From: a virus | Direction: 5' to 3' (one strand) | Length of the DNA stretch: 64,000 nucleotides | UHGV virus genome: UHGV-0038498 | In this document: one piece after another, positions 1 to 64,000 of the stretch | Numbering within the stretch: the stretch's first letter is position 1 | Layout: each line of letters begins with the position of its first letter | The notes under the pieces: model-generated | What the model was told of the DNA's origin: nothing | Database searches by the model: none | What the model saw: only the letters and a program-made list of their open reading frames with translations | Made by a program: the position numbers and the translations under genes

Positions 1-1
1 T

Positions 2-372
<371 letters not shown>

Positions 373-373
<1 letters not shown>

Positions 374-570
374 TGGCGTGGCATCATGAAACTTGGTCTA
401 TTGTTATTGTAAATAGTGGTTTAGTTGGTACTAGTAATGGGCAATTTTGTGTATTCACTAGTGAAATAAGAGCTTGGGAGGAATGTCTTAAATTAAGAGA
501 AAAGAATCCTGATATTGAACTAACAGTAAAGAAAACTAAACTGCCTTTACCATGGAAAACTTATGAATAA
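373..570 (+). CDS. hypothetical early protein (65 aa)
   Basis: ATG overlaps pseT stop (TAATG); GGAG 7 nt upstream; ORF-track frame 343..570 trimmed to this ATG. Confidence 0.4.
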
Positions 571-763
571 CATAGAAAAGATTTATCAACTTTGTGATAA
601 AATTGAAAAAGAAAAGAAATATCTATTTTGTTTATGGCCTATTGTTGATGGAAGAGTAGGCTTAGATGTTCTTGATTATGAAACAGAAGACAGAGTAGAT
701 GGTTCAACTTTTGATAATGCGTTGGATGTTATTGATTGGCTTGAAGAAAATTATGTGAGGTAA
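563..763 (+). CDS. hypothetical early protein (66 aa)
   Basis: Tight packing and overlap with neighbours on same strand. Confidence 0.4.
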   Translation: MNNIEKIYQLCDKIEKEKKYLFCLWPIVDGRVGLDVLDYETEDRVDGSTFDNALDVIDWLEENYVR

Positions 764-765
764 AT

Positions 766-1041
766 ATGTTTCCGACTTATTCTAAAATCGTAGAAGTAGT
801 GTTTAGTCAAATTATTGCTAATAATATGTTTGAAAAGCTTGATAACGCAGCTGAGCTTCGAATTCATGCTCAAGTGACTCATGTATTGAACACTTTGCTT
901 CCAGACCAGGTGGATTCTATTGCCATTACGCTGTATCCAGGTTCTGCGCATATCATTGTCGTATTTGGTCTTGATGCTGAGCTAGTCATCAAAGGCGATA
1001 TTCGCTTTGAATCACAGACATCAGAATTCAAAGCAATTTAA
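766..1041 (+). CDS. hypothetical early protein (91 aa)
   Basis: ORF in series of same-strand small early ORFs between pseT and cd. Confidence 0.45.
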   Translation: MFPTYSKIVEVVFSQIIANNMFEKLDNAAELRIHAQVTHVLNTLLPDQVDSIAITLYPGSAHIIVVFGLDAELVIKGDIRFESQTSEFKAI

Positions 1042-1043
1042 TA

Positions 1044-1082
1044 GTTTACTTTACGGTAGAGTTGTGATATTATAGCTCTACC
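1044..1082 (+). promoter_or_regulatory. early (sigma70-type) promoter with inverted repeat around -10
   Basis: GTTTAC (1044-1049), ~17-18 nt spacer, TATTAT; arms GGTAGAG 1055-1061 / CTCTACC 1076-1082. Confidence 0.6.
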
Positions 1083-1103
1083 AAAGCAAATGAGGAAATT
1101 GAA

Positions 1104-1634
1104 ATGAGCGAATGGTTTGAAGAAGATAAGGTTTATCGCTTTAAAGCTGGGTATAAAGATATTTTTAATGAAACATGCGGGGCTAATAAACGAATTGCTC
1201 AATTTATTGGGGAAAATTCATTTAAAGTAAAAATAGATCCTGCGAAAAATGTTATTAGCATTAAACGCGAAATTGATGACTGTTGGTATAAAGCTGTTGA
1301 TGTAATGGGCGAATCCTATAAAGTTAGCCCGTTATTTTCAATTGCTTATATGTTAGAATATTCTTTTTTCGAAGAAGTTCAAAAAGATGATTCTGTCAGT
1401 AAATTTGAAATTAAAACTGATAAAGAAATTAAGTGGAAAGTAGTAGGTATTACCGGTGGTTGCATGTTTTATATCTATGCTCAAACTGATACGAAGGAAG
1501 AAGCTAAAAAGAAAGCTCTAGAATATCTTGAAGAGTATGAAGAAGGCCCGGTAATGATTACCCAAGATGCCGAATTAGTTTCTGTCAAATTAGTTAAAAA
1601 CGTTGAAAGTAAGGAGCTGGGATCAACATGCTAA
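1104..1634 (+). CDS. hypothetical early protein (176 aa)
   Basis: GAGGA RBS 8 nt upstream; preceded by early-type promoter at 1044-1073. Confidence 0.55.
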   Translation: MSEWFEEDKVYRFKAGYKDIFNETCGANKRIAQFIGENSFKVKIDPAKNVISIKREIDDCWYKAVDVMGESYKVSPLFSIAYMLEYSFFEEVQKDDSVSKFEIKTDKEIKWKVVGITGGCMFYIYAQTDTKEEAKKKALEYLEEYEEGPVMITQDAELVSVKLVKNVESKELGSTC

Positions 1635-1859
1635 GTGAAAACCAATTACTGTTAAAGAATTCCAAGAAAAAGTTAAACTATTTGCTCAGGAATTGGTAAA
1701 TAAGGTTTCTGAACGATTTCCAGAAACATCGGTTCGTGTTATTACCGAAACTCCTCGTTCAGTATTAGTAATTGTGAATCCAGGTGATGGTGACCAAATA
1801 ACACATCTCAAATTGGATTTTGATGGATTAGTTGAAGCACAAAGGGTGTATGGCGTACT

Positions 1860-2198
1860 ATGATGAATTTAACTGATATAATTGATAATTGTCTTGAAAA
1901 TGATACTGGCGATCATAGAGCGCTTGACTCTGAAACAGCTCAGTTCATTAGAATAACTTTAATGAACGATACTCTAGTGAATAGTATTCATCCTTCTGTG
2001 TATGATGCTATTATTGTGACGAAGTATCCGGTTGAGCTTCACAAAAAGATTGTTGGCGCAATTTTTATTGATAAGAAAAACCGCTTTAAAGATGGGCAGA
2101 ATATAATTAGTTCTGTTATTAAAAGTATAACTAAACTTCGTCACGAAATTTATCGTGTTGAAACTGCTAAATCTGCTTATCTGGTGATTATGAAATGA
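1860..2198 (+). CDS. hypothetical early protein (112 aa)
   Basis: ORF directly upstream of cd; stop overlaps cd start. Confidence 0.5.
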   Translation: MMNLTDIIDNCLENDTGDHRALDSETAQFIRITLMNDTLVNSIHPSVYDAIIVTKYPVELHKKIVGAIFIDKKNRFKDGQNIISSVIKSITKLRHEIYRVETAKSAYLVIMK

Positions 2199-2776
2199 AA
2201 GCGAGTACAGTACTTCAAATTGCATATTTAGTATCACAAGAATCAAAATGTTGCTCCTGGAAGGTAGGAGCAGTAATTGAAAAGAATGGACGTATTATTT
2301 CTACCGGATATAATGGTTCACCTGCCGGGGGTGTGAACTGCTGCGATTATGCTGCTGAGCAAGGTTGGTTGCTGAATAAGCCTAAACATACTATCATTCA
2401 AGGCCATAAGCCCGAATGCGTATCATTTGGTTCAACTGATCGTTTTGTCTTGACGAAAGAACATCGTAGCGCGCACTCTGAATGGTCGTCTAAAAATGAA
2501 ATTCATGCTGAACTAAATGCGATTTTGTTTGCTGCGCGAAATGGTTCTTCAATTGAAGGTGCTACTATGTATGTAACACTTTCTCCTTGCCCAGATTGTG
2601 CAAAAGCAATAGCTCAATCTGGAATTAAAAAGCTGGTTTATTGCGAAACATACGATAAAAATAAACCTGGCTGGGATGATATTCTGCGAAATGCAGGTAT
2701 TGAAGTGTTTAATGTTCCTAAGAAAAACTTGAATAAGTTAAACTGGGAAAATATCAACGAATTCTGTGGTGAATAA
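2195..2776 (+). CDS. cd: dCMP deaminase
   Basis: 193 aa as in T4 Cd; zinc-binding cytidine/dCMP deaminase motifs HAELNA and SPCPDCAK. Confidence 0.85.
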   Translation: MKASTVLQIAYLVSQESKCCSWKVGAVIEKNGRIISTGYNGSPAGGVNCCDYAAEQGWLLNKPKHTIIQGHKPECVSFGSTDRFVLTKEHRSAHSEWSSKNEIHAELNAILFAARNGSSIEGATMYVTLSPCPDCAKAIAQSGIKKLVYCETYDKNKPGWDDILRNAGIEVFNVPKKNLNKLNWENINEFCGE

Positions 2777-3012
2777 TGAAATTTCGTTTGGTACAGCTCA
2801 CAGCAATTAGTTCTTATTCTAACGAGAACATTTCATTTGCTGTAGAGTATAAGAAGTATTTTTTCTCTAGGTGGAAACAGTATTATAAGTCAGAATGGGT
2901 TTGTATTGATAGGCCGTATAGTTGGAAATCTGATTTAGAAAAATGCCAAAAGTTGCTTTCCACTCTTAAAGAACGTGGAACAACTCATATTAAAACTGTA
3001 ATAGGTAAATAA
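2776..3012 (+). CDS. hypothetical protein (78 aa)
   Basis: Small ORF between cd and gene 31, start overlaps cd stop. Confidence 0.45.
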   Translation: MKFRLVQLTAISSYSNENISFAVEYKKYFFSRWKQYYKSEWVCIDRPYSWKSDLEKCQKLLSTLKERGTTHIKTVIGK

Positions 3013-3321
3013 ATGAAATTGACGACTGAACAAAAAGTAGCAATTCGTGAAATTTTGAAAACTAAATTGTCCATGGGTATTTCAAACGTAGTTTTTGAAA
3101 AGTCTGATGGTACTATTCGTACTATGAAAGGTACTCGTGATGCAGACTTTATGCCAACCATGCAAACCGGTAAATTGACTGAATCTGCTCGGAAAGAATC
3201 TACTGATATGATTCCAGTATTTGATGTTGAGCTTGGTGCATGGCGAGGTTTTTCTATTGACAAATTGATTTCCGTTAATGGTATGAAAGTTGAGCATTTG
3301 CTTCAATTTATTGGTAAATAA
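3013..3321 (+). CDS. hypothetical protein (102 aa)
   Basis: Small ORF between cd and gene 31. Confidence 0.5.
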   Translation: MKLTTEQKVAIREILKTKLSMGISNVVFEKSDGTIRTMKGTRDADFMPTMQTGKLTESARKESTDMIPVFDVELGAWRGFSIDKLISVNGMKVEHLLQFIGK

Positions 3322-3350
3322 ATGCTTTAAGAATTATTTGTTATTATTAA
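3321..3350 (+). promoter_or_regulatory. middle-type (MotA-box-like) promoter upstream of gene 31
   Basis: aaTGCTTTAa followed ~12 nt later by TATTAT; T4 middle promoters carry a TGCTT box near -30. Confidence 0.5.
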
Positions 3351-3378
3351 TTCATCTGTTAACAAAAAGGAAAAAACG

Positions 3379-3714
3379 ATGTCTGAAGTACAACAGCTAC
3401 CAATTCGTGCTGTCGGTGAATATGTTATTTTAGTTTCTGAACCTGCACAAGCCGGTGATGAAGAAGTTACAGAATCAGGACTTATTATCGGTAAACGTGT
3501 TCAAGGTGAAGTTCCTGAACTGTGTGTAATTCACTCTGTTGGTCCTGATGTTCCTGAAGGTTTCTGTGAAGTTGGTGATTTGACTTCTCTTCCAGTTGGT
3601 CAAATTCGAAACGTTCCGCATCCTTTTGTAGCTTTGGGTCTTAAGCAGCCAAAAGAAATTAAACAAAAATTCGTTACCTGTCACTATAAAGCTATTCCGT
3701 GTCTTTATAAGTGA
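3379..3714 (+). CDS. 31: co-chaperonin for capsid folding (GroES analogue)
   Basis: 111 aa, sequence [22 protein letters not shown]... matches remembered T4 gp31; position between cd and rIII. Confidence 0.85.
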
Positions 3715-3840
3715 TATAAATAATAATATGAATTGGGTTTCAATTCTATGTGGTAGTCTACAACTGAGAGATCTGTCGAAAGAAGATGAAATTCAGAAGA
3801 ACGTGACTACCGAGTTTTAATCTCTAACGAGAATTTTTAA

Positions 3841-4089
3841 ATGATTAAACAATTACAACACGCTCTTGAACTGCAACGAAACGCATGGAATAATGGTCAC
3901 GAAAACTATGGCGCATCTATTGATGTTGAAGCCGAAGCTCTTGAAATCCTGCGTTATTTCAAACATCTGAATCCTGCTCAAACTGCATTAGCTGCTGAGC
4001 TTCAGGAAAAAGATGAACTTAAATATGCTAAGCCTCTGGCTTCTGCCGCACGAAAAGCAGTTCGTCACTTTGTGGTAACACTGAAGTAA
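3841..4089 (+). CDS. rIII: rIII lysis-inhibition accessory protein
   Basis: 82 aa, position immediately after gene 31 as in T4. Confidence 0.7.
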   Translation: MIKQLQHALELQRNAWNNGHENYGASIDVEAEALEILRYFKHLNPAQTALAAELQEKDELKYAKPLASAARKAVRHFVVTLK

Positions 4090-4208
4090 TTATGTTGACG
4101 AGGTTTATGGTTATCCTGTCGGTAAATATTCAAAACCTAAGTACCCCTTGAGGGCTTTCGCAGGCAATGCCAATAAGTCCTGCATTTTCATTTAAAAGAG
4201 AATTTATA

Positions 4209-4385
4209 ATGGCAAAACAAGCTAAAGCAAAGAAAGCAGTTGAAAAGAAAGTTGGTGATTCTAAACGCGCTGGTTACAAGCGTGGGTCGAACTCTCGTAT
4301 CAATCAAACTGTTGAGAAGATCATGCGCCGAGCACGTGCGGTTCTTCGAGATGATGCTTCTCGTTTTGGTAAGCAGAAAGCATAA
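4209..4385 (+). CDS. small basic protein (58 aa)
   Basis: ATG at 4209 (MAKQAKAKK...) with purine-rich RBS; followed by strong terminator hairpin 4391-4419. Confidence 0.45.
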   Translation: MAKQAKAKKAVEKKVGDSKRAGYKRGSNSRINQTVEKIMRRARAVLRDDASRFGKQKA

Positions 4386-4390
4386 GTTGA

Positions 4391-4419
4391 GGACTCCTTC
4401 GGGAGTCCTTTTTTATTTT
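4391..4419 (+). terminator. rho-independent terminator
   Basis: Hairpin GGACTCC-TTCG-GGAGTCC followed by TTTTTTATTTT. Confidence 0.75.
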
Positions 4420-4438
4420 CCAAAGATTGCATAAAGTT

Positions 4439-4488
4439 GTTTACAGTATAGTTCCTTTGTGATAGTATTATCTTACACAAACAAAGGA
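4439..4488 (+). promoter_or_regulatory. early promoter with inverted repeat around -10; 3' arm overlaps RBS
   Basis: GTTTAC 4439-4444, TAGTAT 4463-4468; arms TCCTTTGT 4453-4460 / ACAAAGGA 4481-4488 (includes AAGGAG RBS of ORF 4496). Confidence 0.6.
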
Positions 4489-4495
4489 GAATAAA

Positions 4496-4864
4496 ATGAA
4501 AATCAATCTTAACTCATACATCAAAGGTAAAGATCACGACGGCTATAAAGCTATCGAAACTAAAGAACTTCAGTGGCATTTATATAAAGAACAATTTGAA
4601 TTCGTAGATTGTATGACTCCTGAAGGTCCTTCTGATGATTTCTCTTGGAAAATAATGTTAACTAACTTTTTTACTGGAGATACATACGAATTAAAAACTT
4701 TGATTCTTGGTAAAATTCGCTGTGAGACTTATGAAGATAAAGAAACTGGTTACTCTGAAGATGTTACATGGTATCAAAATGGTCGTATTACCGCTGACCT
4801 CTTGATTGAAAAAATGAAAGCCAAAGGTGAATTAAATTTAGATAATTGGATTAAAGTTGCATAA
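4496..4864 (+). CDS. hypothetical early protein (122 aa)
   Basis: AAGGAG RBS; own early-type promoter upstream. Confidence 0.55.
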   Translation: MKINLNSYIKGKDHDGYKAIETKELQWHLYKEQFEFVDCMTPEGPSDDFSWKIMLTNFFTGDTYELKTLILGKIRCETYEDKETGYSEDVTWYQNGRITADLLIEKMKAKGELNLDNWIKVA

Positions 4865-4868
4865 AATA

Positions 4869-4908
4869 GTTTACTTTGGTACAGGATATGATATTATATA
4901 CCTGTACC
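4869..4908 (+). promoter_or_regulatory. early promoter with inverted repeat around -10
   Basis: GTTTAC 4869-4874, TATTAT 4893-4898; arms GGTACAGG 4878-4885 / CCTGTACC 4901-4908. Confidence 0.6.
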
Positions 4909-4934
4909 GCAATTAAACATCTTGGAGAATAAAA

Positions 4935-5300
4935 ATGAACTACATCAACTTTGAACGTAAATATGTTTCTAATGGTATTGCAGGTTCTATTGATACTATC
5001 TGCCTTTGGAAACATCAAAATGGATCAGTATGCGAAATTGAACAGTATATGACTCCTAACTACGTTTATATGCGATTTGAAAATGGCATCACGGTTTCAA
5101 TCACAATGGAAGGTTCCAACTTCAAAATTGCTTTGGATGATGATTTTCGTCAACGCGATTTAGGGACTCATCCTTGCTGGAATGGCGTTAATCGCAAGCT
5201 TCTGGTTAAAACTTGGATTCGTCATATTCTGAGTAACAGAGCTAAACCTGAGCATCTTGAAGCAATCTTTGATGTAGTTCTTAACGAATTTGATATTTAA
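4935..5300 (+). CDS. hypothetical early protein (121 aa)
   Basis: GGAG RBS; own early-type promoter upstream. Confidence 0.55.
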   Translation: MNYINFERKYVSNGIAGSIDTICLWKHQNGSVCEIEQYMTPNYVYMRFENGITVSITMEGSNFKIALDDDFRQRDLGTHPCWNGVNRKLLVKTWIRHILSNRAKPEHLEAIFDVVLNEFDI

Positions 5301-5341
5301 AATAAAATGAGGGGCTTCGGCCCCTTACTGAGGAAAATACT

Positions 5342-5629
5342 ATGTTTATGACTACTTATTTTGATACCCGCAAAAATTTCTGTGAAGTGGTTTTCTCTAA
5401 GGCGCCTAAAGACCTTCCTGCTCATTTGCAACCTACCAGCGAATCGATTAAAAACTACGTTAATGTAGTATGTCCTTTAGAGTTCCGTACTGTAAATGGG
5501 CGCGATACTTTAGCTATCACTAAACTCAATCGTGAAATTGACATTGACCCTTCAATTGCGCGTGAAATTAACATTTCTGATATTGGCGGCGGTAATGTTA
5601 AATCGCATGGCTTTCAGATGAGATTTTAA
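5342..5629 (+). CDS. hypothetical protein (95 aa)
   Basis: GAGGAAAA RBS; in 30.x-like ORF series. Confidence 0.5.
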   Translation: MFMTTYFDTRKNFCEVVFSKAPKDLPAHLQPTSESIKNYVNVVCPLEFRTVNGRDTLAITKLNREIDIDPSIAREINISDIGGGNVKSHGFQMRF

Positions 5630-5633
5630 TAAA

Positions 5634-5849
5634 ATGTTTAAGAAATTAATTCAGAAATTATTAGGTACGGAAATGGTTGAAGTTACTTATCGTGTGACTG
5701 ACGTTTCTCCTCTCACAGAAGACCATTTAGAGCCATATATTATGACAATTAAAATGCTTAAATATGATGGCGGATTATCTATTGAAGACCGTTTACCGGG
5801 TTACGGTCATTGGGCTGATGTTGAAATTATAAGTATTAAAGATGTCTGA
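5634..5849 (+). CDS. hypothetical protein (71 aa)
   Basis: Tightly packed same-strand ORF. Confidence 0.45.
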   Translation: MFKKLIQKLLGTEMVEVTYRVTDVSPLTEDHLEPYIMTIKMLKYDGGLSIEDRLPGYGHWADVEIISIKDV

Positions 5850-6300
5850 ATTAGAGATTAGAAGCAATTTTAAATGGCCATCATGTGCATTAAGTAATTT
5901 CGCCCAATGGCCTTTCGTTATGGATGGCATTCAATTTGGAGGTCTCGAAGGATTCCTCCAAGGGTGTAAGGTGAAAAATGTTGAACAGCAAAGACGTATA
6001 TTTGGGTTATCCGGGCTTGCCGCCCAACAAGCTGGAAGGTCTTATGCTAGAGCTCAGGACCGTGGGACGTTGTTCTGGCTTGGAGTTCCGTTTTCAAGAT
6101 ACTCTCCGGCGTGGAAAGAATTATACACAAATGCATATTTTGAAGCAGCGTTCCAAAACAAAGGCTTTCGCGATGCATTACAAGCCTCGAAAGGAAAAGT
6201 TTTGAAGCACAGCATGGCTAGTGGTCTAACAAAAGATGATACAATACTAACCGAAGCTGAATTTATTGATGTGTTAAACCTATTAAGAGACTCTCTATGA
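5842..6300 (+). CDS. NADAR/YbiA-like (DUF1768) protein
   Basis: Motif LSNFAQWPFVMDG resembles the FSNFAxWP..DG core of YbiA/NADAR proteins; 152 aa. Confidence 0.55.
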   Translation: MSELEIRSNFKWPSCALSNFAQWPFVMDGIQFGGLEGFLQGCKVKNVEQQRRIFGLSGLAAQQAGRSYARAQDRGTLFWLGVPFSRYSPAWKELYTNAYFEAAFQNKGFRDALQASKGKVLKHSMASGLTKDDTILTEAEFIDVLNLLRDSL

Positions 6301-7160
6301 AGCCTACTATTTTAACTGATATTGATGGAGTATGTTTAAGCTGGCAATCAGGTCTTCCTTATTTTGCTCAGAAATATAATCTTCCGTTAGAACATATTTT
6401 AAAAATGATCCAAGATGAGAAATTTATTTCTCCAGGTAAACTCTTTAATTGTGATGAAGAACTCGGTGTCAAGCTAATTGAAAAATACAATCGATCAGAT
6501 TTTATTCGTTACTTGTCTCCATATAAAGATGCCCTGTGTGTAATTAACAAATTAAAAGAAGATTATAATTTTGTAGCTGTTACAGCATTGGGTGATTCTA
6601 TTGACGCTCTGCTGAATCGTCAATTTAATTTGAATGCTCTTTTTCCTGGTGCCTTCTCAGAAGTAATGATGTGTGGTCATGATTCTTCAAAAGAAGAGTT
6701 ATTCAAAAAGGCAAAAGAGAAATATAACGTAATTTGTTATATTGACGATCTTGCTCACCACTGCGATCATGCGAGTGAAATATTAAATGTTCCGGTTTAT
6801 TGGATGGCTCGAGGAGAGCGTGACAATATTCCAAAAACTGCGCAGCGAGTTTATACATGGAATGATGTAGAAAATAAGCTTTTTTCACCGAAGGAAAATA
6901 AAGAAAGTTTTGATAGTGAAAAAGCTATAAAAGATGTAATTGAGAAGATGGTTAAAAACGATTCTTTTCGTTGGAACACTACCTGGAGAACTCCTGGATT
7001 TAATCCGTATAATCCATATTATACACATCCATATAATCCATATTATACACACCCGTATCATATGAATCCATTCCATACGTGGAGTTATACTAAGCCTGGT
7101 GATGCAGGGTATTTTAATAGATTTACTAGTGGTGATAATATTTTCCAAGGAGCATTCTAA
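6297..7160 (+). CDS. HAD-like protein with C-terminal Tyr/Pro-rich repeat tail
   Basis: N-terminal ILTDIDGV resembles HAD motif I; C-terminal NPYNPYYTHPY repeats; 287 aa; position of T4 30.2. Confidence 0.5.
   Translation: MKPTILTDIDGVCLSWQSGLPYFAQKYNLPLEHILKMIQDEKFISPGKLFNCDEELGVKLIEKYNRSDFIRYLSPYKDALCVINKLKEDYNFVAVTALGDSIDALLNRQFNLNALFPGAFSEVMMCGHDSSKEELFKKAKEKYNVICYIDDLAHHCDHASEILNVPVYWMARGERDNIPKTAQRVYTWNDVENKLFSPKENKESFDSEKAIKDVIEKMVKNDSFRWNTTWRTPGFNPYNPYYTHPYNPYYTHPYHMNPFHTWSYTKPGDAGYFNRFTSGDNIFQGAF
7008..7054 (+). repeat. 24-bp direct tandem repeat inside ORF 6297-7160
   Basis: TATAATCCATATTATACACA at 7008-7027 and again at 7032-7051; encodes YNPYYTHP twice. Confidence 0.7.
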
Positions 7161-7429
7161 TGTTTGTCGTTCACACTATTTATGAAAATGAAGGTAATAC
7201 TACACGCGATTACGGTCACGTGAATCAATTTTTTAGATGCAATCCAGAATTCCGAGCTCAAAAAGACGAACGAATTTTTAAAAAATGTGTAGAGCAAGGT
7301 TTCATTTATATCAAGCACTGGATGCAAGGAAATAAAGTTAGAACTACATATCATAGGTCTTTAACTGAGCTTAATGATGAATTGATTTATAATAGAGCTG
7401 TAAATCAAACTCTGAAGGATGAACAATGA
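7160..7429 (+). CDS. hypothetical protein (89 aa)
   Basis: ORF immediately upstream of ligase; stop overlaps ligase start. Confidence 0.5.
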   Translation: MFVVHTIYENEGNTTRDYGHVNQFFRCNPEFRAQKDERIFKKCVEQGFIYIKHWMQGNKVRTTYHRSLTELNDELIYNRAVNQTLKDEQ

Positions 7430-8889
7430 TTCTTAAAATTCTGAATGAAATAGCATCTATTGGATCAACTAAGCAGAAGCAAGCAATTCTTGAAAAGAAT
7501 AAAGATAATGAATTGCTTAAACGAGTATATCGTCTGACTTATTCTCGTGGGTTACAGTATTATATCAAGAAATGGCCTAAGCCTGGTATTGCTACCCAGA
7601 GTTTTGGAATGCTGACTATTACCGATATGCTTGACTTCATTGAATTCACGTTAGCTACTCGGAAATTGACCGGAAATGCTGCAATTGAGGAATTGACTGG
7701 ATATATCACCGATGGTAAAAAGGATGATGTTGAAGTTTTGCGTCGAGTGATGATGCGAGACCTTGAATGCGGTGCTTCAGTATCTATTGCAAACAAAGTT
7801 TGGCCAGGTTTAATTCCCGAACAACCTCAAATGCTGGCAAGTTCTTATGATGAAAAAGGCATCAGTAAGAATATCAAATTTCCAGCTTTTGCACAGTTAA
7901 AAGCAGATGGAGCTCGGTGTTTTGCTGAAGTCCGAGGTGATGAATTAGATGATGTTCGTCTTTTATCACGAGCTGGTAATGAATATCTAGGATTAGATCT
8001 TCTTAAGGAAGAGTTAATCAAAATGACTGCTGAAGCCCGCCAGATTCATCCAGAAGGTGTGTTAATTGATGGCGAATTGGTATACCACGAGCAAGTTAAA
8101 AAGGAACCAGAAGGCCTAGATTTTCTTTTTGATGCTTATCCTGAAATTAGTAAAGCTAAAGAATTCGCCGAAGTAGCGGAATCTCGTACTGCTTCTAATG
8201 GAATCGCCAATAAATCCTTAAAAGGAACCATTTCCGAAAAAGAAGCTCAATGCATGAAGTTTCAGGTCTGGGATTATGTCCCGTTGGTAGAAATATACGG
8301 TCTTCCGGCGTTTCGTTTAAAATATGATGTACGTTTTTCTAAACTAGAACAAATGACATCAGGATATGATAAAGTAATTTTAATTGAAAACCAGGTAGTA
8401 AATAACCTAGATGAAGCTAAGGTAATTTATAAAAAGTATATTGACCAAGGTCTTGAAGGTATTATTCTCAAAAATATCGATGGATTATGGGAAAATGCTC
8501 GTTCAAAAAATCTCTATAAATTTAAAGAAGTAATTGATGTTGATTTAAAAATTGTAGGAATTTATCCTCACCGTAAAGACCCTACTAAAGCAGGTGGATT
8601 TATTCTTGAATCAGAGTGTGGAAAAATTAAAGTAAATGCTGGTTCAGGCTTAAAAGATAAAGCCGGTGTAAAATCACATGAACTTGACCGTACTCGCATT
8701 ATGGAAAACCAAAATTATTATATTGGAAAAATTCTAGAGTGCGAATGCAACGGTTGGCTAAAATCTGATGGCCGCACTGATTACGTTAAATTATTTCTTC
8801 CGATTGCGATTCGTTTACGTGAAGATAAAACTAAAGCTAATACATTCGAGGATGTATTTGGTGATTTTCATGAGGTAACTGGTCTATGA
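7426..8889 (+). CDS. 30: ATP-dependent DNA ligase
   Basis: 487 aa; N-terminus MILKILNEIASIGSTKQKQAILEK... and adenylation motif region (FPAFAQLKADGARCFAEV) match remembered T4 DNA ligase. Confidence 0.95.
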   Translation: MILKILNEIASIGSTKQKQAILEKNKDNELLKRVYRLTYSRGLQYYIKKWPKPGIATQSFGMLTITDMLDFIEFTLATRKLTGNAAIEELTGYITDGKKDDVEVLRRVMMRDLECGASVSIANKVWPGLIPEQPQMLASSYDEKGISKNIKFPAFAQLKADGARCFAEVRGDELDDVRLLSRAGNEYLGLDLLKEELIKMTAEARQIHPEGVLIDGELVYHEQVKKEPEGLDFLFDAYPEISKAKEFAEVAESRTASNGIANKSLKGTISEKEAQCMKFQVWDYVPLVEIYGLPAFRLKYDVRFSKLEQMTSGYDKVILIENQVVNNLDEAKVIYKKYIDQGLEGIILKNIDGLWENARSKNLYKFKEVIDVDLKIVGIYPHRKDPTKAGGFILESECGKIKVNAGSGLKDKAGVKSHELDRTRIMENQNYYIGKILECECNGWLKSDGRTDYVKLFLPIAIRLREDKTKANTFEDVFGDFHEVTGL

Positions 8890-9074
8890 AAGCTTACTTA
8901 GAAACAATTGTCGTTGCTCAAAAAGAAGGTGAAGATGTTTCTACTTCTGTATCACAAATTATGATTGAATTTATAGATGCATATGCTTATAATAAATTCA
9001 CAGAAACATTTGATGCCTATGAAAAAGGTCCAAAGTTTGAAATATATCGTACTCTCTTACCAATAGATTATTAA
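8886..9074 (+). CDS. hypothetical protein (62 aa)
   Basis: Small ORF overlapping ligase stop; followed by terminator hairpin. Confidence 0.4.
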   Translation: MKAYLETIVVAQKEGEDVSTSVSQIMIEFIDAYAYNKFTETFDAYEKGPKFEIYRTLLPIDY

Positions 9075-9095
9075 AGGCCTTCGGGCCTTTAATTT
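9075..9095 (+). terminator. rho-independent terminator
   Basis: Hairpin AGGCC-TTCG-GGCCT followed by TTAATTTT. Confidence 0.6.
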
Positions 9096-9103
9096 TATAA
9101 ATA
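9096..9103 (+). promoter_or_regulatory. late promoter (TATAAATA) for alt
   Basis: Exact TATAAATA 21 nt upstream of alt ATG, after terminator hairpin. Confidence 0.65.
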
Positions 9104-9123
9104 GAATAAACACTAGAGAGGAT

Positions 9124-11220
9124 ATGATGGAACTCATTACAGAATTATTTGACGAAGATACTACTCTTCCGATTACAAACTTAAATCCAAAGAAGAAAAT
9201 ACCGCAAATTTTTTCAGTTCATGTTGATGACGCAATTGAACAACCAGGATTTCGTTTATGTACCTATACATCTGGAGGTGATACTAATCGCGATTTAAAG
9301 ATGGGCGATAAAATGATGCATATTGTTCCTTTTACATTAACTGCTAAAGGTTCAATTGCTAAATTAAAAGGTCTCGGTCCAAGCCCAATTAATTATATCA
9401 ATTCAGTTTTTACTGTTGCGATGCAGACGATGCGTCAGTATAAAATTGATGCATGTATGCTCCGTATTCTTAAGTCTAAAACTGCTGGTCAAGCTCGTCA
9501 AATTCAACTTATTGCTGATAGACTTATCCGTAGTCGCTCAGGTGGCAGATACGTCCTTCTTAAGGAACTCTGGGATTACGATAAAAAGTATGCATATATT
9601 CTTATACATCGCAAAAATGTATCATTAGAAGACATTCCAGGAGTTCCTGAAATTAGTACCGAGCTCTTTACTAAAGTTGAATCGAAGGTCGGTGATGTTT
9701 ATATCAATAAAGATACTGGAGCTCAAGTAACTAAAAATGAGGCAATTGCAGCATCTATTGCGCAAGAAAACGATAAACGTTCTGACCAAGCTGTAATCGT
9801 TAAAGTTAAAATTTCCCGTAGAGCAATTGCACAAAGTCAGTCATTGGAATCTTCTAGATTTGAAAGTGAATTATTCCAGAAGTATGAATCTACTGCAGCT
9901 AATTTCAATAAACCTGCTACCGCTCCTTTAATTCCCGAAGCGGAAGAAATGAAACTTGGAATTAATTCACTAGCTTCTAAAACTAAGGCAGCAAAAATCA
10001 TTGCCGAAGGAACTGCAGATGAACTTCACTATGATTATAAATTCTTTTCAAAAAGTGAGGTTAATGAAGTTTCTGAAAAAATTAAAGATGTAATTCTTAA
10101 TGCGATTAAAAATGAACCAACTACTTCAATAAAATGTTTAGAGAAATACGCAGCAGCTATTAATAAATTCTTTGAAGAATACAAAGATACTTGGCTTGAT
10201 AAACATAATAAAACCCGTAAAGGACAGCCAGATGAAGTTTGGGAAGAAATAACTAAAAATTCCTGGAACGCAGCAAAAACTAAATTCCTCAAACGAATGA
10301 TTTATAGCTTTTCTGGAATTGGTGCAGGTCCAATGATTGATATTACTATTGCCCGTGATGGTTCGAAATATACTCCATCACAAAAGCGCGGCATTAGAGA
10401 GTATTGTGGTTCAGGATATACTGACATCAATAATCTTCTTTTAGGACGCTACAATCCAGAACGATATGATGTAATGAGTGAAAAAGAAATTGAATCTGCT
10501 ATAAATAACTTAGATTCAGCTTTTGAAAATGGTGACCGTATACCGGAAGGCATTACAGTTTATCGTGCTCAAAGTATGACTGCTCCTATATACGAAGCAT
10601 TAGTTAAAAATAAAGTGTTCTATTTCAGAAATTTTGTATCTACTTCTTTAACTCCTATCATTTTTGGACGTTTTGGAATTACACATGCTGGTATTGGTCT
10701 TTTAGAACCAGAAGCTCGTAATGAATTAACAGTTGATAAAAATGAAGAAGGAATAACTATTAATCCAAACGAAATAAGAGCGTATAAAGAAAATCCTGAA
10801 TACGTTAAAGTTCAAATAGGATGGGCAATTGATGGAGCTCATAAAGTTAATGTTGTATATCCAGGAAGTCTCGGAATAGCAACCGAAGCTGAAGTTATTC
10901 TACCACGCGGATTGATGGTCAAAGTTAATAAAATAACTGATGCTTCTAATAATGACGGAACAACATCTAATAATACAAAACTCATTCAAGCTGAAGTTAT
11001 GACTACGGAAGAACTCACCGAATCAGTAATTTATGACGGTGACCGTCTAATGGAAACCGGCGAAGTAGTTGCAATGACAGGTGATATTGAAATAGAAGAC
11101 AGAGTTGACTTTGCATCATTTGTTTCATCAAATGTTAAACAAAAAGTAGAATCATCTCTTGGAATTATTGCGTCTTGCATAGATATTACAAACATGCCTT
11201 ACAAGTTCGTTCAAGGATAA
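9124..11220 (+). CDS. alt: Alt-type ADP-ribosyltransferase (capsid-packaged)
   Basis: 698 aa; N-terminal MELITELFD targeting-like sequence; R-S-EXE motifs (VYRAQ, FVSTSL, EAEVILPRG); TATAAATA 21 nt upstream. Confidence 0.85.
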   Translation: MMELITELFDEDTTLPITNLNPKKKIPQIFSVHVDDAIEQPGFRLCTYTSGGDTNRDLKMGDKMMHIVPFTLTAKGSIAKLKGLGPSPINYINSVFTVAMQTMRQYKIDACMLRILKSKTAGQARQIQLIADRLIRSRSGGRYVLLKELWDYDKKYAYILIHRKNVSLEDIPGVPEISTELFTKVESKVGDVYINKDTGAQVTKNEAIAASIAQENDKRSDQAVIVKVKISRRAIAQSQSLESSRFESELFQKYESTAANFNKPATAPLIPEAEEMKLGINSLASKTKAAKIIAEGTADELHYDYKFFSKSEVNEVSEKIKDVILNAIKNEPTTSIKCLEKYAAAINKFFEEYKDTWLDKHNKTRKGQPDEVWEEITKNSWNAAKTKFLKRMIYSFSGIGAGPMIDITIARDGSKYTPSQKRGIREYCGSGYTDINNLLLGRYNPERYDVMSEKEIESAINNLDSAFENGDRIPEGITVYRAQSMTAPIYEALVKNKVFYFRNFVSTSLTPIIFGRFGITHAGIGLLEPEARNELTVDKNEEGITINPNEIRAYKENPEYVKVQIGWAIDGAHKVNVVYPGSLGIATEAEVILPRGLMVKVNKITDASNNDGTTSNNTKLIQAEVMTTEELTESVIYDGDRLMETGEVVAMTGDIEIEDRVDFASFVSSNVKQKVESSLGIIASCIDITNMPYKFVQG

Positions 11221-11223
11221 ATC

Positions 11224-13281
11224 ATGGAACTTATTACAGAATTATTTGACGGCGCTTCGGCGCCGGTTGTTAACTTAAATCCTAAGCATAAAATACCTCA
11301 AATTTTTGCTATTCAAGCCGGCGAAGAAAGTGTGCTTCCTGGATTTAGATTTTGTACATACACCTCTGGCGGTGATACAAATAAAAACGTTAAGCCAGGC
11401 GATAAAATGATGCATATCGTAATGATAGGTGTTAATGAGAAACTATCATTAGTTAAACTTAAAAACTTGGGTGGAAATCCAATTGGTGTCATTAATGCCG
11501 TTTTTGATACTGCTCTTCAAACAATGAAACAGTATAAAATTGACGCATGCTTATTCCGCGTACTAAAAAGTAAAACAAATGGCGCAGCTCGTCAAATGCA
11601 AGTTATTGCTGACCGTTTAGTACGTACTAAAGGAGCAGGTCGATATGTTCTTTTAAAGGAAATCTGGGATTATGATAAAAAGTATGCATATATTATGGTT
11701 TACCGTAAAAATGCCAATTTAGAAGACATTCCAGGTGTACCTCCTATTTCAACTGAGTTATTCACAAAAGTTGAATCAAAGGTTGGTGATGTGTATGTAG
11801 ATGTTAAAACAGGTAATGCTGTTCCTAAAGCTGTTGCTGTTGCTGCTTCTATTGCCTTAGAAAATGATAAGCGCACGGATCAAGCTGTTATTCAGAAAAC
11901 TAAAATTAGTCGTCGATTAGCAGCGCAAGCTCAATATTCTACTGTCGATGCTTCACTACAGAGTGATAGCTTCGCTGCCAAGAAATATCAAGAGTTTGAA
12001 TCTAAAGTTCCGGTACATAAAGCAGAAGGACCAATGAACTCTGGCGTTATTCAGATTGGTTCAAACTTCGGCAAAGGAGCTATCGGTGGTATGAGAAGTG
12101 CTTCTCGTTTTAAATCTAACGATTATGAACTAGAAAGCTTCCGAAATCATATTGCATTGGCCCATGCACGTTTACGTGATCCATCTATCAAGCTGCAGAG
12201 CGATATAACATATCAAGGTTCTCAAGAATATTTAAAGAATAAAGAATTTTTTGATTATAAAACCGATAAAATTTTGAGCGATCTCGCTGACATTAATATT
12301 TCTAATAGCTTTGATGTTATTAAGAAAATTATCAATGATTTAGTTAAAGGTTCTAAAGCTACGCCAGACGAAAAGGTAGCTATTATTCAATTTGTCATGA
12401 ATGGCATTTATAAATTGATTAATGAATCTGCTGCCCAGGCGTATGAATACGCAAGCACCGAAGTAACTCCAAAAGGACTGACTCAGGCTGAGTCTGATGT
12501 AATTGAAGATTATTGTGCAGATTCATATGTTGAAATGAACTCGTTCCTCTTGGGTAAACCAGATTCTACCCGTGAAGAATACATGGAACGAGCTATTAAA
12601 CACATCGAGACAATGGATTCTGCCTTTGCCAAAGGTTCAGTTCTTCCTCCAGGAACTACGCTTTATCGTGGACAAGAAGTTACTTTTAAAACTTTACGCC
12701 ATAATATTGAAAATAAAATGTTCTATTTCAAGAACTTCGTATCAACATCGCTTAAACCAAATATCTTCGGTGAGCATGGTAAAAACTATATGGCTCTAGA
12801 TGATTCCGGCGCAGTATTTTCTGGTGAAGGAGAAGGTTCTGTTGATGCTGAAGATTTAATGCATATGGGTAGTCATTCTGCTTATGCGAATGAAGATGCT
12901 GAAACTAGCGTAGGTATGGTAATTAAAGGGGCTGAGCGAATCAAAGTTATCGTTCCAGGTCATTTATCAGGATTTCCATCAGAAGCTGAAGTTATTCTAC
13001 CGCGTGGAATTTTGTTGAAGATTAATAAAGTAAGCACGTACATGATGAAAGAAACTGCTTATAACAAGTATCTAATCGAAGGCACAATCGTTCCTCCTTC
13101 TGAACAATTAGAAGAATCGGTATATGATGGCGATCATCTAATGGAAACTGGTGAAGTTCGTCCAATGGCTGGGTTTAATCAATTCCTTGTAGAAGAATCA
13201 AAAGAAGAGGAAAACGAAGTTTCTCAAATCTTGGCTTCTTTGGTTAACATCAACGGAATGTCTAAAAAGTTCAAGATGTAG
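11224..13281 (+). CDS. Alt-like ADP-ribosyltransferase paralog
   Basis: 685 aa; same N-terminus (MELITELFD) and R-S-EXE motifs (LYRGQ, FVSTSL, EAEVILPRG); central ~250 aa diverge from upstream copy. Confidence 0.8.
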   Translation: MELITELFDGASAPVVNLNPKHKIPQIFAIQAGEESVLPGFRFCTYTSGGDTNKNVKPGDKMMHIVMIGVNEKLSLVKLKNLGGNPIGVINAVFDTALQTMKQYKIDACLFRVLKSKTNGAARQMQVIADRLVRTKGAGRYVLLKEIWDYDKKYAYIMVYRKNANLEDIPGVPPISTELFTKVESKVGDVYVDVKTGNAVPKAVAVAASIALENDKRTDQAVIQKTKISRRLAAQAQYSTVDASLQSDSFAAKKYQEFESKVPVHKAEGPMNSGVIQIGSNFGKGAIGGMRSASRFKSNDYELESFRNHIALAHARLRDPSIKLQSDITYQGSQEYLKNKEFFDYKTDKILSDLADINISNSFDVIKKIINDLVKGSKATPDEKVAIIQFVMNGIYKLINESAAQAYEYASTEVTPKGLTQAESDVIEDYCADSYVEMNSFLLGKPDSTREEYMERAIKHIETMDSAFAKGSVLPPGTTLYRGQEVTFKTLRHNIENKMFYFKNFVSTSLKPNIFGEHGKNYMALDDSGAVFSGEGEGSVDAEDLMHMGSHSAYANEDAETSVGMVIKGAERIKVIVPGHLSGFPSEAEVILPRGILLKINKVSTYMMKETAYNKYLIEGTIVPPSEQLEESVYDGDHLMETGEVRPMAGFNQFLVEESKEEENEVSQILASLVNINGMSKKFKM

Positions 13282-13333
13282 TTTACAAGTCCCTCGTGTT
13301 GTGTTATAGTAGTTTTACTGACATAACATGAGG
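13281..13333 (+). promoter_or_regulatory. early promoter with inverted repeat around -10; 3' arm overlaps RBS
   Basis: GTTTAC 13281-13286, TATAGT 13305-13310; arms CCTCGTGTT 13292-13300 / AACATGAGG 13325-13333 (one G-U), 3' arm carries GAGG RBS. Confidence 0.55.
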
Positions 13334-13341
13334 AACACAAA

Positions 13342-13632
13342 ATGAAATCTTCTTTACGCTTTTTAGGTCAAGAACTTGTAGTTGAAGGCGTTATTCCTGC
13401 TGATAACGCTTTTAATGAAGCAGTTTATGATGAATTTATCAAAATTTTTGGAACAGATAAAAAGTTCGGAATTTTTCCTTCTGAAAATTTTTCAAAGCCA
13501 GAGCAGACTGAAAGCATTTTCCAAGGTGTAGTAACAGGTAAATTTGAGTCAGAAGCTCCGGTAAAAATTGAAGTTTACATTGAAGACAGTTTAGTTGCTT
13601 CAGTTGCTGCTTTTATTTCATTCCGTAAATAA
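13342..13632 (+). CDS. hypothetical early protein (96 aa)
   Basis: GAGG RBS; early-type promoter 13281-13310; terminator hairpin downstream. Confidence 0.5.
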   Translation: MKSSLRFLGQELVVEGVIPADNAFNEAVYDEFIKIFGTDKKFGIFPSENFSKPEQTESIFQGVVTGKFESEAPVKIEVYIEDSLVASVAAFISFRK

Positions 13633-13637
13633 AAATA

Positions 13638-13655
13638 TGGGGACCTTTCGGTCCC
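13638..13655. terminator. bidirectional terminator hairpin between convergent ORF 13342-13632 and gene 54
   Basis: GGGGACC-TTTC-GGTCCCC flanked by A/T runs on both sides. Confidence 0.6.
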
Positions 13656-13660
13656 CATTG

Positions 13661-14626
13661 TTATATTGCTCCTAATATCTTACTTTGCGAGTTGACAATT
13701 CCCGTCATAGTATTAATGTTGGAAATGCTTCCAGCAGTTCCCCCTAATCTACTAAGTCGTGAAAGCGAATTAGATAATCCAGTAACACCTCCACTATTTC
13801 CGAGAACGCTTTGAATGCCATTTATAGCAGCAGATTCAAGCCACTCAAGCGCAGCTTGTCTATCAACCGACCCAGCCTGCATGACTCTATACGCAAAAGT
13901 AACATCAAATGTAGTTATTTGGTTATCTCCATCATATGATAACTCAGGAGCGCTCACTGACACTGGAATGCATCCGGTGAACATCACCGCAGTATGAGGT
14001 AATCCATTACGAGCATGAAGATTAACCTGAATATCTGCCTCGACATCTTGTGGCAAAGCACGCAGTCCAGTTACTGGGTCTTGAACAGCGTTAACCCAGT
14101 CTTGCATCGCACGATAGTTACAAGCTTCTGAATCCATTCTAAATGAAATAACCAAAGGGTCTAATTCTCTCCCAGTTATACGAATATTAGGAGAATTATA
14201 GTTCCAGTCAGTTTCATAGGATAATCTATTCTCTGGCATTTTTACAGAATATATCATCAATCCAGATGAGTTATATGCCATGTTAAAGAAGTCAATTAAA
14301 TATGTACCAACTGTAAATGAGCCCAATAAACTTTGAACTGTACGTTGACTCATGGCACCAATAAGATATTTACTAACCCCTGATTTTCTTATCAGTTTTT
14401 GTGTGCCAGCGGTAATTAGCGTGGTAATTCCCTGATTAATATCGCCTTGAGTCAATCCTAACCAATCTGAATTTAGACCCAAGTTATTATAAGAAAAGTT
14501 GCTAATTGAACTTATCAACGAAGAGCTTTTAGTTGATGGAGTTGTCGCAAAAACGCAGCTAAACATATTATTACGTTGGAAATCTGCGTTTATTGCTTGA
14601 TTATTAAATTCCTCTAAAGAATACAT
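13661..14626 (-). CDS. 54: baseplate tail-tube initiator
   Basis: 321 aa; gene order 54-48-29-28-27-51 as in T4. Confidence 0.8.
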   Translation of the reverse strand: MYSLEEFNNQAINADFQRNNMFSCVFATTPSTKSSSLISSISNFSYNNLGLNSDWLGLTQGDINQGITTLITAGTQKLIRKSGVSKYLIGAMSQRTVQSLLGSFTVGTYLIDFFNMAYNSSGLMIYSVKMPENRLSYETDWNYNSPNIRITGRELDPLVISFRMDSEACNYRAMQDWVNAVQDPVTGLRALPQDVEADIQVNLHARNGLPHTAVMFTGCIPVSVSAPELSYDGDNQITTFDVTFAYRVMQAGSVDRQAALEWLESAAINGIQSVLGNSGGVTGLSNSLSRLSRLGGTAGSISNINTMTGIVNSQSKILGAI

Positions 14627-15720
14627 TAAAAAGTCCCCGCATATAAAGAAGCACGGTTTAACGTGATAATTTCTCTCATAGTAATCTCAAGAGTAAATGT
14701 ACTAGGGAGGTTTGGAGCAATAGCTAATCCATTAAAGTTACCATTAGGTGTTTTATCAAATCTGATGCTCTGTATTTGGCATGGACCAAATATTTCCGTT
14801 TTTCCATCAAACTTAGACGTTGCACCAAAGTTTTTCACCATCCAAATTGTCGGGTTTGAAACTACTAGAACGTTAGTTAAACTCGATGTCATTTTCTCAA
14901 ATAGTGTTTTATTTTTAGCTGCATCTTCCGGAGATAAAGGTTCAATTAACGTAGAACGATACCAATCATCTAAATACCCCTTTATTTCAGCAGCATATTG
15001 AGATTTACCCGTTTCACCATAAGAAAAATAGTTAAAATATTGATAGATATTAATAATAGCCATTAAATCTTCTGTGGAACGTGGAGTCAAATCCCATGTA
15101 AACACTTTAGTTCTATTCTCAGCACCGCCATACATACTTCTGGCTGTCGTATAAATCTGTTCATTATTATCAGCCATTATACCCTGTGTTATACTTTCCA
15201 GTGCCCCAAATACTGCAGTTGAAGCAATATTACTTAACACACCAGTAGCAGTACCTCCGCCTCTGCTGATAAGACTTTCTTGAACATCATTAAATCTGTG
15301 TGATGATGTATCAACATCAGATTTAGATCTCGGTAAAAGAATGTTTGCGACAGGAGCTTTACTTATTGTTCCTGAATTGTTATTTGATATTAATCCATTT
15401 GATAGTTTTGATACTGTACTACTAATAGTGTTTCTAGCTGTACTTAAAATACTCGAAGATGAAGAAGAGTAGTTAGATCTCATCGATCTAAGACTTCCAG
15501 AATCCCTAGATGACATATTGTATGCAGTAAATAATAATCCATTCTTATATAGATCTGTTACCTGGAAGTCCCCTGTAGTGTCATTACCACTAGCACGCCC
15601 AGTTGGAAACTGGGCAGTGTATGTTTTAGTTGCTACTTCTGATTTAGTACTCTGTCCGGCTGAAATTTTCTCACCGGACTTTTTAATTAAATCAGCAGTT
15701 ATTTCTTTAACAATTGCCAT
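14626..15720 (-). CDS. 48: baseplate tail-tube cap/junction protein
   Basis: 364 aa as T4 gp48; position between 54 and 29. Confidence 0.8.
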   Translation of the reverse strand: MAIVKEITADLIKKSGEKISAGQSTKSEVATKTYTAQFPTGRASGNDTTGDFQVTDLYKNGLLFTAYNMSSRDSGSLRSMRSNYSSSSSSILSTARNTISSTVSKLSNGLISNNNSGTISKAPVANILLPRSKSDVDTSSHRFNDVQESLISRGGGTATGVLSNIASTAVFGALESITQGIMADNNEQIYTTARSMYGGAENRTKVFTWDLTPRSTEDLMAIINIYQYFNYFSYGETGKSQYAAEIKGYLDDWYRSTLIEPLSPEDAAKNKTLFEKMTSSLTNVLVVSNPTIWMVKNFGATSKFDGKTEIFGPCQIQSIRFDKTPNGNFNGLAIAPNLPSTFTLEITMREIITLNRASLYAGTF

Positions 15721-15728
15721 ATTATTCC

Positions 15729-17501
15729 TTAATTAACTCCAGTCGCATCAAATACACCAGGAGCAGTCGTGCTCGTTACGGGTGTCATATTATGAACGAC
15801 AGTATTTTTCTTAATAACATTATTAGTATTATTGATCGAAGGAGATGCTTGTTGAACAGGAGCTTGCTGTGCTTTGTTCTTTTCTATTACCTGGACTTGT
15901 TTTGCTTCTGGCGATTTAGCAGAAGTTTCAGGTTTGGCATTAGGCTGATTTTTCTTGAGCTCTTGATAAGTAGCATCAATTTTAGAAAATCTAGCAGCAA
16001 GTTCTTTTTTAACTGCCGGTGAATTATTTAAATCCGGGTCATCCATTCGTTTTTTAAGGTCTTCATAGGCAGCTTCAACTGATTTAACCGTTGAGTCTTT
16101 ACTCATATCAGCTGAATCAGCATATTTTTCAAAACGAATCATCGCGGCACGTGCTTCATTAGCCTTCATTAAAGCATTTTTTCTTTCTTCAGGTGAAAGT
16201 TGCTTTAATTTTTCTTCTTCTGCTGCGCGTTCTTCATCGGTTGTCAATGCTTCTTTATTATCAACACCACGAATCCAATTAGATGCACGGGTTTTCCAAT
16301 TAGCAATTTTATCTAATCCTTTTGCTATCGGACCAAGGTCTCCGTTCATTCGTTTATCTTGATAATTTGCAACTTTTTCTTGATCTTCTTTATTGAGAGA
16401 TGCTCCAGTAGAATTTTGGAAATTTTCTAGTGCTCTTCCTTCTACTTCATCAGCAGTATCCTTCATGCCAGGAATGACTCGAAGAATTGCGGCAGATAAT
16501 TTAGCCATTCCAAGCTGAATAAGTTCTCCTAAATTATAAAGAACCTTTCCAAGCCCTTCTACAATAGCTACCGTCAAACCGCCCCAATCTCCCGCTTCCC
16601 AGAATTTTTTAATTTCATCAATAGAACTAAAGATGCTCTGTAATAAAGGACCCCATGTTCCGGTTTCGCTAGAGAATTTAGTAAAGTCTGTACTAAACAA
16701 ATCCCAAGCCTGCGAAAATTTATCTGACCAATATTTGAAATGAACCATCAGCAGATCTATTCCAACAACAACAGCCAATATCATTGCAGTCATTTTAGCA
16801 GCTTCAATAGCAGCACTGACGGTATACTTAAATAGCATGCTTGATATTTTATCAGTAATTGAAATAGATTTCTTAAATCCGAAATCAACAGTCTTTGTTA
16901 ATTTATCTAAAGCTTGAGATAATTTTAAGTTAAATGCGTCTTTTTTCTGTTTTTCTTCTGGCGATTCTTGTTTAGGTTCAACTGGCTGAGGGGTAGGGAA
17001 AAAATCAGCATCAGGATCATTATTAACTGCTTCAGGAGCTGGTAATAAAGGACCCACGGATTCAGCTGTATCGTCCTCAACAACTTTAACAGGAATAGCG
17101 CTTTCAACCGTAGCTAAACTAGTTCCTGTTTGTTGAATTCCGGCTGTCTGGATTTTTTGCTCGAGTAAACTCGTTAATTTATCTAATTTACTTCCGAGCG
17201 ATTCACCGATTTCTTTATTAATATTATTGCCAATTTCGACAGTTTCAGCAATTAACTCAGAACCAGCAGTAGTATCACTCACTGCGCTTTCTACATTGTC
17301 AATTGCTCCAATTATTTCATTCGATTTTTCTTCGACAGTTTGAGCAATTAATTCAGAAGCAGCTTGAGCATCATCCAATTTCGTAGATATATCGTTAAGT
17401 CCAGATAAAGTGTTGGAAGCGGATTTAGCCGCTTCCTGTGTTGGTTTATTATCTGAAATAACTTTTCTACGCATCGTTTGCATTTCTTGTGGCTTTTTCA
17501 T
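15729..17501 (-). CDS. 29: tail length tape-measure / baseplate hub protein
   Basis: 590 aa as T4 gp29; position. Confidence 0.85.
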   Translation of the reverse strand: MKKPQEMQTMRRKVISDNKPTQEAAKSASNTLSGLNDISTKLDDAQAASELIAQTVEEKSNEIIGAIDNVESAVSDTTAGSELIAETVEIGNNINKEIGESLGSKLDKLTSLLEQKIQTAGIQQTGTSLATVESAIPVKVVEDDTAESVGPLLPAPEAVNNDPDADFFPTPQPVEPKQESPEEKQKKDAFNLKLSQALDKLTKTVDFGFKKSISITDKISSMLFKYTVSAAIEAAKMTAMILAVVVGIDLLMVHFKYWSDKFSQAWDLFSTDFTKFSSETGTWGPLLQSIFSSIDEIKKFWEAGDWGGLTVAIVEGLGKVLYNLGELIQLGMAKLSAAILRVIPGMKDTADEVEGRALENFQNSTGASLNKEDQEKVANYQDKRMNGDLGPIAKGLDKIANWKTRASNWIRGVDNKEALTTDEERAAEEEKLKQLSPEERKNALMKANEARAAMIRFEKYADSADMSKDSTVKSVEAAYEDLKKRMDDPDLNNSPAVKKELAARFSKIDATYQELKKNQPNAKPETSAKSPEAKQVQVIEKNKAQQAPVQQASPSINNTNNVIKKNTVVHNMTPVTSTTAPGVFDATGVN

Positions 17502-18031
17502 TCAAATAATCCAATAATATTGCCAATTCCGGTTATTGGACCATTAGGGCCAGGAATTGCTAAAGTTGTAAAAATATCATTTGCCCATTTTAAAACGAAT
17601 GCTGGCATCTCAAGAAAATTAATTTCTTTAACTTCATCATTGACCTTAAGCAAGCATTTGGATAACATATCGCTCACCGTTAAAAATTGTTCAAATTTTC
17701 CAGGAGGTCTAAAATAAAATGTATTTCCTTGGTATTGAAATTCTAATCTTTGGCATACATAAACATCATTAATGTCATAAGTATAACCATCTATTTCTTT
17801 ACGAGATTTAATCTTTCCATTAAATTCCAATAAATGAATGGAAACGAAATCAACTTCTGCTGGTGATAAATTCGGGCAAATAGAATCAATAAGAAGTTTT
17901 AAATTTTCATCAGGACCTTTAACATCTTTTAAAATGTTATAATGTTTAAGACCCATTTTAGGAATAGAAACTTCTTTATTGCTTATTGGAAGAACTACTT
18001 TCTTCAGTGGTAGTATCAGATTTAAATTCAT
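17498..18031 (-). CDS. 28: baseplate hub distal subunit
   Basis: 177 aa as T4 gp28; overlaps end of gene 27. Confidence 0.75.
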
Positions 18032-19151
18032 TTTTAACCTTAACTGGGTCTATTGTTTCCAGTTTCGTTGCATTAGTGAACATATATAGATGAGTTACTG
18101 AATTATTATTGGATAATTCATGGATAACTTCATCAACGTAAAATTCTGTTTTAAATTGGTTTTTACTATCATTAAAAATAATTTTAACGCCAGGAGTCAA
18201 GTTAAAATTACCGACAGTAGAACATTTAGCATAGCCATCGTATTGTGCCATAGTTTGAAGACGAATAGCTTCTTCATATCCATTCCTATAAGTCATTTCA
18301 GAATAAGCACCTGACCTTGATACTACAATAGAGTTTTCTCCCTTTCCTGTAGTAATCATTGGCAATGAAGAGTCTAAAAATGAATGCGCATAGATAGTAG
18401 CGTTTTTCATTGGGTCACGTTTGTGAGGATTTGATTTAGTCAACCAAACGAAATCATACGCTAATGGATATTTTAATTCTTGGATGAATTGACCTATTAA
18501 AGATGGCTCACCGACAATCATTGGATATGGTTCTTGATTTATCATCATATCATAGTCCATCATGTTAACTCCCATGATGTCTTGCCACACAAATACAAAT
18601 TTGTCACTTCCTACAGCTAGAGCAACTTCTCTGACATATGACAAATAATTTTCAAATGTGCTGGTCCATGGAATATCAGGAACATAAGCATTTATTGCAT
18701 TTATTGCTGGAGTTAATAACGTGCGATCCTGATAAATGACACCAAGCATTTCCTTTATAGATTCACCTGCATCAGAGAAAAACGGTCTGCCAAATTTAAG
18801 ATTTTCTATAGAATGAATAGTTCCCAATTCAATAGCAATGATGTTATCACCCTTTGAATCTACTGACACTGAAAAATGCTTACATCCATAAATTCGTGTT
18901 TTAACATTATTAATATCGTTTGCATTAGCTACAGAAATCTGAATTATTTCATTTCCATCCATTTTTGTATGGATATTTTTAGAATCATAAAACTGCAGCA
19001 TTCCTTCATTTCGGCCATAAAGAGAATCCCGCATAGTTAATGTGGTAATAGTAGCAGCTAATTCAACAAATCTATTATTACTCCAAGCGTCGTAGCTATC
19101 AAATAATTTAACGCTGAGATTTGGATATCCTGGGCGTTGCAACATACTCAT
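17976..19151 (-). CDS. 27: baseplate hub subunit
   Basis: 391 aa as T4 gp27; position. Confidence 0.85.
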
Positions 19152-19900
19152 TATTGTTTATCCTTCTCAATCAGTTTTAATACGAATCCGCGCTCAGCAG
19201 GAATCATTTTCATTATTGAATTTAAGCTATAATTACTTTTTACAAGTGTGTGATTAATTTGATAAAAAGTAAATATTTCATCTGGGTTAACTAATAGCTT
19301 AAACACATCTACTATATCAGTGTATTTTTTTACATACTTATTACAACATGACATATGCAATGTTAAATTAATAGGATTCATTGCATCGAGAATTTTTTCT
19401 AATGTTTCTATCTCGATGGCATCAACAAGTTCTATTTGACTTGATTCACTAATTTCCTTCCAATCATACCATATTTCATCTACTTGAACAGAATGAATAT
19501 TTTCAGTAATCATCTTTGCTTTATTTTCATAAAACTCAGAAGGAAACTTTAATTTAATTTTAACATTAGCTACATCAAAAACAGGCTCCTTTAATTCTTT
19601 TTGATATATTTCAAATGGAACTGTCTTTTCTTTTTTACATTTTGGACATACAAATGTGACCGGTACTTTAGTTTTACCTATTGACCCTACAAATACCTGC
19701 AAAAATATAAATGGTTGCCAAGTCTTCGGATAGTCTCCAAAATAATCGGCAATTAAATCAGCAATTATTTCTTTTTGTTCTTGTGGTGACCGATGTTCTA
19801 TATCGTTTCGAACTAACAAAAAATCTCGATAATCTTCTACCGTAAATGGTTTAAAACGATGAACACCATCTGGTAATTTACAACGAATAATGTTTGCCAT
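19151..19900 (-). CDS. 51: baseplate hub assembly catalyst
   Basis: 249 aa as T4 gp51; late promoter TATAAATA upstream on minus strand. Confidence 0.8.
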
Positions 19901-19917
19901 AGATGCTCCTTTTATTC

Positions 19918-19929
19918 TATTTATAAATA
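19918..19929. promoter_or_regulatory. overlapping divergent late promoters for genes 51 (minus) and 26 (plus)
   Basis: TATTTATAAATA: TATAAATA on plus at 19922-19929 and on minus at 19918-19925. Confidence 0.65.
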
Positions 19930-19950
19930 TGATAAATAAAGGAGCTAAAT

Positions 19951-20577
19951 ATGTATGAATACAAATTTGACGTGAGAGTTGGTTCTAAAATAATCAACTG
20001 TCGCGCATTTACTCTTAAAGAATATCTAGAACTTATTACTACTAAAAAGAACGGTTCAGTAGAAGAGATCGTTAAAAAGCTAATCAAAGACTGTACAAAT
20101 GCAAAAGATTTAAACCGTCAAGAATCAGAACTACTGCTGATTCATTTATGGGCACATTCTCTTGGAGAAGTTAATCACGAAAACTCCTGGAAGTGCATCT
20201 GTGGAACTGAAATACCAACCCATATAAATCTATTACATACACAAATAGATGCACCAGAAGACCTCTGGTATACACTGGGTGACATTAAAATTAAGTTCCA
20301 TTACCCTAAAATTTTTGATGATAAAAATATAGCCCACATGATAGTATCATGTATAGAAACGATTCATGCTAACGGTGAAAGCATTCCAGTTGAAGACTTA
20401 AATGAAAAAGAATTGGAAGATTTATATTCTATCATCACAGAGTCAGATATTGTAGCTATAAAAGATATGCTTTTAAAGCCTACTGTTTATTTGGCTGTTC
20501 CAATTAAGTGTCCAGAGTGTGGAAAAACTCACGCTCATGTAATAAGAGGACTCAAAGAATTCTTTGAGCTATTGTAA
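19951..20577 (+). CDS. 26: baseplate hub subunit
   Basis: 208 aa as T4 gp26; divergent from gene 51; TATAAATA upstream. Confidence 0.8.
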
Positions 20578-20975
20578 TGGCAAATATTAATAAGCTTTAT
20601 TCTGACATTGACCCAGAAATGAAAATGGATTGGGACAAAGACGTTTCCAGATCTCTTGGATTAAGGTCAATTAAAAATAGCCTTTTAGGAATTATTACAA
20701 CCAGGAAAGGGTCAAGGCCATTTGACCCGGAATTTGGATGTGATTTATCTGACCAGCTTTTTGAGAATATGACTCCTCTTACTGCTGATACTGTTGAGCG
20801 TAACATTGAAAGCGCAGTAAGAAACTACGAGCCTCGTATTGATAAATTAGCAGTTAATGTAATACCAGTTTATGATGATTATACTCTGATAGTAGAAATA
20901 CGCTTTTCAGTCATCGATAACCCTGATGATATTGAGCAGATAAAACTGCAACTGGCTTCCAGTAACAGAGTATAA
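20577..20975 (+). CDS. 25: baseplate wedge protein (sheath-initiator, LysM-like fold)
   Basis: 132 aa as T4 gp25; position between 26 and uvsY. Confidence 0.85.
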   Translation: MANINKLYSDIDPEMKMDWDKDVSRSLGLRSIKNSLLGIITTRKGSRPFDPEFGCDLSDQLFENMTPLTADTVERNIESAVRNYEPRIDKLAVNVIPVYDDYTLIVEIRFSVIDNPDDIEQIKLQLASSNRV

Positions 20976-21041
20976 TGCTTCACGTATAAACGTGGTATAA
21001 TGAATCTAAGTCCATCCAATAACAATTGAATAGAGAACAAT

Positions 21042-21455
21042 ATGAAATTAGAAGATCTTCAAGAAGAATTGAAGAAAGATGTGTTTATAGATTCGACTAA
21101 ATTACAGTATGAAGCAGCTAATAATGTGATGTTATATAGTAAATGGCTTAATAAGCATTCAAGTATTAAAAAGGAAATGCTTAGAATTGAAGCACAGAAA
21201 AAAGTTGCTCTTAAAGCTAGATTAGACTACTACTCGGGACGAGGAGATGGTGATGAATTTAGTATGGACCGTTATGAGAAATCAGAAATGAAGACAGTTC
21301 TATCAGCTGATAAGGATGTTTTAAAAGTTGATACTTCATTGCAATATTGGGGAATTTTATTGGATTTCTGTAGCGGAGCTCTTGATGCTATTAAATCACG
21401 CGGATTTGCTATTAAGCATATTCAAGACATGCGAGCATTTGAGGCTGGAAAATAA
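21042..21455 (+). CDS. uvsY: recombination mediator UvsY
   Basis: 137 aa as T4 UvsY; position next to uvsW. Confidence 0.85.
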   Translation: MKLEDLQEELKKDVFIDSTKLQYEAANNVMLYSKWLNKHSSIKKEMLRIEAQKKVALKARLDYYSGRGDGDEFSMDRYEKSEMKTVLSADKDVLKVDTSLQYWGILLDFCSGALDAIKSRGFAIKHIQDMRAFEAGK

Positions 21456-21679
21456 TGAAATATAGCATTGATGATGCTTTTAATTATGAAGAAGAATTCG
21501 AAACGGAAATTCAATTCTTAATGAAAAAGTATAATCTCAAGCGTCAGGATATTCGTATCCTGGCCGACCACCCATGCGGTGAAGATGTACTTTATGTTAA
21601 AGGAAAATTTGCCGGATATCTCGATGAATATTTTTATTCTAAAGATATGGGCATTGATATGCATATGAGAGTTATATAA
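21455..21679 (+). CDS. hypothetical protein (74 aa)
   Basis: ATG overlaps uvsY stop; position of T4 uvsY.-1. Confidence 0.5.
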   Translation: MKYSIDDAFNYEEEFETEIQFLMKKYNLKRQDIRILADHPCGEDVLYVKGKFAGYLDEYFYSKDMGIDMHMRVI

Positions 21680-21682
21680 ATA
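21675..21682 (+). promoter_or_regulatory. late promoter (TATAAATA)
   Basis: Exact TATAAATA ~26 nt upstream of the 55-aa ORF ATG. Confidence 0.5.
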
Positions 21683-21707
21683 GATATATAATTTAGAGGA
21701 GACAATC

Positions 21708-21875
21708 ATGTCAGATAAGATTTGCGTTGTCTGTAAAACTCCAATCGATTCTGCATTGGTTGTTGAAACAGACAAAGGTCCTGTGCATCCTGGGCCTTGT
21801 TATAATTACATTAAAGAACTACCAGTTTCAGAAAGTTCGGAAGAACAATTAAATGAAACACAACTTTTGCTATAG
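21708..21875 (+). CDS. small Cys-pair protein (55 aa)
   Basis: Not in ORF track (<60 aa); AGGAGA RBS 6 nt upstream; TATAAATA at 21675; CVVCK...PGPC suggests zinc ribbon. Confidence 0.45.
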   Translation: MSDKICVVCKTPIDSALVVETDKGPVHPGPCYNYIKELPVSESSEEQLNETQLLL

Positions 21876-21930
21876 TGTGACCTTTAGTCTATAGTTTTGG
21901 CCCTTCCTTTTTGGTTGGGCCTTTTTTAAT

Positions 21931-22173
21931 TTAAAAGCTTTCTTCTACTTCATCGTCTGAATCTTCTAATTCAGCTCTTTTTCCTGCCAAAGCATCTCTC
22001 ACAGAGATGTCATCAGTATCTTTTAATTCAGTTTCTTTAACTCTTTTCTTGTAATAAGCTTCAAGTTCTTCTAGACCTTCTATCGTTTGACAAGAGGCAA
22101 TTTTACCCATAAATTCATCAATAGAAGCTTCATAAAGAAATTGTTTAAATTCTAGTAACATCTTTTTCTCCAA
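21931..22173 (-). CDS. small acidic protein downstream of uvsW (UvsW.1-like)
   Basis: 80 aa; GGAG RBS; immediately follows uvsW on minus strand. Confidence 0.55.
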   Translation of the reverse strand: MEKKMLLEFKQFLYEASIDEFMGKIASCQTIEGLEELEAYYKKRVKETELKDTDDISVRDALAGKRAELEDSDDEVEESF

Positions 22174-22186
22174 AGGGCCGAAGCCC

Positions 22187-23695
22187 TTATAAATTAACTG
22201 TTTTCATTACGTAATTAAATTTTTCATCTGCGTAGCGCTGAATACGATCAATGCCGTGTTTTAAAAGATAGTTCAAATGAACATATTTCTTTTTCGTATT
22301 AGCAGATTTTGGCTTAACACCACAATCATCGATGAGATCCCAGACTGTTGCGATTGTTTTAGAACCATGCTTACGTAATACGCGACCTATTGTTTGCAAT
22401 ACGATAATTTTAGATTTAACACCGTGTGCTAAAACAACGTGATGCAGATTTTTAACTGAAATACCAGTAGAAAATACACCATAACTAGCTACTATAATTA
22501 TTCCTTTACCGTTTTCAGCTAAGGTTTTCATTACGTTGCGGGTTTCGGTATCAACTTCTCCTGATACGTAATAAACTTTATCGTATTCATTTTTAATTAA
22601 ATCGAAAATAGCTTTACCGTGCGATACATGTTTAAACATGACAAAAGCGTTTTCATCTTTTTGCGCAAGCTTAATAGCTAATTTAGCGATCCATTTATTT
22701 CTTTTACTGAGTCCAGTAATAATTTTTATTTCTTCTTGGTAAGTTTTTCCCTTTAATTTAGTAGTGAACTCATCGGGATAGCGAAGAAAAATACTATTAA
22801 TTTTTAACTCAGTTACTTGTCCATCTTCCATTAATTTAGAAGTCGTTACTGGCTTAAATATTTCACCAAACATTCCAACATACTGCATGATATTAGCTTT
22901 GCCATCACGTAATGAACCAGATAAACCGAATTTGAACATGCAGTTATTTAAACCTGATATGATAGATGAAATACTTTTTCCTGTAGCAAGATGGCATTCA
23001 TCATTCATCATCATTCCAAACTGTGAGAACCATTCTTTTGGCTGTTTTACTACAGTTTGCCATGTACCAACAACGACTGGTGCATCATTTTTATATTTAT
23101 CATCTTTTGATGCTCCACCGCCGATTTTCTTTATCATTGCATGGCTGAATAAACGATAGTCAACAAAGTCATCAGCCATCTGAGTTGTCAGAGCAGTTGT
23201 TGGAACAATGATAAGAATTTTACCTTCATAATTTTCCAAATAATACCGAGCGAGCAAAGCTTGAATTAAAGATTTACCTGCGGATGTTGGAAGATTAAGA
23301 ATTCTACGACGATTAACTAATCCTTCGAACACTGCATCTTTTTGATACCAATGCGGTTCAATTCTTTTATTTCCTGAATAGATTTCTAATTTAGAAAGCC
23401 ATTCATCAAAATCTTTTCTTGATAATTCTTCTTTTTCGTTAATCTGTGGGTCAATCCAGGCTTTATAGCCAAAGTTATCGCAGAACTTTTTAATTTGCCC
23501 GACTAAACCAAACGGAAGAAGGCGATTATAATCTAATAGACGGATTCGTCCATCCCAGTTGCCATATCTGAAGCGAGGATTAAACCTATATCCATCGGCC
23601 TCAAACGAAAAGAAATCTCTTAATTCGTGGAACGTGCTCTCTTCACAATCGATGCGTACATGACTGAAGTCGTGAAAATGTACTTTAATATCCAT
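22187..23695 (-). CDS. uvsW: UvsW ATP-dependent DNA/RNA helicase
   Basis: 502 aa; Walker A (LPTSAGKS) and DExH (MMMNDECH) motifs; position. Confidence 0.9.
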   Translation of the reverse strand: MDIKVHFHDFSHVRIDCEESTFHELRDFFSFEADGYRFNPRFRYGNWDGRIRLLDYNRLLPFGLVGQIKKFCDNFGYKAWIDPQINEKEELSRKDFDEWLSKLEIYSGNKRIEPHWYQKDAVFEGLVNRRRILNLPTSAGKSLIQALLARYYLENYEGKILIIVPTTALTTQMADDFVDYRLFSHAMIKKIGGGASKDDKYKNDAPVVVGTWQTVVKQPKEWFSQFGMMMNDECHLATGKSISSIISGLNNCMFKFGLSGSLRDGKANIMQYVGMFGEIFKPVTTSKLMEDGQVTELKINSIFLRYPDEFTTKLKGKTYQEEIKIITGLSKRNKWIAKLAIKLAQKDENAFVMFKHVSHGKAIFDLIKNEYDKVYYVSGEVDTETRNVMKTLAENGKGIIIVASYGVFSTGISVKNLHHVVLAHGVKSKIIVLQTIGRVLRKHGSKTIATVWDLIDDCGVKPKSANTKKKYVHLNYLLKHGIDRIQRYADEKFNYVMKTVNL

Positions 23696-23697
23696 AA

Positions 23698-24315
23698 TTA
23701 TGCCTTACTAAATTTGCCTTTAGAGTCTCTTTTCATGAGACGACCTTTAATAAATCCGTCGGGAATAATACCGTCTGGTTGTATTAATTTATTTATTACG
23801 CCATTATTGACCCAAAAAGTTCCTGTAGTAGTCGGTTTAACTTTACATCCTTTTCTAGACTTTCTATTAGGATGAACCATTCCTTTTACAAATCCTTCTG
23901 GAATAAGTTCTCCAGGTTTAATAAAAATATTTTTAGTTCCATTAGTGTAACAAGTTGTACCTAATACCGTGCCCGGTGAGTTTTCAAATCTCTTAGCGGA
24001 AGATTCTTTCATCTTTGCTATAACCTCTGTAGTCATAACAATTCCACCAATTCCACCAGGTTTCATATTATAATAATTTTTGCTTTTTATTAGTTCAGGA
24101 GTTATAATTTCTTCTTCATACATGTACGCTTCTTCTGAAGTTTTAAACTCTTTTAGTATTTTTCTAGAGAAATTGTTTTCACCATATTTCTTTATAGCCT
24201 GCTGAATTGCCTTACCGGAACCAAGGTAGCCATCATTCAAGTCGTCAGTAGAGTGCTTTCCTATATACTTTTTACCATTTATTAGATTTGTTGTTTCATA
24301 TACAAAGTGGTACAT
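23698..24315 (-). CDS. segE: GIY-YIG homing endonuclease (SegE-like)
   Basis: 205 aa; GIY-YIG-type motifs (KYIGKHS, YLGSG); sits between uvsW and inh/hoc where I recall T4 segE. Confidence 0.7.
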   Translation of the reverse strand: MYHFVYETTNLINGKKYIGKHSTDDLNDGYLGSGKAIQQAIKKYGENNFSRKILKEFKTSEEAYMYEEEIITPELIKSKNYYNMKPGGIGGIVMTTEVIAKMKESSAKRFENSPGTVLGTTCYTNGTKNIFIKPGELIPEGFVKGMVHPNRKSRKGCKVKPTTTGTFWVNNGVINKLIQPDGIIPDGFIKGRLMKRDSKGKFSKA

Positions 24316-24343
24316 ACTATTTTCCGAGTAATAAATATATCTA

Positions 24344-24351
24344 TATTTATA
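24344..24351 (-). promoter_or_regulatory. late promoter (TATAAATA) upstream of segE-like gene
   Basis: TATTTATA on plus = TATAAATA on minus, 29 nt upstream of the endonuclease start. Confidence 0.5.
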
Positions 24352-24364
24352 CTGAGGAAATATT

Positions 24365-25045
24365 ATGATAGATAAAGATTATATTGCAGAGCTGAAGGCT
24401 CTTGATGATAATAAAGAAGCTAAAGCTAAATTAGCTGAATATGCTGAACAGTTTGGTATAAAGGTCAAAAAGAATAAATCTTTTGATAATATCGTTAATG
24501 ATATTGAAGAAGCCCTCCAGAAGCTCGCTAGTGAACCTATGCCAGAGACTGATGGGTTATCTATTAAAGACTTAATTAATGCTGCTGATGCTGCAGAGGG
24601 ATTAAAATATGACGATGAAGAAGTCAATCCAGAAGCAGCACTTCTGATTGATTCTCCGGTTAAATCTGATATTAAAATTGAAGTAGTCGAAACGGATAAA
24701 ATTCCTGAAAATACCGATGTTTTAATTGAAGATACTCCTTTTGTTGAAGAAAAATTCGAACAGGCTGTAACTGAGATTATTGAATCTGAAAAGCCGTCTG
24801 TATTTACTCTTCCGGAAAACTTTAGTCCGAATCTTCAGTTGATTGGAAAAAATCCAGGATTCTGCACTGTTCCTTGGTGGATTTATCAATGGATTGCTGA
24901 AACCCCAGATTGGAAATCTCACCCAACTAGTTTTGAACACGCGTCGGCACACCAAACTTTGTTTAGCTTAATTTATTACATTAATCGCGACGGATCAGTT
25001 CTAATTCGTGAAACACGTAATTCTTCTTTCGTAACATTAAAATAA
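24365..25045 (+). CDS. inh: prohead protease inhibitor Inh
   Basis: 226 aa, acidic; position immediately upstream of hoc; GAGG RBS. Confidence 0.6.
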   Translation: MIDKDYIAELKALDDNKEAKAKLAEYAEQFGIKVKKNKSFDNIVNDIEEALQKLASEPMPETDGLSIKDLINAADAAEGLKYDDEEVNPEAALLIDSPVKSDIKIEVVETDKIPENTDVLIEDTPFVEEKFEQAVTEIIESEKPSVFTLPENFSPNLQLIGKNPGFCTVPWWIYQWIAETPDWKSHPTSFEHASAHQTLFSLIYYINRDGSVLIRETRNSSFVTLK

Positions 25046-25054
25046 GGATAACTT

Positions 25055-25903
25055 ATGGCTTTTACAGTTGATATAACTCCTAAAACACCTACTGGAGTTA
25101 TAGATCAGACTCAGCAGTTTACTGCTACACCCAGTGGTCAAACTGGAGATGGACCTATTACATATGCCTGGACTGTAGACGACGCTCCACAGGAAGAAAC
25201 GTCAGCAACTTTTAGTTATGTACTAAAAGGACCTGCCGGTCAAAAAACTATTAAAGTAGTTGCAACAAACCCAGTTCCAGAAGCTGAAGCTGAAACAGCT
25301 ACAGTTACTACAACTATTACAGTTCAAAATAAGACACAGACGACTACATTAGCCGTAACTCCTGCTACTCCTCCGGAAGGAGTAATCGGAACAGCCGTTG
25401 AATTTACCGCTGCCTTAGCTTCACAGCCACCAAGTGCATCTGCTACATATCAATGGTACGTTGACGGTTCTCCTGTTAGTGAAGCAACTTCTGCTACATT
25501 CAATTACACTCCTTCGACAAGCGGAGTTAAAACAATTAAGTGTGTAGCTCAAGTAACTGCGGCAGATTATGATAGCAAAACTATCACAGCAGAAGGTCAA
25601 GTTCAGGTAACTGATAAAGTTGCTCCAGAACCAGAAGGTGAATTGCCTTATGTTCATCCTCTTCCACATCGTACTTCAGCTTATATCTGGTGCGGTTGGT
25701 GGGTTATGGATGAAATCCAAAAAATGACTGAAGAAGGTAAAGATTGGAAAACTGACGACCCAGATAGTAAGTACTACTTGCATCGTTACACTCTTCAGAA
25801 GATGATGAAAGACTATCCAGAAGTTGATGTTCAAGAATCACGTAATGGATACATCATTCATAAAACTGCTTTAGAAACTGGTATCATCTATACCTATCCA
25901 TAA
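25055..25903 (+). CDS. hoc: highly immunogenic outer capsid protein Hoc (two Ig-like repeats)
   Basis: 282 aa; Ig-like repeats and conserved C-terminal capsid-binding region (PYVHPLPHR...IIYTYP) as remembered for T4 Hoc. Confidence 0.85.
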   Translation: MAFTVDITPKTPTGVIDQTQQFTATPSGQTGDGPITYAWTVDDAPQEETSATFSYVLKGPAGQKTIKVVATNPVPEAEAETATVTTTITVQNKTQTTTLAVTPATPPEGVIGTAVEFTAALASQPPSASATYQWYVDGSPVSEATSATFNYTPSTSGVKTIKCVAQVTAADYDSKTITAEGQVQVTDKVAPEPEGELPYVHPLPHRTSAYIWCGWWVMDEIQKMTEEGKDWKTDDPDSKYYLHRYTLQKMMKDYPEVDVQESRNGYIIHKTALETGIIYTYP

Positions 25904-25908
25904 TCATA

Positions 25909-25935
25909 AGGGGCTTCGGCCCCTTTCTTCATTTT
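25909..25935 (+). terminator. rho-independent terminator after hoc
   Basis: Hairpin AGGGGC-TTCG-GCCCCT followed by T-rich run. Confidence 0.7.
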
Positions 25936-25992
25936 GAAAGCACACAAAACACAATCAGAAAATGATGTATATAATGGCACCAACTCGATAAC

Positions 25993-26208
25993 ATGAGATT
26001 GATTATGAGAACTGAGGTTGTGGTGTTTACTCTTCATGAGTCTGGAAAGTCATTCATTGAAATTGCTCGTGAATTGAACTTACAGGCAAAGGAAGTGGCT
26101 GTATTATGGGCTCGAGCTATGACTGCTAAGAATAAATTTGAAACTCGAGAAAAAGTTGTCTATAGAAAAAGACATATTAATAAAAAGGTGAAAAATGGAA
26201 CAGTATGA
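25993..26208 (+). CDS. hypothetical protein (71 aa)
   Basis: Small ORF between hoc and rnlB. Confidence 0.4.
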   Translation: MRLIMRTEVVVFTLHESGKSFIEIARELNLQAKEVAVLWARAMTAKNKFETREKVVYRKRHINKKVKNGTV

Positions 26209-26473
26209 TCTTTATGAAAATGAATCTTTTGCTAATCGATTACGCGAAAAAGCACTTAAAAGTAAACAGTTTAAGCTAGAGTGTTTTATTAAAGATTTTT
26301 CGGAACTTGCTAATAAAGCAGCTGAACAAGGTAAAACATATTTTAGTTATTATTGTACTGCTCGCGATAAATTGATTACTGAAGAAATTGGTGATTGGCT
26401 GAGAAAAGAAGGATTTAGCTTTAAAGTCAATAGTGATCAGCGTGATGGTGATTGGTTAGAAATTACATTTTGA
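26195..26473 (+). CDS. hypothetical protein (92 aa)
   Basis: ORF immediately upstream of rnlB. Confidence 0.5.
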   Translation: MEQYDLYENESFANRLREKALKSKQFKLECFIKDFSELANKAAEQGKTYFSYYCTARDKLITEEIGDWLRKEGFSFKVNSDQRDGDWLEITF

Positions 26474-26482
26474 GGATTAATT

Positions 26483-27487
26483 ATGTTTAAAAAGTATAGC
26501 AGTCTTGAAAATCATTACAATTCTAAATTCATTGAAAAACTTTACAGTTTAGGATTGACTGGCGGCGAATGGGTAGCTCGTGAAAAGATTCATGGTACAA
26601 ACTTTTCATTGATTATTGAGCGTGATAAAGTAATTTGTGCTAAACGTACTGGTCCTATTCTTCCTGCTGAAGATTTCTTTGGGTATGAAATTATTTTGAA
26701 GAATTACGCTGATTCCATTAAAGCAGTACAAGATATTATGGAAACTTCAGCGGTTGTATCTTATCAAGTCTTTGGCGAATTCGCTGGACCTGGCATTCAG
26801 AAGAATGTCGATTATGGCGATAAAGATTTTTATGTATTTGACATTATTGTTACTACAGAAAGTGGTGATGTGACTTATGTCGATGATTATATGATGGAAT
26901 CATTCTGCAATACATTTAAATTTAAAATGGCTCCACTTTTAGGTCGCGGTAAATTTGAAGAGCTTATTAAATTGCCAAATGATTTAGATTCTGTCGTCCA
27001 AGATTATAATTTTACAGTAGACCATGCTGGATTAGTTGATGCAAATAAATGCGTTTGGAATGCTGAAGCAAAAGGCGAAGTATTTACCGCTGAAGGATAT
27101 GTATTGAAACCTTGTTATCCTTCTTGGATGCCTAATGGCAATCGCGTAGCTATCAAATGCAAGAACTCTAAATTTAGTGAAAAGAAAAAGTCTGATAAGC
27201 CTATTAAAGCTAAAGTTGAACTGTCAGAAGCTGATAACAAATTGGTTGGAATTTTAGCTTGCTACGTTACACTGAACCGAGTAAATAACGTTATTTCTAA
27301 AATTGGCGAAATTGGTCCAAAAGATTTTGGAAAGGTGATGGGACTAACTGTTCAAGATATTTTGGAAGAAACTTCTCGTGAAGGTATTACTTTAGCTCAA
27401 GCGGATAATCCTTCTTTGATTAAGAAGGAATTAGTTAAAATGGTACAAGATGTACTTCGTCCGGCTTGGATTGAATTGGTAAGTTAA
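26483..27487 (+). CDS. rnlB: RNA ligase 2
   Basis: 334 aa; nucleotidyltransferase lysine motif KIHGTN near N-terminus as in T4 Rnl2. Confidence 0.9.
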
Positions 27488-27492
27488 ATAAA

Positions 27493-27509
27493 AAGGGACC
27501 TTTCGGTCC
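27493..27509. terminator. bidirectional terminator between convergent rnlB and gene 24
   Basis: AGGGACC-TTTC-GGTCCCT with A-run upstream and T-run downstream. Confidence 0.7.
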
Positions 27510-27516
27510 CTTTGTT

Positions 27517-28800
27517 TTATTCATCAACGATAATTTTTGGTAGCTTAACACCTAATAAAACAGACAAATCTGAACGACCCGCCATTTTATCCATGTCTCC
27601 ACCATCAATTACTCTTGCTTCTTTTTCATCTTTTGCTACAGTGTAAGGATTTGCAGATAAAGCATATCTAACTAATAAACCGATAGATGGCTGCAAACTT
27701 TCTGGATCAACTACAACTTTAAATGCACCTACATGTTCAGGGTCATCTAAGTCAAGACCTTCTGTATACGGAGCATAGAAAATTGACCCAACAATTTCTT
27801 TTTCACCAATATTTTCTACTACGCCAACGATTACATAATCTAATGGGCTGTTGGTATCGCAATAAAGCGGTAAACCATTAGCTAAGAACCCATAGGCATT
27901 TTGTGAAAGATATTTATCATCTTCTGGTTTATGTTTTAACCAACCTGATGCAGCAAGAATCGCAGCAGCACGAGCTGAAGCAACACAGAACGTTGCAGTA
28001 TAAGTTGATTCTTTTTGGATATGCGAAACCATTTCACATACCATTCGGTATAATGAACGACCAGCTTCAGGTGCAGATGCATAACTCAAATCAATGAATC
28101 CAGTATCAGTAATTCCTGTAACTTTATAGCGTTTTGATACTGTAATCAAAGACTGCAGAATATCTTTATTGATTTCATCCGCCATTTCAGTTGCAAGCAA
28201 ATCTTCCAAGAAATTAGGAGCATCGAATCCGTTTGCTTCTAAATCTTGTGCTAATTCAACTGTGATGCCAGTTTTAAGTTTACGAGATTTAACTGCGGTT
28301 TGCCATTTATTAATCTGGAATCTAGCATCCGCAATTTCACTATCAGAGCTTTCAAATTTGCTTGTTACTGCAGCATCAGAAAATAGACGAACCTTTAAAA
28401 GAACGATTGCAATCTGAAGAGCTAATTCTAAATCGCTTTCTTCAATATCAGCAAATGGTGTATCTTCTAATACTTTATAAACGATATTATTATATTTGAA
28501 TAAATCGCCTTTATTGAGAGTTAATTTAGACTCTTCTGTTAATTCTGTGATTTGTTCTCGGTCTACGTATCCAGCTTCGCCAGCGTAAGTAGCACCAGTT
28601 TTAAATGTAAATTCGTTATCTGGGTTAAGGTATTTGATACCGTAAAAAGCAGCAACAGGTTGATTAGTTCTTTGCGTTGCTACAATGTCAGAATATATTA
28701 ATTTAGTGGTAGCGCGAGTCAAAGCAACGAGATTTGGGCGACCGATTGAGTTGCTATTCGTTGTGGTTGATTCGCGCAGAAGTTCGTTGATTTTAGCCAT
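27517..28800 (-). CDS. 24: capsid vertex protein
   Basis: 427 aa as T4 gp24; next to gene 23; late promoter upstream. Confidence 0.9.
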   Translation of the reverse strand: MAKINELLRESTTTNSNSIGRPNLVALTRATTKLIYSDIVATQRTNQPVAAFYGIKYLNPDNEFTFKTGATYAGEAGYVDREQITELTEESKLTLNKGDLFKYNNIVYKVLEDTPFADIEESDLELALQIAIVLLKVRLFSDAAVTSKFESSDSEIADARFQINKWQTAVKSRKLKTGITVELAQDLEANGFDAPNFLEDLLATEMADEINKDILQSLITVSKRYKVTGITDTGFIDLSYASAPEAGRSLYRMVCEMVSHIQKESTYTATFCVASARAAAILAASGWLKHKPEDDKYLSQNAYGFLANGLPLYCDTNSPLDYVIVGVVENIGEKEIVGSIFYAPYTEGLDLDDPEHVGAFKVVVDPESLQPSIGLLVRYALSANPYTVAKDEKEARVIDGGDMDKMAGRSDLSVLLGVKLPKIIVDE

Positions 28801-28827
28801 TGCGCTTTCCTTTTGGTTTATATGATT

Positions 28828-28835
28828 TATTTATA
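28828..28835 (-). promoter_or_regulatory. late promoter for gene 24
   Basis: TATAAATA on minus strand 28 nt upstream of gene 24 ATG, just after the gene 23 terminator. Confidence 0.7.
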
Positions 28836-28849
28836 CCATAAAAACAACT

Positions 28850-28869
28850 AAAGGGACCCGAAGGTCCCT
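28850..28869 (-). terminator. terminator after gene 23
   Basis: Hairpin AAGGGACC-CGAA-GGTCCCTT followed (minus strand) by T-rich run, then late promoter for 24. Confidence 0.7.
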
Positions 28870-28883
28870 TAAATCGTCAAAGA

Positions 28884-30449
28884 TTAGATACCTTTAACAT
28901 ATACACGGCGGAAGTAAGCGTTTTTACCAAGGCTATTCAGAATAGAAGGCATACCGCTCTGGATGCGAGAAGCCGGAGCCTGAGCAGCGGATTCTGCAAA
29001 TGGGTTGATACCGATACCGTAACGAGTTTTGAATCCCATTACTGGTTGGAAGTTCTTCGGATCGGAACCACGCAGCGGAGTCAGAGCTACATATGGAGCG
29101 TAGTAAATACCAGCATCCATTTCGTTCGGACCTTTATAACCTACAGTGAAATAATCCTGTTTAGCATACTGGTCGATATATACACGGTATTTACCACCCA
29201 GAACACCAGCAAATACTGACTTGGTAGTATCAGTGTTAAAGCCGGTAGCCAGACCCTGTGCAGCATAAGAAATGCCAGTATCAACTGAAGCCAGAACGTT
29301 AACTACGTTACGGGAAGCGATAATGAAGTTACCTTCACCGCGACCGGTCTGACGAGCAATTTCAACTGCTTCTTTGTCAATCTGGAACAACAGAGCTTTA
29401 AAGGATTCACCCGCCCAGCGAGCACCACGAATATCAATCGGATCCTGGAAGTCAAATACACCAGCTTTAGAACCCGGAGTCAGGGTCATACCAGATTTAC
29501 CAACCTGAGCTGAGTAGTTAATCCAATCAACAACTTCGCGGTTGATTTCCAGCATGATTTCGGTAGCCAGAATACCAGACAGTTCAGCATCAGCATCCAT
29601 ACCGTGAACAGCGCGGAGGTCTTGTGCTAATTCGATAGAGTAAGCAGCTTTCAGCTGACGAGATTTAGCTTCAATAACTTGTTTATCGATACGGAAGCCC
29701 ATTTCATTCCATGGGTTATCGGTAGAACCGTTGAAACCTTCCTGAAGTTCAGCGATAGAAGTAGCCATACCTTCAGCGATTTCTACCAGTGCACCAGCTT
29801 CCATTTGTTTCTTAATTTCAGCATCTAATTTAGCTGCATCATCTGCAGTAGAACTAATTGTTACTTGAGCAGAAGCTTGCAGATACACAGTACCAGTGTC
29901 CTGGAAGAAGTGAGTATAGATATCACCTACTGTAGTTTGTGTGCTAGCAGCCAGAGCTGGGAATTTCTTAGCAGCACCCTGACCAGAGAACATTGCATCT
30001 GGACCATACATTGGGTGGAATGCTTCTTTAGCACCGGCAGCGATTGGGTCTTTACCATATACTGCGCGCAGTGCGAATACCTGGCCAGTCGGGCTGTTCA
30101 TCGGCTGAACACCGCAAATATCGAAAGCAATCAGGTTAGGAATAGCACGACGTACCATACCCATAACAGCTGGGCCAATCTGAGTTACTGCGCCAGAAGT
30201 CTGACCAGCAGCGATGTTAGTAGCGTTGTAACCGTGGTCACCACCGATTTCAGCTTCTGTTAAGAAAGAACCGAACGCCTGAGCGATTTTTTCGTCTTTG
30301 TATTCTGGAGCTGTCTGGAAATCTTTTTCCTGGTTTTCAAAGATTTTAGCGATAATCGCTTGTTTGCTATTAGCAATTTCCGGTAAACCTTCACCTTCCA
30401 GTAATGGCTTCCATTTGTTCAAAAGTTCAGCTTTAGTTTTGATAGTCAT
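28884..30449 (-). CDS. 23: major capsid protein
   Basis: 521 aa as T4 gp23; gene order 22-23-24. Confidence 0.95.
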   Translation of the reverse strand: MTIKTKAELLNKWKPLLEGEGLPEIANSKQAIIAKIFENQEKDFQTAPEYKDEKIAQAFGSFLTEAEIGGDHGYNATNIAAGQTSGAVTQIGPAVMGMVRRAIPNLIAFDICGVQPMNSPTGQVFALRAVYGKDPIAAGAKEAFHPMYGPDAMFSGQGAAKKFPALAASTQTTVGDIYTHFFQDTGTVYLQASAQVTISSTADDAAKLDAEIKKQMEAGALVEIAEGMATSIAELQEGFNGSTDNPWNEMGFRIDKQVIEAKSRQLKAAYSIELAQDLRAVHGMDADAELSGILATEIMLEINREVVDWINYSAQVGKSGMTLTPGSKAGVFDFQDPIDIRGARWAGESFKALLFQIDKEAVEIARQTGRGEGNFIIASRNVVNVLASVDTGISYAAQGLATGFNTDTTKSVFAGVLGGKYRVYIDQYAKQDYFTVGYKGPNEMDAGIYYAPYVALTPLRGSDPKNFQPVMGFKTRYGIGINPFAESAAQAPASRIQSGMPSILNSLGKNAYFRRVYVKGI

Positions 30450-30467
30450 TTGTGTTAACCTTTAAAA

Positions 30468-31277
30468 TTAGAAACGAGATGCGACTTTCGCATATACACT
30501 TACAATATCTTCTGCACCAGGTGCAGCTTTATCTTCTACAGCTTCAGTGACGAAATTCAGTCCGGCTGCTTCAGTATCAGGAGTATTTATACCCTCAGTA
30601 ATAGTGCTTTCATCTTTATTAGACTTCTTCACCATTTCTACGATGGCACTCAATTTACTTGAGAATTCATCTGAATAATCCATACCTTCGACCAGAGCAG
30701 AGACTTTTTCTTTTTGAGACTCAGTCAGATCTTTAGTACTTTCGCTCAATGCCACTTCACGCTGCACATAATTGATATATGCGTCGCGCATATTGAGTTC
30801 TTCGAACAGACGAGCTGATTCTTCTTTATGTTCTTGCAGCTCTTCTTCCATTTCAGCTACAACATCAACTGATTCTTCTGGAACAACAACGTTGTGTTCA
30901 ACAAAGAGCTCTTTTAATCCACCAAGCATGGATTCAAACAGTTCGGCTTTGATGCCTTTATCAACTGCTAATTTATTTTCAGCGAGCCATTCTTTTGCAA
31001 GATGGTCGATGAATTTAGAAGCTTGCTCAGCGATTTTCTTCTCAGCTTTTTCTTCGGCTTCTTCTTTATTTTTTTCTACTTCTTCTTCTGCTTTTTCAGC
31101 AATTTTAGCGATATGAGATTCAGCTAATTTAACGGCGTGCTGCTTGACGGTAGCTTCGAATACAGTGCCGAAAGTTTCTTTTGCTTCCGGAGAAATATTA
31201 ACTGATTCGAAAATACTATCAAGAGCAACGGAAGCATCAATTTTTTGCGCTTCAGCAATCAGTTGTTCTTTAAGCAT
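30468..31277 (-). CDS. 22: prohead core scaffold protein
   Basis: 269 aa, strongly Glu/Lys-rich coiled-coil-like as T4 gp22; position. Confidence 0.85.
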   Translation of the reverse strand: MLKEQLIAEAQKIDASVALDSIFESVNISPEAKETFGTVFEATVKQHAVKLAESHIAKIAEKAEEEVEKNKEEAEEKAEKKIAEQASKFIDHLAKEWLAENKLAVDKGIKAELFESMLGGLKELFVEHNVVVPEESVDVVAEMEEELQEHKEESARLFEELNMRDAYINYVQREVALSESTKDLTESQKEKVSALVEGMDYSDEFSSKLSAIVEMVKKSNKDESTITEGINTPDTEAAGLNFVTEAVEDKAAPGAEDIVSVYAKVASRF

Positions 31278-31304
31278 TTTGTAGTCCTGTTGTTTAGATA
31301 ATAA

Positions 31305-31312
31305 TATTTATA
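31305..31312 (-). promoter_or_regulatory. late promoter for gene 22
   Basis: TATAAATA on minus strand ~28 nt upstream of gene 22 ATG. Confidence 0.65.
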
Positions 31313-31946
31313 ACGCTTTTTTCATGGCCTCTGCGAGAGCCATATAGGCGTCATCGGCACTTGTATCGGCTTCCGCCGTCTGTGATTCGGTAATTTCCTT
31401 AGGAGTTACCCATGCATCTGGAGCACTTGGACCCCATACTGCATCAACACCTACAGTTAATTTGAATCCTTCGTTTACGATACGATAACCTTTATTTGTG
31501 TCAGTCAATGAACCTAATCCACGAGAAGAAACTCCTGGAATCCATCCGGCACGAATATTAGCTGCTAATTTATCTCCAGGACCATGGTCACCTTCAATAA
31601 CACGAGCTCGTCCGTATACGTCATTTCCTTTCCACCACATATCTTCTATAATGATAGCGGCTTGCATTGGGTCAACATTAGCGCGTGGAGGATGATTTAA
31701 TTCTCCGAGAGCTTGTTTAGTTAAAACTTGCTCATTGATATAGTCTTTTACCGCTTTTTCTAATATGCGTTTTGGATAAAGACGTTTATTTCTATTGACG
31801 ACTTCCGCTTGCATGAATATTCCTTCGATGTATAAACCGGGTTTTAAACCGAGGTCTTTTCCATCATGAGATTCAAGCATTGGCACGCCATCAATAATTT
31901 CGCCAGGTTGACCCCAAGTTTCAATTAGTAATTGGGGTTCATTCAT
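31308..31946 (-). CDS. 21: prohead core protease
   Basis: 212 aa as T4 gp21; position between 68 and 22. Confidence 0.9.
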   Translation of the reverse strand: MNEPQLLIETWGQPGEIIDGVPMLESHDGKDLGLKPGLYIEGIFMQAEVVNRNKRLYPKRILEKAVKDYINEQVLTKQALGELNHPPRANVDPMQAAIIIEDMWWKGNDVYGRARVIEGDHGPGDKLAANIRAGWIPGVSSRGLGSLTDTNKGYRIVNEGFKLTVGVDAVWGPSAPDAWVTPKEITESQTAEADTSADDAYMALAEAMKKAL

Positions 31947-32371
31947 TAGCTTAATCCTAATGCTTTACGGCGTTTAAGAGCTTTTTTACGCTTACGCTGA
32001 GCACGAGATTGACCTGCTGGATTGGCAATCTTCGTTTTGGTAGCTTTGCGAGCAATTTGTCTACGTTTTGCTTTAGACAGCCCGGTGGTTTGAAATGCAT
32101 TACGTTCACGCGTCTTGCGGTCTTTAGTACGTGTAATTTCACCACGAGCAGAAACATGTTTAACGATGAATTCATTTAGCGGCATATCTTCATTAATAGA
32201 AGCTAATGCAATTGCTAAATCAGTTTCATCATCAAGCATATTCTCGACAATTGTATTTATATCGTCTTTATTTAAAGCAGAAGACAATTCGTCAAAGCGA
32301 CCCTGTGCTTCAGGAATAAGTGCTTCGACATTCTCGAGAACTAATTCATGAGTTTCAGGGATCAGAAGCAT
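31946..32371 (-). CDS. 68: prohead core protein
   Basis: 141 aa; position between 67 and 21. Confidence 0.7.
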
Positions 32372-32612
32372 TATTCATCATCCTCGTCTTCGTCATCTTC
32401 GTCAGAGTCTTTGTCTTTTTTGTCGTCTTTATCATCGCTATCTTCGTCATCATCCTCATCATCAGGTTCTTCACCTTCGATTAAGAAATTACGAGCGATA
32501 GCGATTTTTTCTTCTTTAATTAAATCAATCGTTCTTGCAGCCATGGCTTCAGCAAAGAATTTACGAGCGGCTACGAGGTCGTTTGATTTAATAGCTTCAA
32601 TTAAACCTTCCA

Positions 32613-32613
<1 letters not shown>
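32371..32613 (-). CDS. 67: prohead core protein (acidic)
   Basis: 80 aa; Asp/Glu-rich C-terminus; position after portal gene. Confidence 0.7.
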
Positions 32614-34238
<1,625 letters not shown>

Positions 34239-34270
34239 TTAAGCAGGATGGGGATTTCTCCCCATTCATT

Positions 34271-34762
34271 TTATTCCCAATAATCGAGAGCGAGAGTTAC
34301 TTCAAATGTTTGGATTTCATTATTTGAATCCCAATCTAATTGAAGTTCACCCACGTTAGTAGGCCACAGGCCTTTAATTTCGACTTCTTTTGTTACAGTT
34401 TTAGCGTCACGAGCATATTGGCGAACAACAGCGCTCTTTTTATACTCTGCTGGTTTTCCACCAGTAATTTCGTTCCCTTGCCCAGCAGCAATGCTTTGCC
34501 AATCAACAAACTTCTGACGAGCATCGTGTGCCTCATCGTTCATTACTGTAACAGTCCAGTCATCGAATGTACGATCGCCTGCTACGTTAATTTTACGGTT
34601 CATAAATCCGACTGGAATTTTTTCTACAATACCAGCTGGTAAAGCAGTGGCTTTACATTGAAACGTAAAATTTTGTCCAAGATAAGAAATTTCTACTTGG
34701 AATAAGTTAGGTCGAGCAAAATCACCAGATTCAAACGCTCGTGTTACATCATCTACAAACAT
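34271..34762 (-). CDS. 19: tail tube protein
   Basis: 163 aa as T4 gp19; position next to 18. Confidence 0.9.
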   Translation of the reverse strand: MFVDDVTRAFESGDFARPNLFQVEISYLGQNFTFQCKATALPAGIVEKIPVGFMNRKINVAGDRTFDDWTVTVMNDEAHDARQKFVDWQSIAAGQGNEITGGKPAEYKKSAVVRQYARDAKTVTKEVEIKGLWPTNVGELQLDWDSNNEIQTFEVTLALDYWE

Positions 34763-34835
34763 ATTAGCCTCTGTAGTATTTATATCCCTATGTTTAACCT
34801 AGGGCATATAGAATTAAAGAATTAAGGATATAGTG

Positions 34836-34843
34836 TATTTATA
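34836..34843 (-). promoter_or_regulatory. late promoter upstream of gene 19
   Basis: TATAAATA on minus strand in the 18-19 intergenic region. Confidence 0.55.
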
Positions 34844-34878
34844 TGGCCTGCCGAAACAGGCCTTTAGAATGCACCGTA

Positions 34879-36858
34879 TTAACCTGCAAGACCAGTTAAC
34901 TCATCGAAATCTGCACCAGTAGCAGTTGCTACGAAGTTTAAGGTAATGTAGTTAATGCTTCTAGCTGGTTGGATGTAGAATGTTGCAACAAACTCATTTC
35001 TATCAATTACTGACGGAGTGTTATTTGTTGTATCGCAAACTACACGATATTCATAAATTCCACCGAGAGCTTTAATTCCCTGCAAGTACTGGGAAGTTTC
35101 TGTGCGGAATGATGAACGAGTAAACGCGTTGTTTAATTCGAACAAACGATATTTTGAACTACGTCCGATATTCGTTTTCAACATATTAAACAGACGACGA
35201 ACGTTAATACGATCAAATGGAGAAGGAACAGAAGTAGCTGTTTTATCACCATACAATACGTAACCATCACCACCTGTACCAGTTACTGGGTTGATAGCTT
35301 CTTGATATAAACGGTCGCGCTGCGCCTGGCGAGTTTCAATAGCAAGTTTAATAACGTTCAAAATTTGGCCACGATTATAACCAGCTGGAGACATCCAAGT
35401 CTGAGAAACGTTATCAGTTCTTGCACACAAACCAGCAATATCAGCTGCTAATGGAACCCAACGATTCACATCATTATATTTGTCATACTGATACTTGTAG
35501 TTACCATCAATTGCTGCGTAGGTTGAACTGATATTAAAGTTATTATCAGTGTATGAACCTGCTGCAGTTCTCCAGTTGACTAAGTTATCAACAGCACGAG
35601 TTACAGGAATTCCAACTACAGTTTCACGCGGTGGTGAGCACAGTACTAAGCAATCTTGGCGAGCATCCCCAATTGAAACGACATGTTTTTGGACAGTAGA
35701 TGCTGTTTCTAAAGATTCACCGGCACAAGAACCCGCAATAAACAACTGAACATCAACAGATTCACGGTCAGCAAAGAAGTCCCAAGCTTCCATCAAATCT
35801 CCTGCTGTTACTTCAGCATTTGATGATAATCCACCAGACAGAGTTAAAATTCCAGAGAAGCCTTCTGGCCAGTTTTGTGCAGTTGCGAAAATATATTCTG
35901 AACCGCCTTTTGCGAAAAAGTCATCAATATAGATGTTACTATCGTAAATATCTTTTTCACCACGCTTTGTTGAAAGAACAACGCTTTGAACAATAGCATC
36001 ATTGCGACGAACTATAATAGCGTATTGTGAATCAGTTTGTGGTCCATATCCAAACACTGCTTTGGCAGTAGATGCGCGTGTGCCGCCGCCTGGATAAATT
36101 GGAAGTAATGCAGAAGCACCTTTTGCGTAGTCAGCTTTAGATACGATTTCAATTTCGATTTTATCGCCCAACTCGCCTGGATAAAGAGCTACTACTCCTG
36201 GAATTCCATATTTTTCGAGATTTGCTTGAAAGTCAACAGCTGTCATGGCAGCTTCGGCATTTTCAATTTCAGCTAATAAAATACCAGAATCAGTAATAAT
36301 TTTTCCAAGAGTTATTACTGCAGCTAAACCAGAGGAAGACGAAGAAATTTCCGCGGTCCAGTTAGAACCTAATTCTGGATATTCGCCTACTTCTTTCGCT
36401 TTAGCGATAATTTTTGCGGTAGGAATATTAATTTTCTTAATTTTTCCATCAGCATCTACTTCGGTAACTTTACATTCTGTTTCAACATCTTCTGAAACAT
36501 ACTTAACCGTGATTTTATCTCCAACCGCGTAGTTACTACCTGGGGTAGAAATAGTGTATTCAATATTACCGGCAATCGGAGATGAGTTTTTAGCGGTATC
36601 TCTATCGACAGCACGCACAACTCGCAAATCATTTCCGTATTGTAAGAAATTCATTGCAGACATAAAATAGTCAGCAGTTTCAGCTGTAGGTTGACCAAAA
36701 GTATTAACTAAATCTACTTCATTTGTAACCTGTTTAATTTGAAAAGCAGGACCCCACTGGAATTTACCGGCCAAAGCTGCTGTACCAGTAGAGTTATTAA
36801 CCACGGTGCTTTGAACCGTAGTTTCTTTGAGCTCAATGCCCGGAGATAATAAAGTCAT
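34879..36858 (-). CDS. 18: tail sheath protein
   Basis: 659 aa as T4 gp18; late promoter TATAAATA ~29 nt upstream. Confidence 0.9.
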   Translation of the reverse strand: MTLLSPGIELKETTVQSTVVNNSTGTAALAGKFQWGPAFQIKQVTNEVDLVNTFGQPTAETADYFMSAMNFLQYGNDLRVVRAVDRDTAKNSSPIAGNIEYTISTPGSNYAVGDKITVKYVSEDVETECKVTEVDADGKIKKINIPTAKIIAKAKEVGEYPELGSNWTAEISSSSSGLAAVITLGKIITDSGILLAEIENAEAAMTAVDFQANLEKYGIPGVVALYPGELGDKIEIEIVSKADYAKGASALLPIYPGGGTRASTAKAVFGYGPQTDSQYAIIVRRNDAIVQSVVLSTKRGEKDIYDSNIYIDDFFAKGGSEYIFATAQNWPEGFSGILTLSGGLSSNAEVTAGDLMEAWDFFADRESVDVQLFIAGSCAGESLETASTVQKHVVSIGDARQDCLVLCSPPRETVVGIPVTRAVDNLVNWRTAAGSYTDNNFNISSTYAAIDGNYKYQYDKYNDVNRWVPLAADIAGLCARTDNVSQTWMSPAGYNRGQILNVIKLAIETRQAQRDRLYQEAINPVTGTGGDGYVLYGDKTATSVPSPFDRINVRRLFNMLKTNIGRSSKYRLFELNNAFTRSSFRTETSQYLQGIKALGGIYEYRVVCDTTNNTPSVIDRNEFVATFYIQPARSINYITLNFVATATGADFDELTGLAG

Positions 36859-36886
36859 TTTTAATCCTCTTTAATATGCTTTAATA

Positions 36887-40027
<3,141 letters not shown>

Positions 40028-40068
40028 GATTTCTCCTAATCTGGGCTTTAATTAGTTTATAATATTTA

Positions 40069-41770
<1,702 letters not shown>

Positions 41771-41782
41771 TTAAAAATCCTT

Positions 41783-41800
41783 TGGGGCCTTGCGGCCCCA
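41783..41800 (-). terminator. terminator after wac
   Basis: Hairpin TGGGGCC-TTGC-GGCCCCA followed on minus strand by AGGATTTTTAAATG. Confidence 0.65.
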
Positions 41801-41802
41801 TG

Positions 41803-43266
41803 TTATGCTGGTGATAAAAAGGTAGAAAGTAATACCCACTCGCCGTCTTTACGAACGTAAGCTTGACCATCTTTTGGAGCTTCAGGAATATAACCTGCTT
41901 CTTGTAGAGCTTGAACATCACCTTGCAGAGAAGATATACTACCTTTGGCTGTATTCACTTCTTGTGTAACTGATGCAATGTTGGTTTCGTTAGCTTTTAT
42001 TGAATTGGTTAATCCGCGTTCTTCGACTGTTGAACCGTTTGGATTAGTTCCATTTACTAAAGTATTTAACGCTACAACTTGCCCTTTAATTCCTGTGCTG
42101 TTATTACCAATCTCTACTTGTAGGTTTTGAACATCGTTATTCAAGCCTGAAACAGAAGTTTCAATTGTAGAAACTCGGTTTAAAAGAGACCCAGGAGGAG
42201 AAGGTTGTCCACCGCTAGAATCAGTTCCAACAATTTGGTTTAACCACGAAACATTCGCTCTTAAACCAGATGAAGTGTTTTCACCAACGATTCCATTTAG
42301 AGCTTCAATTGAAGTTGTATTATCTTTGATTTGGCCTTTAATACTCGAAGGAATATCATCTGAACCAATAGAAGTTTCAATAACGGTTAAACGCTGTTTA
42401 ATACCTCCACTTTGATTTAGCTCTAAATTAATAGATGCAATATTATCAGTGTTTGTATTAACACTCGTAATAATCGAATTATTTCCTGGATATCCTATTG
42501 AGGTCTTAATAGCACTAATGTCAGATTCAACTGTTGTCTGTTTAGTGTCAATTTCATTTAAACGACTGTAGATGTTTTGTGAAAATGACGGTGGTTTAGG
42601 TCCAAGCTCTTCGCGAAGATTACCAACTTCAATAGTTAAAGAACCTACATCAGATTCAATAAATTTTGTTTCTAATTCGCTTAAACGTATTCCCTGTGAA
42701 GTGATGACATCAGTATTATTAATAATGCGATGCTTCATTCCTGTGCTAGGATTTCCTACAACAGGAAGACCATTAATATCTTGACCTGTGTATTGTCCAA
42801 GTTCACGCTTTATCCACAGTAAATCATTTCTGATCGTTCTGTATACAGAGTTGGCCTCGGAGTTAAATGGACCAATATCAGCAAGAATGCTGTCAACTGT
42901 ACTATTAGTTCCATTTAATATTTCTGTATGTTCACTGGTTAGCGTTTTAAGGTCAGAAATATCCTTTTTATTGATACTTATTTGGGCCAAAGCTTCAATA
43001 TCGCCAGATACATCTAAGATGCCCTGAATTGTTTTAATATCACTATTCGCGGATTCTAAAGATGTTTTGAGTATTCCAATGTTTTTATCAAGAACTTCAA
43101 CATTTCTTAGTACAGAAACTGTAGGTCTATTCATTGAACCTTCACTTCCATACTGTGTGTCAGCTCCTAATATTTCTTCGCCGTTTTTAATCCAGGAAAT
43201 GCGGCTCTGGCCCTCTGCAGGAGGGCCGTCAACGAATGGTAAGTCATTCAGTACAATATCTGTCAT
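41803..43266 (-). CDS. wac: fibritin (whisker antigen control)
   Basis: 487 aa; long heptad-like repeats; C-terminal foldon-like [27 protein letters not shown]. Confidence 0.9.
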
Positions 43267-44846
43267 TCTTTTACCTTAATTATGTAGTTTAAAGAAATGT
43301 TCCATGGACGTGTTTCATTTCCAATTAATTCAGGACGATTTAGTGTATATTTGGAATTTCGTTGTGATGCTGGGTCAATTTCATATCCGTCATTGGTGAA
43401 ATATGAACGGTTATCCCAGTCAAGTCCTTTACGTGTACCAACAAAATTTGATCTACGGGTATTACCGAATGCTCCAGAATCATCATGCTCACCAAATCCG
43501 CCAGCGTGTTTATGATAAGACATCTGCTGTTTTTGTACTTCGCCAACATATCCACCGGTACAACCTACGCCTAATCTAGGCTTACCAAATTGGTCATTAC
43601 CATTAACATTTGGATTTGTTAAGTGAGAGCCACGACCAGAGCCACGAACAAAAAGGCCACGCATATCAGGTAATCCAGGATTTGATGAACTTCCGCCGTA
43701 TCTTGTTCCAATTCTAGAAGCATATAATGGACAATCTGATGCTGAAACAGTTCCTCCATGACAGAAGCGCCAAGCATCACTAGGAAGGCTATCAGCCGCC
43801 CACATCATAATAGCTCCGACAGGAATAGTTCTATCTATTTCATTCTGCGTTACAACACGCTTACCTTGAATATAACCACCGGTCATGTTAACTGTTCCGG
43901 TAATATTTGCTCCGCCTGAAGCTATTGTGAGCGTATTATTAATGCGAAGTGTTCCATTAATCGTTTGACCACCTCTTTGGTGGATAACGTCAGCATTCCA
44001 AGCTAGTGCTGATGAAGCATCACCTCCGCTCTGTGAGCCGGCGGTTGTAGTTAATTTAACTACGCCTCTCATTGACGTTGTAGAACCACGACCATTAAGA
44101 GTTGCGCCAGTAACCGCAACAGAAGCATTATTCGAGTTAACTTCTGATTGTGTTCCTAATTTAATTACGCCTTTATATTCTTCAGTAGCAGTAGAATTCA
44201 TTAGCGTATAAGGAGAAATTGCATAGCCTTCTCTTAATGTTCCTTGACGAACTTGAGCTACTGTCGCTAATTGAACAACGCCTTGGTCAGATTCGGTAGC
44301 TGTGGTTTCAGAAGGAGCGATTTGCGCAATTAATTTAATAGCTAACTGCTGTGTTTTTAACGGAGTCATCGCAGTAGTATCATCAGCGCCAGCTAATGCT
44401 TGCGGTAGAGATGAAATCTTAATAACTCCATTTGATGATTCAGTTGAAACACGAGTTTCAAAGGCATTATTAAGGGCAACAGTAAATTTAGCAGGAGTTA
44501 TAGAAGATTCATTATTAACTCCGGCAATTGCTTCATCATTGGTTGAATATCTTGTTAATCCGTAAACAGTTTCAGTTGCGTTTGGATAAGATAATCTTGT
44601 TGCCAACGTTGCTGGTGTAACTGCTTTGGTATTATCAGTTCCGTCGATAACTTCCTGTTCAGTGGCAAGAAATAAAATTCCCTTTGTTGTTGATGATGCG
44701 TCAGGAACTCCATTTACACCAGCAGGAGAAATGGCTGCTATAGCAGCCTGAACATCAGTAATCTCTGCTGGAAAATTTGTACCTGTTGGATCAAATTTTA
44801 CATAGCGAGATTCATTAGAAACGTGTTGATATGTATTATTACTCAT
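43263..44846 (-). CDS. 12: short tail fibre protein
   Basis: 527 aa as T4 gp12; position between wac and 11. Confidence 0.9.
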
Positions 44847-45502
44847 GCTGTTCTCTCAAAATGATAAAGTACTATTGGAGTTTGCTGATTATCTAAAGTT
44901 ACAGTTTGTGCACCAAGCAAATTCCATGTGCCATATCCAGGCTTAGATTCTGAAATAATTTCTTGGGAAATAGTTATTCCATATGTGGAATATGTGCTTA
45001 ATACATGTTTTTGATTATCTAAATAAGTAACTTCTAATTTACTACCATCAGTTGGATGGTCTTTATATGAATTGATAGCAGTAAATGACGCAATAGCTTC
45101 TTGTAGCGCAACACGAACTTTGGCAACAAACTCGATAGCTGTCATTCCGGTTGTTGCTGAAACTGGAAGACCAAATACTAATACAGTAACAGGAGAACCA
45201 GGAGGAAGCGAATCATCTGTCACAGTTCCTGAAAATGCCCAATAATCAGTTTGAGAAACACCCTCAGGAGAAACGCCGGTTTTATTAGTAATAATTGTAC
45301 CAACGTCTTTTATAGAAAAATTATGAACATCATTAATAGCTGATTCTACGTTTGGTTCATAAAATCCTTTCGCTAATTGAGAAATTGTCACTGACCCAAC
45401 CGATTGACGATTCATTACATCGATGTCGCCAGTTTTAGGTCTAAAACCAAGAAAATCGGCTAAGCGGGAAATAACTCCCGCTTTATTATTAAGTAAACTC
45501 AT
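44843..45502 (-). CDS. 11: baseplate wedge / short-fibre attachment protein
   Basis: 219 aa from [10 protein letters not shown]...; ORF-track start at 45520 is an upstream extension overlapping gene 10. Confidence 0.85.
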
Positions 45503-47310
45503 TATGCAATCCTTATCCAACGATAAACTGTAATATATGGTTGAATGTTAGTTATTGATGTTGGCGGAGTGTGAGTAGAGTTAGTAGATGCTTTAGCTTC
45601 ACGGTATTTCGTGTAAACTGGACCAGATTCATCTGGATCGTATTGACATCCACCAACAATGACTGATCCATTTTCATCAACTATTAGAACTTCTTCATCT
45701 GTCTCAGTTGCAGGAAGATTAGCATTTTCCAATGTAACAGAAGTAGAACCACCTGTTCCACCTGCAGTGTGTGAAGGATTTCCGCCCGAATCTAAATCGT
45801 TGTTATTTAGAGCAAAGTTAGGGTCCGAAATATCTTCATTCCATCCAACTAAAACTTTTCCTTGCCCAAATAATTTCCATGAGCCGAATCCCATATATGT
45901 AACAGGGTTATTTGGATTAACAGCGTTTTCATATATAGTTCCAATAGGATAAATCGTATCAAAGATATTTGAAACAGCATTAAATTCGCGTTGATAGGAT
46001 TGAACTGCTTCTACATTTGGCCAACCAATTTTATCGAAGTCTGTTAAATTTACATCACCGGAAATATCTACTCCTGGTCCTTGCGATACATAGAGATTAT
46101 CAGTTTCATCAATAATCTCATCTTTTGTTAATAATGTACCTAAATCATTATTAAACCAGGTGATATTGATAATGTCGCCATGCTCAAATACTCTATCGAA
46201 GTGCAATGTTTCTGGTATGCCGTTTTCATCGGTTTCAACTGAATAGTCGGTATGAGACTGTTCCCAAGTTCCACCTAAAACAGAGCATTCTACTTCATCA
46301 TCTGAATCGGCACCAACACAATGAAATAATGGCATTCCAACTGTTCCAGCCAATTCTTGTAAAATTCCATTAAAACGGACCTCGAGAGAATTAGGATTAA
46401 TAGGTTCACCTGGAATTAATCCAAAAGCTGAAAACGGAATTGATTTCATTGTTGATAAATCAGTAACGTAAATGCTTCCTTCTAAAGAAGTTTTTGACGT
46501 TAATTTTGAATCTAACACTCTAATTTGACGTCTTGTATATGAACTTCTCCACTGTGATACGCCATCCATAAATGTTTCAATTTGAACAGTATCACCGATA
46601 TTACAAGGCTGTCTTAATCGAATATTAAATCCATCAAGAGGAACTAATTCACCTTCGTTTTCGCCCGGAGAGCCAAAATCGCTGTTTTCACTAAATACAT
46701 CGCCGTAATACAATTCGTTACCACGATGTTTTACTCTGATATTATTTACATTATAACTAGTTCCACGGAAAACATCTAAAAAGTCTGTTTGTCCTTGGAC
46801 TTCAACTAAAAATTCTTTACGAGCTACATTACTGATGTCTGAACTGGTAATTTTGTCAATTTGCTTATTTTTGACATATTCCCAACGTCCTGGGGCGCAA
46901 TACACTAATTCCAAATCGCTGAATTGAACATTAATTTCAACTGGTACTGCAGACCCTTTAATCGTATCGCCGGAAGCAGCTACTAATGTAACTGGGTTGA
47001 CGTTCCATGTAGCAAATACGTCTCTAGCTCTAATTACCTTGTTGTAATCATTGACAGTTCCTTTTGGAAGATTTATAGTTACTCTTCCAGAAGAGGTATT
47101 AATAGCGTATGATTTCCCCCACTCAGCTTTTAGTGTTTGACCAGATGAAGCATCATAAGTTTTCCAGGCACCGGCTGAATATGGAACATCTCCATCACCA
47201 AGCTCATAATAAAGCTCATCAAAGTTTTCATTTATTTTTATACCACCTTTACGCAGGTAGTCACCGGTACCATCATCAACAACATTACCGATATTAATAT
47301 TTTGTTTCAT
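45502..47310 (-). CDS. 10: baseplate wedge protein
   Basis: 602 aa as T4 gp10; position. Confidence 0.9.
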
Positions 47311-48176
47311 TATTGAGCCACCCCGATTTTCTGCGTAGCGATAACTTTAACTGCTGCTCTCATACCGACAGTTGGAGAACTTATAGTCGCCGTTACATAA
47401 TTTTCTTTAATACTAAATGCAATATTAGCGATTTCGTCTTCTTCGGTTTCATTCCCAACTCGCATGACAGCATATTCAGAAGAAATGACCTCTGAATTAA
47501 CAGTATCCACAAGAATATTTATTTCTGCTGTTTTAATTTTTCTTCCATCTACTGATTGGCATGTAACTAGCAATTTAGCCATATTGTATTCAGTGCGATG
47601 AAATAGTGGAATATCAACTGATCCGGATGTAGAAATATTCCATGTACCTTCAGCTGGTGATTCCTTTTGTCCAAACATGCTTTCAATAGAATAATTCCAA
47701 ACCGATGTAGAATTATCAGATGAAATACAGCGTAAAGTTACTTTACTATATGGGCTAGTTACTACTAAATTACCCGAAACACCTTTAATTGAATCAATCG
47801 CTTGAATCGTTAAAGGATTAGTAACTGATATAGATCCATTTGAGTTAATAAATTCAACGCAGTCTCCAAGTTCGCCTCTTTCAATGATAACTTTAACACC
47901 TACAGTAGAGGTATCAATATCATGCCTAGTGCCAACTTTTACTGGAGTTGCGTACTCTGCAATAGAGTGTTTTTGATAATATCCAGTAGCATGGATAATT
48001 TGGCCATCTGCTCCAGTTCCATTTGCTACTGCCATTTTACGTTGATCGCCAAACGCATTATAAATTGCGTTAAAATCACTATTAATTTTATTACCACCGT
48101 CGAATAAGATATCACCAGTAGAAGCGTTACCAATTTCGCCGGTATCAATCAATTTCTTTGGTTCTTGAATGAACAT
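47310..48176 (-). CDS. 9: baseplate wedge protein, long-fibre socket
   Basis: 288 aa as T4 gp9; late promoter upstream. Confidence 0.9.
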   Translation of the reverse strand: MFIQEPKKLIDTGEIGNASTGDILFDGGNKINSDFNAIYNAFGDQRKMAVANGTGADGQIIHATGYYQKHSIAEYATPVKVGTRHDIDTSTVGVKVIIERGELGDCVEFINSNGSISVTNPLTIQAIDSIKGVSGNLVVTSPYSKVTLRCISSDNSTSVWNYSIESMFGQKESPAEGTWNISTSGSVDIPLFHRTEYNMAKLLVTCQSVDGRKIKTAEINILVDTVNSEVISSEYAVMRVGNETEEDEIANIAFSIKENYVTATISSPTVGMRAAVKVIATQKIGVAQ

Positions 48177-48200
48177 AGCGGTTTCCTTATGAGTTTATAG

Positions 48201-48208
48201 TATTTATA
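48201..48208 (-). promoter_or_regulatory. late promoter for gene 9
   Basis: TATAAATA on minus strand 25 nt upstream of gene 9 ATG, after gene 8 terminator. Confidence 0.7.
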
Positions 48209-48215
48209 AAGAAAA

Positions 48216-48237
48216 AGGGAGCCCATGGGCTCCCTTA
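48216..48237 (-). terminator. terminator after gene 8
   Basis: Hairpin AAGGGAGCCC-ATG-GGCTCCCTT followed on minus strand by TTTTCTTTAT. Confidence 0.7.
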
Positions 48238-48239
48238 AG

Positions 48240-49244
48240 TTAAAATGTAAACAGAATATTGATTTCTTCTGTTTGATCCATTGCCATGATAATAGGTGGC
48301 CTATTTTCCATATAAATCATTTCGCCCGAATGCCTCATTAAATCTTCCGGATCATAATAATCCTTTTCAGCTTTAACGTTTGGGTCATTTGGATTAGCTT
48401 TAGCTTCAAGAGGATTCGTGATTATTGATATTTGTCTAAATCCTTTATTTCCCGGCAATGCAGCCTCAGGAAAATAAACTGAATCTAAATATGCTTTAAA
48501 ACGGATAGTATTTGCCTTAACACGGTAAATTAATCCAAAATCATCTTGTTGCCAAGTGAGATTATCTTCATATCCCCATCTAGCCGGGTCTTCTTTTAAT
48601 TCCTCAGGCCAAGGAACCACGATATATTCATTCGTGCATCTATTTATAGATACATCAGGCGGAATCTCAAAAAGATATTCCCAAACATATCCGTCGCCGG
48701 GTTCGATTGTTCCTTCCGCGTCTCCTCGACCTTCAGGAGGAGTCATTGACCTAACAGAAGGAGTCCATTTTCCACCTAACTTAAGGCATTCATCCTTATT
48801 AGTTAAAGACTCAATTGAACACATTCCTGTGTCAGGAACATCTAAACAGCGATATACTAACCAGCCTGCGCCTGATTCAGTAGCATTGTAAGGAGCTGAG
48901 TTACACACTACAATATCGTTAATTCTAAATGTGTATGGATCCGGATATCTAGTATCTCCCCAATCTCTACGAGGAATAACTGCATCAAGCATAGATGGAA
49001 GAACCTTTACGGTTCCCATCATATGCGTCCACATGTCAGTTACACCTAATACAGAATCGGTTGGATAAGGTGGAGCAAAGCCCACCTCATTTTCATTTGA
49101 TGACCACGGTTCTGATCTTCCAAATGTGATAAAGATAGTGTTTTTATCCGGACCACTTCCAATTGAATTATAAAAATTCAACATTTTTTCTGTTCTAAAT
49201 TTTGAAGTAACTATCGCACGATAGATAACACTTGAATCATTCAT
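48240..49244 (-). CDS. 8: baseplate wedge protein
   Basis: 334 aa as T4 gp8; position. Confidence 0.9.
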   Translation of the reverse strand: MNDSSVIYRAIVTSKFRTEKMLNFYNSIGSGPDKNTIFITFGRSEPWSSNENEVGFAPPYPTDSVLGVTDMWTHMMGTVKVLPSMLDAVIPRRDWGDTRYPDPYTFRINDIVVCNSAPYNATESGAGWLVYRCLDVPDTGMCSIESLTNKDECLKLGGKWTPSVRSMTPPEGRGDAEGTIEPGDGYVWEYLFEIPPDVSINRCTNEYIVVPWPEELKEDPARWGYEDNLTWQQDDFGLIYRVKANTIRFKAYLDSVYFPEAALPGNKGFRQISIITNPLEAKANPNDPNVKAEKDYYDPEDLMRHSGEMIYMENRPPIIMAMDQTEEINILFTF

Positions 49245-52200
49245 CTATTTTAACCTGTGTTGGATTTTCAGGGTCTCTTGGATTTCCTATATTATCTTTT
49301 AGACGTTTATTAACTAAATCCCTAAATTGTGCAAATGTTGTTCCAGATGCGTCAAATAGAGGACTCATTAATTTGCGTCGTTCAGACGGCAATTGACCTT
49401 GAAATATTGAATTGTTATTTTCAGCATTATAGTCATCAGGAAGAGGATATTCTACACCAGCCATTGGGCCAGGCTCATAAATTGCTTCGCCTGTTACTGA
49501 ATCATGTTCAATTTCACCAGTCGGAGTTAATTTAGCTACTCTATCAGCATATTCAGTAGGCAATCCAGAATCCCATTTATAGTTTTTGTATTTATTAATT
49601 ATGGTCTCTGTATGTTTAAGAGTTAAACCAACATTAATAAACATCGTTAAAAGGGTAATTGCTATAAATCCAAATCCTACTGGATGAACAAAACGAATAA
49701 CGTCAGATTTCCAGCGGGAAGAAGGTAAATTGGATTTAATTTTCATTACATAATATGATCGACTTCTATTAATATAGTCTATATTATTTTGAAGCAAATC
49801 CTTTCCTTTAACCCCACGAATAATTTCGCCTTCAAAACTAGGAAGTCTTTCTGCTTTAACTTCTTGACCGGCAATTAATCTTCCTAAAAGATTATGAATA
49901 GTTACGGTCCATTGCAATTTACCATTAGAATAGCTTCTTTCTATATAAGTAACATTACATCTTCCTGTAGCTGTATAAATCGTTTGTCCTACTAAGTCTT
50001 CAGTCAAAGAATCAGATTGAACGATTATATCATATTCAGTACCAGCCCCAGATTCAATTTCAATTTCAACCTCTTCATTATAAAGAACTTTAAAAAGAAA
50101 TTTGTATGATGCTTCAATTCCTTTAGTAGAATAAAAATCATAGCTACGTAATTCGAAAAATCTTGTAACAGCATCGCGTTTGTCAGCATTTAAATAAATG
50201 TTTCTTTTATATATCTCTGACCACAAATATTCCCATGCATGCTCTTCTCGTGGATATTTGTTACGAATTAAATTTCGTAAATTGTTATACTGAGTTCCAT
50301 ATCCATCAGAAAGATATTGAATATATGCTTCGCAAAATGCCTCAAAATTCGAATCCTGCAACAAATAAGAATCAGGCATCATTGTGCCAATCAATGGTCT
50401 TAAATCAGGGTCAGCTAATCCACGCTCTTCTTCGGGCGACCAAGGGGTTTCATGCTCTTGGTTTTGTAAAAATGCTTTTAAAAATACTTCAGTTGGCTTC
50501 CAAATAATTTCGACAGTGTCTCTAACACGATAGTTAAAATCATAGTAAGAAATTATTTCACCAGAAGCTTTATAGAAAAGCATCCCAGATGCATATTTTT
50601 TAAATCCAGTGAATTTAACATTTGGCATTACTATAGTGCAATCGCCATCATCCCAGTATTCATGAACTAATCTATCTGGTGATGTTTCAGGAATATTTTC
50701 TATAACCTTGGTGTATTTCAAATCAGCATAAACTACTACAACCCTATCAGAGTTGTTTATCCAACAACGTGTGTTAGATTTTTTAGACCAGTTAAAGAAT
50801 GGTTCTGCGTAGTATTTCATCGGCTGAGGAGTAAAAGTTTCCCAATCAGACTTTTCATCTGCTATAAATGCCATCATATGATAATGCTTATCAGCTAACC
50901 ATTCACGAGGAAATTCATATTTAACAGCACCGATTAACTGATATTTTGCTGCAGTTTCAGGGTCATTAACAACATTATCACTTAAAAATTTAAAATTGCT
51001 CGATGATAGAGAAACTAATTTACCATCAGTTGACATATTCGCATACCCTGGTTGAATACGTCTTCTTTCTTCTTCAGTGTTGCCAAAAACTCTTTTCCAC
51101 GTTTTTGTGTCGTGATTTAAAACATATATTCCTTTATCAGCAGAATCAATTATTTTTGATGTTCTAGGATTAGCATTTAATGTTTCAACTTCACCAATAA
51201 TAAGAGCAAAAACTTTATCACCGATAGAATCCATTTTATAGCATACTGCTTTAGGATTTCCGGTTATAGTCATTGTATCAGGTTCAAAAAGCCTTTCCGA
51301 ATATGTTGGAGATAATGGATCAGAATCTATAGGTGCATTACTAGTTTTTATGTATCTAACTTTGTCTCTGGCGACAACGTAAATGTAATCATCGGTGCAA
51401 GTAATAGCTTCTGCAATGCGATATACATTCGCTGGTAAAGTTGCGTAAGTGGCAAAAATTTCTACATCAAATCCTAAATGTAATTGGTCGCCAAGTTTAG
51501 CAAATGTTATATCCTGAGAACTAAATCTGACATCATCAGCTGACCATCTAACATCAGTCGATTTGCGGCCATAGAAAATCTTGTCATATCCTAGAACGTA
51601 TGTTGTGTTCGCAGATTGGTAATATACTGTCTTAGATAAAGGATATCCTACGCGGTCATTGAAGAGCTTTACAGCTTTCCAAGTTTGTCCTTTATCATTG
51701 GATACTTTAACTACAGGTTGATAGCGCTCAAAAAGGTATAGAATCCCTTCTGATTCCATCAAATAAACTCGGTTAATATCCTTACATACTTGCTGAATAG
51801 AACCTTGTATTTCATGATACTCATTTTCACCAATAATAAAATTACTTATTGATGAAACATCAACATATGATGGGCTGAATTGAAATGATTCATTCATCAA
51901 TGCAGCCATTATAGTGTCATTGTTAAAATTGACATAATCAGAATTATTAAGAGTAAATTTTTCCTGAATGAATTTATTAGCTAATTGCATTTCAATCATG
52001 TTTTGAAATGTATAAGCATTTGTAGCAAAAGTTTCAAACTCTTCGGTATAAATCCAATCAGACTGCTCAAAATCTTGTGCAGCTGTAGCTACTCTAATAA
52101 CGTATGATGTCAATGGGTCAGCATCATCGAAAAAGAAGCTGTTATTTGCAGTATATCCTAAGTTAATCCATCTGTATTGATTACTCGGGAGATTTTCCCC

Positions 52201-52335
52201 CGAGTTTGTTTTTGTCTCAGCGATTTCTACAAAATAGTAGAAATTAGCACCAACGTCATCCCAGCGTACTTGCACCTGATTTGCGGATAACTTGGAAATT
52301 CTGAGACTAGTGACTGAAGGTGCTTTTACTGTCAT
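49237..52335 (-). CDS. 7: baseplate wedge initiator
   Basis: 1032 aa as T4 gp7; position. Confidence 0.9.
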   Translation of the reverse strand: MTVKAPSVTSLRISKLSANQVQVRWDDVGANFYYFVEIAETKTNSGENLPSNQYRWINLGYTANNSFFFDDADPLTSYVIRVATAAQDFEQSDWIYTEEFETFATNAYTFQNMIEMQLANKFIQEKFTLNNSDYVNFNNDTIMAALMNESFQFSPSYVDVSSISNFIIGENEYHEIQGSIQQVCKDINRVYLMESEGILYLFERYQPVVKVSNDKGQTWKAVKLFNDRVGYPLSKTVYYQSANTTYVLGYDKIFYGRKSTDVRWSADDVRFSSQDITFAKLGDQLHLGFDVEIFATYATLPANVYRIAEAITCTDDYIYVVARDKVRYIKTSNAPIDSDPLSPTYSERLFEPDTMTITGNPKAVCYKMDSIGDKVFALIIGEVETLNANPRTSKIIDSADKGIYVLNHDTKTWKRVFGNTEEERRRIQPGYANMSTDGKLVSLSSSNFKFLSDNVVNDPETAAKYQLIGAVKYEFPREWLADKHYHMMAFIADEKSDWETFTPQPMKYYAEPFFNWSKKSNTRCWINNSDRVVVVYADLKYTKVIENIPETSPDRLVHEYWDDGDCTIVMPNVKFTGFKKYASGMLFYKASGEIISYYDFNYRVRDTVEIIWKPTEVFLKAFLQNQEHETPWSPEEERGLADPDLRPLIGTMMPDSYLLQDSNFEAFCEAYIQYLSDGYGTQYNNLRNLIRNKYPREEHAWEYLWSEIYKRNIYLNADKRDAVTRFFELRSYDFYSTKGIEASYKFLFKVLYNEEVEIEIESGAGTEYDIIVQSDSLTEDLVGQTIYTATGRCNVTYIERSYSNGKLQWTVTIHNLLGRLIAGQEVKAERLPSFEGEIIRGVKGKDLLQNNIDYINRSRSYYVMKIKSNLPSSRWKSDVIRFVHPVGFGFIAITLLTMFINVGLTLKHTETIINKYKNYKWDSGLPTEYADRVAKLTPTGEIEHDSVTGEAIYEPGPMAGVEYPLPDDYNAENNNSIFQGQLPSERRKLMSPLFDASGTTFAQFRDLVNKRLKDNIGNPRDPENPTQVKIDE

Positions 52336-54314
52336 TGTGATATAGGCTCCAAATCGATAGTTAAGTATTGTGGACGTAAGTCATTTTCAAATACAATCAG
52401 TGAACCATCGCGAGTAAAGATAACATCATCGGTTGGGTCAGAATATAATTCGATGGTCTGAACTTCAAATTTTTCAGATGTTAAATTAATTTTAGCGATA
52501 TTCCAATAAATCACATCAGCTGGATAATTTATTTCACCGATAACATAGTATTTGTCGCGTCCATCAGAATTTGCTAATTTGTTAAAATCGTTGCCTGTAT
52601 ACGGCTGAATGTTTTCATTTTCTGTAACATCGCCAGAAGCAAATGGACCAATAATAACTTTACCAATTCCTTTAGAATCTCGGTCTGTTGATACTATGCG
52701 AACGTCATATAATACATCTTCTTCTAAACCAGTATCAGGATTTACAACCTTTCGTCCGGAATTAAATGAAAACGTATTAGATTCCATAGAACGATCTTTT
52801 ATTTGATTATTGTATTTAATACCTGCTTCAGGCGTTTTATAGAAGTTTTGTACTTCACGAACAATTTGAATTGTCGCTGATGAGCCAATGATAGAATGAT
52901 CTGCATCATCTACATATGTCAACATCTTAGATTTAGCGAAAGATGAGTTAAAAATTTCTACATCTTCGGTATAATAACGATCAATTTTATCAATTATTTG
53001 ACCTTCGAGCCACTGTTCGGATTCTTGCAGCTTATTTAAAGCATATGTGACTTTTAAATTAGTCTTAATAAAAAGATAATTAGGAGAAATAATTGATGGC
53101 GTAATAGGAGCTAAATTATAGTCTTTGAGATAATTTTTAATATCTTCGCGCTGTACAGTAGTTAAATACAGACCTGATTTAGGTTTAGCAGCAATAAATG
53201 CATAACCAGGTTTAGTAGAATCAGTGAACGTCTGAACTGCTTGAATAATAGAACCAAATCTCTCTGAAACGAATGTATCATAGTCAGTCGCAGTTACGCA
53301 GCGTTGCTGGGTTTCGCGTTTAATAGTACCCAATTCGCGAATACGTTCAATATCTTCCGGATCACCGCCGCCATCTGCCCCAACAAAATCTGGGTCATCG
53401 TTTGGGTTTTCATTAATGTTGATGACAGTTATATTTGTCAATGTATCTGCATATGAAAATCCGACTGCGCCATTCGCATCTGCGCCGTTAGTACTGATGT
53501 ACTCAATAACAATCGTAGAGTTCTGGGTAGGTTTAAGACCTCCAATATAATTAGCAGTCAATGCTCCTTCTGCCGCATTAACAGAAATCTCACCTTCGCC
53601 AAAATAAAACTCAGTATTTCCATCAATAGTTTCACGCATGTAGTAAATTGTCGATGTAGAACCAGCATGAACCATTGACTTTCTTGTCCAGTTAATCCAT
53701 TCTGCTCCATCAACGTACAGTTTAACTTGGTTTCTATCTATATTTTTGTCATAAATGATAATAGGTGTTAATTTATCGTAAATGATTTCAGTTCTTACTA
53801 TACGTCCCTGAGCCAATTTTAAACGTGGAAAATATTGGTTATTTTTATCACGAATAGCAATAACATCTTCGGTAGATACAAAGTTATAAGGATTAACAGA
53901 AGTATCTTTTGCATATGCTAAAAAGCGAGTACCACGAGGAATAGTAATGTAATTTCTATTCAATGCGTCTGTACAAGTTAGCATAATTTCAGTTTGAGCA
54001 GCTGATTTTGAAGTAGGTAAATATCCATTATCTTGTGCAGCTTGAACTACTGAACTACGCAAATTAGCAGTACGCATAAAGCTTTCATACAAGGCAGCAT
54101 TACCAAACTGCTGAATGTACAATGTATTATAAGCCAAAAGGTCGCACAGAACGTTTAATCTTGAGCCTTCAAAATCATAATCCAAAAATTCATTTTGACC
54201 ATTAAGCCATTCAATGAGGTTTTGTTTTATTTCAGCAAATGTACCCCCGACGAATATCTCGGGAATAGCATTTGCTGTTCTTGTTAATTGATAATTTACA
54301 GGGGTATTTGCCAT
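52332..54314 (-). CDS. 6: baseplate wedge protein
   Basis: 660 aa as T4 gp6; position. Confidence 0.9.
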   Translation of the reverse strand: MANTPVNYQLTRTANAIPEIFVGGTFAEIKQNLIEWLNGQNEFLDYDFEGSRLNVLCDLLAYNTLYIQQFGNAALYESFMRTANLRSSVVQAAQDNGYLPTSKSAAQTEIMLTCTDALNRNYITIPRGTRFLAYAKDTSVNPYNFVSTEDVIAIRDKNNQYFPRLKLAQGRIVRTEIIYDKLTPIIIYDKNIDRNQVKLYVDGAEWINWTRKSMVHAGSTSTIYYMRETIDGNTEFYFGEGEISVNAAEGALTANYIGGLKPTQNSTIVIEYISTNGADANGAVGFSYADTLTNITVININENPNDDPDFVGADGGGDPEDIERIRELGTIKRETQQRCVTATDYDTFVSERFGSIIQAVQTFTDSTKPGYAFIAAKPKSGLYLTTVQREDIKNYLKDYNLAPITPSIISPNYLFIKTNLKVTYALNKLQESEQWLEGQIIDKIDRYYTEDVEIFNSSFAKSKMLTYVDDADHSIIGSSATIQIVREVQNFYKTPEAGIKYNNQIKDRSMESNTFSFNSGRKVVNPDTGLEEDVLYDVRIVSTDRDSKGIGKVIIGPFASGDVTENENIQPYTGNDFNKLANSDGRDKYYVIGEINYPADVIYWNIAKINLTSEKFEVQTIELYSDPTDDVIFTRDGSLIVFENDLRPQYLTIDLEPISQ

Positions 54315-54322
54315 TTTAAATC

Positions 54323-54616
54323 CTATTTAATGAATACTTTAGATGATGCCTGAGCCACAGTATCACCGCATGATATTGGATCAGCCATTTGAACAGCTTT
54401 CTTTCCAGTGACATATACCTTAGAAGTTCTAGGTTGTGTCACTCCGCCATGTGTTTCATATGGCTTTTTAATTTCTGTATGTTTTGTAATTGGATCACCT
54501 GCTACGAGAACAGCAATTCCTCCAGTGAATACTTTACTTTGTGTAGCATTCACAACTGTTGGAGGCCATGCTTCATGGCCGGCAGTAACACACTTATCAT
54601 AACTTAATCCTGACAT
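54323..54616 (-). CDS. 5.4: PAAR-repeat spike-tip protein
   Basis: 97 aa; Gly/Val-rich small protein directly downstream of gene 5 cluster, as T4 gp5.4. Confidence 0.75.
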
Positions 54617-55174
54617 TTATGGCCTCTCATACACGTAGCTTCTCAATTTATTAGCCCAACGACTCCAATTTCCAACTATAGTTTTTGTATAATTTTTAAC
54701 AAGAGTTTTTCTTATTGGAGCTGGAGGATTCGTCGGTTCAGTAGTATCAGAAGATGACCTAGAATTACTGCCAGAACCTCCAGATTCACCTTGTTCTTGG
54801 TAGTCATATATTAATGTTACTTCGTAAGTGAATGTCTTCTGGAGGTTTTGAGGAGCTTTCCATAAATATAACTGAGTATTAGAATCAGTTGGAAGGTCTT
54901 CCCATGAAGCAGCAGTTTTAAATTCATTATCTAAACGATATTTCAACGCATCATTTCCAAATCCAAACACAGATTCATACGTTCCATATAAACGATTTTC
55001 TTCTACTAAAACCCCAGGAGTTTCTTCGTAACTAGTTATATTTATAGATACTAACGTTTCACCTGTTTCTAATTGAGCGGTAAAGGTGACGTCGATAGAA
55101 GAACCTTCCATGGATTCTCCTAAATCAGCGCTCATTGGAAGTATATTAGCCAATGTCAATCCTCGATCCATCAA
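54617..55174 (-). CDS. hypothetical protein downstream of gene 5 (5.1-like by position)
   Basis: 185-aa ORF overlapping 3' end of gene 5; true start may be internal. Confidence 0.55.
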   Translation of the reverse strand: MMDRGLTLANILPMSADLGESMEGSSIDVTFTAQLETGETLVSINITSYEETPGVLVEENRLYGTYESVFGFGNDALKYRLDNEFKTAASWEDLPTDSNTQLYLWKAPQNLQKTFTYEVTLIYDYQEQGESGGSGSNSRSSSDTTEPTNPPAPIRKTLVKNYTKTIVGNWSRWANKLRSYVYERP

Positions 55175-56873
55175 TTGTGTATTGACCGGATGAAATAGAA
55201 CTCATAGATGCCATTTTTTCTGTCCAATCACCACCAACGTCCCAATCAACTGTCCCAGCAACTTTCCAAGAAAGATTTCCATTTACTGTATTAGTCTGAT
55301 TTCCTTCAACTAAAGTGGTAGCATCTCCTTTAACTGTAATGTCAGCATTACCTTCAACTACAATAGTAACATTACCTTTGACTAGGATAGTTCCATTACC
55401 TTCAACCGTCTTAGTTTCATCGCCACGTACAAATATTGTATTGCTTCCATCTATTTGGTGGAGACGATTATCCATGTTGTAATAAATTTCTGACCCACCG
55501 ACGTTAGTCTTTTTATCGCCAGCTACCAAAAAATTACCATCAGCATTTGTTATATCATACAAATTATCAACAGTTTTTCTTGTTCTTCTTCCTGACGGTG
55601 ATACTTCCTCATATGTTCCAGTTGGATGAACTAATCTGTATCGTTCTTGTCCCGGGGTATCGTCAAATTCCTGAATATGACCGCTTTCAGTTTCCATTGT
55701 GTGAACATACGGATATTCACCTTTATATGAAGAAACAGGTTCTTTAAATAAAATTCTCGAATCATTCGGAATAGGAGGGTCAGCTGGATCAGAAGACTTT
55801 GCTACAGCAGCAGCCATTGCTGACAAAGACCTAGCCGGTGTTTTCACTTCAATACCGTATGATTCCAAATTCCCTGTAAGAATAATCATGGTAACACGGG
55901 ATGCACGGCCTTTTGTTTGTTGATACCACAATGAATCACGACCAGCTTTATATGCTTTTTCCCAATCTCCGGCTAACATAGCAGTTAACATTGTGTTAAA
56001 TTTAGCTACACCGCCAACACCCATTTGGAATGCCATATTTTCTAATGCCATTTGACGAGAACGATTAACTGCTTGCCAAACTGGGCCAACTTTAGAATGT
56101 GATTTAATGTCACGTTGCATATCAGCTAAATCACGTTCAAATAAAGTTACCGCTTCTTCCATTGTAATAGAACCTGGATTTCCGGTAATTTCACGACCAA
56201 CTTGTTTTGATAAAACTTTATTAATTTGAGTCATATCACGAACTGGCTGCTTCATGATAAGATGACCAATGCCAATTGTCGGATATCCTTCAGTATCCCA
56301 ATAAACTTTTAGTCTTAATCCTTCATCACGGCGAAGCATTTCAGCCATTGACATATTTGGATTATCATCAGTTGGAATCTCTGATAGCGGTCTATCATCA
56401 GGATTTATCGCAGTATCTAGATTGCTATCTTGGATAATATTAGAAGACGAATCATATCCTACTTCTCCGCCTTGGTTTAATACGTTAGTATCATTTCCTA
56501 GACGTCTAGGATACTGTCCAGTCGGGTCAGAAAATCCTTCAAGTCTATTCGGTTTTTCGCGAACTATTCCACCATAAGTGCCAAGGACAATTCCGTTAGT
56601 TTTCCATTTGTCTAAAAAATGACCATAAACTCTAGTTCCTTCTACCGGACCAGTAACGGAGCCTCCAATTCCAGACATTGCTGCAGAAGTTATAGGTTGA
56701 ATAACTGACATCCATGGTAATTTATCAGTTGGAATACCCATTACGTCGCCTTGTGCTCTTTGAGGTGGATGCAGACCAACTACACGAACACGAACACGAC
56801 CTAATTTTAATGGGTCCATTCTATCTTCAACAACACCAACAAACCAATTAAGGTTATTACTTATCATTTCCAT
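55146..56873 (-). CDS. 5: baseplate central spike with tail lysozyme domain
   Basis: 575 aa; N-terminus MEMISNNLNWFVGVVEDRMDPLKLGRVRVRV and C-terminal VxGxxxxxT-like beta-helix repeats as T4 gp5. Confidence 0.95.
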   Translation of the reverse strand: MEMISNNLNWFVGVVEDRMDPLKLGRVRVRVVGLHPPQRAQGDVMGIPTDKLPWMSVIQPITSAAMSGIGGSVTGPVEGTRVYGHFLDKWKTNGIVLGTYGGIVREKPNRLEGFSDPTGQYPRRLGNDTNVLNQGGEVGYDSSSNIIQDSNLDTAINPDDRPLSEIPTDDNPNMSMAEMLRRDEGLRLKVYWDTEGYPTIGIGHLIMKQPVRDMTQINKVLSKQVGREITGNPGSITMEEAVTLFERDLADMQRDIKSHSKVGPVWQAVNRSRQMALENMAFQMGVGGVAKFNTMLTAMLAGDWEKAYKAGRDSLWYQQTKGRASRVTMIILTGNLESYGIEVKTPARSLSAMAAAVAKSSDPADPPIPNDSRILFKEPVSSYKGEYPYVHTMETESGHIQEFDDTPGQERYRLVHPTGTYEEVSPSGRRTRKTVDNLYDITNADGNFLVAGDKKTNVGGSEIYYNMDNRLHQIDGSNTIFVRGDETKTVEGNGTILVKGNVTIVVEGNADITVKGDATTLVEGNQTNTVNGNLSWKVAGTVDWDVGGDWTEKMASMSSISSGQYTIDGSRIDIG

Positions 56874-57447
56874 AAGATTTCTCCATTATACGTATAAGGT
56901 CGTTCATAAATGAATTGATGTCTGATTTTGCTATTATTTTTATTTGACGAAGTTTTTCATTTTCAAGAACAGCAGCTTCATACGTATCGACCGCAGCAAG
57001 TGCTCCTTCATATTGAGGATATTTTCTAGCTTTATCACCTTTGTCATACCAAACATATGGATTATCATCGTATGATATTAAATTATAAAATTTTTCACCG
57101 TTTTCATTCACATGATATACTATTTGGTCTCCACCTACGTTTTTGTATTTTTGTATAGATGCTTGATAAGCAGCTTCTTGCGAAGTAATCCATCCATAAT
57201 ACGGATCATAATTATCATTACACATCAATAAAACCCAATACAACTGCGGATTTCCATATATAGCATTTGCTAATTCTTCCGGACGTGGTGAACCTTTAAT
57301 ATAATAAGTACGTAAGCGGTATCCCGCAAGAGCACGTTTGAAATAGTCTTTATAGTTTCTAAAAATATCTGTCATAGGAATAGTCGGCGCGTTTTTATTC
57401 ACCGTTTTGGCCGCATATTCAATCGGATCAAAAAATGTAAAGAGCAT
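56857..57447 (-). CDS. 53: baseplate wedge protein
   Basis: 196 aa as T4 gp53; overlaps gene 5 start. Confidence 0.85.
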   Translation of the reverse strand: MLFTFFDPIEYAAKTVNKNAPTIPMTDIFRNYKDYFKRALAGYRLRTYYIKGSPRPEELANAIYGNPQLYWVLLMCNDNYDPYYGWITSQEAAYQASIQKYKNVGGDQIVYHVNENGEKFYNLISYDDNPYVWYDKGDKARKYPQYEGALAAVDTYEAAVLENEKLRQIKIIAKSDINSFMNDLIRIMEKSYGNDK

Positions 57448-57460
57448 GGGCCCTCCTGTT

Positions 57461-57483
57461 TATAAATATATTATCTATTTATA
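57461..57483. promoter_or_regulatory. divergent late promoters for gene 4 (plus) and gene 53 (minus)
   Basis: TATAAATA at 57461-57468 (plus) and TATTTATA at 57476-57483 (= TATAAATA on minus). Confidence 0.65.
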
Positions 57484-57494
57484 AGGAGAATCCA

Positions 57495-57947
57495 ATGGCA
57501 TATTCTGGAAAATGGGTTCCTAAAAATATATCAAAATATAGAGGTGACCCTAAAAAAATTACGTATAGATCAAATTGGGAAAAATTCTTTTTTGAATGGT
57601 TAGATAAAAATCCAGAAATTATTGCATGGGGTAGTGAAACAGCAGTGATTCCTTATTTTTGTAATGCAGAAGGGAAAAAACGTAGATACTTCATGGATAT
57701 TTGGATGAAAGATTCTTCTGGACAAGAATTTTTTATTGAAATAAAACCTAAAAAAGAAACACAACCACCAGTTAAACCAGCACATCTAACAACTGCAGCG
57801 AAGAAAAGATTTATGAATGAAATTTATACATATTCCGTTAATACTGACAAATGGAAAGCAGCGCAAGCTTTAGCTGAAAAGCGTGGAATAAAATTTAGAA
57901 TTCTAACAGAAGATGGATTAAAAGCTCTTGGCTTTAAGGGGGCATAA
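57495..57947 (+). CDS. 4: head completion protein
   Basis: 150 aa as T4 gp4; AAGGAG RBS; TATAAATA upstream. Confidence 0.8.
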
Positions 57948-58771
57948 TGGCTATTTTTCAAATAATTAATGAAAGCACTCCCCAAGTTCCAAAGGTTAAG
58001 CAATCATTAAACGAAAAGAAATGGATTCAGATAGGTCTTGAATACAGAAAGGCCAAAGCAAAAGGAATGACAGGAAAGCAATTTGCCGAAGAAAGAGGAA
58101 TCAAATACTCTACGTTTACTTCAGCAATGTCAAAATATGCTTCAGGAATTAAAACAGCTGAAAAGATTCAAAAGCTTGAATCAAAACCAATGAATAAACT
58201 CAATAAGCAAGAAAGACAACTGCTTATGATAAATTCATTCAGGCAAACATTGCGTGATAAAATTCGTAATGAAGGTGCAGCAATTAATAATAAAACCAGA
58301 AAGTGGTTTGCTGAAACTATTAAGCAAGTAAAAGGACATAAAGTTGTTCGCCCGCAGCCGGGACGAATATATGCTTTTGCTTATGATGCTAAACACAAGG
58401 AAACTCTTCCTTACTGGGATAAATTTCCTTTGATAATTTACCTCGGTTTAGGTAAACATAATTTAATGTACGGATTGAACTTGCACTATATTCCACCTAA
58501 AGCTCGTCAGCAATTTCTAGAAGAGCTTTTAAAGCAATATTCAAATACACCTACTATTACTAATAAAACGAAATTAAAAATTGATTGGAGTCAAGTGAAA
58601 GGATTTAGGGGTGCAGATCAAATGATTAAGGCATATATACCCGGTAATATTATGGGTAGCCTTGTTGAAATCGCCCCGAAAGACTGGGCGAACGTTGTGT
58701 TAATGCCACTTCAGCAGTTCGTTTCAAAAGGAAAACGTTTCTCTGCAAACAAAGTCTGGTCAAATATCTAA
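57947..58771 (+). CDS. 2: DNA end-protector protein
   Basis: 274 aa as T4 gp2; position. Confidence 0.8.
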
Positions 58772-58877
58772 TTCTATTATCTTCCATTCTTTTCTATTGT
58801 TTGTTCTAATTGGAATTGAATGGAAGGGACTTAGACCCATTATACCACCAACATTTATGAAGCATTATGAGGAATAT

Positions 58878-59408
58878 ATGTCGCAAGCACTACAACAAAT
58901 TTTTAACCAAGCAAATACAACTAACTTTGTAGTATCAATACCGCATAGTAATACTACATCTGCTTTTACTTTAAATGCTCAGTCAGTTCCTATTCCGGGA
59001 ATTAGAATACCTGTTACTGATACCGTGACTGGGCCGTTTGGACTAGGCAGAGCACAACGTCCAGGAGTTACGTTTGAGTACGATCCACTCATCGTGAGAT
59101 TTATAGTTGATGAAGAGCTTAAGTCGTGGATAGGAATGTATGAATGGATGCTAGGAACTAGTAACTATCTTACAGGCGAAAATACTGCCCAAAAAACAGG
59201 TCCTGAATACATTACGCTTTACATTTTAGATAATAGTAAAACTGAAATCGTGATGTCAATAAATTTTTATAAGCCTTGGGTTTCTGACCTGTCTGAAGTA
59301 GAATTTAGCTACACAGAAGATTCAGACCCAGCCTTAGTATGCACAGCAACGATTCCTTATACGTATTTTCAAGTAGAAAAAGATGGAAAAATTATAGCAG
59401 AAGTTTAA
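58878..59408 (+). CDS. 3: tail completion / sheath stabiliser protein
   Basis: 176 aa from MSQALQQ... with GAGGA RBS; ORF-track start 58797 is an upstream extension. Confidence 0.7.
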   Translation: MSQALQQIFNQANTTNFVVSIPHSNTTSAFTLNAQSVPIPGIRIPVTDTVTGPFGLGRAQRPGVTFEYDPLIVRFIVDEELKSWIGMYEWMLGTSNYLTGENTAQKTGPEYITLYILDNSKTEIVMSINFYKPWVSDLSEVEFSYTEDSDPALVCTATIPYTYFQVEKDGKIIAEV

Positions 59409-59457
59409 TGCTTCAGTTTCATGTGTTATAATCTTAACTAAATTTGAGGAGAAACAT

Positions 59458-60170
59458 ATGAAACTAATCTTTTTAAGTGGTGTAAAGCGTAGTGGAAAAG
59501 ATACTACTGCAGATTTTATTATGAATAATTATTCTGCAGTTAAATATCAACTTGCTGGTCCTATTAAGGATGCATTGGCTTATGCATGGGGTGTATTTGC
59601 AGCAAACACTGACTATCCTTGTTTAACTCGTAAAGAGTTTGAAGGAATTGACTATGATCGTGAAACTAATTTAAATCTGACTAAATTAGAAGTAATTACG
59701 ATTATGGAACAAGCATTTTGCTATCTTAATAGTAAAAGCCCAATTAAAGGTGTGTTTGTTTTTGATGACGCAGTTAATTTCGTAGCATTTAACAAGATTG
59801 CTGACGTTATAAATAATATTGAAGATCAATGGTCAGTCCGTCGTCTGATGCAAGCCCTAGGTACGGATTTGATTGTTAATAACTTCGACCGCATGTATTG
59901 GGTAAAATTATTTGCTTTAGATTATCTTGATAAATTTAACTCAGGTTATGATTATTATATCGTTCCTGATACTCGTCAAGATCATGAAATGGATGCGGCT
60001 AGGGCGATGGGTGCTACAGTAATTCATGTAGTTCGTCCTGGTCAAAAATCCAATGATACTCATATTACAGAAGCTGGATTGCCAATTCGTGATGGCGATT
60101 TAGTAATTACAAACGATGGTTCTCTTGAAGAACTTTTTTCTAAAATTAAAAATACACTAAAGGTACTATA

Positions 60171-60171
<1 letters not shown>
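59458..60171 (+). CDS. 1: deoxynucleoside monophosphate kinase
   Basis: 237 aa; P-loop GVKRSGKDT; close to remembered T4 gp1 but ~4 aa shorter. Confidence 0.9.
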
Positions 60172-60868
<697 letters not shown>

Positions 60869-60880
60869 TTTCACAAAGTT

Positions 60881-60920
60881 GTTTACACGCTGATGAGGTA
60901 GTGATACTATTATCTCATCA
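60881..60920 (+). promoter_or_regulatory. early promoter upstream of ipI with inverted repeat around -10
   Basis: GTTTAC 60881-60886, TACTAT 60905-60910; arms TGATGAG 60891-60897 / CTCATCA 60914-60920. Confidence 0.6.
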
Positions 60921-60940
60921 AAATTAATTAGGAAAATAAA

Positions 60941-61228
60941 ATGAAAACTTTCAAAGAGTTTACTTCTACAACTACCCCGGTTTCTACCATTACCGAAGCT
61001 ACTCTTACTTCTGAAGTTATTAAAGCAAATAAAGGACGAGAAGGTAAACCCATGATTAGCTTGGTTGATGGCGAAGAAATCAAAGGTACTGTTTACCTAG
61101 GTGATGGGTGGTCTGCTAAAAAGGATGGTGCTACAATCATTATCTCTCCTGCTGAAGAAACTGCGTTGTTTAAAGCTAAACACATTTCTGCGGCACATCT
61201 CAAGATTATTGCTAAAAATCTTTTGTAA
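60941..61228 (+). CDS. ipI: internal protein I (capsid-packaged anti-restriction protein)
   Basis: 95 aa; MKTFKEFTSTTTPVSTITE... matches remembered T4 IpI precursor; early promoter upstream. Confidence 0.8.
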   Translation: MKTFKEFTSTTTPVSTITEATLTSEVIKANKGREGKPMISLVDGEEIKGTVYLGDGWSAKKDGATIIISPAEETALFKAKHISAAHLKIIAKNLL

Positions 61229-61246
61229 TAAATATTTCACAAAGTT

Positions 61247-61284
61247 GTTTACATAGGGTTTTAGTTGTGATACTATTACCCTAT
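61247..61284 (+). promoter_or_regulatory. early promoter with inverted repeat around -10
   Basis: GTTTAC 61247-61252, TACTAT 61271-61276; arms ATAGGGT 61253-61259 / ACCCTAT 61278-61284. Confidence 0.6.
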
Positions 61285-61304
61285 CAACTACCGAGGAGAA
61301 TAAA

Positions 61305-61490
61305 ATGAAACGTTGTGAATTAATTCGAAATGTTGCTATTGCAATTTCTGCTTCCGCTTTTAGTTTTTCAATGTTTGTTGGATTTATATGCGGATTATTG
61401 ACTACAGCAGAAAATGTTTTTTCACTTGTAGTAGCATTTTTAATTGGTTTAATTGCTATCGTTATGGATAAAATTTCTAAAGGTGAATAG
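61305..61490 (+). CDS. small hydrophobic membrane protein (61 aa)
   Basis: GAGGAGAA RBS; two predicted hydrophobic helices; early promoter upstream. Confidence 0.45.
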   Translation: MKRCELIRNVAIAISASAFSFSMFVGFICGLLTTAENVFSLVVAFLIGLIAIVMDKISKGE

Positions 61491-61491
61491 A

Positions 61492-61902
61492 ATGAGTGTG
61501 AGTATTAACGAATACTATGTTTATGCTGGGGATTATGCAAATCCTTCTCATTTTGAAGGTAATTTAATACCTGATAAAGTTTTTAATACTCCTTTTGAAG
61601 CGTGGAGTTGGATTGAAAGTAAAAATGGATTTTCTTATCGTTATGTTGAAGTAACTGATTGGAGAGGAACTAAATATCCTAAAGAGCATTATTATGTAGA
61701 CCCATCTAAAGTAAATTTTCTTTTGTTCGCAGGCGATAATTACTATCCTTGTGGTGGATATGATGATTTGATTGCGTATGCTGAAACAGAAGATGAATTA
61801 CGCCAAATTATTGAAGACAATAAATCAAAACGATTTGGCGATAGTTTCGATTGGTGGCAAATCGTAAATGCCCATACACATACTATTGTTGATAAAGGTT
61901 AA
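61492..61902 (+). CDS. hypothetical protein (136 aa)
   Basis: ATG at 61492 right after preceding stop with AAAGGTGA RBS; ORF-track 61453 start is an extension. Confidence 0.45.
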   Translation: MSVSINEYYVYAGDYANPSHFEGNLIPDKVFNTPFEAWSWIESKNGFSYRYVEVTDWRGTKYPKEHYYVDPSKVNFLLFAGDNYYPCGGYDDLIAYAETEDELRQIIEDNKSKRFGDSFDWWQIVNAHTHTIVDKG

Positions 61903-61904
61903 TA

Positions 61905-62192
61905 ATGATTCTTTATGCGAAAGTATCATCCATTGAAAATGGATATAAATATGATCAAGAAGCAGCTAAAGCCTTGATTGATGATTATGGCATTTTAACA
62001 TGTTTTGAAGTTGAAAAGGTTTACATTGACCGTTCATCTTCTCAAGTTAAATTAGTAAAGGAAGACCGTAAATTTAATACAGTAAATTTTGATTTCTTTA
62101 TTGAAACAGAAAAAGGTCCTCTTGAATATGATATTTTCAAGAATCCTTTGGGTCTTGAATGCATCGTAAATATGTATTATCATAAATGGTAA
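61905..62192 (+). CDS. hypothetical protein (95 aa)
   Basis: Tightly coupled same-strand ORF. Confidence 0.45.
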   Translation: MILYAKVSSIENGYKYDQEAAKALIDDYGILTCFEVEKVYIDRSSSQVKLVKEDRKFNTVNFDFFIETEKGPLEYDIFKNPLGLECIVNMYYHKW

Positions 62193-62193
62193 A

Positions 62194-62223
62194 TATGCTT
62201 TAAGAATTATTTGTTATTATTAA
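62194..62223 (+). promoter_or_regulatory. middle-type (MotA-box-like) promoter upstream of HNH endonuclease gene
   Basis: Same 28-bp block TGCTTTAAGAATTATTTGTTATTATTAA as at 3323-3350. Confidence 0.45.
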
Positions 62224-62278
62224 CTCATACCGCACTGATTAATACCCTCTATCATCAAGGGTTCTTGCTTAAGAGCCT

Positions 62279-62911
62279 TTGTTAATAATTGGGAATTATA
62301 TTATGGATACTAAATTAGCTGAAATTTTTGAAGGAAAACATCCAAATTTTAGTACAGGAAAGCTGAAAGACAAAATAATAAAAGAAAATATTTTTCCATA
62401 CGAGTGTGCAATTTGTAAAATTTCAAAATGGCAAAATAAGCATATTGTTCTGCAATTAGACCATATTGATGGAAATAACAAAAATCATCTTAAATCAAAT
62501 TTAAGATTATTATGTCCAAATTGCCATTCGCAAACTGATACTTTTGCTGGTAAAAATATTAAAAATAATAAAAAGCGTTATAATGTTAGTGATGAAGAAA
62601 TTTTAAACGCACTATTAAATTCGGCTACTATATCATCTGCAATTACTTCATTAGGTTTAAGTAAAGGCGGAAACTATAAAAGATTCATTAAAATTGCTAA
62701 TGATAATAAATTATATCATTTACTGGTAAATATTAATGAAAAGATTTTAACTGATGAAATTTATGAAGAATTAGTTAAAATCGATTATTCTAAATTTGGA
62801 TGGGTTAGTAAAGCTGCTAAAATAATAGGTATAAGCCCACAAAAAGCTAGAAAATGGATAGAACGAAAGTGTCCAGAATTGATAGAACAATCTTTTTCAC
62901 GTAATAAATAA
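62279..62911 (+). CDS. HNH homing-type endonuclease
   Basis: 210 aa; HNH motif LQLDHIDGNNKNH...LLCPNCH plus paired Cys (CAICK); immediately 5' of tRNA cluster. Confidence 0.7.
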   Translation: MLIIGNYIMDTKLAEIFEGKHPNFSTGKLKDKIIKENIFPYECAICKISKWQNKHIVLQLDHIDGNNKNHLKSNLRLLCPNCHSQTDTFAGKNIKNNKKRYNVSDEEILNALLNSATISSAITSLGLSKGGNYKRFIKIANDNKLYHLLVNINEKILTDEIYEELVKIDYSKFGWVSKAAKIIGISPQKARKWIERKCPELIEQSFSRNK

Positions 62912-62917
62912 TATAGC

Positions 62918-63004
62918 GCGAGAATGGTCAAATTGGTAAAGGCACAGCACTTAAAATGCTGCGGAATGATTTCCTTGTGGGTTCGAGTCCCACTTCTCGC
63001 ACCA
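62918..63004 (+). tRNA. tRNA-Leu (anticodon UAA)
   Basis: Cloverleaf by eye: acceptor GCGAGAA/TTCTCGC, anticodon loop cTTAAAa, long variable arm, 3' ACCA. Confidence 0.85.
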
Positions 63005-63009
63005 AATTT

Positions 63010-63083
<74 letters not shown>

Positions 63084-63093
63084 ATTTAATTTA

Positions 63094-63167
63094 CTCCGTG
63101 TAGCTCAGTTTGGTAGAGCGCCTGATTTGGGATCAGGAGGTCCAAGGTTCAAATCCTTGTATGGAGA
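63094..63167 (+). tRNA. tRNA-Pro (anticodon UGG), no encoded CCA
   Basis: Acceptor CTCCGTG/TATGGAG (with G-U pairs), anticodon loop tTTGGGa, T-loop GTTCAAATC. Confidence 0.75.
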
Positions 63168-63169
63168 CT

Positions 63170-63259
63170 GGAGGCGTGGCAGAGTGGTTTAATGCACCGG
63201 TCTTGAAAACCGGCAGTCGCTCCGGCGACTCATAGGTTCAAATCCTATCGCCTCCGCCA
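63170..63259 (+). tRNA. tRNA-Ser (anticodon UGA)
   Basis: Acceptor GGAGGCG/CGCCTCC, anticodon loop cTTGAAaa, long variable arm, 3' GCCA. Confidence 0.85.
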
Positions 63260-63264
63260 GTTTT

Positions 63265-63340
63265 GCTGATTTAGCTCAGTAGGTGGAGCAACTCACTTGT
63301 AATGAGAAGGTCGGCGGTTCGATTCCGTCAATCAGCACCA
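63265..63340 (+). tRNA. tRNA-Thr (anticodon UGU)
   Basis: Acceptor GCTGATT/AATCAGC, anticodon loop cTTGTAa, T-loop GTTCGATTC, 3' ACCA. Confidence 0.8.
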
Positions 63341-63341
63341 A

Positions 63342-63416
63342 GGCCCTGTAGCTGGAAGGTTCAAGCAAGCGACTCATAATCGCCAGATGGTGGTTCAATT
63401 CCACCCAGGGCCACCA
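63342..63416 (+). tRNA. tRNA with CAU anticodon (Ile via lysidine, or Met)
   Basis: Acceptor GGCCCTG/CAGGGCC, anticodon loop cTCATAa, T-loop GTTCAATTC, 3' ACCA. Confidence 0.75.
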
Positions 63417-63429
63417 AATTAAGAATTAA

Positions 63430-63516
63430 GGGGAGTTATCCCGTAGAGGTAGCGGTGTGGACTGTAAATCCATTGTCATTGCGACTCGGGTGGTTCGACT
63501 CCATCACTCCCCACCA
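63430..63516 (+). tRNA. tRNA-Tyr-like (anticodon GUA), class II with long variable arm
   Basis: Acceptor GGGGAGT/ACTCCCC, anticodon loop cTGTAAa, T-loop GTTCGACTC, 3' ACCA; D-arm irregular. Confidence 0.6.
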
Positions 63517-63520
63517 ATTT

Positions 63521-63595
63521 GGATGTGTAGCTCAATGGCAGAGCGATCGCCTGTTAAGCGATTGGTTATAGGTTCGAATCCTATCACGTCCGCCA
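63521..63595 (+). tRNA. tRNA-Asn (anticodon GUU)
   Basis: Acceptor GGATGTG/CACGTCC, anticodon stem ATCGC/GCGAT with loop cTGTTAa, T-loop GTTCGAATC, 3' GCCA. Confidence 0.7.
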
Positions 63596-63709
63596 AATTT
63601 GTGACAACTGTCACATTAATATCTACTTGACGCGATTATAGGGGTTGAACTGATCACTCTTCTCTTAATTTCGTGTGAAGACATCTTGATTGTTGGAGTA
63701 GGTATTAAT

Positions 63710-63785
63710 GTGGCCGTAGTTCAGTTGGTAGAACTCGAGATTGTGATTCTCGTAGTCATGGGTTCGACTCCCATCGGTCACCCCA
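63710..63785 (+). tRNA. tRNA-His (anticodon GUG)
   Basis: Acceptor GTGGCCG/CGGTCAC, anticodon stem CGAGA/TCTCG with loop tTGTGAt, T-loop GTTCGACTC, 3' CCCA. Confidence 0.65.
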
Positions 63786-63789
63786 ATTA

Positions 63790-63865
63790 CGGGGCATAGC
63801 TCAGAAGGAAGAGCAAGGACCTTCTAAGTCCTAGGTCGTAGGTTCGATCCCTACTGCCTCGACCA
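63790..63865 (+). tRNA. tRNA-Arg (anticodon UCU)
   Basis: Acceptor CGGGGCA/TGCCTCG (C1-G72), anticodon stem AGGAC/GTCCT with loop cTTCTAa, T-loop GTTCGATCC, 3' ACCA. Confidence 0.75.
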
Positions 63866-63882
63866 ATTAAGTGAGGAAAATA

Positions 63883-64000
63883 TGAAAGGTAATGTTTATT
63901 TAGTAGTTCATGATTTGACATTCTATTTTAATCACAATGACACTGTTATTTCTGAACGTGTAATTAATTTGCTTTATCAACACGCGGATTATGTTTATGT
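63883..64000 (+). CDS. hypothetical protein, 5' part (3' end outside window)
   Basis: ATG with GAGGAAAA RBS after tRNA-Arg; open to window end. Confidence 0.35.

Follow-up and report, generated by a model that had tools for sequence, protein, structure and literature searches.

The question raised by this locus is whether a short open reading frame (ORF) lying upstream of two phage ADP-ribosyltransferase genes encodes an enzyme that removes ADP-ribose and, if so, from what. The original prediction, made from the 64,000-nucleotide stretch of virus genome UHGV-0038498 analysed here (henceforth the window), had placed a 152-aa ORF at 5842-6300 with an N-terminal core resembling YbiA/NADAR (DUF1768) proteins, and had proposed that its product may either erase the ADP-ribosylation written by the phage's own Alt enzymes or counter an ADP-ribosylating host defence. 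We found the ORF as described, on the + strand, with an ATG start and a match to the Pfam family PF08010, and our analysis indicates that it is almost certainly adfN, the gene 30.3 of a T4-like Tequatrovirus, encoding a minimal enzyme that consists of a stand-alone NADAR fold and is directed against the host system DarTG1. The gene, its boundaries and its core motif are located as follows:

5842..6300, + strand: adfN (gene 30.3) coding sequence, ATG start, 152 aa, a stand-alone phage-type NADAR domain
5842..5849, + strand: ATGTCTGA, the adfN start codon overlapping the stop codon of the upstream gene 30.4 (5634..5849)
5890..5928, + strand: codons for LSNFAQWPFVMDG (residues 17-29), the N-terminal NADAR core motif, read directly from the DNA and lying opposite FSNFAAWPIKVDG of YbiA
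6297..6300, + strand: ATGA, the adfN stop codon overlapping the start codon of gene 30.2 (6297..7160)

The ORF is clearly a real gene and not a chance reading frame, as can be seen from its Pfam match, its occurrence in other phages and the mostly synonymous nature of its differences from close relatives. Specifically, the product matched PF08010 (Phage_30_3, 'Bacteriophage protein GP30.3') end to end, over profile positions 1-138 of 138, with a score of 232.8 bits (cut-off 36; E=1.3e-69). A tblastn search found adfN in 1511 phage records from many host genera, with at least 80% of its length covered in 1505 of them. Codon differences were predominantly synonymous in comparison with both T4 adfN (11 synonymous, 3 non-synonymous) and the IMG/VR locus L013 (40 synonymous, 5 non-synonymous).

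The surrounding DNA is 95-98% identical to many Tequatrovirus genomes and has the gene order of T4 (NC_000866): 30.8, 30.7, 30.6, 30.4, 30.3, 30.2, 30.1, DNA ligase (gene 30), alt.1 and alt. The overlapping start and stop codons place adfN within a tightly packed, co-oriented block, and the T4 record has the same 4-nt overlap (end of 30.2 and beginning of 30.3 at positions 128307-128310). A promoter and terminator scan of 3000..9200 returned 26 promoter-like sites, against 21.5 ± 4.8 expected, and is thus uninformative. The gene product is identical to T4 gp30.3 at 149 of 152 positions (98%) and equal to it in length, and Escherichia phage A6-6 encodes a 100%-identical protein. All three substitutions relative to T4 (K11R, F104I and M125I) fall in freely varying alignment columns; column 125, for instance, holds Met in 38 sequences and Ile in 34.

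A second reading frame within adfN encodes 75 aa (5978..6205, + strand) and corresponds to the annotated gene 30.3' of T4. This frame is open in most close relatives; its ATG is replaced by ACG in L009 and by ATT or ATC in a group of about 86% identity, and in L019 it meets a stop after 13 codons. Loss of the start codon in several relatives, together with the early stop in one, makes its conservation as a gene doubtful. At the far end of the window lie 10 tRNA genes (62918..63865, + strand: Leu-taa, Gly-tcc, Pro-tgg, Ser-tga, Thr-tgt, Met/Ile-cat, Tyr-gta, Asn-gtt, His-gtg and Arg-tct). With eight tRNA genes in the T4 reference, the set of the window is the larger one.

We then considered whether the protein belongs to the NADAR superfamily. 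Pairwise BLASTP against E. coli K-12 YbiA gave 34% identity over 56 residues (18-70; E=9e-6), with SNFAQWPFVMDG of gp30.3 opposite SNFAAWPIKVDG of YbiA. A profile built from 82 gp30.3-family sequences matched YbiA (PDB 2b3w) in a PDB profile search (E=0.0067), and hhalign aligned the gp30.3-family alignment with YbiA over 90 columns at 93.4% probability (E=2.5e-7). The predicted resemblance of the N-terminal core to YbiA/NADAR was thus recovered by three comparisons that agree with one another, and comparison of the predicted structure with YbiA likewise showed the YbiA/NADAR fold in the window protein. The proposed HMM search gave a divided answer: PF08719 (NADAR) was matched individually by 34 of the 82 family members (best E 1.5e-7), whereas hmmscan of the window protein itself against Pfam at E<=1 returned Phage_30_3 alone and no PF08719 match. 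In addition, phmmer of the window protein against the PDB gave a chance match only (E=0.8), and the NCBIfam and PADLOC models gave no match at E<=1. Since direct single-sequence searches found no NADAR relative, the superfamily link rests on profile and structure evidence. With all defining features open to computation found in it, the window protein belongs to both the Phage_30_3/AdfN family and the NADAR superfamily. That the phage proteins form a subfamily of NADARs was known from bioinformatic work long before the biochemistry, and some source databases label gp30.3 relatives 'YbiA (DUF1768 family)'. A macrodomain or an ARH-type protein de-ADP-ribosylase was also considered as a candidate and rejected, as the only fold matches above noise were NADARs.

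The active site and the C-terminus of the window protein were located by comparison with YbiA and with an alignment of 81 gp30.3-type homologues from which the T4 sequence was left out:

5947..5949, + strand: GAA, Glu36, the catalytic glutamate, opposite YbiA E48 and invariant in 81 sequences
5968..5970, + strand: AAG, Lys43, the catalytic/ADP-ribose-contacting lysine, opposite YbiA K55 and invariant in 81 sequences
6208..6210, + strand: CAC, His123 in the last strand, the phage-NADAR signature, invariant in 81 sequences
6253..6294, + strand: C-terminal alpha-helix, residues 138-151 (DSSP on the model), intact

Residues S18, N19, F20, E36, G37, F38, Q40, K43 and H123 were invariant in 81/81 sequences; Q40 aligns with YbiA Q52, and H123 comes to lie opposite YbiA E125 if one further ungapped column is added to the hhalign alignment. 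The residue at this last position splits the NADAR superfamily, with Glu in the YbiA type, Asp in the DarG1 type and His in the phage gp30.3 type (PMC12945103, PMC11125620). The importance of the other two residues and of the C-terminal helix is known from the T4 enzyme and its relatives: E36A abolishes activity in vitro and leaves partial rescue in vivo, K43A gives partial rescue only, and the allele of phage RB69 carries a frameshift that ends the protein 15 residues early, removing the terminal helix and reducing activity (PMC11825919). In the window protein itself, gene identity, fold, catalytic residues and an intact C-terminus are all shown by our analysis.

The function of this gene has been established in T-even phages. 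T4 gp30.3 was renamed AdfN (anti-DarT factor NADAR) by Johannesman et al. (Nat Commun 2025; PMC11825919), who found gene 30.3 as the DarTG1 resistance locus of T2 and T4 via recombination with RB69, and who described its product as a DNA ADP-ribosylglycohydrolase specific for guanine, which T-even phages need for resistance to DarTG1 and which suffices to confer it. T4 and T2 deleted for adfN no longer formed plaques on DarTG1 cells, and ectopic adfN fully rescued RB69; the purified protein strips ADP-ribose from DarT1-modified DNA and does not bind DarT1 (PMC11825919). The specificity is narrow with respect to the modified base, as the T4 NADAR hydrolyses guanosine-ADPr and not thymidine-ADPr (PMC11125620, PMC12945103), and DarTG2, whose toxin makes thymidine-ADPr, is not countered by AdfN (PMC11825919). 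These studies agree with the original prediction that the family hydrolyses ADP-ribose adducts, and its suggestion of a counter to host ADP-ribosylating defence turns out to be the established function of AdfN, given that AdfN is both necessary and sufficient for T-even DarTG1 resistance (PMC11825919). The construct named 'E. coli T4 phage NADAR (gp30.3)' in one of these papers (Toxins 2024; PMC11125620) is, however, given as residues 1-208, the T4 gp30.3 protein being 152 aa, which casts some doubt on exactly which protein served in that in vitro work.

For the window phage, the expected course of events would be as follows. In a host carrying DarTG1, the DarT1 toxin would ADP-ribosylate guanine bases in the phage DNA and so block its replication; AdfN would hydrolyse the N-glycosidic bond between ADP-ribose and guanine, yielding unmodified DNA on which replication could proceed. 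It would thereby act like the host antitoxin DarG1, as a phage-borne 'orphan antitoxin'. The activity, guanine specificity and anti-DarTG1 phenotype assumed here would be those described in published work on T4 AdfN, 98% identical to the window protein; both the glycohydrolase activity and the DarTG1 protection were demonstrated with the alleles of T4 and T2 alone (PMC11825919, PMC11125620). With 98% identity and no functional residue altered, it is overwhelmingly likely that the window allele works by the same mechanism, and we infer from its sequence that it behaves like that of T4.

Comparison with known NADARs sharpens this assignment. AdfN-T4 (PF08010) occupies the same place, flanked by 30.4 and 30.2 with identical codon overlaps, and E36, K43, H123 and the intact C-terminal helix are common to both proteins; the differences, namely the three substitutions listed above and the presence of two full Alt genes in the window, do not bear on the enzyme. 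The window protein very probably works like DarG1. Nevertheless, DarG1 proteins (BC4488 family; e.g., the Geobacter lovleyi NADAR, PDB 8bat) adjoin a DarT1 gene, have a catalytic Asp in the last strand and carry an N-terminal extension (the 8bat chain has 219 aa), whereas adfN of the window has 30.4 and 30.2 as neighbours and no adjacent DarT1, the ADP-ribosyltransferases closest to it being the Alt-type pair 2.8 kb away, and its product has His123 and consists of the 152-aa core only. For these reasons the window protein is not a DarG1 antitoxin; DarG1 is moreover not replaceable by AdfN-T4 in uninfected cells (PMC11825919). AdfN-Bas32 and AdfN-Bas60 (NADARs of T5-like phages and Vequintavirinae) share with the T4 type both guanine specificity and the role in counter-defence. 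They come from different NADAR clades, were acquired independently, and neutralise DarT1 without phage infection, whereas the T4-type enzyme needs T-even infection (PMC11825919).

This dependence on infection suggests that the mechanism is incomplete. In uninfected E. coli, AdfN-T4 fails to relieve the toxicity of DarT1 (PMC11825919, PMC11125620), and its rescue of non-T-even phages is only weak (PMC11825919), which has led to the suspicion of a further T-even factor. The gene adjoining adfN downstream, 30.2 (6297..7160, + strand), encodes a protein in which residues 8-12 read DIDGV, a motif characteristic of HAD phosphatases, and is possibly HAD-phosphatase-like on the strength of this motif. 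The protein had no Pfam or NCBIfam match; it matched phrog_420 (to which no function is assigned) and is called 'HAD-like' in a few GenBank records. It is 90% identical to T4 gp30.2 (287 vs 278 aa). Near its C-terminus we observed a 24-nt tandem repeat of 2.3 copies (7003..7058), NPYYTHPY being duplicated relative to T4. One could imagine that the translationally coupled 30.2 potentiates AdfN or, in a related version, that AdfN has a second substrate tied to the phage ADP-ribosyltransferases, but we regard this as a long shot. The two genes are adjacent in 13 of 14 close loci and in 8 of 66 distant ones, and since the adjacency is confined to T4-like genomes, 30.2 as a partner is a lead only, one of many candidates.

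These loci come from a set of 80 in IMG/VR (14 close and 66 distant) that was searched by tblastn with the proteins encoded around adfN in the window. Of the 66 distant loci, 9 contained the ligase, 8 gp30.2 and 3 Alt. When every ORF lying up to 4 kb from the gene was clustered de novo (86 loci, 72 of them distant), no neighbour family proved to be conserved beyond T4-family synteny in the 72 distant loci; the larger 'clusters' consisted of ORFs that lie within gene 30.3 itself in alternative, overlapping frames. Two metagenomic contexts of gp30.3-type genes had neither gp30.2 nor Alt. Three ENA metagenome contigs of up to 308 kb (L003, L004 and L005) were jumbo-phage-like and encoded a 39%-identical gp30.3-type NADAR. 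In all three a NUDIX hydrolase gene lies within 5 kb, and L003 and L005 also have a Thg1-like gene; no homologue of gp30.2, ligase or Alt was found near the NADAR.

Against this background we can weigh the proposal that the phage encodes both writers and an eraser of ADP-ribosylation, i.e., that the NADAR reverses or edits modification by Alt, for example by removing ADP-ribose from protein arginines or by clearing off-target adducts. The predicted ADP-ribosyltransferase pair is indeed there: two tandem, full-length Alt-type genes (9124..11220 and 11224..13281, + strand; 698 and 685 aa), both confirmed by PF03496, begin 2.8 kb downstream of the adfN stop codon and share with adfN one co-oriented early region, and NADARs do hydrolyse ADP-ribose adducts (PMC11125620, PMC12945103). 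The substrates, however, do not fit. Those reported for NADARs in the papers cited here are ADP-ribosylated bases, namely guanine in DNA and RNA, with thymidine-ADPr left uncleaved and cytosine-ADPr cleaved by some NADARs and not listed for the phage type (PMC11125620, PMC12945103), whereas the T4 record lists Alt as a mono-ADP-ribosyltransferase acting on protein (RNA polymerase). DarTG1, furthermore, fully accounts for what is seen when adfN is deleted (PMC11825919), and the three distant gp30.3-type loci with Alt, each within 8 kb, are all in T4-like synteny. Taken together, the mismatch between base and protein substrates, the DarTG1-explained phenotype and the rarity of Alt (3/66) leave the writer-eraser proposal unsupported, and we consider it very improbable. 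The closeness of adfN and alt in the window is inherited T4 gene order, adfN behaving as a stand-alone module. As for the Alt genes themselves, T4 has one full alt, with the second copy present only as fragments (alt.-1 and alt.-2); the Tequatroviruses ime09 and slur07 have two annotated Alt genes as well.

Even smaller is the probability that the protein is a YbiA-type N-glycosidase with an auxiliary metabolic function, cleaving riboflavin-pathway intermediates or some other small-molecule N-glycoside. Its kinship with E. coli YbiA (PDB 2b3w, PF08719) amounts to about 20% identity over the structural alignment, and YbiA is a host housekeeping gene of the dinG/ybiB neighbourhood with a role in riboflavin metabolism. 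The Glu that marks the YbiA subfamily (E125, last strand) is His in 81/81 gp30.3-type sequences, and with His in place of Glu the window protein is not a YbiA-type glycosidase; a published phylogeny also places the T4-type cluster nearest to the DarG1 antitoxins and not to YbiA, and the genetic phenotype of adfN is DarTG1-specific (PMC11825919). A broader de-ADP-ribosylase, acting also on guanine-ADP-ribose in RNA or against other guanine-directed ADP-ribosyltransferase defences, is by comparison a tentative possibility. Every NADAR family tested, that of T4 included, strips G-ADPr from both RNA and DNA in vitro (PMC12945103), the AdfN authors raise a broader role themselves (PMC11825919), and retention of the gene at near-full length in almost all of the phage records, across many host genera, is wider than a single defence system would predict. 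The activity on RNA is nonetheless known in vitro, and a broader role would extend, not replace, the main explanation, i.e., AdfN as an anti-DarTG1 DNA ADP-ribosylglycohydrolase.

The adfN gene is thus already known and ordinary for a T4-like phage, and the window holds no new biology. The importance of the result lies mainly in annotation: adfN is a 'hypothetical protein' in most of the GenBank phage records listed, and its function has been known since 2024-2025. Among close relatives we also observed shorter versions, in clusters of 126 aa, 109 aa and 89 aa, and a match in OR352946.1 that covers residues 1-144 only. Judging by these lengths, adfN may be truncated or frameshifted in such phages as it is in RB69, which would predict sensitivity to DarTG1. 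An intact adfN, as found here, predicts resistance to DarTG1-carrying hosts and an RB69-type truncation predicts sensitivity, a distinction useful for host-range prediction and for the choice of therapeutic phages.

Follow-up and report, generated by a model that had tools for sequence, protein, structure and literature searches.

Two tandem Alt paralogues in UHGV virus genome UHGV-0038498 are probably both late-expressed, head-packaged, and injected arginine ADP-ribosyltransferases, and they probably act on different host targets. The window is the whole stretch of DNA that was analyzed (64,000 nucleotides). For copy 2, the case for expression, packaging, cleavage, and activity is built from conserved motifs, selection, and the analogy to T4 Alt. 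The source phage is a Tequatrovirus (T4-like). ECP2301, ime09, and others share 98% DNA identity with the region, and the neighboring genes (gene 30, alt.1, alt.-3, 54, 48, and 29) are those of T4. The tandem Alt pair is common and is already known and annotated.

The pair consists of adjacent ORFs on the plus strand at 9124-11220 (copy 1; the first ATG gives 698 aa) and 11224-13281 (copy 2, 685 aa). These are the ORFs and lengths given in the initial annotation. The gap between the copy 1 stop and the copy 2 ATG is 3 nt. Both proteins match phrog_802 ("Alt-like RNA polymerase ADP-ribosyltransferase") end to end over profile positions 2-674 of 674. The E value was 4.7e-272 for copy 1 (residues 1-696) and 1.7e-255 for copy 2 (residues 1-685). 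Both also match the Pfam family ADPrib_exo_Tox (PF03496) above the cut-off, with E values of 1.7e-37 for copy 1 and 3e-20 for copy 2.

For copy 1, the second ATG (9127, 697 aa) is a more probable start than 9124, because MELITE then matches annotated T4 Alt and copy 2, and because the ribosome-binding site GAGAGG (9116-9121, plus strand) is then 5 nt rather than 2 nt from the ATG. The gene would thus span 9127-11220. It begins with the N-terminal propeptide MELITE (9127-9144), which is identical to T4 Alt residues 1 to 6 and is predicted to be cut by gp21 after E6. A conserved N-terminal alpha/beta domain follows at aa 7-237 (9145-9837; AlphaFold pLDDT, ~70-88). The variable centre at aa 238-412 (9838-10362) is predicted to be all-helical, with a pLDDT of 85-97. 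The ADP-ribosyltransferase (ART) domain spans aa 413-632 (10363-11022). It contains R480 (10564-10566), STS (10639-10647), E587-x-E589 (10885-10893), and the LTE-632 site (11014-11022). The predicted C-terminal propeptide, aa 633-697 (11023-11217), has low pLDDT.

Copy 2 is an intact Alt paralogue of the same plan, also on the plus strand. Its ribosome-binding site AAGGA (11213-11217, sequence GTTCAAGGATAAATCATGG) lies within the final codons of copy 1. It has the N-terminal propeptide MELITE (11224-11241), again predicted to be cut by gp21 after E6, and a conserved alpha/beta domain at aa 7-237 (11242-11934). Its variable centre, aa 238-415 (11935-12468), is predicted to be all-helical with a pLDDT of 83-94. 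The ART domain, aa 416-631 (12469-13116), contains R482 (12667-12669), STS (12742-12750), E587-x-E589 (12982-12990), and the LEE-631 site (13108-13116). The predicted C-terminal propeptide, aa 632-685 (13117-13278), has a pLDDT of <50.

As is typical of the family, the locus is flanked by gene 30/alt.1 on one side and alt.-3/gene 54 on the other, and a late promoter box precedes it. A stem-loop terminator 3' of alt.1 was read from the sequence at 9075-9095 on the plus strand (AAAGGCC-TTCG-GGCCTTT, then AATTTT). A simple terminator scan did not flag it; T4 carries the same stem-loop. An exact match to the T4-type late promoter box, TATAAATA, is present on the plus strand at 9096-9103, 23 nt 5' of copy 1. 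The window contained 22 such boxes versus 9.2 expected, and T4 alt has the same box at the equivalent upstream position. The box at 9096-9103 would act as a promoter. The terminator scan found no plus strand terminators from 9124 up to 13637. The closing gene of the same-strand block is alt.-3 (13342-13632, plus strand; 96 aa, DUF5498; PF17602, E = 1.4e-64). Its position is identical in T4, ime09, T2, AR1, and JS10. At 13637-13658, the scan called a bidirectional stem-loop terminator on both strands; it separates alt.-3 from gene 54, which is convergent.

The two copies are paralogues with 42% identity overall (BLASTP, E = 2e-158). Identity was 67% in the N-terminal part (residues 1 to ~235-237), ~17% in the centre (measured over residues ~245-400), 32% in the ART domain, and 41% in the tail. 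The N-terminal ~230 residues are therefore shared as first described, with the MELITE opening in both. The initial annotation also described a central stretch of ~250 residues unrelated in sequence. The lack of relationship holds, since the profiles of the two centre types, compared with HHalign, gave a probability of 0.9%, but the stretch is only ~175-180 residues long (aa 238-415). The divergence is not an alignment artefact. Both centres are predicted to be all-helical despite lacking detectable sequence homology. The catalytic domain contains a second variable stretch, which separates STS from EXE. This insert and the residues directly before EXE also differ between the copies. The duplication is old and positionally conserved, because synonymous divergence is saturated in every segment and the same pair is present in T2, AR1, and Dhakavirus JS10.

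Both copies contain intact R480/R482, S505/S507, and E587/E589. The motifs are those first reported, VYRAQ in copy 1, LYRGQ in copy 2, and FVSTSL and EAEVILPRG in both. Across 47 close relatives, and across 57 diverse ones taken largely from representatives of 50%-identity clusters, there was no variation in the catalytic R, S, and E-x-E residues or in the P1 glutamate at the C-terminal site. This family-wide invariance agrees with the earlier view that both enzymes look catalytically competent. The N-terminal P1 glutamate, E6, was invariant in the 47 relatives and had a mean pairwise identity of 0.93 in the 57. The catalytic domain resembles solved C3/iota/VIP2-like R-S-E domains. The YR and EXE motifs of the PDB matches CdtA and iota toxin Ia align with copy 1. 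The third motif is E-A-E in both copies and aligned to E-Y-E of CdtA and Q-Y-E of a C3-like enzyme. In this ART clade, E-x-E is the arginine-directed form, and Q-x-E, which is found in the C3 enzymes, is the asparagine-directed form.

Among 1.84 billion representatives searched exhaustively, only 69 clusters contained the Alt N-domain. It was N-terminal in every protein found, and nearly all of these were Alt-like proteins of 600-712 aa. The centre is the least conserved segment family-wide, with ~0.10-0.14 column identity versus 0.35-0.5 elsewhere. The C3-like, iota, VIP2, and Vis R-S-E mono-ADP-ribosyltransferase toxins contain neither the Alt N-domain nor gp21-cleaved propeptides and use other delivery routes. 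The Alt proteins differ from them by an extra STS-EXE insert of ~75-80 residues, which is variable between the paralogues. Membership in the MuF-fused or polyvalent packaged ART effectors (Iyer et al., PMC9503650) was considered and set aside; no fusion to MuF or another effector domain was found. The T4 internal proteins IPI-IPIII carry a capsid targeting sequence and, like Alt, have a short L/I-x-E N-terminal propeptide that is removed by gp21, and they are packaged in the head and injected (PMC3012670, PMC9026906). They are small (8-20 kDa), are present at ~360 copies, and have an N-terminal propeptide only, whereas the large Alt protein, at ~40 copies, loses a propeptide from each end. T4 ModA and ModB, like Alt, are phage R-S-E ADP-ribosyltransferases, and their substrates are host proteins of transcription and translation (PMC2988021, PMC8120803). 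Unlike Alt, they are small, early-expressed, and unpackaged, lack the Alt N-domain, and are encoded elsewhere in the genome.

Copy 1 is a T2/T6-type allele of alt and the positional orthologue of T4 alt. T4 Alt (gpAlt, 682 aa; NP_049811, UniProt P12726) was 99% identical to it in the N-domain and 95% identical in the tail. The late promoter, terminator, and start context of T4 alt are also the same, and T4 Alt shares R-S-EXE and the ITE-6 and L-x-E sites with both copies. Between aa ~241 and 618, copy 1 is a different allele from T4 Alt, with 30% identity in the centre and 63% in the ART domain. The dS was 0.14 in the N-domain, 0.26 in the tail, and >1.2 in the centre and ART domain, with sharp breakpoints near aa 241 and aa 619. 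The copy 1 centre remains homologous to the T4 type by profile (HHalign, 99.4%), and the DNA at 9934-10362 had no match to T4. T2, T6 (alt, X69894), and RB33 contain the copy 1 centre type, with 94-95% DNA identity. JS10 DNA was ~68% identical to the copy 1 centre.

Copy 2 is the full-length counterpart of the T4 alt.-1/alt.-2 remnant. The alt.-1 and alt.-2 fragment families matched copy 2 at 1e-40 and 3e-38 versus 1e-21 and 2e-19 for copy 1. An intact second copy is absent from T4, which answers the question raised in the initial annotation. What T4 retains is alt.-1/alt.-2 (NP_049810, NP_049809), covering only the first ~116 codons and disrupted by a frameshift; the T4 record itself describes them as an old duplication of the start of alt. 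When translated, this T4 DNA gives MELITELFDGASAPVV...TSGGDTNK, which matches the copy 2 N terminus. T4 has a frameshift and has lost 1,699 bp between two 9-bp direct repeats, with one repeat copy retained; copy 2 is intact here. Both repeats are CTAAAAAGT on the plus strand. The left repeat is at 11563-11571, and T4 aligned up to window position 11571. The right repeat is at 13262-13270, and the T4 alignment resumes at 13262. Copy 2 was 42% identical to T4 Alt overall, with no detectable homology in the centre (HHalign, 0.5%).

The copy 2 centre belongs to its own class. It is homologous to the centre-class group containing P0013-P0015 (HHalign, 97.9%), and the second alt of JS10 (P0012) already falls within the copy 2 centre class at ≥60%. 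A total of 402 phage records, T2 and AR1 among them, contained the copy 2 centre at ≥90% DNA identity, and 772 sequences are members of the protein cluster. Compared with the AR1 and T2 orthologues, copy 2 had a dN/dS of ~0.05 overall and 0.10-0.16 in the centre, with a dS of 0.2-0.25. Copy 2 is thus under strong purifying selection, and given this dN/dS and the numbers of records and cluster members, it appears to be a working gene. T2, AR1, ime09, and Dhakavirus JS10 have the same two-gene arrangement between alt.1 and alt.-3, and copy 2 shares 46-48% identity with the versions in JS10. AR1 contains a T4-type first gene and the same copy 2; the first slot is therefore polymorphic and the second nearly constant within Tequatrovirus. 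N-terminally truncated versions of copy 2 were also found among the database clusters (P0006, P0008, and P0010). They hint that the gene was lost several times, or that sequencing or gene calling went wrong.

Mass spectrometry showed that the prohead protease gp21 cleaves T4 Alt at two sites, ITE-6 and LTE-619 (PMC5694885). The LTE-619 cut removes 63 C-terminal residues (PMC5694885), and ~40 copies of Alt are present per head (PMC5694885, PMC9026906). MELITE had been proposed to contain an L/I-x-E prohead-protease site, and the same six residues form the ITE-6 processing site of T4 Alt (PMC5694885). Both gp21 motifs are kept in the two copies, as ITE-6 in each and as LTE-632 in copy 1 and LEE-631 in copy 2. 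The second, C-terminal site was absent from the initial annotation. In copy 2, the first 13 residues past the C-terminal cut site (SVYDGDHLMETGE) are almost identical to those of T4 Alt.

Both copies would be transcribed late from TATAAATA at 9096, in a single message with alt.-3. The shared N-terminal signal and N-domain would take both proteins into the prohead core. There, gp21 would trim them after ITE-6 and L-x-E-631/632 to give mature enzymes of ~625 residues. The enzymes would be injected along with the DNA and would mono-ADP-ribosylate arginines of host proteins using NAD+. These steps are established for T4 Alt and are extended here to both copies. The targets of T4 Alt include RNA polymerase alpha (Arg265), MazF (Arg84), and EF-Tu. 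By sequence, both propeptides and the N-domain appear to be the constant delivery parts, and the helical centre and catalytic domain form the variable block between them. We infer that each paralogue owes a distinct set of host targets to this block. It is plausible, as first suggested, that the centre sets target specificity. A role for the centre only appears incomplete, because the STS-EXE insert and the pre-EXE residues also differ between the copies.

The two enzymes could have largely overlapping targets. Copy 2 may then be an active, packaged spare that acts on essentially the targets of copy 1 and is retained to raise the dose or as insurance should a host inhibit one enzyme. The common catalytic motifs, predicted processing sites, and N-domain agree with this. 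T4 alt is nonessential, and T4 grows normally on laboratory hosts without copy 2, which is therefore dispensable at least on those hosts. We nevertheless consider a spare unlikely. The centres have no detectable homology, the ART domains are only 32% identical, and the STS-EXE inserts differ. Each paralogue is also kept as its own type across genera under purifying selection, which fits separate functions better than simple redundancy.

It is very unlikely that copy 2 is not a head protein and acts late inside the infected cell without being injected. The literature search found no report of the second paralogue in the virion or injected, so that direct evidence of its packaging is absent from the literature searched. 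However, its first six residues are the T4 Alt propeptide, SVYDGDHLMETGE is nearly identical, and the P1 glutamates are invariant in the 47 close relatives. Such conservation in stretches that are lost from the mature protein is hard to explain without gp21 processing in the prohead. We give least credence to copy 2 being a pseudo-enzyme that serves only as a structural core component, or a decaying gene that is heading for loss as in T4. In favor of these readings, T4 has reduced copy 2 to a remnant and truncated versions are present in databases.

Beyond the preferred reading of two injected enzymes with different targets, we tentatively suggest that injected effectors may be encoded at the alt locus in a cassette system with two slots. 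Constant delivery flanks would surround an exchangeable block of helical centre and ART, and copy 2 would have its own host target. The block would exist in several sequence-unrelated classes, and recombination within the constant flanks would exchange it from phage to phage, as is seen with the T4-type and T2-type alleles. If so, the target of copy 2 may be, for example, a defence or toxin-antitoxin protein. It would have been missed by fifty years of work on Alt because laboratory T4 deleted the gene.

The alt region of this T4-like genome contains two large adjacent ORFs on the plus strand, at 9124-11220 (copy 1) and 11224-13281 (copy 2; 685 aa), where the initial annotation had placed them. 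They are preceded by the gene 30 DNA ligase (7426-8889, plus strand) and by alt.1 (8886-9074, plus strand), a 62-aa ORF between ligase and alt whose start overlaps the end of gene 30. Alt.1 matched the Pfam family 'Phage blade protein' (PF24647; E = 1e-27). Further upstream, the ORF at 6297-7160 (287 aa) has a short tandem peptide repeat, NPYNPYYTHPYNPYYTHPYHMNPF, at its C-terminal end. From its position upstream of 30.1, it may be the counterpart of T4 30.2. Directly 3' of copy 2 is the small gene alt.-3 (DUF5498; 13342-13632, plus strand). Beyond it, genes 54, 48, and 29 lie on the minus strand and are convergent with the alt block. The gene order is the same in T4, ime09, T2, and AR1, and many Tequatrovirus genomes share 98% identity with the 4.9-kb alt stretch. 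Copy 1 starts with two adjacent ATGs. The second, at 9127, gives MELITE, as in annotated T4 Alt and in copy 2, and is better spaced than the first from the GAGAGG ribosome-binding site. In T4, mutations that extend the C terminus of alt.-3 allow escape from CmdTAC defence by blocking CmdA degradation (PMC11618068).

The arrangement upstream of copy 1 is exactly that of T4: a stem-loop terminator (9075-9095) is followed by the late promoter box TATAAATA (9096-9103). Only 3 nt separate the copy 1 stop from the start of copy 2, for which a separate AAGGA ribosome-binding site is present. The first plus-strand terminator found downstream in the terminator scan is at 13637, beyond alt.-3. In the simplest reading, both copies would be cotranscribed late in infection. 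A second exact TATAAATA box is present at 10500-10507 on the plus strand, inside the copy 1 catalytic domain. This places it about 720 nt 5' of copy 2, where it may act as an internal late promoter or have arisen by chance. A sigma-70-like promoter lies between copy 2 and alt.-3 at 13282-13310 (TTTACA, 17-nt spacing, extended -10 TG-TATAGT; 10/12 matches) and could drive a separate early transcript of alt.-3. The sigma-70 promoter scan showed no enrichment over shuffles and carries little weight.

Both copies are members of the Alt family by every membership test run. Each matched the phrog Alt family profile over its full length and the Pfam ADP-ribosyltransferase exoenzyme domain. The NCBIfam search matched no family to either copy. 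A single-sequence PDB search with copy 2 gave no match, and a family profile was needed instead. The Pfam accession PF26846 is precomputed for all of the full-length relatives and was not reported for either protein by the Pfam version used; it is probably a more recent model for part of the Alt protein. The catalytic and N-terminal motifs named in the initial annotation were all found in both copies. Copy 2 R482, S507, E587, and E589, with the following P-R-G, are invariant in 47 close relatives and in 57 relatives that are mostly 50%-identity cluster representatives. The E-x-E form goes with an arginine acceptor in this ADP-ribosyltransferase clade. This agrees with the known T4 Alt targets Arg265 and Arg84 (PMC2988021, PMC8120803). 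We infer that the copies have ADP-ribosyltransferase activity.

The two copies matched each other by BLASTP with an E value of 2e-158 and 42% identity. Identity was 67% over residues 1 to 235, 17% in the centre (about 245 to 400), 32% in the catalytic domain, and 41% in the C-terminal tail. The catalytic-domain value masks the stretch between STS and EXE, where the alignment is poor. Synonymous sites are saturated along the whole length. Overall, the tandem Alt pair is confirmed and the interpretation first given to it is supported; virion presence and enzymatic activity are predicted.

About 40 copies of T4 Alt are present per head (PMC9958956, PMC9026906). Six residues are removed at ITE-6 and 63 C-terminal residues at LTE-619 (PMC5694885, PMC9026906). 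The N terminus had been read as a prohead-protease signal, and this was right: the site at which T4 Alt is cut, ITE-6, is kept in both copies. The second gp21 site, near the C terminus, was absent from the initial annotation and was added from the T4 Alt literature. Copy 1 retains ITE-6 and LTE-632. Copy 2 retains ITE-6 and LEE-631, which is followed by SVYDGDHLMETGE. The C-terminal P1 glutamate, the residue directly before the cut, is invariant in both family surveys (47 close and 57 diverse relatives). For the N-terminal P1 glutamate this holds in the 47 close relatives, whereas among the 57 it is near-invariant (0.93). The predicted C-terminal propeptides have low confidence in both structure models. 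The N-terminal alpha/beta domain was found in only 69 clusters in an exhaustive search, nearly all of them Alt-sized proteins. Since the cut sites and this domain are common to both copies, the shared ends correspond to two propeptides plus the N-terminal domain. The Acinetobacter phages ZZ1 and Henu6 carry the N-terminal and catalytic parts of Alt on separate ORFs, annotated as 'split RNA polymerase ADP-ribosylase' (BFVD I3WW50, A0A410T5F4, and A0A410T542).

Copy 2 is the intact form of T4 alt.-1/alt.-2. The translated T4 remnant matches the copy 2 N terminus and is then frameshifted, and the T4 GenBank record itself describes alt.-1/alt.-2 as an old duplication of the first part of alt. The DNA alignment between T4 and the window ends at 11571 and restarts at 13262. 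The 9-bp repeat CTAAAAAGT is present at both junctions, and the loss of 1,699 bp in T4 was therefore a short-repeat deletion. Copy 2 has a dN/dS of 0.05 overall and 0.10 to 0.16 in the centre against its AR1 and T2 orthologues, at a dS of 0.2 to 0.25. Its centre occurs in 402 phage records at ≥90% DNA identity. The copy 1-type centre occurs in about 317 records and the T4-type centre in about 175. The intact, strongly conserved second enzyme is thus present in about four fifths of related genome records (402 against about 492 with either alt allele), both counts including GenBank/RefSeq duplicates. When the copy 2 centre was the sole query, a word-index search returned one fragment out of 59 candidates and was uninformative on its wider occurrence. 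Three clusters of 7 to 36 members (P0006, P0008, and P0010) are 98% identical to copy 2 and start at internal methionines 62, 158, and 271. These internal starts could reflect either a disruption close to the 5' end of copy 2 in some phages or artefacts of gene calling or assembly.

AR1 joins a T4-type first gene to the same copy 2, so the first slot is polymorphic and the second nearly constant. Dhakavirus JS10 has the same tandem pair. The first of its alt genes shares 68.7% DNA identity with the copy 1 centre, and the second (P0012) has the same centre class as copy 2. The two paralogues stem from an old duplication, and each has been preserved as its own type.

By position, copy 1 is the orthologue of T4 Alt, but its sequence is a mosaic. 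The N-domain is 99% and the tail 95% identical to T4 Alt, whereas identity is only 30% in the centre and 63% in the catalytic domain. The centre is of the type found in T2, T6, and RB33. At residue 241, DNA identity to T4 drops from 98% to about 40%, and it rises again near residue 619. Synonymous divergence is 0.14 to 0.26 in the flanks and >1.2 in the block between them. Rapid evolution in place is ruled out as the source of the difference between the T4 and T2 types, because synonymous sites are saturated in the block and not in the flanks. The same pattern points to recombinational exchange of an old, diverged allele. For the divergence between the two copies, an alignment artefact is likewise ruled out by the profile-profile probability of 0.9% between copy 1-type and copy 2-type centres. 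The centres show no detectable sequence relation and span about 175 to 180 residues rather than the ~250 first given.

At least three centre classes without detectable mutual sequence relation were found by profile-profile comparison among the sequences gathered. One is the copy 2 type, which includes the JS10 second alt; the group holding P0013-P0015 is related to this type with 97.9% probability. Another unites the T2/T6 and T4 types (99.4% probability between these two). The remaining class is that of the family sequence P0017. Family-wide column identity is 0.10 to 0.14 in the centre, against 0.35 to 0.5 in the N-domain and the ADP-ribosyltransferase core. Both centres are predicted with high confidence to be all-helical, with 8 or 9 helices in similar positions; this match in the models is only suggestive of a common fold. 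In the BFVD comparison, both models align to the SP18 Alt model over >650 columns. The TM-scores are 0.73 for copy 2 and 0.36 for copy 1, the lower probably reflecting the uncertain domain orientation in the models. The two centres are either one very diverged domain or a replaced domain. The centre is a reasonable candidate for the target-recognition region. However, the copies also differ in the STS-to-EXE insert (75 to 80 residues) and in the residues immediately preceding EXE. In related toxins, this region contributes to substrate choice.

The tandem alt pair is already known and is annotated in hundreds of phage records. Nolan et al. remarked on alt duplications in their 2006 genome comparison (PMC1524935). 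Beyond that remark, we found no study or target test of the second paralogue in the literature covered, which was incomplete and does not prove absence. Two points go beyond annotation. The model phage T4 is atypical in having no second enzyme, and in the alt locus a variable effector block behaves as if set between constant delivery parts. Textbooks describe a single injected ADP-ribosyltransferase on the basis of T4, which is the exception. Reported activities of T4 Alt include action on RNA polymerase and neutralisation of the MazF toxin. A second injected enzyme whose recognition region differs is therefore a reasonable candidate for a role in early host takeover or counter-defence.

Follow-up and report, generated by a model that had tools for sequence, protein, structure and literature searches.

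Early promoters embedded in hairpins that cover the downstream Shine-Dalgarno sequence in a Tequatrovirus genome and in T4

Two promoter-bracketing hairpins and their surroundings

The window analysed here, a 64,000-nucleotide stretch of the virus genome UHGV-0038498, belongs to a Tequatrovirus with approximately 99% identity to phages HY01 and PEC04. Two early promoters within it, one ahead of alt.-3 (site 1) and one ahead of a 30.8-type ORF (site 2), are bracketed by inverted repeats whose 3' arms contain the Shine-Dalgarno (SD) sequence of the following ORF (Table 1), and near-unchanged copies of both sites are present in T4. Both promoters have the form GTTTACA-N17-TAnnnT, and their transcription starts were predicted from the consensus. 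The rule used for this prediction recovers the coordinate contained in the name of the T4 promoter Pe133295, and the GTTTACA early-promoter pattern has 42 matches on the early strand of T4 versus 3 on the opposite strand.

Table 1. Features at and around the two sites (window coordinates)
Feature	Position	Strand	Remark
Late-promoter motif TATAAATA	3715..3722	+	upstream of rIII (3841-4089)
Site 2 intrinsic terminator, UUCG-loop hairpin then T run	4389..4410	+	after 30.9-type ORF ending at 4385
Site 2 -35 element GTTTACA	4439..4445	+	
Site 2 5' arm UUCCUUUGU	4452..4460	+	within promoter spacer
Site 2 -10 element TAGTAT	4463..4468	+	predicted start A4475
Site 2 3' arm ACAAAGGAG	4481..4489	+	holds SD AAGGAG 4484-4489
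30.8-type ORF, 122 aa	4496..4864	+	ATG at 4496
Late-promoter motif TATAAATA	9096..9103	+	ahead of first alt paralog (9124-11220)
Second alt (ADP-ribosyltransferase) paralog	11224..13281	+	stop TAG 13279-13281 shares G of -35 element
Site 1 -35 element GTTTACA, T4 early-type promoter	13281..13287	+	
Site 1 5' arm CCUCGUGUUGUGUU	13292..13305	+	within promoter spacer, upstream of predicted start
Site 1 -10 element TATAGT, hairpin top	13305..13310	+	predicted start A13317
Site 1 3' arm GACAUAACAUGAGG	13320..13333	+	holds SD GAGG 13330-13333
alt.-3 ORF, 96 aa, RBS covered by site 1 hairpin	13342..13632	+	ATG at 13342
Two-way terminator hairpin, alt.-3/gene 54 junction	13637..13658	.	first + strand terminator downstream of alt genes

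The repeat that a sequence-only reading of this DNA had placed at 13292-13333 is present there, with a main stem of 14 bp (13292-13305 with 13333-13320) that includes three G·U pairs. An inner stem of 4 bp (13308-13311 with 13319-13316) and two outer pairs (13289/13290 with 13336/13335) bring the almost continuous helix to about 18–20 bp in total, enclosing the -10 box and the predicted start. At site 2, the stem is formed by 4452-4460 with 4489-4481; the span proposed earlier, 4453-4488, is its Watson–Crick core, to which U4452·G4489 adds one pair. Both inverted repeats and their coverage of the SD, predicted as GAGG for the ORF at 13342 and as AAGGAG for that at 4496, are confirmed.

The 5' arm of site 1 is upstream of the predicted start and is therefore present only in read-through RNA. 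Opening the SD-AUG region costs 14.1 kcal/mol in read-through RNA at site 1 and 8.5–9.5 kcal/mol at site 2, in agreement with the proposal that such transcripts could sequester the RBS. The corresponding costs in promoter-started RNA, from which the 5' arms in the spacers are absent, are 3.2 and 0.6 kcal/mol, so that the RBS is left free, as had also been suggested; RNA from the predicted +1 is unstructured at both sites (0 kcal/mol). The minimum free energy is -23.0 kcal/mol at site 1 (z = -5.49) and -12.1 kcal/mol at site 2 (z = -2.94), and in neither case did any of 200 dinucleotide shuffles fold as well. Among Rfam covariance models, only tRNAs reached the gathering score in the window, and the region 13200–13420 gave no match at E values up to 1.

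Terminators had been assumed upstream of both sites, which is correct for site 2 and incorrect for site 1: a scan of the + strand from 9124 to 13636 found no terminator-like site. Because no terminator separates the alt genes from alt.-3, read-through is unavoidable at site 1, whereas the weaker hairpin of site 2 can act only on the escaping fraction of transcripts, since a strong terminator precedes it. The late-promoter motif at 9096, which comes after a GGCC-TTCG-GGCC hairpin downstream of alt.1, is the likely source of late transcripts running through both alt genes into alt.-3. The motif at 3715 may give rise to late transcripts in the direction of site 2, and neither promoter-bracketing hairpin was found to contain this motif.

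Predicted occlusion of initiation sites at T4 early promoters

For calibration, the SD-AUG opening cost was calculated for 226 T4 genes with one measure for all, giving a median of 4.0 and a 95th percentile of 13.5 kcal/mol. On this scale, the experimentally established cases of T4 reach 15.7 (e), 15.7 (gene 49), 14.7 (I-TevI) and 9.3 kcal/mol (soc), and the T4 copies of the present sites reach 14.1 (alt.-3, rank 10) and 12.0 kcal/mol (30.8, rank 17). Early-promoter hairpins account for 10 of the 19 most occluded T4 sites, with regB, modB and nrdC.8 at ranks 1–3. We then joined each of 39 T4 early-promoter segments, called by pattern, either to its own leader or to that of another promoter. 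Cognate pairs have a mean opening cost of 6.66 kcal/mol versus 4.66 ± 0.31 for chimeric pairs, a difference reached in 0 of 50,000 permutations. A cost of at least 10 kcal/mol is found for 11 of the 39 promoters (alt.-3, alc, 30.8, regB, modB, denV, nrdC.8, ndd.4, motB.2, mrh.2 and e.8), compared with 2.2 expected (again 0 of 50,000 permutations). The cognate excess persists without the duplicated cassettes, and also with an SD-only window and with longer context.

Cognate and chimeric pairs do not differ in the mean probability of pairing between SD and upstream segment (0.356 vs 0.348, p = 0.39). The signal sits in stability only, because pyrimidine-rich spacers pair weakly with almost any SD, and we used the opening energy of the site in place of the pairing probability, this energy being also the physically relevant quantity. 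That chimeric pairs already average 35% SD pairing probability would suit a functionless complementarity, a by-product of the promoter consensus (TGTG before the -10 element, pyrimidine-rich spacers) meeting purine-rich SDs that is retained through descent among closely similar phages. Against this account stand the genome-wide cognate excess and permutation of the 17-nt spacer alone, which gives an opening cost of 5.19 ± 1.96 kcal/mol at site 1, where 2 of 2000 permutations reach the observed 14.1, and of 3.65 ± 1.65 at site 2, where 7 of 2000 reach the observed 9.5. It is also at odds with the frequency of stable structures, as 36% of promoter-to-ATG segments fold at or below -18 kcal/mol versus 1.8% of random early-strand windows, and with the consistently greater stability of the sense strand. 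The sense fold exceeds the antisense fold in stability by 3.4 kcal/mol across all 39 T4 promoters (Wilcoxon p = 6.7e-5) and by 6.1 kcal/mol across the 11 that cover the SD (p = 0.004), compared with a difference of 1.6 kcal/mol in random early-strand windows; at site 1 the values are -23.0 (sense) and -17.2 (antisense).

The relevant form of the hairpins is sense-strand RNA. This bears on whether the repeats instead work as DNA, modulating the promoter through a cruciform or a palindromic site for protein binding. In favour of such a role, each of the six strict early promoters of the window, like many in T4, has an inverted repeat around its -10 box. However, the G·U pairs correspond to G·T mismatches in DNA, and to C·A on the other strand, and there is no common binding motif, since the arm sequences vary from promoter to promoter. 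With G·U content and strand asymmetry both disfavouring it, a DNA-level palindrome is the least probable of the readings considered here.

At four of the six strict early promoters in the window, the repeat around the -10 box ends before the SD and leaves it free, and a stable hairpin directly upstream of a free SD is found at many early promoters. Coverage of the SD could therefore be a by-product of a hairpin with another purpose. The SD-covering hairpins have 5' arms early in the spacer and large loops. They are not significantly enriched at terminator-free junctions among the 39 promoters (an upstream terminator is present in 3 of 11 SD-hiding cases vs 6 of 28 others); the eight strongest T4 SD-hiding hairpins all lack one.

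Promoter cassettes, RNA processing and conservation

Among the closest published descriptions of such loci is that of the PeSL cassettes found in T4-type phages (Arbiol et al. 2010, PMC2839356; Comeau et al. 2014, PMC4122927). These likewise unite a strong early promoter with a stem-loop, SD and ATG in a compact unit, are repeated in the genome and border variable ORFs. The stems of RB49 and phi1 are often placed between the -35 and -10 elements or over the -10 box, and one PeSL stem lowered downstream lacZ expression as much as rrnB T1 (PMC2839356; PMC4122927). The stems are read as terminators or attenuators and as recombination substrates, a translational role is not proposed, the stem of T4 and PST is drawn upstream of the promoter, and the SD forms the 3' end of the cassette, outside the stem; at the present sites, in contrast, it lies within the stem. 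Both sites have a strong sigma-70-like early promoter near the SD and ATG, a stable promoter-associated stem-loop and modular repetition, and site 2 has a terminator stem-loop just upstream besides its promoter-bracketing hairpin.

The hairpins could serve mainly to attenuate or terminate upstream transcription and to provide recombination homology, with SD coverage incidental because a long arm adjoins a leader of 21–25 nt. The mobility of the cassettes agrees with this: about 500 Tequatrovirus records contain that of site 1 in two copies per genome, one at alt.-3 and one at alc (the duplicate in T4 is also at alc), and T4 and the window have an identical site 2 cassette ahead of ORFs (T4 gp30.8 and the 30.8-type ORF) that share only 39% identity. 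So do the four window promoters whose hairpins leave the SD free. However, a U run follows neither hairpin (site 1 continues AACACAAAAUGAAAUC), which makes intrinsic termination at both unlikely, and an intrinsic-terminator reading was rejected; the terminator scan detects 4389-4410 and 13637-13658 and neither promoter-bracketing hairpin. Site 2 already possesses a separate canonical terminator 29 nt upstream of its -35 element, and a self-sufficient hairpin would sit more tightly around the -10 box than the observed arms and loops do. Moreover, the occlusion energies equal those of proven translational cases, and the excess over chimeras was measured specifically on the SD-AUG window. As an explanation in its own right we consider this account unlikely. 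It is compatible with a translational reading, since mobility of the cassette leaves a translational role possible.

The hairpins might instead act in RNA stability or processing, by protecting the 3' end that cleavage leaves on the upstream mRNA, by forming an RNase III site or by shielding GGAG in long transcripts from RegB. RegB cuts GGAG in the SD regions of early mRNAs (PMC3014915), and the 3' arm of site 2 contains GGAG; the length of the nearly continuous helix at site 1 would also fit, and hairpins upstream of free SDs would cap the upstream fragment after cleavage in the SD. Nevertheless, the SD context at site 1 is GAGGA instead of GGAG, and a role of this kind leaves unexplained why the SD or AUG is specifically paired in several unrelated sequence solutions. 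We regard it as improbable.

These solutions come from comparison with other phages. A search of IMG/VR for related loci returned near-identical phages only, and divergent relatives were obtained by tblastn against a phage collection. Across 10 Tequatrovirus sequences the 3' arm of site 1 is invariant; three pairs of the hairpin change on one side with pairing kept, two are unpaired in some sequences, and the alignment contains no compensatory double change. Covariation is absent within the genus because divergence is too low. In seven other genera (represented by RB69, IME08, Marfa, Ursula, Melville, AS6 and EcS1), there is at most a weak alt.-3 hairpin; the spacer of these alt.-3 promoters instead contains a small palindrome, CCACA-N4-TGTGG. 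In Kosakonia phage 305, the alt.-3 spacer GAATGAACGUGUU pairs with the AUG and codons 2–4 (15.1 vs 3.5), and at the 30.7 promoter of AS6, Melville and Ursula, CUCCGUUGUAU pairs with AUACAACGGAG (17–18.5 vs 0.5–1.3). The arms of the 30.8 promoters differ between lineages. When the non-Tequatrovirus promoters are pooled, cognate pairs give 5.99 versus 4.54 ± 0.46 for non-cognate pairs (p about 0.001). Other genera thus arrive at this arrangement by unrelated sequences, and conservation across genera is patchy. The low divergence within Tequatrovirus and the patchiness beyond it would both be expected of a functionless complementarity, whereas convergence on one arrangement would not. We regard the functionless account as slightly less probable than a role in RNA processing.

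Proposed confinement of translation to early transcripts

T4 serves as the reference for temporal control of gene expression in phages, and to our knowledge its accepted structure-based translational controls are four late-gene cases. In these cases, e, soc, 49 and I-TevI (reviewed in PMC3014915), the SD and/or AUG is paired in transcripts from upstream, and a promoter between the arms yields a shorter, translated RNA without the 5' arm. The present sites share this architecture, with starts that are predicted here, as well as the predicted occlusion energies and the phage lineage. The lysozyme hairpin of T4 is reported to lower translation approximately 100-fold (PMC3014915). The sequence-only reading had compared the sites with e and soc and noted that the promoters there are late and here early-type, and it was right on both counts: the embedded promoter of the known cases is gp55-dependent (TATAAATA), and their hairpin delays the protein to the late phase by blocking early and middle read-through. 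Since the embedded promoter is of the early sigma-70 type here, the logic would be inverted, with the protein made early only. A further difference is that the 5' arm lies inside the -35/-10 spacer itself. Early-promoter cases were not found in the reviews consulted, and a search of the accessible literature found no experiment testing translation from the two RNA forms.

The best reading, to which we assign a probability of roughly 0.55, is that the hairpins keep read-through RNA translationally silent and thereby restrict expression to transcripts of the early promoter itself; we infer this from thermodynamics, statistics and published proteomics. The two sites would represent promoter-in-hairpin control of the e/soc/49 type inside PeSL-like cassettes, with an early promoter embedded. 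The early promoters of T4 fall silent after the first few minutes of infection, when middle and late promoters upstream are still firing. We propose the following hypothetical sequence, in which both elements would be translational gates that discriminate between transcripts: (i) a polymerase arriving from upstream, at site 1 from the late promoter of the virion protein Alt, would transcribe both arms, and the hairpin would form once the 3' arm emerges; (ii) the SD would be buried in this read-through RNA and the alt.-3 or 30.8-type ORF poorly translated; (iii) initiation between the arms, at A13317 or A4475, would give an unstructured leader of 25 or 21 nt with a free RBS; (iv) synthesis of the Alt.-3 and 30.8-type proteins would, as a net effect, be restricted to the first minutes of infection.

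T4 proteomics (PMC9697503) is consistent with this timing. Alt rises from approximately 1–4 × 10⁷ at 5 min to approximately 10⁹ at 30 min, and Alt.-3 is present at 1 min and flat from about 12 min; rIII increases about 250-fold, and 30.8 is flat from 3 min. RegB and ModB reach a plateau by 3–5 min, when their upstream neighbours vs.3 and modA.2 are still rising (PMC9697503). These time courses are explained equally well by early-promoter shut-off together with RegB or termination.

The late rise of Alt without Alt.-3 is the opposite of what a translational-coupling gate would produce, where the stem is melted by ribosomes that terminate on the upstream ORF and downstream initiation follows at a fixed ratio. 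Such coupling would fit the position of the upstream stop codon, which precedes the -35 element by 2–11 nt, without an intervening terminator, both at site 1 and in seven of the strongest T4 cases. The leading edge of a ribosome is near +15 from the P-site codon. With the TAG of the second alt paralog, 11 nt before the main stem, in its A site, a ribosome would reach approximately 13291, opening the outer pairs and leaving the 14-bp stem intact, and 67 nt separate the upstream stop codon from the 5' arm at site 2. Coupling is very improbable.

Beyond the two sites, we advance more tentatively the idea of an 'immediate-early lock', by which about a quarter of T4 early promoters may permit translation only from their own transcript and keep later read-through silent, an arrangement that may have evolved more than once, by unrelated sequences, in several T4-like genera. 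RegB cleavage of exposed SDs, together with early-promoter shut-off, would complete an immediate-early timer. If such a lock exists, it would partly explain why RNA and protein time courses are reported to disagree in T4 and offer a concrete cause for this temporal decoupling. If the hairpins work as predicted, the phage would be making mirror-image use of its late-gene trick, turning proteins off after the first minutes, and among the proteins concerned would be regulators that require tight dosing: RegB (a nuclease), ModB (an ADP-ribosyltransferase) and Alc (a transcription inhibitor). The compact promoter cassettes, by which genes are shuffled between T4-like phages, would then have a further, functional reason, and synthetic biology would gain a small, portable promoter that shields its gene from upstream transcription at the level of translation.

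A comparable separation has been proposed for sigG of Bacillus subtilis (PMC5942855), where a large hairpin would block translation of spoIIGA-sigE read-through transcripts and is absent from the gene's own-promoter RNA, keeping two temporal programmes apart; sigG differs in being a single cellular gene of unrelated sequence whose own promoter acts later. Local hairpins also hide the RBS of genes co-transcribed with a neighbour in Aeh1 mobE, T4 segB and I-TevII (cited in PMC3014915), where, unlike here, they restrain selfish endonuclease genes. Both segB and I-TevII also stand high in the opening-cost ranking of the 226 T4 genes.

Occluded start sites at alt.-3 and the 30.8-type ORF

In the Tequatrovirus UHGV-0038498, the early promoters upstream of alt.-3 (96 aa, 13342..13632, +; site 1) and of a 30.8-type ORF (122 aa, 4496..4864, +; site 2) lie in hairpins whose 5' arm falls in the -35/-10 spacer. 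A sequence-only reading had placed these hairpins at 13292-13333 and 4453-4488, with the Shine-Dalgarno (SD) of the next ORF in the 3' arm, and both SD motifs are confirmed to lie within the stems. Site 1 also has a 4-bp stem inside the main one and two further pairs outside it, and the folds reach -23.0 kcal/mol (z -5.5) at site 1 and -12.1 kcal/mol (z -2.9) at site 2. The further claims, that read-through RNA started upstream could hide the ribosome-binding site and that promoter-started RNA, lacking the 5' arm, leaves it free, are supported by the opening costs (free energy of unpairing positions -14 to +3), and no fold is predicted for RNAs starting at A13317 or A4475. When the 17-nt spacer alone was permuted, the observed SD-AUG opening cost was reached in 2/2000 (site 1) and 7/2000 (site 2) cases. 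At site 2 the read-through RNA can form a further weak pairing of 4436-4445 (-35 region) with 4497-4507 (start and first codons), which increases occlusion.

Features of the two sites and of the SD-free hairpins (all coordinates in the window)
Feature	Coordinates	Strand	Remarks
Site 1 -35	13281-13287	+	GTTTACA
Site 1 -10	13305-13310	+	TATAGT; predicted start A13317
Site 1 main stem	13292-13305 with 13333-13320		14 bp, three G.U pairs
Site 1 SD	13330-13333		GAGG, within 3' arm; ATG 13342
Site 2 terminator	4389-4410		canonical, precedes promoter
Site 2 -35	4439-4445	+	GTTTACA
Site 2 -10	4463-4468	+	TAGTAT; predicted start A4475
Site 2 stem	4452-4460 with 4489-4481
Site 2 SD	4484-4489		AAGGAG; ATG 4496
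Tight -10 hairpins, SD free	1044-1104, 4869-4935, 60881-60941, 61247-61305	+	MFE -14.2 to -19.4, z -2.2 to -4.8

The window (G+C ~35%) keeps the T4 order on the + strand (31.2, 31.1, 31, rIII, 30.9, 30.8 ... 30, alt.1, two alt paralogs, alt.-3), with genes 54 and 48 following on the - strand. About 500 Tequatrovirus genomes match the 12800-13900 segment, which includes site 1, at 92-99% identity (HY01 and PEC04 highest, 98.9%). The alt (ADP-ribosyltransferase) paralogs are full-length and in tandem (9124-11220 and 11224-13281, +), as also in G9062, IME08 and Ursula; in T4 a single alt is accompanied by alt.-1 and alt.-2, which are remnants. The window carries ten clustered tRNA genes (62918-63862, +; Rfam matches of 30-74 bits), against eight in T4. 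Since both site sequences are nearly unchanged in T4, the annotated T4 genome was used for genome-wide tests.

Opening costs (two values: read-through / promoter-started RNA)
Start site	Pairing	kcal/mol
Site 1		14.1 / 3.2
Site 2		8.5-9.5 / 0.6
226 annotated T4 early-strand genes		median 4.0, 95th percentile 13.5
T4 e (proven)		15.7
T4 gene 49 (proven)		15.7
T4 I-TevI (proven)		14.7
T4 soc (proven)		9.3
T4 alt.-3 (rank 10)		14.1
T4 30.8 (rank 17)		12.0
alt.-3, Tequatrovirus	as in window	14.1 / 3.2
alt.-3, Kosakonia phage 305	spacer GAATGAACGUGUU with AUG and codons 2-4	15.1 / 3.5
alt.-3, RB69, IME08, Marfa, Ursula, Melville, AS6, EcS1	weak or absent; small spacer palindrome	2.8-6.3 / 2.1-4.1
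30.8, T4	UUCCUUUGU / ACAAAGGAG	10.6 / 0.1
30.8, IME08	UCUCCGGU / ACUGGAGA	1.7 / 0.7
30.8, VR25-like	UCCAGUG / CACUGGA
30.7, AS6, Melville, Ursula	CUCCGUUGUAU / AUACAACGGAG	17-18.5 / 0.5-1.3

By predicted opening cost, both sites are hidden as well as the proven T4 cases, for which translational repression of ~100-fold has been reported (PMC3014915). Early-promoter hairpins make up 10 of the 19 most occluded T4 starts (regB, modB, nrdC.8, alc, alt.-3, motB.2, denV, 30.8, ndd.4, mrh.2). Six other T4 starts, none with an early promoter embedded, are also among the most occluded (13-16.6 kcal/mol): 75374 (gene 1), 71918 (segB), 116428 (gene 26, in the T4 region corresponding to the window), 45612 (I-TevII), 165497 (ac) and 5595 (39.1).

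Early-promoter hairpins across the T4 genome

The pattern GTTTAC-N16-18-TAnnnT, searched on both strands of T4, has 42 matches on the early strand and 3 on the opposite strand; an SD and ATG follow in 39 of the 42. Joining each promoter segment (-35 to -1) to its own leader gave a mean opening cost of 6.66 kcal/mol, versus 4.66 +/- 0.31 with the other 38 leaders, and at least 10 kcal/mol in 11 of 39 cognate pairs versus 2.2 expected; none of 50,000 permutations reached the cognate mean or the count of 11. The excess holds without duplicated cassettes and with altered window and context. Mean SD pairing probability did not differ between cognate and chimeric T4 pairs because nearly any pyrimidine-rich spacer pairs weakly with the SD; the cognate signal is one of stability. 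Early-promoter hairpins that hide the SD are real and statistically supported, and a translational function is plausible; that they lack any function is decidedly unlikely.

Promoter-to-ATG segments fold at a mean of -13.7 kcal/mol, against -8.5 for random early-strand windows, and 36% versus 1.8% reach -18 kcal/mol or better. Sense RNA is more stable than antisense by 3.4 kcal/mol over all promoters, 6.1 in the 11 SD-hiding cases and 1.6 in random windows, which points to selection on sense-strand RNA rather than DNA and makes a DNA-level palindrome the most improbable reading. An element serving RNA stability, processing or shielding from RegB is unlikely.

The main ground for caution is that these hairpins may serve another purpose and cover the SD only incidentally: each of the window's six strict early promoters lies within a hairpin bracketing the -10 box, but four (-35 at 1044, 4869, 60881 and 61247) have a tight stem that leaves the SD free, and only at sites 1 and 2 is the SD reached. 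T4 early promoters split likewise, the SD-free design recurring at many of them (e.g. 57954, 20576, 65763, 73903).

Both sites fit the structural definition of the promoter-early stem-loop (PeSL) cassettes of T4-type phages (PMC2839356, PMC4122927) and border swapped ORFs. The site 1 cassette (promoter, hairpin, SD) is common to alt.-3 and alc, with two copies per genome in ~500 Tequatrovirus records. The PeSL papers, however, assign the stem to termination or recombination, put the SD outside it and suggest no role in translation (PMC2839356, PMC4122927). That the hairpins are attenuator and recombination cassettes of this type, overlapping the SD incidentally, is a possible but doubtful alternative.

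Separately, the T4 copies of the site 1 cassette lie at 123057 (upstream of alt.-3) and ~136300 (upstream of alc, an inhibitor of host transcription). ORF 4496-4864 is only 39% identical to T4 gp30.8 although the site 2 cassette is identical to that of T4, and matches G9062 at 100% and IME08 at 91%; it seems that the ORF was exchanged behind a conserved promoter cassette. The leader ACAACTATCAACTACTGATACGGATTTGGAGAATAAAATG, nearly identical at six T4 early promoters (27044, 55348, 70660, 146839, 163637, 167050), resembles a repeated 5' UTR module. In the T4 frd.2/frd.1 gap (146107-146004), an SD and an unannotated ORF of 20 codons (ATGTTCGCACC...TAA) come after an early promoter and ahead of frd.1.

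A possible gate on read-through transcripts

We propose, with a probability of roughly 55%, that the hairpins act as translational gates sorting transcripts by start point: the 5' arm, transcribed first, would let the stem form the moment the SD is exposed. The proteins are then predicted to be made only early, in mirror image to e, soc and 49. Sorting by start point is also the principle behind T4 e, soc, 49 and I-TevI (PMC3014915) and behind Bacillus subtilis sigG (PMC5942855). The likeness to e and soc drawn earlier, with an early-type embedded promoter, stands; the embedded promoter in the T4 set is late, whereas those of sites 1 and 2 tested as not late, so the sites are likened to that set in working only. 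Both belong to a wider, apparently undescribed class in a phage that has been studied very closely, T4; a literature search covering sources other than Miller et al. 2003 and older promoter surveys found no description of early-promoter hairpins hiding an SD.

Terminators had been expected ahead of both hairpins. One precedes the site 2 promoter, so that only escaping transcripts matter there, and a late motif lies at 3715, upstream of rIII. At site 1 the expectation fails: the first + strand terminator (13637-13658) lies past alt.-3, and the stop codon that ends the second alt paralog (13279-13281) runs into the -35 element, so any alt mRNA must hold both arms. A late-promoter motif (9096-9103) precedes the alt paralogs, and a late promoter is expected for a virion-packaged protein such as Alt. 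Judged by the ribosome footprint, termination at the alt stop would bring a ribosome only to ~13291, and the main stem (13292 onward) would stay closed, which makes a gate opened by translational coupling very improbable.

Wolfram-Schauerte et al. (PMC9697503) followed the T4 proteome over time: Alt.-3 is seen from 1 min, at ~1-1.6e9 at 5 min and flat near 1.9e9 from 12 min, while Alt, encoded upstream, rises from ~1-4e7 at 5 min to ~1e9 at 30 min. The 30.8 protein is flat from 3 min and its upstream neighbour rIII rises ~250-fold; RegB plateaus by 5 min and ModB is flat from 3 min, with upstream vs.3 and modA.2 still climbing. By onset, alt.-3, 30.8, regB, denV, modB, nrdC.8, motB.2, alc and e.8 are classed 'early protein' and mrh.2 'middle', and 8 of 9 upstream neighbours of hairpin genes 'middle' or 'late' (PMC9697503). 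The gate model predicts this pattern, but shut-off of early promoters together with RegB or termination would yield it too, so the proteome supports the model without settling the matter.

Hairpins among relatives

An early promoter lies directly upstream in all alt.-3 and 30.8 homologues examined, although the hairpins are not simply conserved. Pooled non-Tequatrovirus loci give 5.99 kcal/mol cognate versus 4.54 +/- 0.46 chimeric (p ~0.001, n=24, loci not independent). Within Tequatrovirus the site 1 3' arm is invariant; three pairs of the stem vary one-sidedly with pairing kept, two are unpaired in some sequences, and no double (compensatory) changes occur. Since the arms differ across lineages and double changes are lacking, the sequence comparison shows what appears to be recurrent re-invention, not classical covariation. 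A small palindrome, CCACA-N4-TGTGG (e.g. CCACAAGGATGTGG), perhaps a conserved spacer hairpin or a binding site, occurs within the -35/-10 spacer at the alt.-3 promoters of RB69, IME08, Marfa, EcS1 and Ursula, and also at T4 50937 and 2422.

Follow-up and report, generated by a model that had tools for sequence, protein, structure and literature searches.

Why does the tRNA cluster of a T4-like phage begin with tRNA-Leu, and how did an HNH endonuclease gene come to lie immediately in front of it? The question arises from a 64,000-nt stretch of DNA, referred to here as the window, which is part of a Tequatrovirus (T4-like) genome. A sequence-only reading had noticed that a free-standing HNH endonuclease gene ends just before tRNA-Leu, whereas the T4 cluster begins with tRNA-Gln followed by tRNA-Leu. 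It had suggested that tRNA-Gln could have been lost through an insertion or replacement, associated with the endonuclease, at the cluster's 5' edge. Here we examine the structure of this locus, the HNH protein, and the distribution of the gene among related phages.

The 5' edge of the tRNA cluster

ARAGORN identified ten tRNA genes in the window, all located between positions 62918 and 63865, and none of them is tRNA-Gln (Table 1). A permissive Rfam scan of positions 61800 to 64000 detected no additional tRNA or tRNA remnant. The gene order given for T4 agrees with the T4 record, which reads trna.2, tRNA-Gln, Leu, Gly, Pro, Ser, Thr, Ile, segB, Arg, rnaD, and rnaC. Phage KK4 harbors the identical ten tRNAs together with an intact tRNA-Gln and has no HNH gene, and in slur13 the cluster order is as in the window, with tRNA-Gln in front and, again, no HNH gene. 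The gap between the HNH stop codon and tRNA-Leu is exactly 6 nt (TATAGC), the distance given in the sequence-only reading. A tRNA-Gln located elsewhere would have spoken against a replacement, but the window contains none, and the tRNA tags gt001 to gt010 of two complete RefSeq genomes that harbor the cassette (HNH+) are all in this cluster, with no Gln among them.

Table 1. Positions of the features at the HNH locus and domains of the HNH protein
Feature	Position	Strand	Basis or remark
T4 middle-promoter-like element (MotA-box-like TGCTTTA, 12 nt, TATTAT)	62196..62220	+	Pattern match
11-bp hairpin (CAAGGGUUCUU / GCUU loop / AAGAGCCUUUG)	62256..62281	+	MFE and centroid folds
tRNA-Gln 5' stub TGGGAATTA, nt 1-9 of 73	62290..62298	+	Alignment
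HNH cassette, 616 bp, only in HNH+ phages	62299..62914	+	Alignments; replaces tRNA-Gln nt 10-71 (62 bp)
HNH endonuclease ORF	62303..62911	+	202 aa and stop; stop codon 62909-62911
AG and 1-nt spacer C before tRNA-Leu	62915..62917	+	Alignment with T4 and others
tRNA-Leu(UAA)	62918..63004	+	ARAGORN; Rfam tRNA, 59.3 bits; now first tRNA of the cluster
Gly, Pro, Ser, Thr, Met(CAT), Tyr, Asn, 114-nt spacer, His, and Arg tRNAs	63010..63865	+	ARAGORN, Rfam
Zn-binding HNH nuclease domain	Residues ~30-85 of the HNH protein		
Two helical, helix-turn-helix-like modules	Residues ~95-200 of the HNH protein		

Alignment with T4, KK4, and slur13 indicates that an HNH cassette replaced most of tRNA-Gln where the T-even tRNA cluster begins, as had been suspected. 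The cassette takes the place of 62 of the 73 nt of the tRNA-Gln gene, with junctions at 62298/62299 and 62914/62915. The window and T4 are identical up to TGGGAATTA, the 9 nt with which tRNA-Gln opens in T4, KK4, slur13, RB51, and fPS-2, and identity resumes at AG-C-GCGAGAATGG, comprising the end of tRNA-Gln, the spacer, and tRNA-Leu. The AG at this junction is possibly the last 2 nt of tRNA-Gln, a match too short for certainty, and the spacer nucleotide that follows is A in teqhad and slur03. When six HNH+ phages were compared with six phages that do not harbor the cassette (HNH-), the locus was 616 nt in the former and 62 nt in the latter, the junctions were identical, and no HNH-linked difference was seen in the sequence of tRNA-Leu.

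The HNH protein and the sequence upstream of its gene

The ORF had been given as positions 62279 to 62911. Its end stands, but its start does not: 62279 is a TTG assigned mechanically in the ORF listing, which results in 210 aa. The biological start is almost certainly the ATG at 62303, giving 202 aa, because the RefSeq homologs are 609-nt CDSs, the protein is aligned over residues 1 to 202 of 202 with PHROG 14736 (E = 5e-124), and the alignments with divergent homologs begin at the Met of this ATG. The public annotation "HNH endonuclease" is already attached to the gene in dozens of genomes.

The protein contains the HNH motif recognized by the sequence-only reading (D53-H54-IDGN...N66...C71-PNC74-H75), along with C35-xx-C38, and the motif residues, including the zinc cysteines C35, C38, C71, and C74, are invariant among 24 homologs. 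The beta-beta-alpha-metal core of a His-Me finger is present, with the catalytic His (DH), the structural Asn, and the metal-binding His/Asn. The Pfam HNH score of the protein itself is 17.3 bits (E = 0.0053; gathering cut-off, 21.4), precomputed PF01844 matches are present on close homologs, and nine PHROG families labeled HNH match the protein with E values from 5e-124 to 4e-4. A sequence search of the PDB returned no homolog (best E, 0.39), and Foldseek gave no significant whole-chain match. As 5,510 homologs are found at E<=1e-5, the ORF is not a product of chance. Compared with homologs at 58 to 68% identity, pN is 0.14 to 0.28 and pS is 0.59 to 0.74, with a nominal dN/dS of 0.10 to 0.25. 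These values indicate purifying selection on the protein, which has kept all of its catalytic and zinc-binding residues. The invariance of these residues, together with a pN well below pS over the full length, argues that a working HNH protein is maintained.

Upstream of the tRNA transcription unit, and ~80 nt before the HNH start codon, is an element that, judging from the published consensus, we take to be a candidate T4 middle promoter with a MotA box. The pattern occurs twice in the window versus 0.04 times expected; the second copy (3323 to 3347) is located just upstream of an ORF at 3379, and the two copies share a block of ~35 nt with one mismatch. The element is identical in T4 and teqhad, and TGCTTTA-N12-TATTAT is also found in a divergent contig (L014). 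A generic sigma-70 and terminator scan was uninformative (19 sites versus 12.9 expected, and no terminator). Downstream of the promoter-like element and ahead of the tRNA-Gln stub, a conserved 11-bp hairpin is predicted, and its variable positions among 12 phages are found only in the loop or in the A-U/G-U closing pair. The 138-nt leader as a whole folds with no exceptional stability (z = -0.58), and we therefore do not claim sequestration of the ribosome-binding site. The only purine-rich, weakly Shine-Dalgarno-like motif before the HNH ATG is GGGA, 8 nt upstream in the region of the tRNA-Gln stub, and expression of the HNH gene may therefore be low.

Distribution among phages and the origin of the replacement

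Our phage collection contains 64 records with the cassette and both junctions, and the junctions are identical; tblastn with the HNH protein also retrieves 64 records at >=95% identity. A further 448 records retain tRNA-Gln. A tRNA-Gln probe matches 513 records, which fits 448 full matches, 64 partial matches (HNH+), and 1 divergent match. The counts fit with a mutually exclusive presence of the HNH cassette and tRNA-Gln. The cassette occurs in ~12% of records, with ~88% of close relatives devoid of it and no sign of a sweep. Rather than an invariant HNH position accompanied by uniform tRNA content, which the sequence-only reading had named as the contrary outcome, the locus is a presence/absence polymorphism with identical junctions across many Tequatrovirus phages.

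Among six HNH+ phages with differing flanks, the identity of the cassette is 98.4 to 100%. Their flanks represent different haplogroups, between which identity is only 66% on the left and 78 to 85% on the right. Each HNH+ locus has an HNH- counterpart with a similar flank on at least one side, reaching ~99% in the best pairs: the window and KK4 (98.8% left, 99.7% right), slur03 and slur13 (99.0% left, 99.1% right), HY03 and fPS-2 (96.1% left, 98.6% right), OE5505 and T2 (97.1% right), and teqhad and T2 (only 90.7% left), the HNH+ phage being named first. The cassette varies less than its flanks, shows no coupling to them, and is found in several backgrounds. Homologs with 68% and 58% identity occupy the syntenic position in divergent T4-like contigs, after genes 1-57A-57B and homologs of trna.4/.3/.2, suggesting that the association of the HNH gene with the locus is old. 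In one divergent T4-like contig, the HNH homolog starts 14 nt after an intact tRNA-Gln.

We consider the cassette most likely to be an HNH (His-Me finger) homing-endonuclease gene of the free-standing type that has settled on top of tRNA-Gln. The ORF is located outside any intron or intein, between trna.2 and tRNA-Leu. Transcription from the middle-promoter-like element would place the gene at the start of the tRNA precursor, as its first cistron, and RNase P cleavage at the 5' end of tRNA-Leu would trim the HNH mRNA 6 nt past the stop codon. The protein, for which nuclease activity is predicted from homology, would bind DNA via its two C-terminal helix-turn-helix modules and nick or cut the HNH-less allele of a co-infecting relative. 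The likeliest target would be the tRNA-Gln gene or the tRNA-Gln/tRNA-Leu boundary, because nothing within ~+-2.5 kb other than tRNA-Gln nt 10 to 71 and the junctions distinguishes the two alleles. In T4, the cleavage sites of free-standing endonucleases are often hundreds to thousands of base pairs away from the endonuclease genes (PMC2988022), and the target may therefore lie outside the compared region. Recombination-dependent repair of the T4 type would then copy the cassette from the HNH+ genome, converting the tRNA-Gln allele to the HNH allele at the cost of one dispensable tRNA. The nuclease itself may have driven the replacement.

When six HNH+ and six HNH- phages were compared, a small sample in which the tRNA flank is almost invariant, no HNH-linked columns or co-conversion tract were found outside the cassette, even with a relaxed threshold of 5/6 versus 1/6. 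The observed pattern could therefore also come from the ordinary recombination that T-even phages frequently undergo. This raises the possibility that the cassette is a passive passenger, which entered once by illegitimate recombination and was then shuffled by the ordinary homologous recombination of T-even phages, and whose nuclease does not drive inheritance and is perhaps inactive on phage DNA or barely expressed. The single junction pair in all HNH+ records fits a single origin, and the frequency of the cassette and the weak translation initiation region of the ORF also point in this direction. We nevertheless regard this explanation as unlikely. The invariant catalytic and zinc-binding residues and the low pN relative to pS argue against it, as does the description of the nearest characterized relative, F-TflIV, as a site-specific endonuclease (Akulenko 2004, as cited in PMC2330249 and PMC5714182). 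In addition, the strong tie of relatives to tRNA genes, which spans lineages, is hard to explain without target-directed mobility. Slightly less likely still is that the gene persists mainly through a benefit to the phage and not through selfish homing, with a domesticated nuclease that excludes the tRNA region of rivals or breaks DNA in such a way that the tRNA array is amplified as a countermeasure to tRNA-targeting defenses. SegB, encoded in the same cluster, mediates both marker exclusion (PMC2330249) and the amplification of tRNA and anti-defense loci (PMC13096335), and an HNH gene conserved in position and under purifying selection in divergent T4-like phages would agree with such a role. 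However, the great majority of close relatives do without the gene, its presence costs a tRNA gene, and there is no amplified tRNA array in the window. A benefit of this kind is compatible with homing.

It is also conceivable, but highly improbable, that a group I intron with an ORF invaded tRNA-Gln and that the flanking tRNA halves subsequently decayed. HNH endonucleases are frequently intron-encoded, and the ORF does sit within a former tRNA gene. What is left of the tRNA, however, is just 9 + 2 nt and not two exon halves, the cassette is nearly all ORF (609 of 616 nt), and the permissive Rfam scan of positions 61800 to 64000 finds no intron or ribozyme.

Relatives at tRNA genes and comparison with known endonucleases

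The homing explanation can be extended, tentatively, to relatives of the gene in other phages. In IMG/VR, a tRNA is located no more than 1 kb away from 68 of 80 relatives, and 23 of 72 unique ORFs end <=30 nt from, or overlap, a tRNA on the same strand. The tRNAs adjoining these 23 ORFs include 13 tRNA-Leu and 4 tRNA-Tyr, versus a class II background of 24% (p ~6e-7), and the bias persists over 12 protein clusters. The HNH gene of Erwinia phage Cronus is followed after 3 nt by tRNA-Tyr, an HNH-like ORF of Enterobacter phage EnA02 is followed after 1 nt by tRNA-Ser, and the window, with tRNA-Leu, also fits the pattern. The gene may thus possibly belong to a widespread clade of phage HNH homing endonucleases specialized for tRNA clusters, homing to the 5' edge of class II tRNA genes (those with a long variable arm: Leu, Tyr, and Ser). 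Its members would recognize the conserved 5' part of the tRNA and the sequence upstream, with each invasion displacing or erasing the upstream neighbor, here tRNA-Gln. The bias may also derive from shared ancestry of the loci, from the architecture of tRNA clusters, or from selection acting on how the transcript is processed, and not from recognition of a target. In contig L014, the HNH stop codon is followed by a fragment resembling the 5' part of tRNA-Leu. An intron-split tRNA-Leu was considered and rejected, as neither Rfam nor ARAGORN, run with introns permitted, detected one.

The closest characterized relative is F-TflIV (hegA) of coliphage T5, with 35% identity over 170 aa (E = 2e-22); tblastn gave 34.7% identity across 84% of the query. 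F-TflIV, which has been placed in His-Me finger group 1 (PF01844) (PMC5714182), shares the domain order, with an N-terminal CxxC...DH...N...CxxCH nuclease and a C-terminal helix-turn-helix. Its gene, too, is embedded in a tRNA cluster, that of T5, where it follows tRNA-Ile2 at a distance of 23 nt. In contrast to the HNH protein, it is devoid of ~23 residues of the middle helical module. It also comes from another phage family, has another neighboring tRNA, and has no reported replacement of a tRNA gene.

SegB of T4 resembles the HNH gene in being a free-standing endonuclease in the same tRNA cluster that is missing from many relatives, and its gene ends 5 nt before the next tRNA. Experiments have demonstrated that SegB homes within the T4 tRNA cluster and that the rival's tRNA region is excluded (PMC2330249). 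SegB differs in being a GIY-YIG enzyme, from a catalytic family unrelated to HNH. Kinship was rejected, as the HNH protein could not be aligned significantly with SegB of T4 (best E, 2.8), and no GIY-YIG family was found among its Pfam/PHROG matches. segB is absent from the window, and HY03 carries both segB and the HNH gene. In RB51, a segB-like gene replaces tRNA-Pro. Its product was considered as a paralog of the HNH protein owing to its identical length of 202 aa and rejected as a SegB-like GIY-YIG protein, which shares with the HNH protein only a 24-aa C-terminal helix-turn-helix stretch (50% identity, pairwise E = 2e-4).

MobA to MobE of T4 are members of the same superfamily group as the HNH protein (PMC5714182), combining an HNH domain with a distinct C-terminal DNA-binding region and occupying an intergenic slot of the T-even genome (PMC2988022). 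They are similar to the HNH gene in life-style, as free-standing HNH endonucleases, but are found at other loci and have overwritten no gene. In a tblastn search of >500 Tequatrovirus records (E<=1e-5), only the 64 cassette-bearing records matched and T4 did not; the mob genes are thus not detectably similar at this threshold, assuming that the mob content of the records is as in T4. HNH genes are associated with phage tRNA clusters, for example in mycobacteriophages, and a role in tRNA repertoire change has been proposed (PMC6409571). Those reports concern gene content, unlike the base-precise replacement described here. The exchange of tRNA-Gln for an HNH gene is a phenomenon of an already known kind. 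The papers we searched contained no description of this replacement, of a base-precise replacement of a single tRNA, or of a preference for the 5' edge of Leu, Tyr, and Ser tRNA genes.

The locus provides a clean natural case in which a selfish nuclease gene appears to have removed a phage tRNA gene with base-pair precision, and matched element-free relatives (KK4, slur13, T4, and T2) are at hand. Alongside SegB, it offers a system for studying homing, the exclusion of markers, and the turnover of tRNA repertoires in T-even phages. If the preference for the 5' edge of Leu, Tyr, and Ser tRNA genes is real, its recognition logic is testable, and if the clade we tentatively propose exists, it would be a general driver of tRNA gain and loss in phage repertoires. 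Phage tRNAs counter tRNA-targeting defenses (PMC13096335), and elements that delete or move single tRNAs could alter the range of hosts open to a therapeutic T4-like phage.

An HNH endonuclease gene in the place of tRNA-Gln

In a megablast search, 61200-64000 hit over 1,100 phage records, with Tequatrovirus (T4-like) coliphages at the top (96 to 98% identity); the window and the T4 record are in opposite orientation, plus strand against minus strand. The sequence-only reading placed tRNA-Gln ahead of tRNA-Leu in T4, and in the T4 record the genes do run trna.2, tRNA-Gln, Leu, Gly, Pro, Ser, Thr, Ile, segB, Arg, rnaD, rnaC. When the window was aligned with T4 and teqhad, the spacer between trna.2 and the tRNAs was identical as far as TGGGAATTA, which corresponds to nucleotides 1 to 9 of tRNA-Gln. 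Beyond this stub, T4 has 62 nt more of tRNA-Gln, and the window has a cassette of 616 nt, 609 of them an HNH ORF. Identity between the window and T4 restarts 3' of the cassette at AG-C-GCGAGAATGG, comprising the end of tRNA-Gln, a 1-nt spacer, and tRNA-Leu. KK4 and slur13 harbor an intact tRNA-Gln ahead of the same ten tRNAs as the window and lack the HNH gene. Of the two possibilities raised earlier, an endonuclease-linked insertion or a replacement at the 5' edge of the cluster, our results therefore demonstrate replacement: the HNH cassette has taken the place of the body of tRNA-Gln, rather than being inserted beside it.

The ORF had been read as 62279-62911. The ORF and its stop codon stand, but 62279 is a mechanical TTG. 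The real start is almost certainly the ATG at 62303 (202 aa), because RefSeq homologs (609-nt CDSs annotated "HNH endonuclease"), PHROG 14736 (end-to-end alignment, E 5e-124), and homologs of 58 to 68% identity, whose first residue aligns with the Met encoded at 62303, agree. The gap to tRNA-Leu(UAA) is exactly 6 nt, as had been noted. ARAGORN finds ten tRNAs in the window (Leu, Gly, Pro, Ser, Thr, Met-CAT, Tyr, Asn, His, and Arg), again without Gln, and a permissive Rfam scan of 61800-64000 adds nothing to these.

The HNH motif recognized by eye is present as C35-xx-C38, D53-H54, N66, and C71-xx-C74-H75, and none of these residues varies in an alignment of 24 homologs. The protein belongs to His-Me finger group 1, which also includes F-TflIV and MobA-E (PMC5714182). 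Its best-characterized relative is T5 F-TflIV (35% identity, 170 aa, E 2e-22), whose gene lies inside the T5 tRNA region, 23 nt 3' of tRNA-Ile2; T4 SegB is unrelated. The Pfam HNH profile scores 17.3 bits, just under its 21.4 threshold, Pfam helix-turn-helix families match residues 164-192 weakly, and 11 PHROG families pass the threshold, nine of them labeled HNH endonuclease and one endonuclease VII. In the AlphaFold model (pLDDT 87, pTM 0.44, consistent with flexible linkage of the domains), two helical modules come after a small beta-beta-alpha core. Against the homologs of 58 to 68% identity, pN is 0.14 to 0.28 and pS 0.59 to 0.74; the nominal dN/dS of 0.10 to 0.25 is reliable in direction alone, as dS is saturated. 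The protein is being maintained.

Features of the window at and around the HNH locus
Feature	Position	Strand	Remark
Homologs of T4 genes 1, 57A, 57B, ipI, trna.4, trna.3, and trna.2, then HNH ORF, then tRNA cluster	last 5 kb of window	+	
Block ATGCTTTAAGAATTATTTGTTATTATTAA[T/C]TCAT, two copies	3321-3355; 62194-62228		~35 nt, 59 kb apart, one mismatch
TGCTTTA-N12-TATTAT, putative MotA-type middle promoter	62196-62220		matches T4 MotA-dependent middle-promoter consensus
Hairpin, 11 bp	62256-62281		between promoter-like element and tRNA-Gln stub
tRNA-Gln stub	62290-62298		
HNH cassette	62299-62914		
HNH ORF, ATG start to stop	62303-62911	+	
tRNA cluster, from tRNA-Leu(UAA)	62918-63865		
tRNA, Met(CAT) by ARAGORN	63342-63416		
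tRNA-Asn/tRNA-His spacer	63596-63709		114 nt

Distribution and movement of the cassette

A probe of the cassette with both junctions had a complete match in 64 phage records (at least 98% identity among the matches listed); the other matches listed were to the two flanks only, 61 to 62 nt apart, with tRNA-Gln in between. An independent tblastn search with the protein likewise gave 64 records at least 95% identical, the next standing at ~35% full-length identity with none between. The T4 tRNA-Gln probe matched 448 records completely and 65 partially, and the latter fit the 64 cassette-bearing (HNH+) records plus one divergent phage. Because of these counts (64 versus 448, GenBank/RefSeq duplicates included), the cassette and tRNA-Gln look mutually exclusive, at ~12% versus 88% of records. 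In two complete HNH+ genomes, RefSeq tRNA tags gt001-gt010 all lie inside the cluster, Gln not among them. The locus is polymorphic and tRNA-Gln is found nowhere else in the window, the two points on which the sequence-only reading had made its interpretation depend.

We compared six HNH+ loci (window, slur03, teqhad, phiD1, HY03, and OE5505) with six HNH- loci (T4, KK4, slur13, T2, RB51, and fPS-2). The cassette is 616 nt in all six HNH+ loci, with the same junctions and 98.4 to 100% identity, and its flanks vary: teqhad and phiD1 have an additional 516-nt ORF upstream, shared with T2; HY03 has a T4-type tRNA cluster including segB; OE5505 has a T2-type ORF where tRNA-Thr would be; and the window and slur03 have the ten-tRNA cluster. 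Each HNH+ locus resembles an HNH- locus on one or both flanks (window/KK4, left 98.8%, right 99.7%; slur03/slur13, left 99.0%, right 99.1%; HY03/fPS-2, left 96.1%, right 98.6%; OE5505/T2, right 97.1%; teqhad/T2, left just 90.7%). When the entire loci were scanned column by column (6 versus 6), no position outside the cassette separated HNH+ from HNH-; the cassette has therefore passed from one background to another, and any co-converted flanks are very short or undetectable.

This flank pattern is what a homing element predicts, though ordinary recombination could produce it as well. Homing is probable. If the enzyme works as SegB (PMC2330249) and the mob/seg genes (PMC2988022) do, it would nick or cut the allele lacking HNH in a mixed infection, after which the cassette would be copied by recombinational repair. 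If it acts locally and is self-immune, the enzyme would have to recognize something overlapping tRNA-Gln nt 10-71, because these nucleotides and the junctions are the sole allele-specific sequence within the region compared. However, the cut of a free-standing endonuclease can lie far from its own gene (PMC2988022), and SegB in vitro cuts its own genome too (PMC2330249).

Association with tRNA genes and other variation in the cluster

The nearest nonidentical homologs, P0002 (68%) and P0003 and P0004 (both 58%), are from metagenomic contigs of divergent T4-like phages. Their genes are syntenic with that of the window, following gp2, gene 1 (DNMK), 57A, 57B (Acb1), and trna.4/.3/.2 homologs at the head of the tRNA region, and in one such contig, L014, the HNH gene begins 14 nt 3' of an intact tRNA-Gln. 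Because of this synteny and the retained tRNA-Gln, the tie of the HNH gene to the cluster head predates the Tequatrovirus replacement. In L014 (4604-5009), GCGAGACCAAGCTGGTAACGACC, resembling a tRNA-Leu 5' acceptor and D-arm, lies 3 nt past the HNH stop; no complete tRNA containing this fragment was found, and ~400 nt of noncoding sequence follows. Downstream, when introns are allowed, ARAGORN predicts a tRNA-Trp interrupted by an intron of 134 nt (5087-5316), and 5226-5291 matches part of T4 rnaC at 74% identity.

An IMG/VR scan with an alignment of the closest homologs gave 80 loci from very diverse phages, with a tRNA within 3 kb of the match in 73 and within 1 kb in 68. A same-strand tRNA overlaps the stop or starts at most 30 nt past it in 23 of 72 unique ORFs; 13 of these 23 tRNAs are Leu and 4 are Tyr, against a background in the same loci of 13% Leu and 24% class II (long-variable-arm) tRNAs (binomial p 1e-6 for Leu and 6e-7 for class II, with locus relatedness and tRNA-cluster architecture uncontrolled). 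The Leu-adjacent cases fall into eight separate protein clusters and one mixed Leu/Tyr cluster holding the window protein. Annotated genomes include Erwinia phage Cronus (tRNA-Leu, 2 nt, HNH, 3 nt, tRNA-Tyr) and Enterobacter phage EnA02 (tRNA-His, 19 nt, HNH-like ORF, 1 nt, tRNA-Ser). The arrangement in the window fits the class II pattern. This suggests that the landing site may be the conserved 5' part of class II tRNA genes, the loss of tRNA-Gln being collateral.

The cluster varies elsewhere. In RB51 (locus L010, 2897-3505), a SegB-like GIY-YIG endonuclease gene (202 aa) occupies the place of tRNA-Pro, with a degenerate tRNA-Pro 5' piece upstream, and ends 6 nt ahead of tRNA-Ser; it is a second endonuclease gene overwriting one tRNA in the same cluster. 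The C-terminal 24 aa of its product resemble the helix-turn-helix of the HNH protein (50% identity). An uncharacterized ORF in OE5505 (L007, 3626-4108) and T2 (L009, 3147-3548), at the position of the window's tRNA-Thr between tRNA-Ser and tRNA-Met(CAT), is a third indel altering tRNA content. The equivalent of the Met(CAT) tRNA is tRNA-Ile (CAU, T4-like) in the RB51 record, and the T2L gene is named tRNA-Met in the SegB paper (PMC2330249); the window sequence is substantially unlike T4 tRNA-Ile. The tRNA-Asn/tRNA-His spacer folds unusually well, at -33.1 kcal/mol (z -3.1, 0/200 shuffles as good), and teqhad, slur03, OE5505, and slur13 share it at 100% identity. No Rfam family matches the spacer, nor do T4 rnaC and rnaD. 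RB51, T2, and phiD1 lack both this spacer and tRNA-His. The spacer may be a small stable RNA. The window cluster lacks segB, which occurs together with the HNH cassette in the related HY03; T4 rnaD and rnaC were not found in the window and, being downstream of tRNA-Arg in relatives, are expected beyond its end.

Expression and significance

The 25-mer pattern TGCTTTA-N12-TATTAT occurs twice in the window versus 0.04 expected, and the element is kept in T4 and L014. The block containing it seems to be a MotA-type middle-promoter module used twice: one copy lies upstream of the tRNA/HNH unit and the other just upstream of a 111-aa ORF at 3379, which we take to be gene 31 (co-chaperonin). The HNH ORF would be the first cistron of a tRNA precursor transcribed from this middle-promoter-like element, and RNase P cleavage at tRNA-Leu would leave an mRNA ending 6 nt past the HNH stop. 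The T4 SegB gene ends 5 nt ahead of tRNA-Arg, and T4 free-standing endonuclease genes have middle or late promoters (PMC2988022). The hairpin stem is kept in 12/12 phages compared, and no part of the spacer varies more than the hairpin loop.

Known cases include endonuclease genes within T-even tRNA clusters (SegB) and HNH genes within the T5 tRNA region and the tRNA arrays of mycobacteriophages (PMC2330249, PMC2988022, PMC6409571), and public genomes already annotate the window gene as an HNH endonuclease. No paper on an HNH gene replacing tRNA-Gln was found in the literature searched. The initial observation is confirmed and its interpretation supported, and the replacement of tRNA-Gln by the HNH gene is a new, well-documented case of a known phenomenon.
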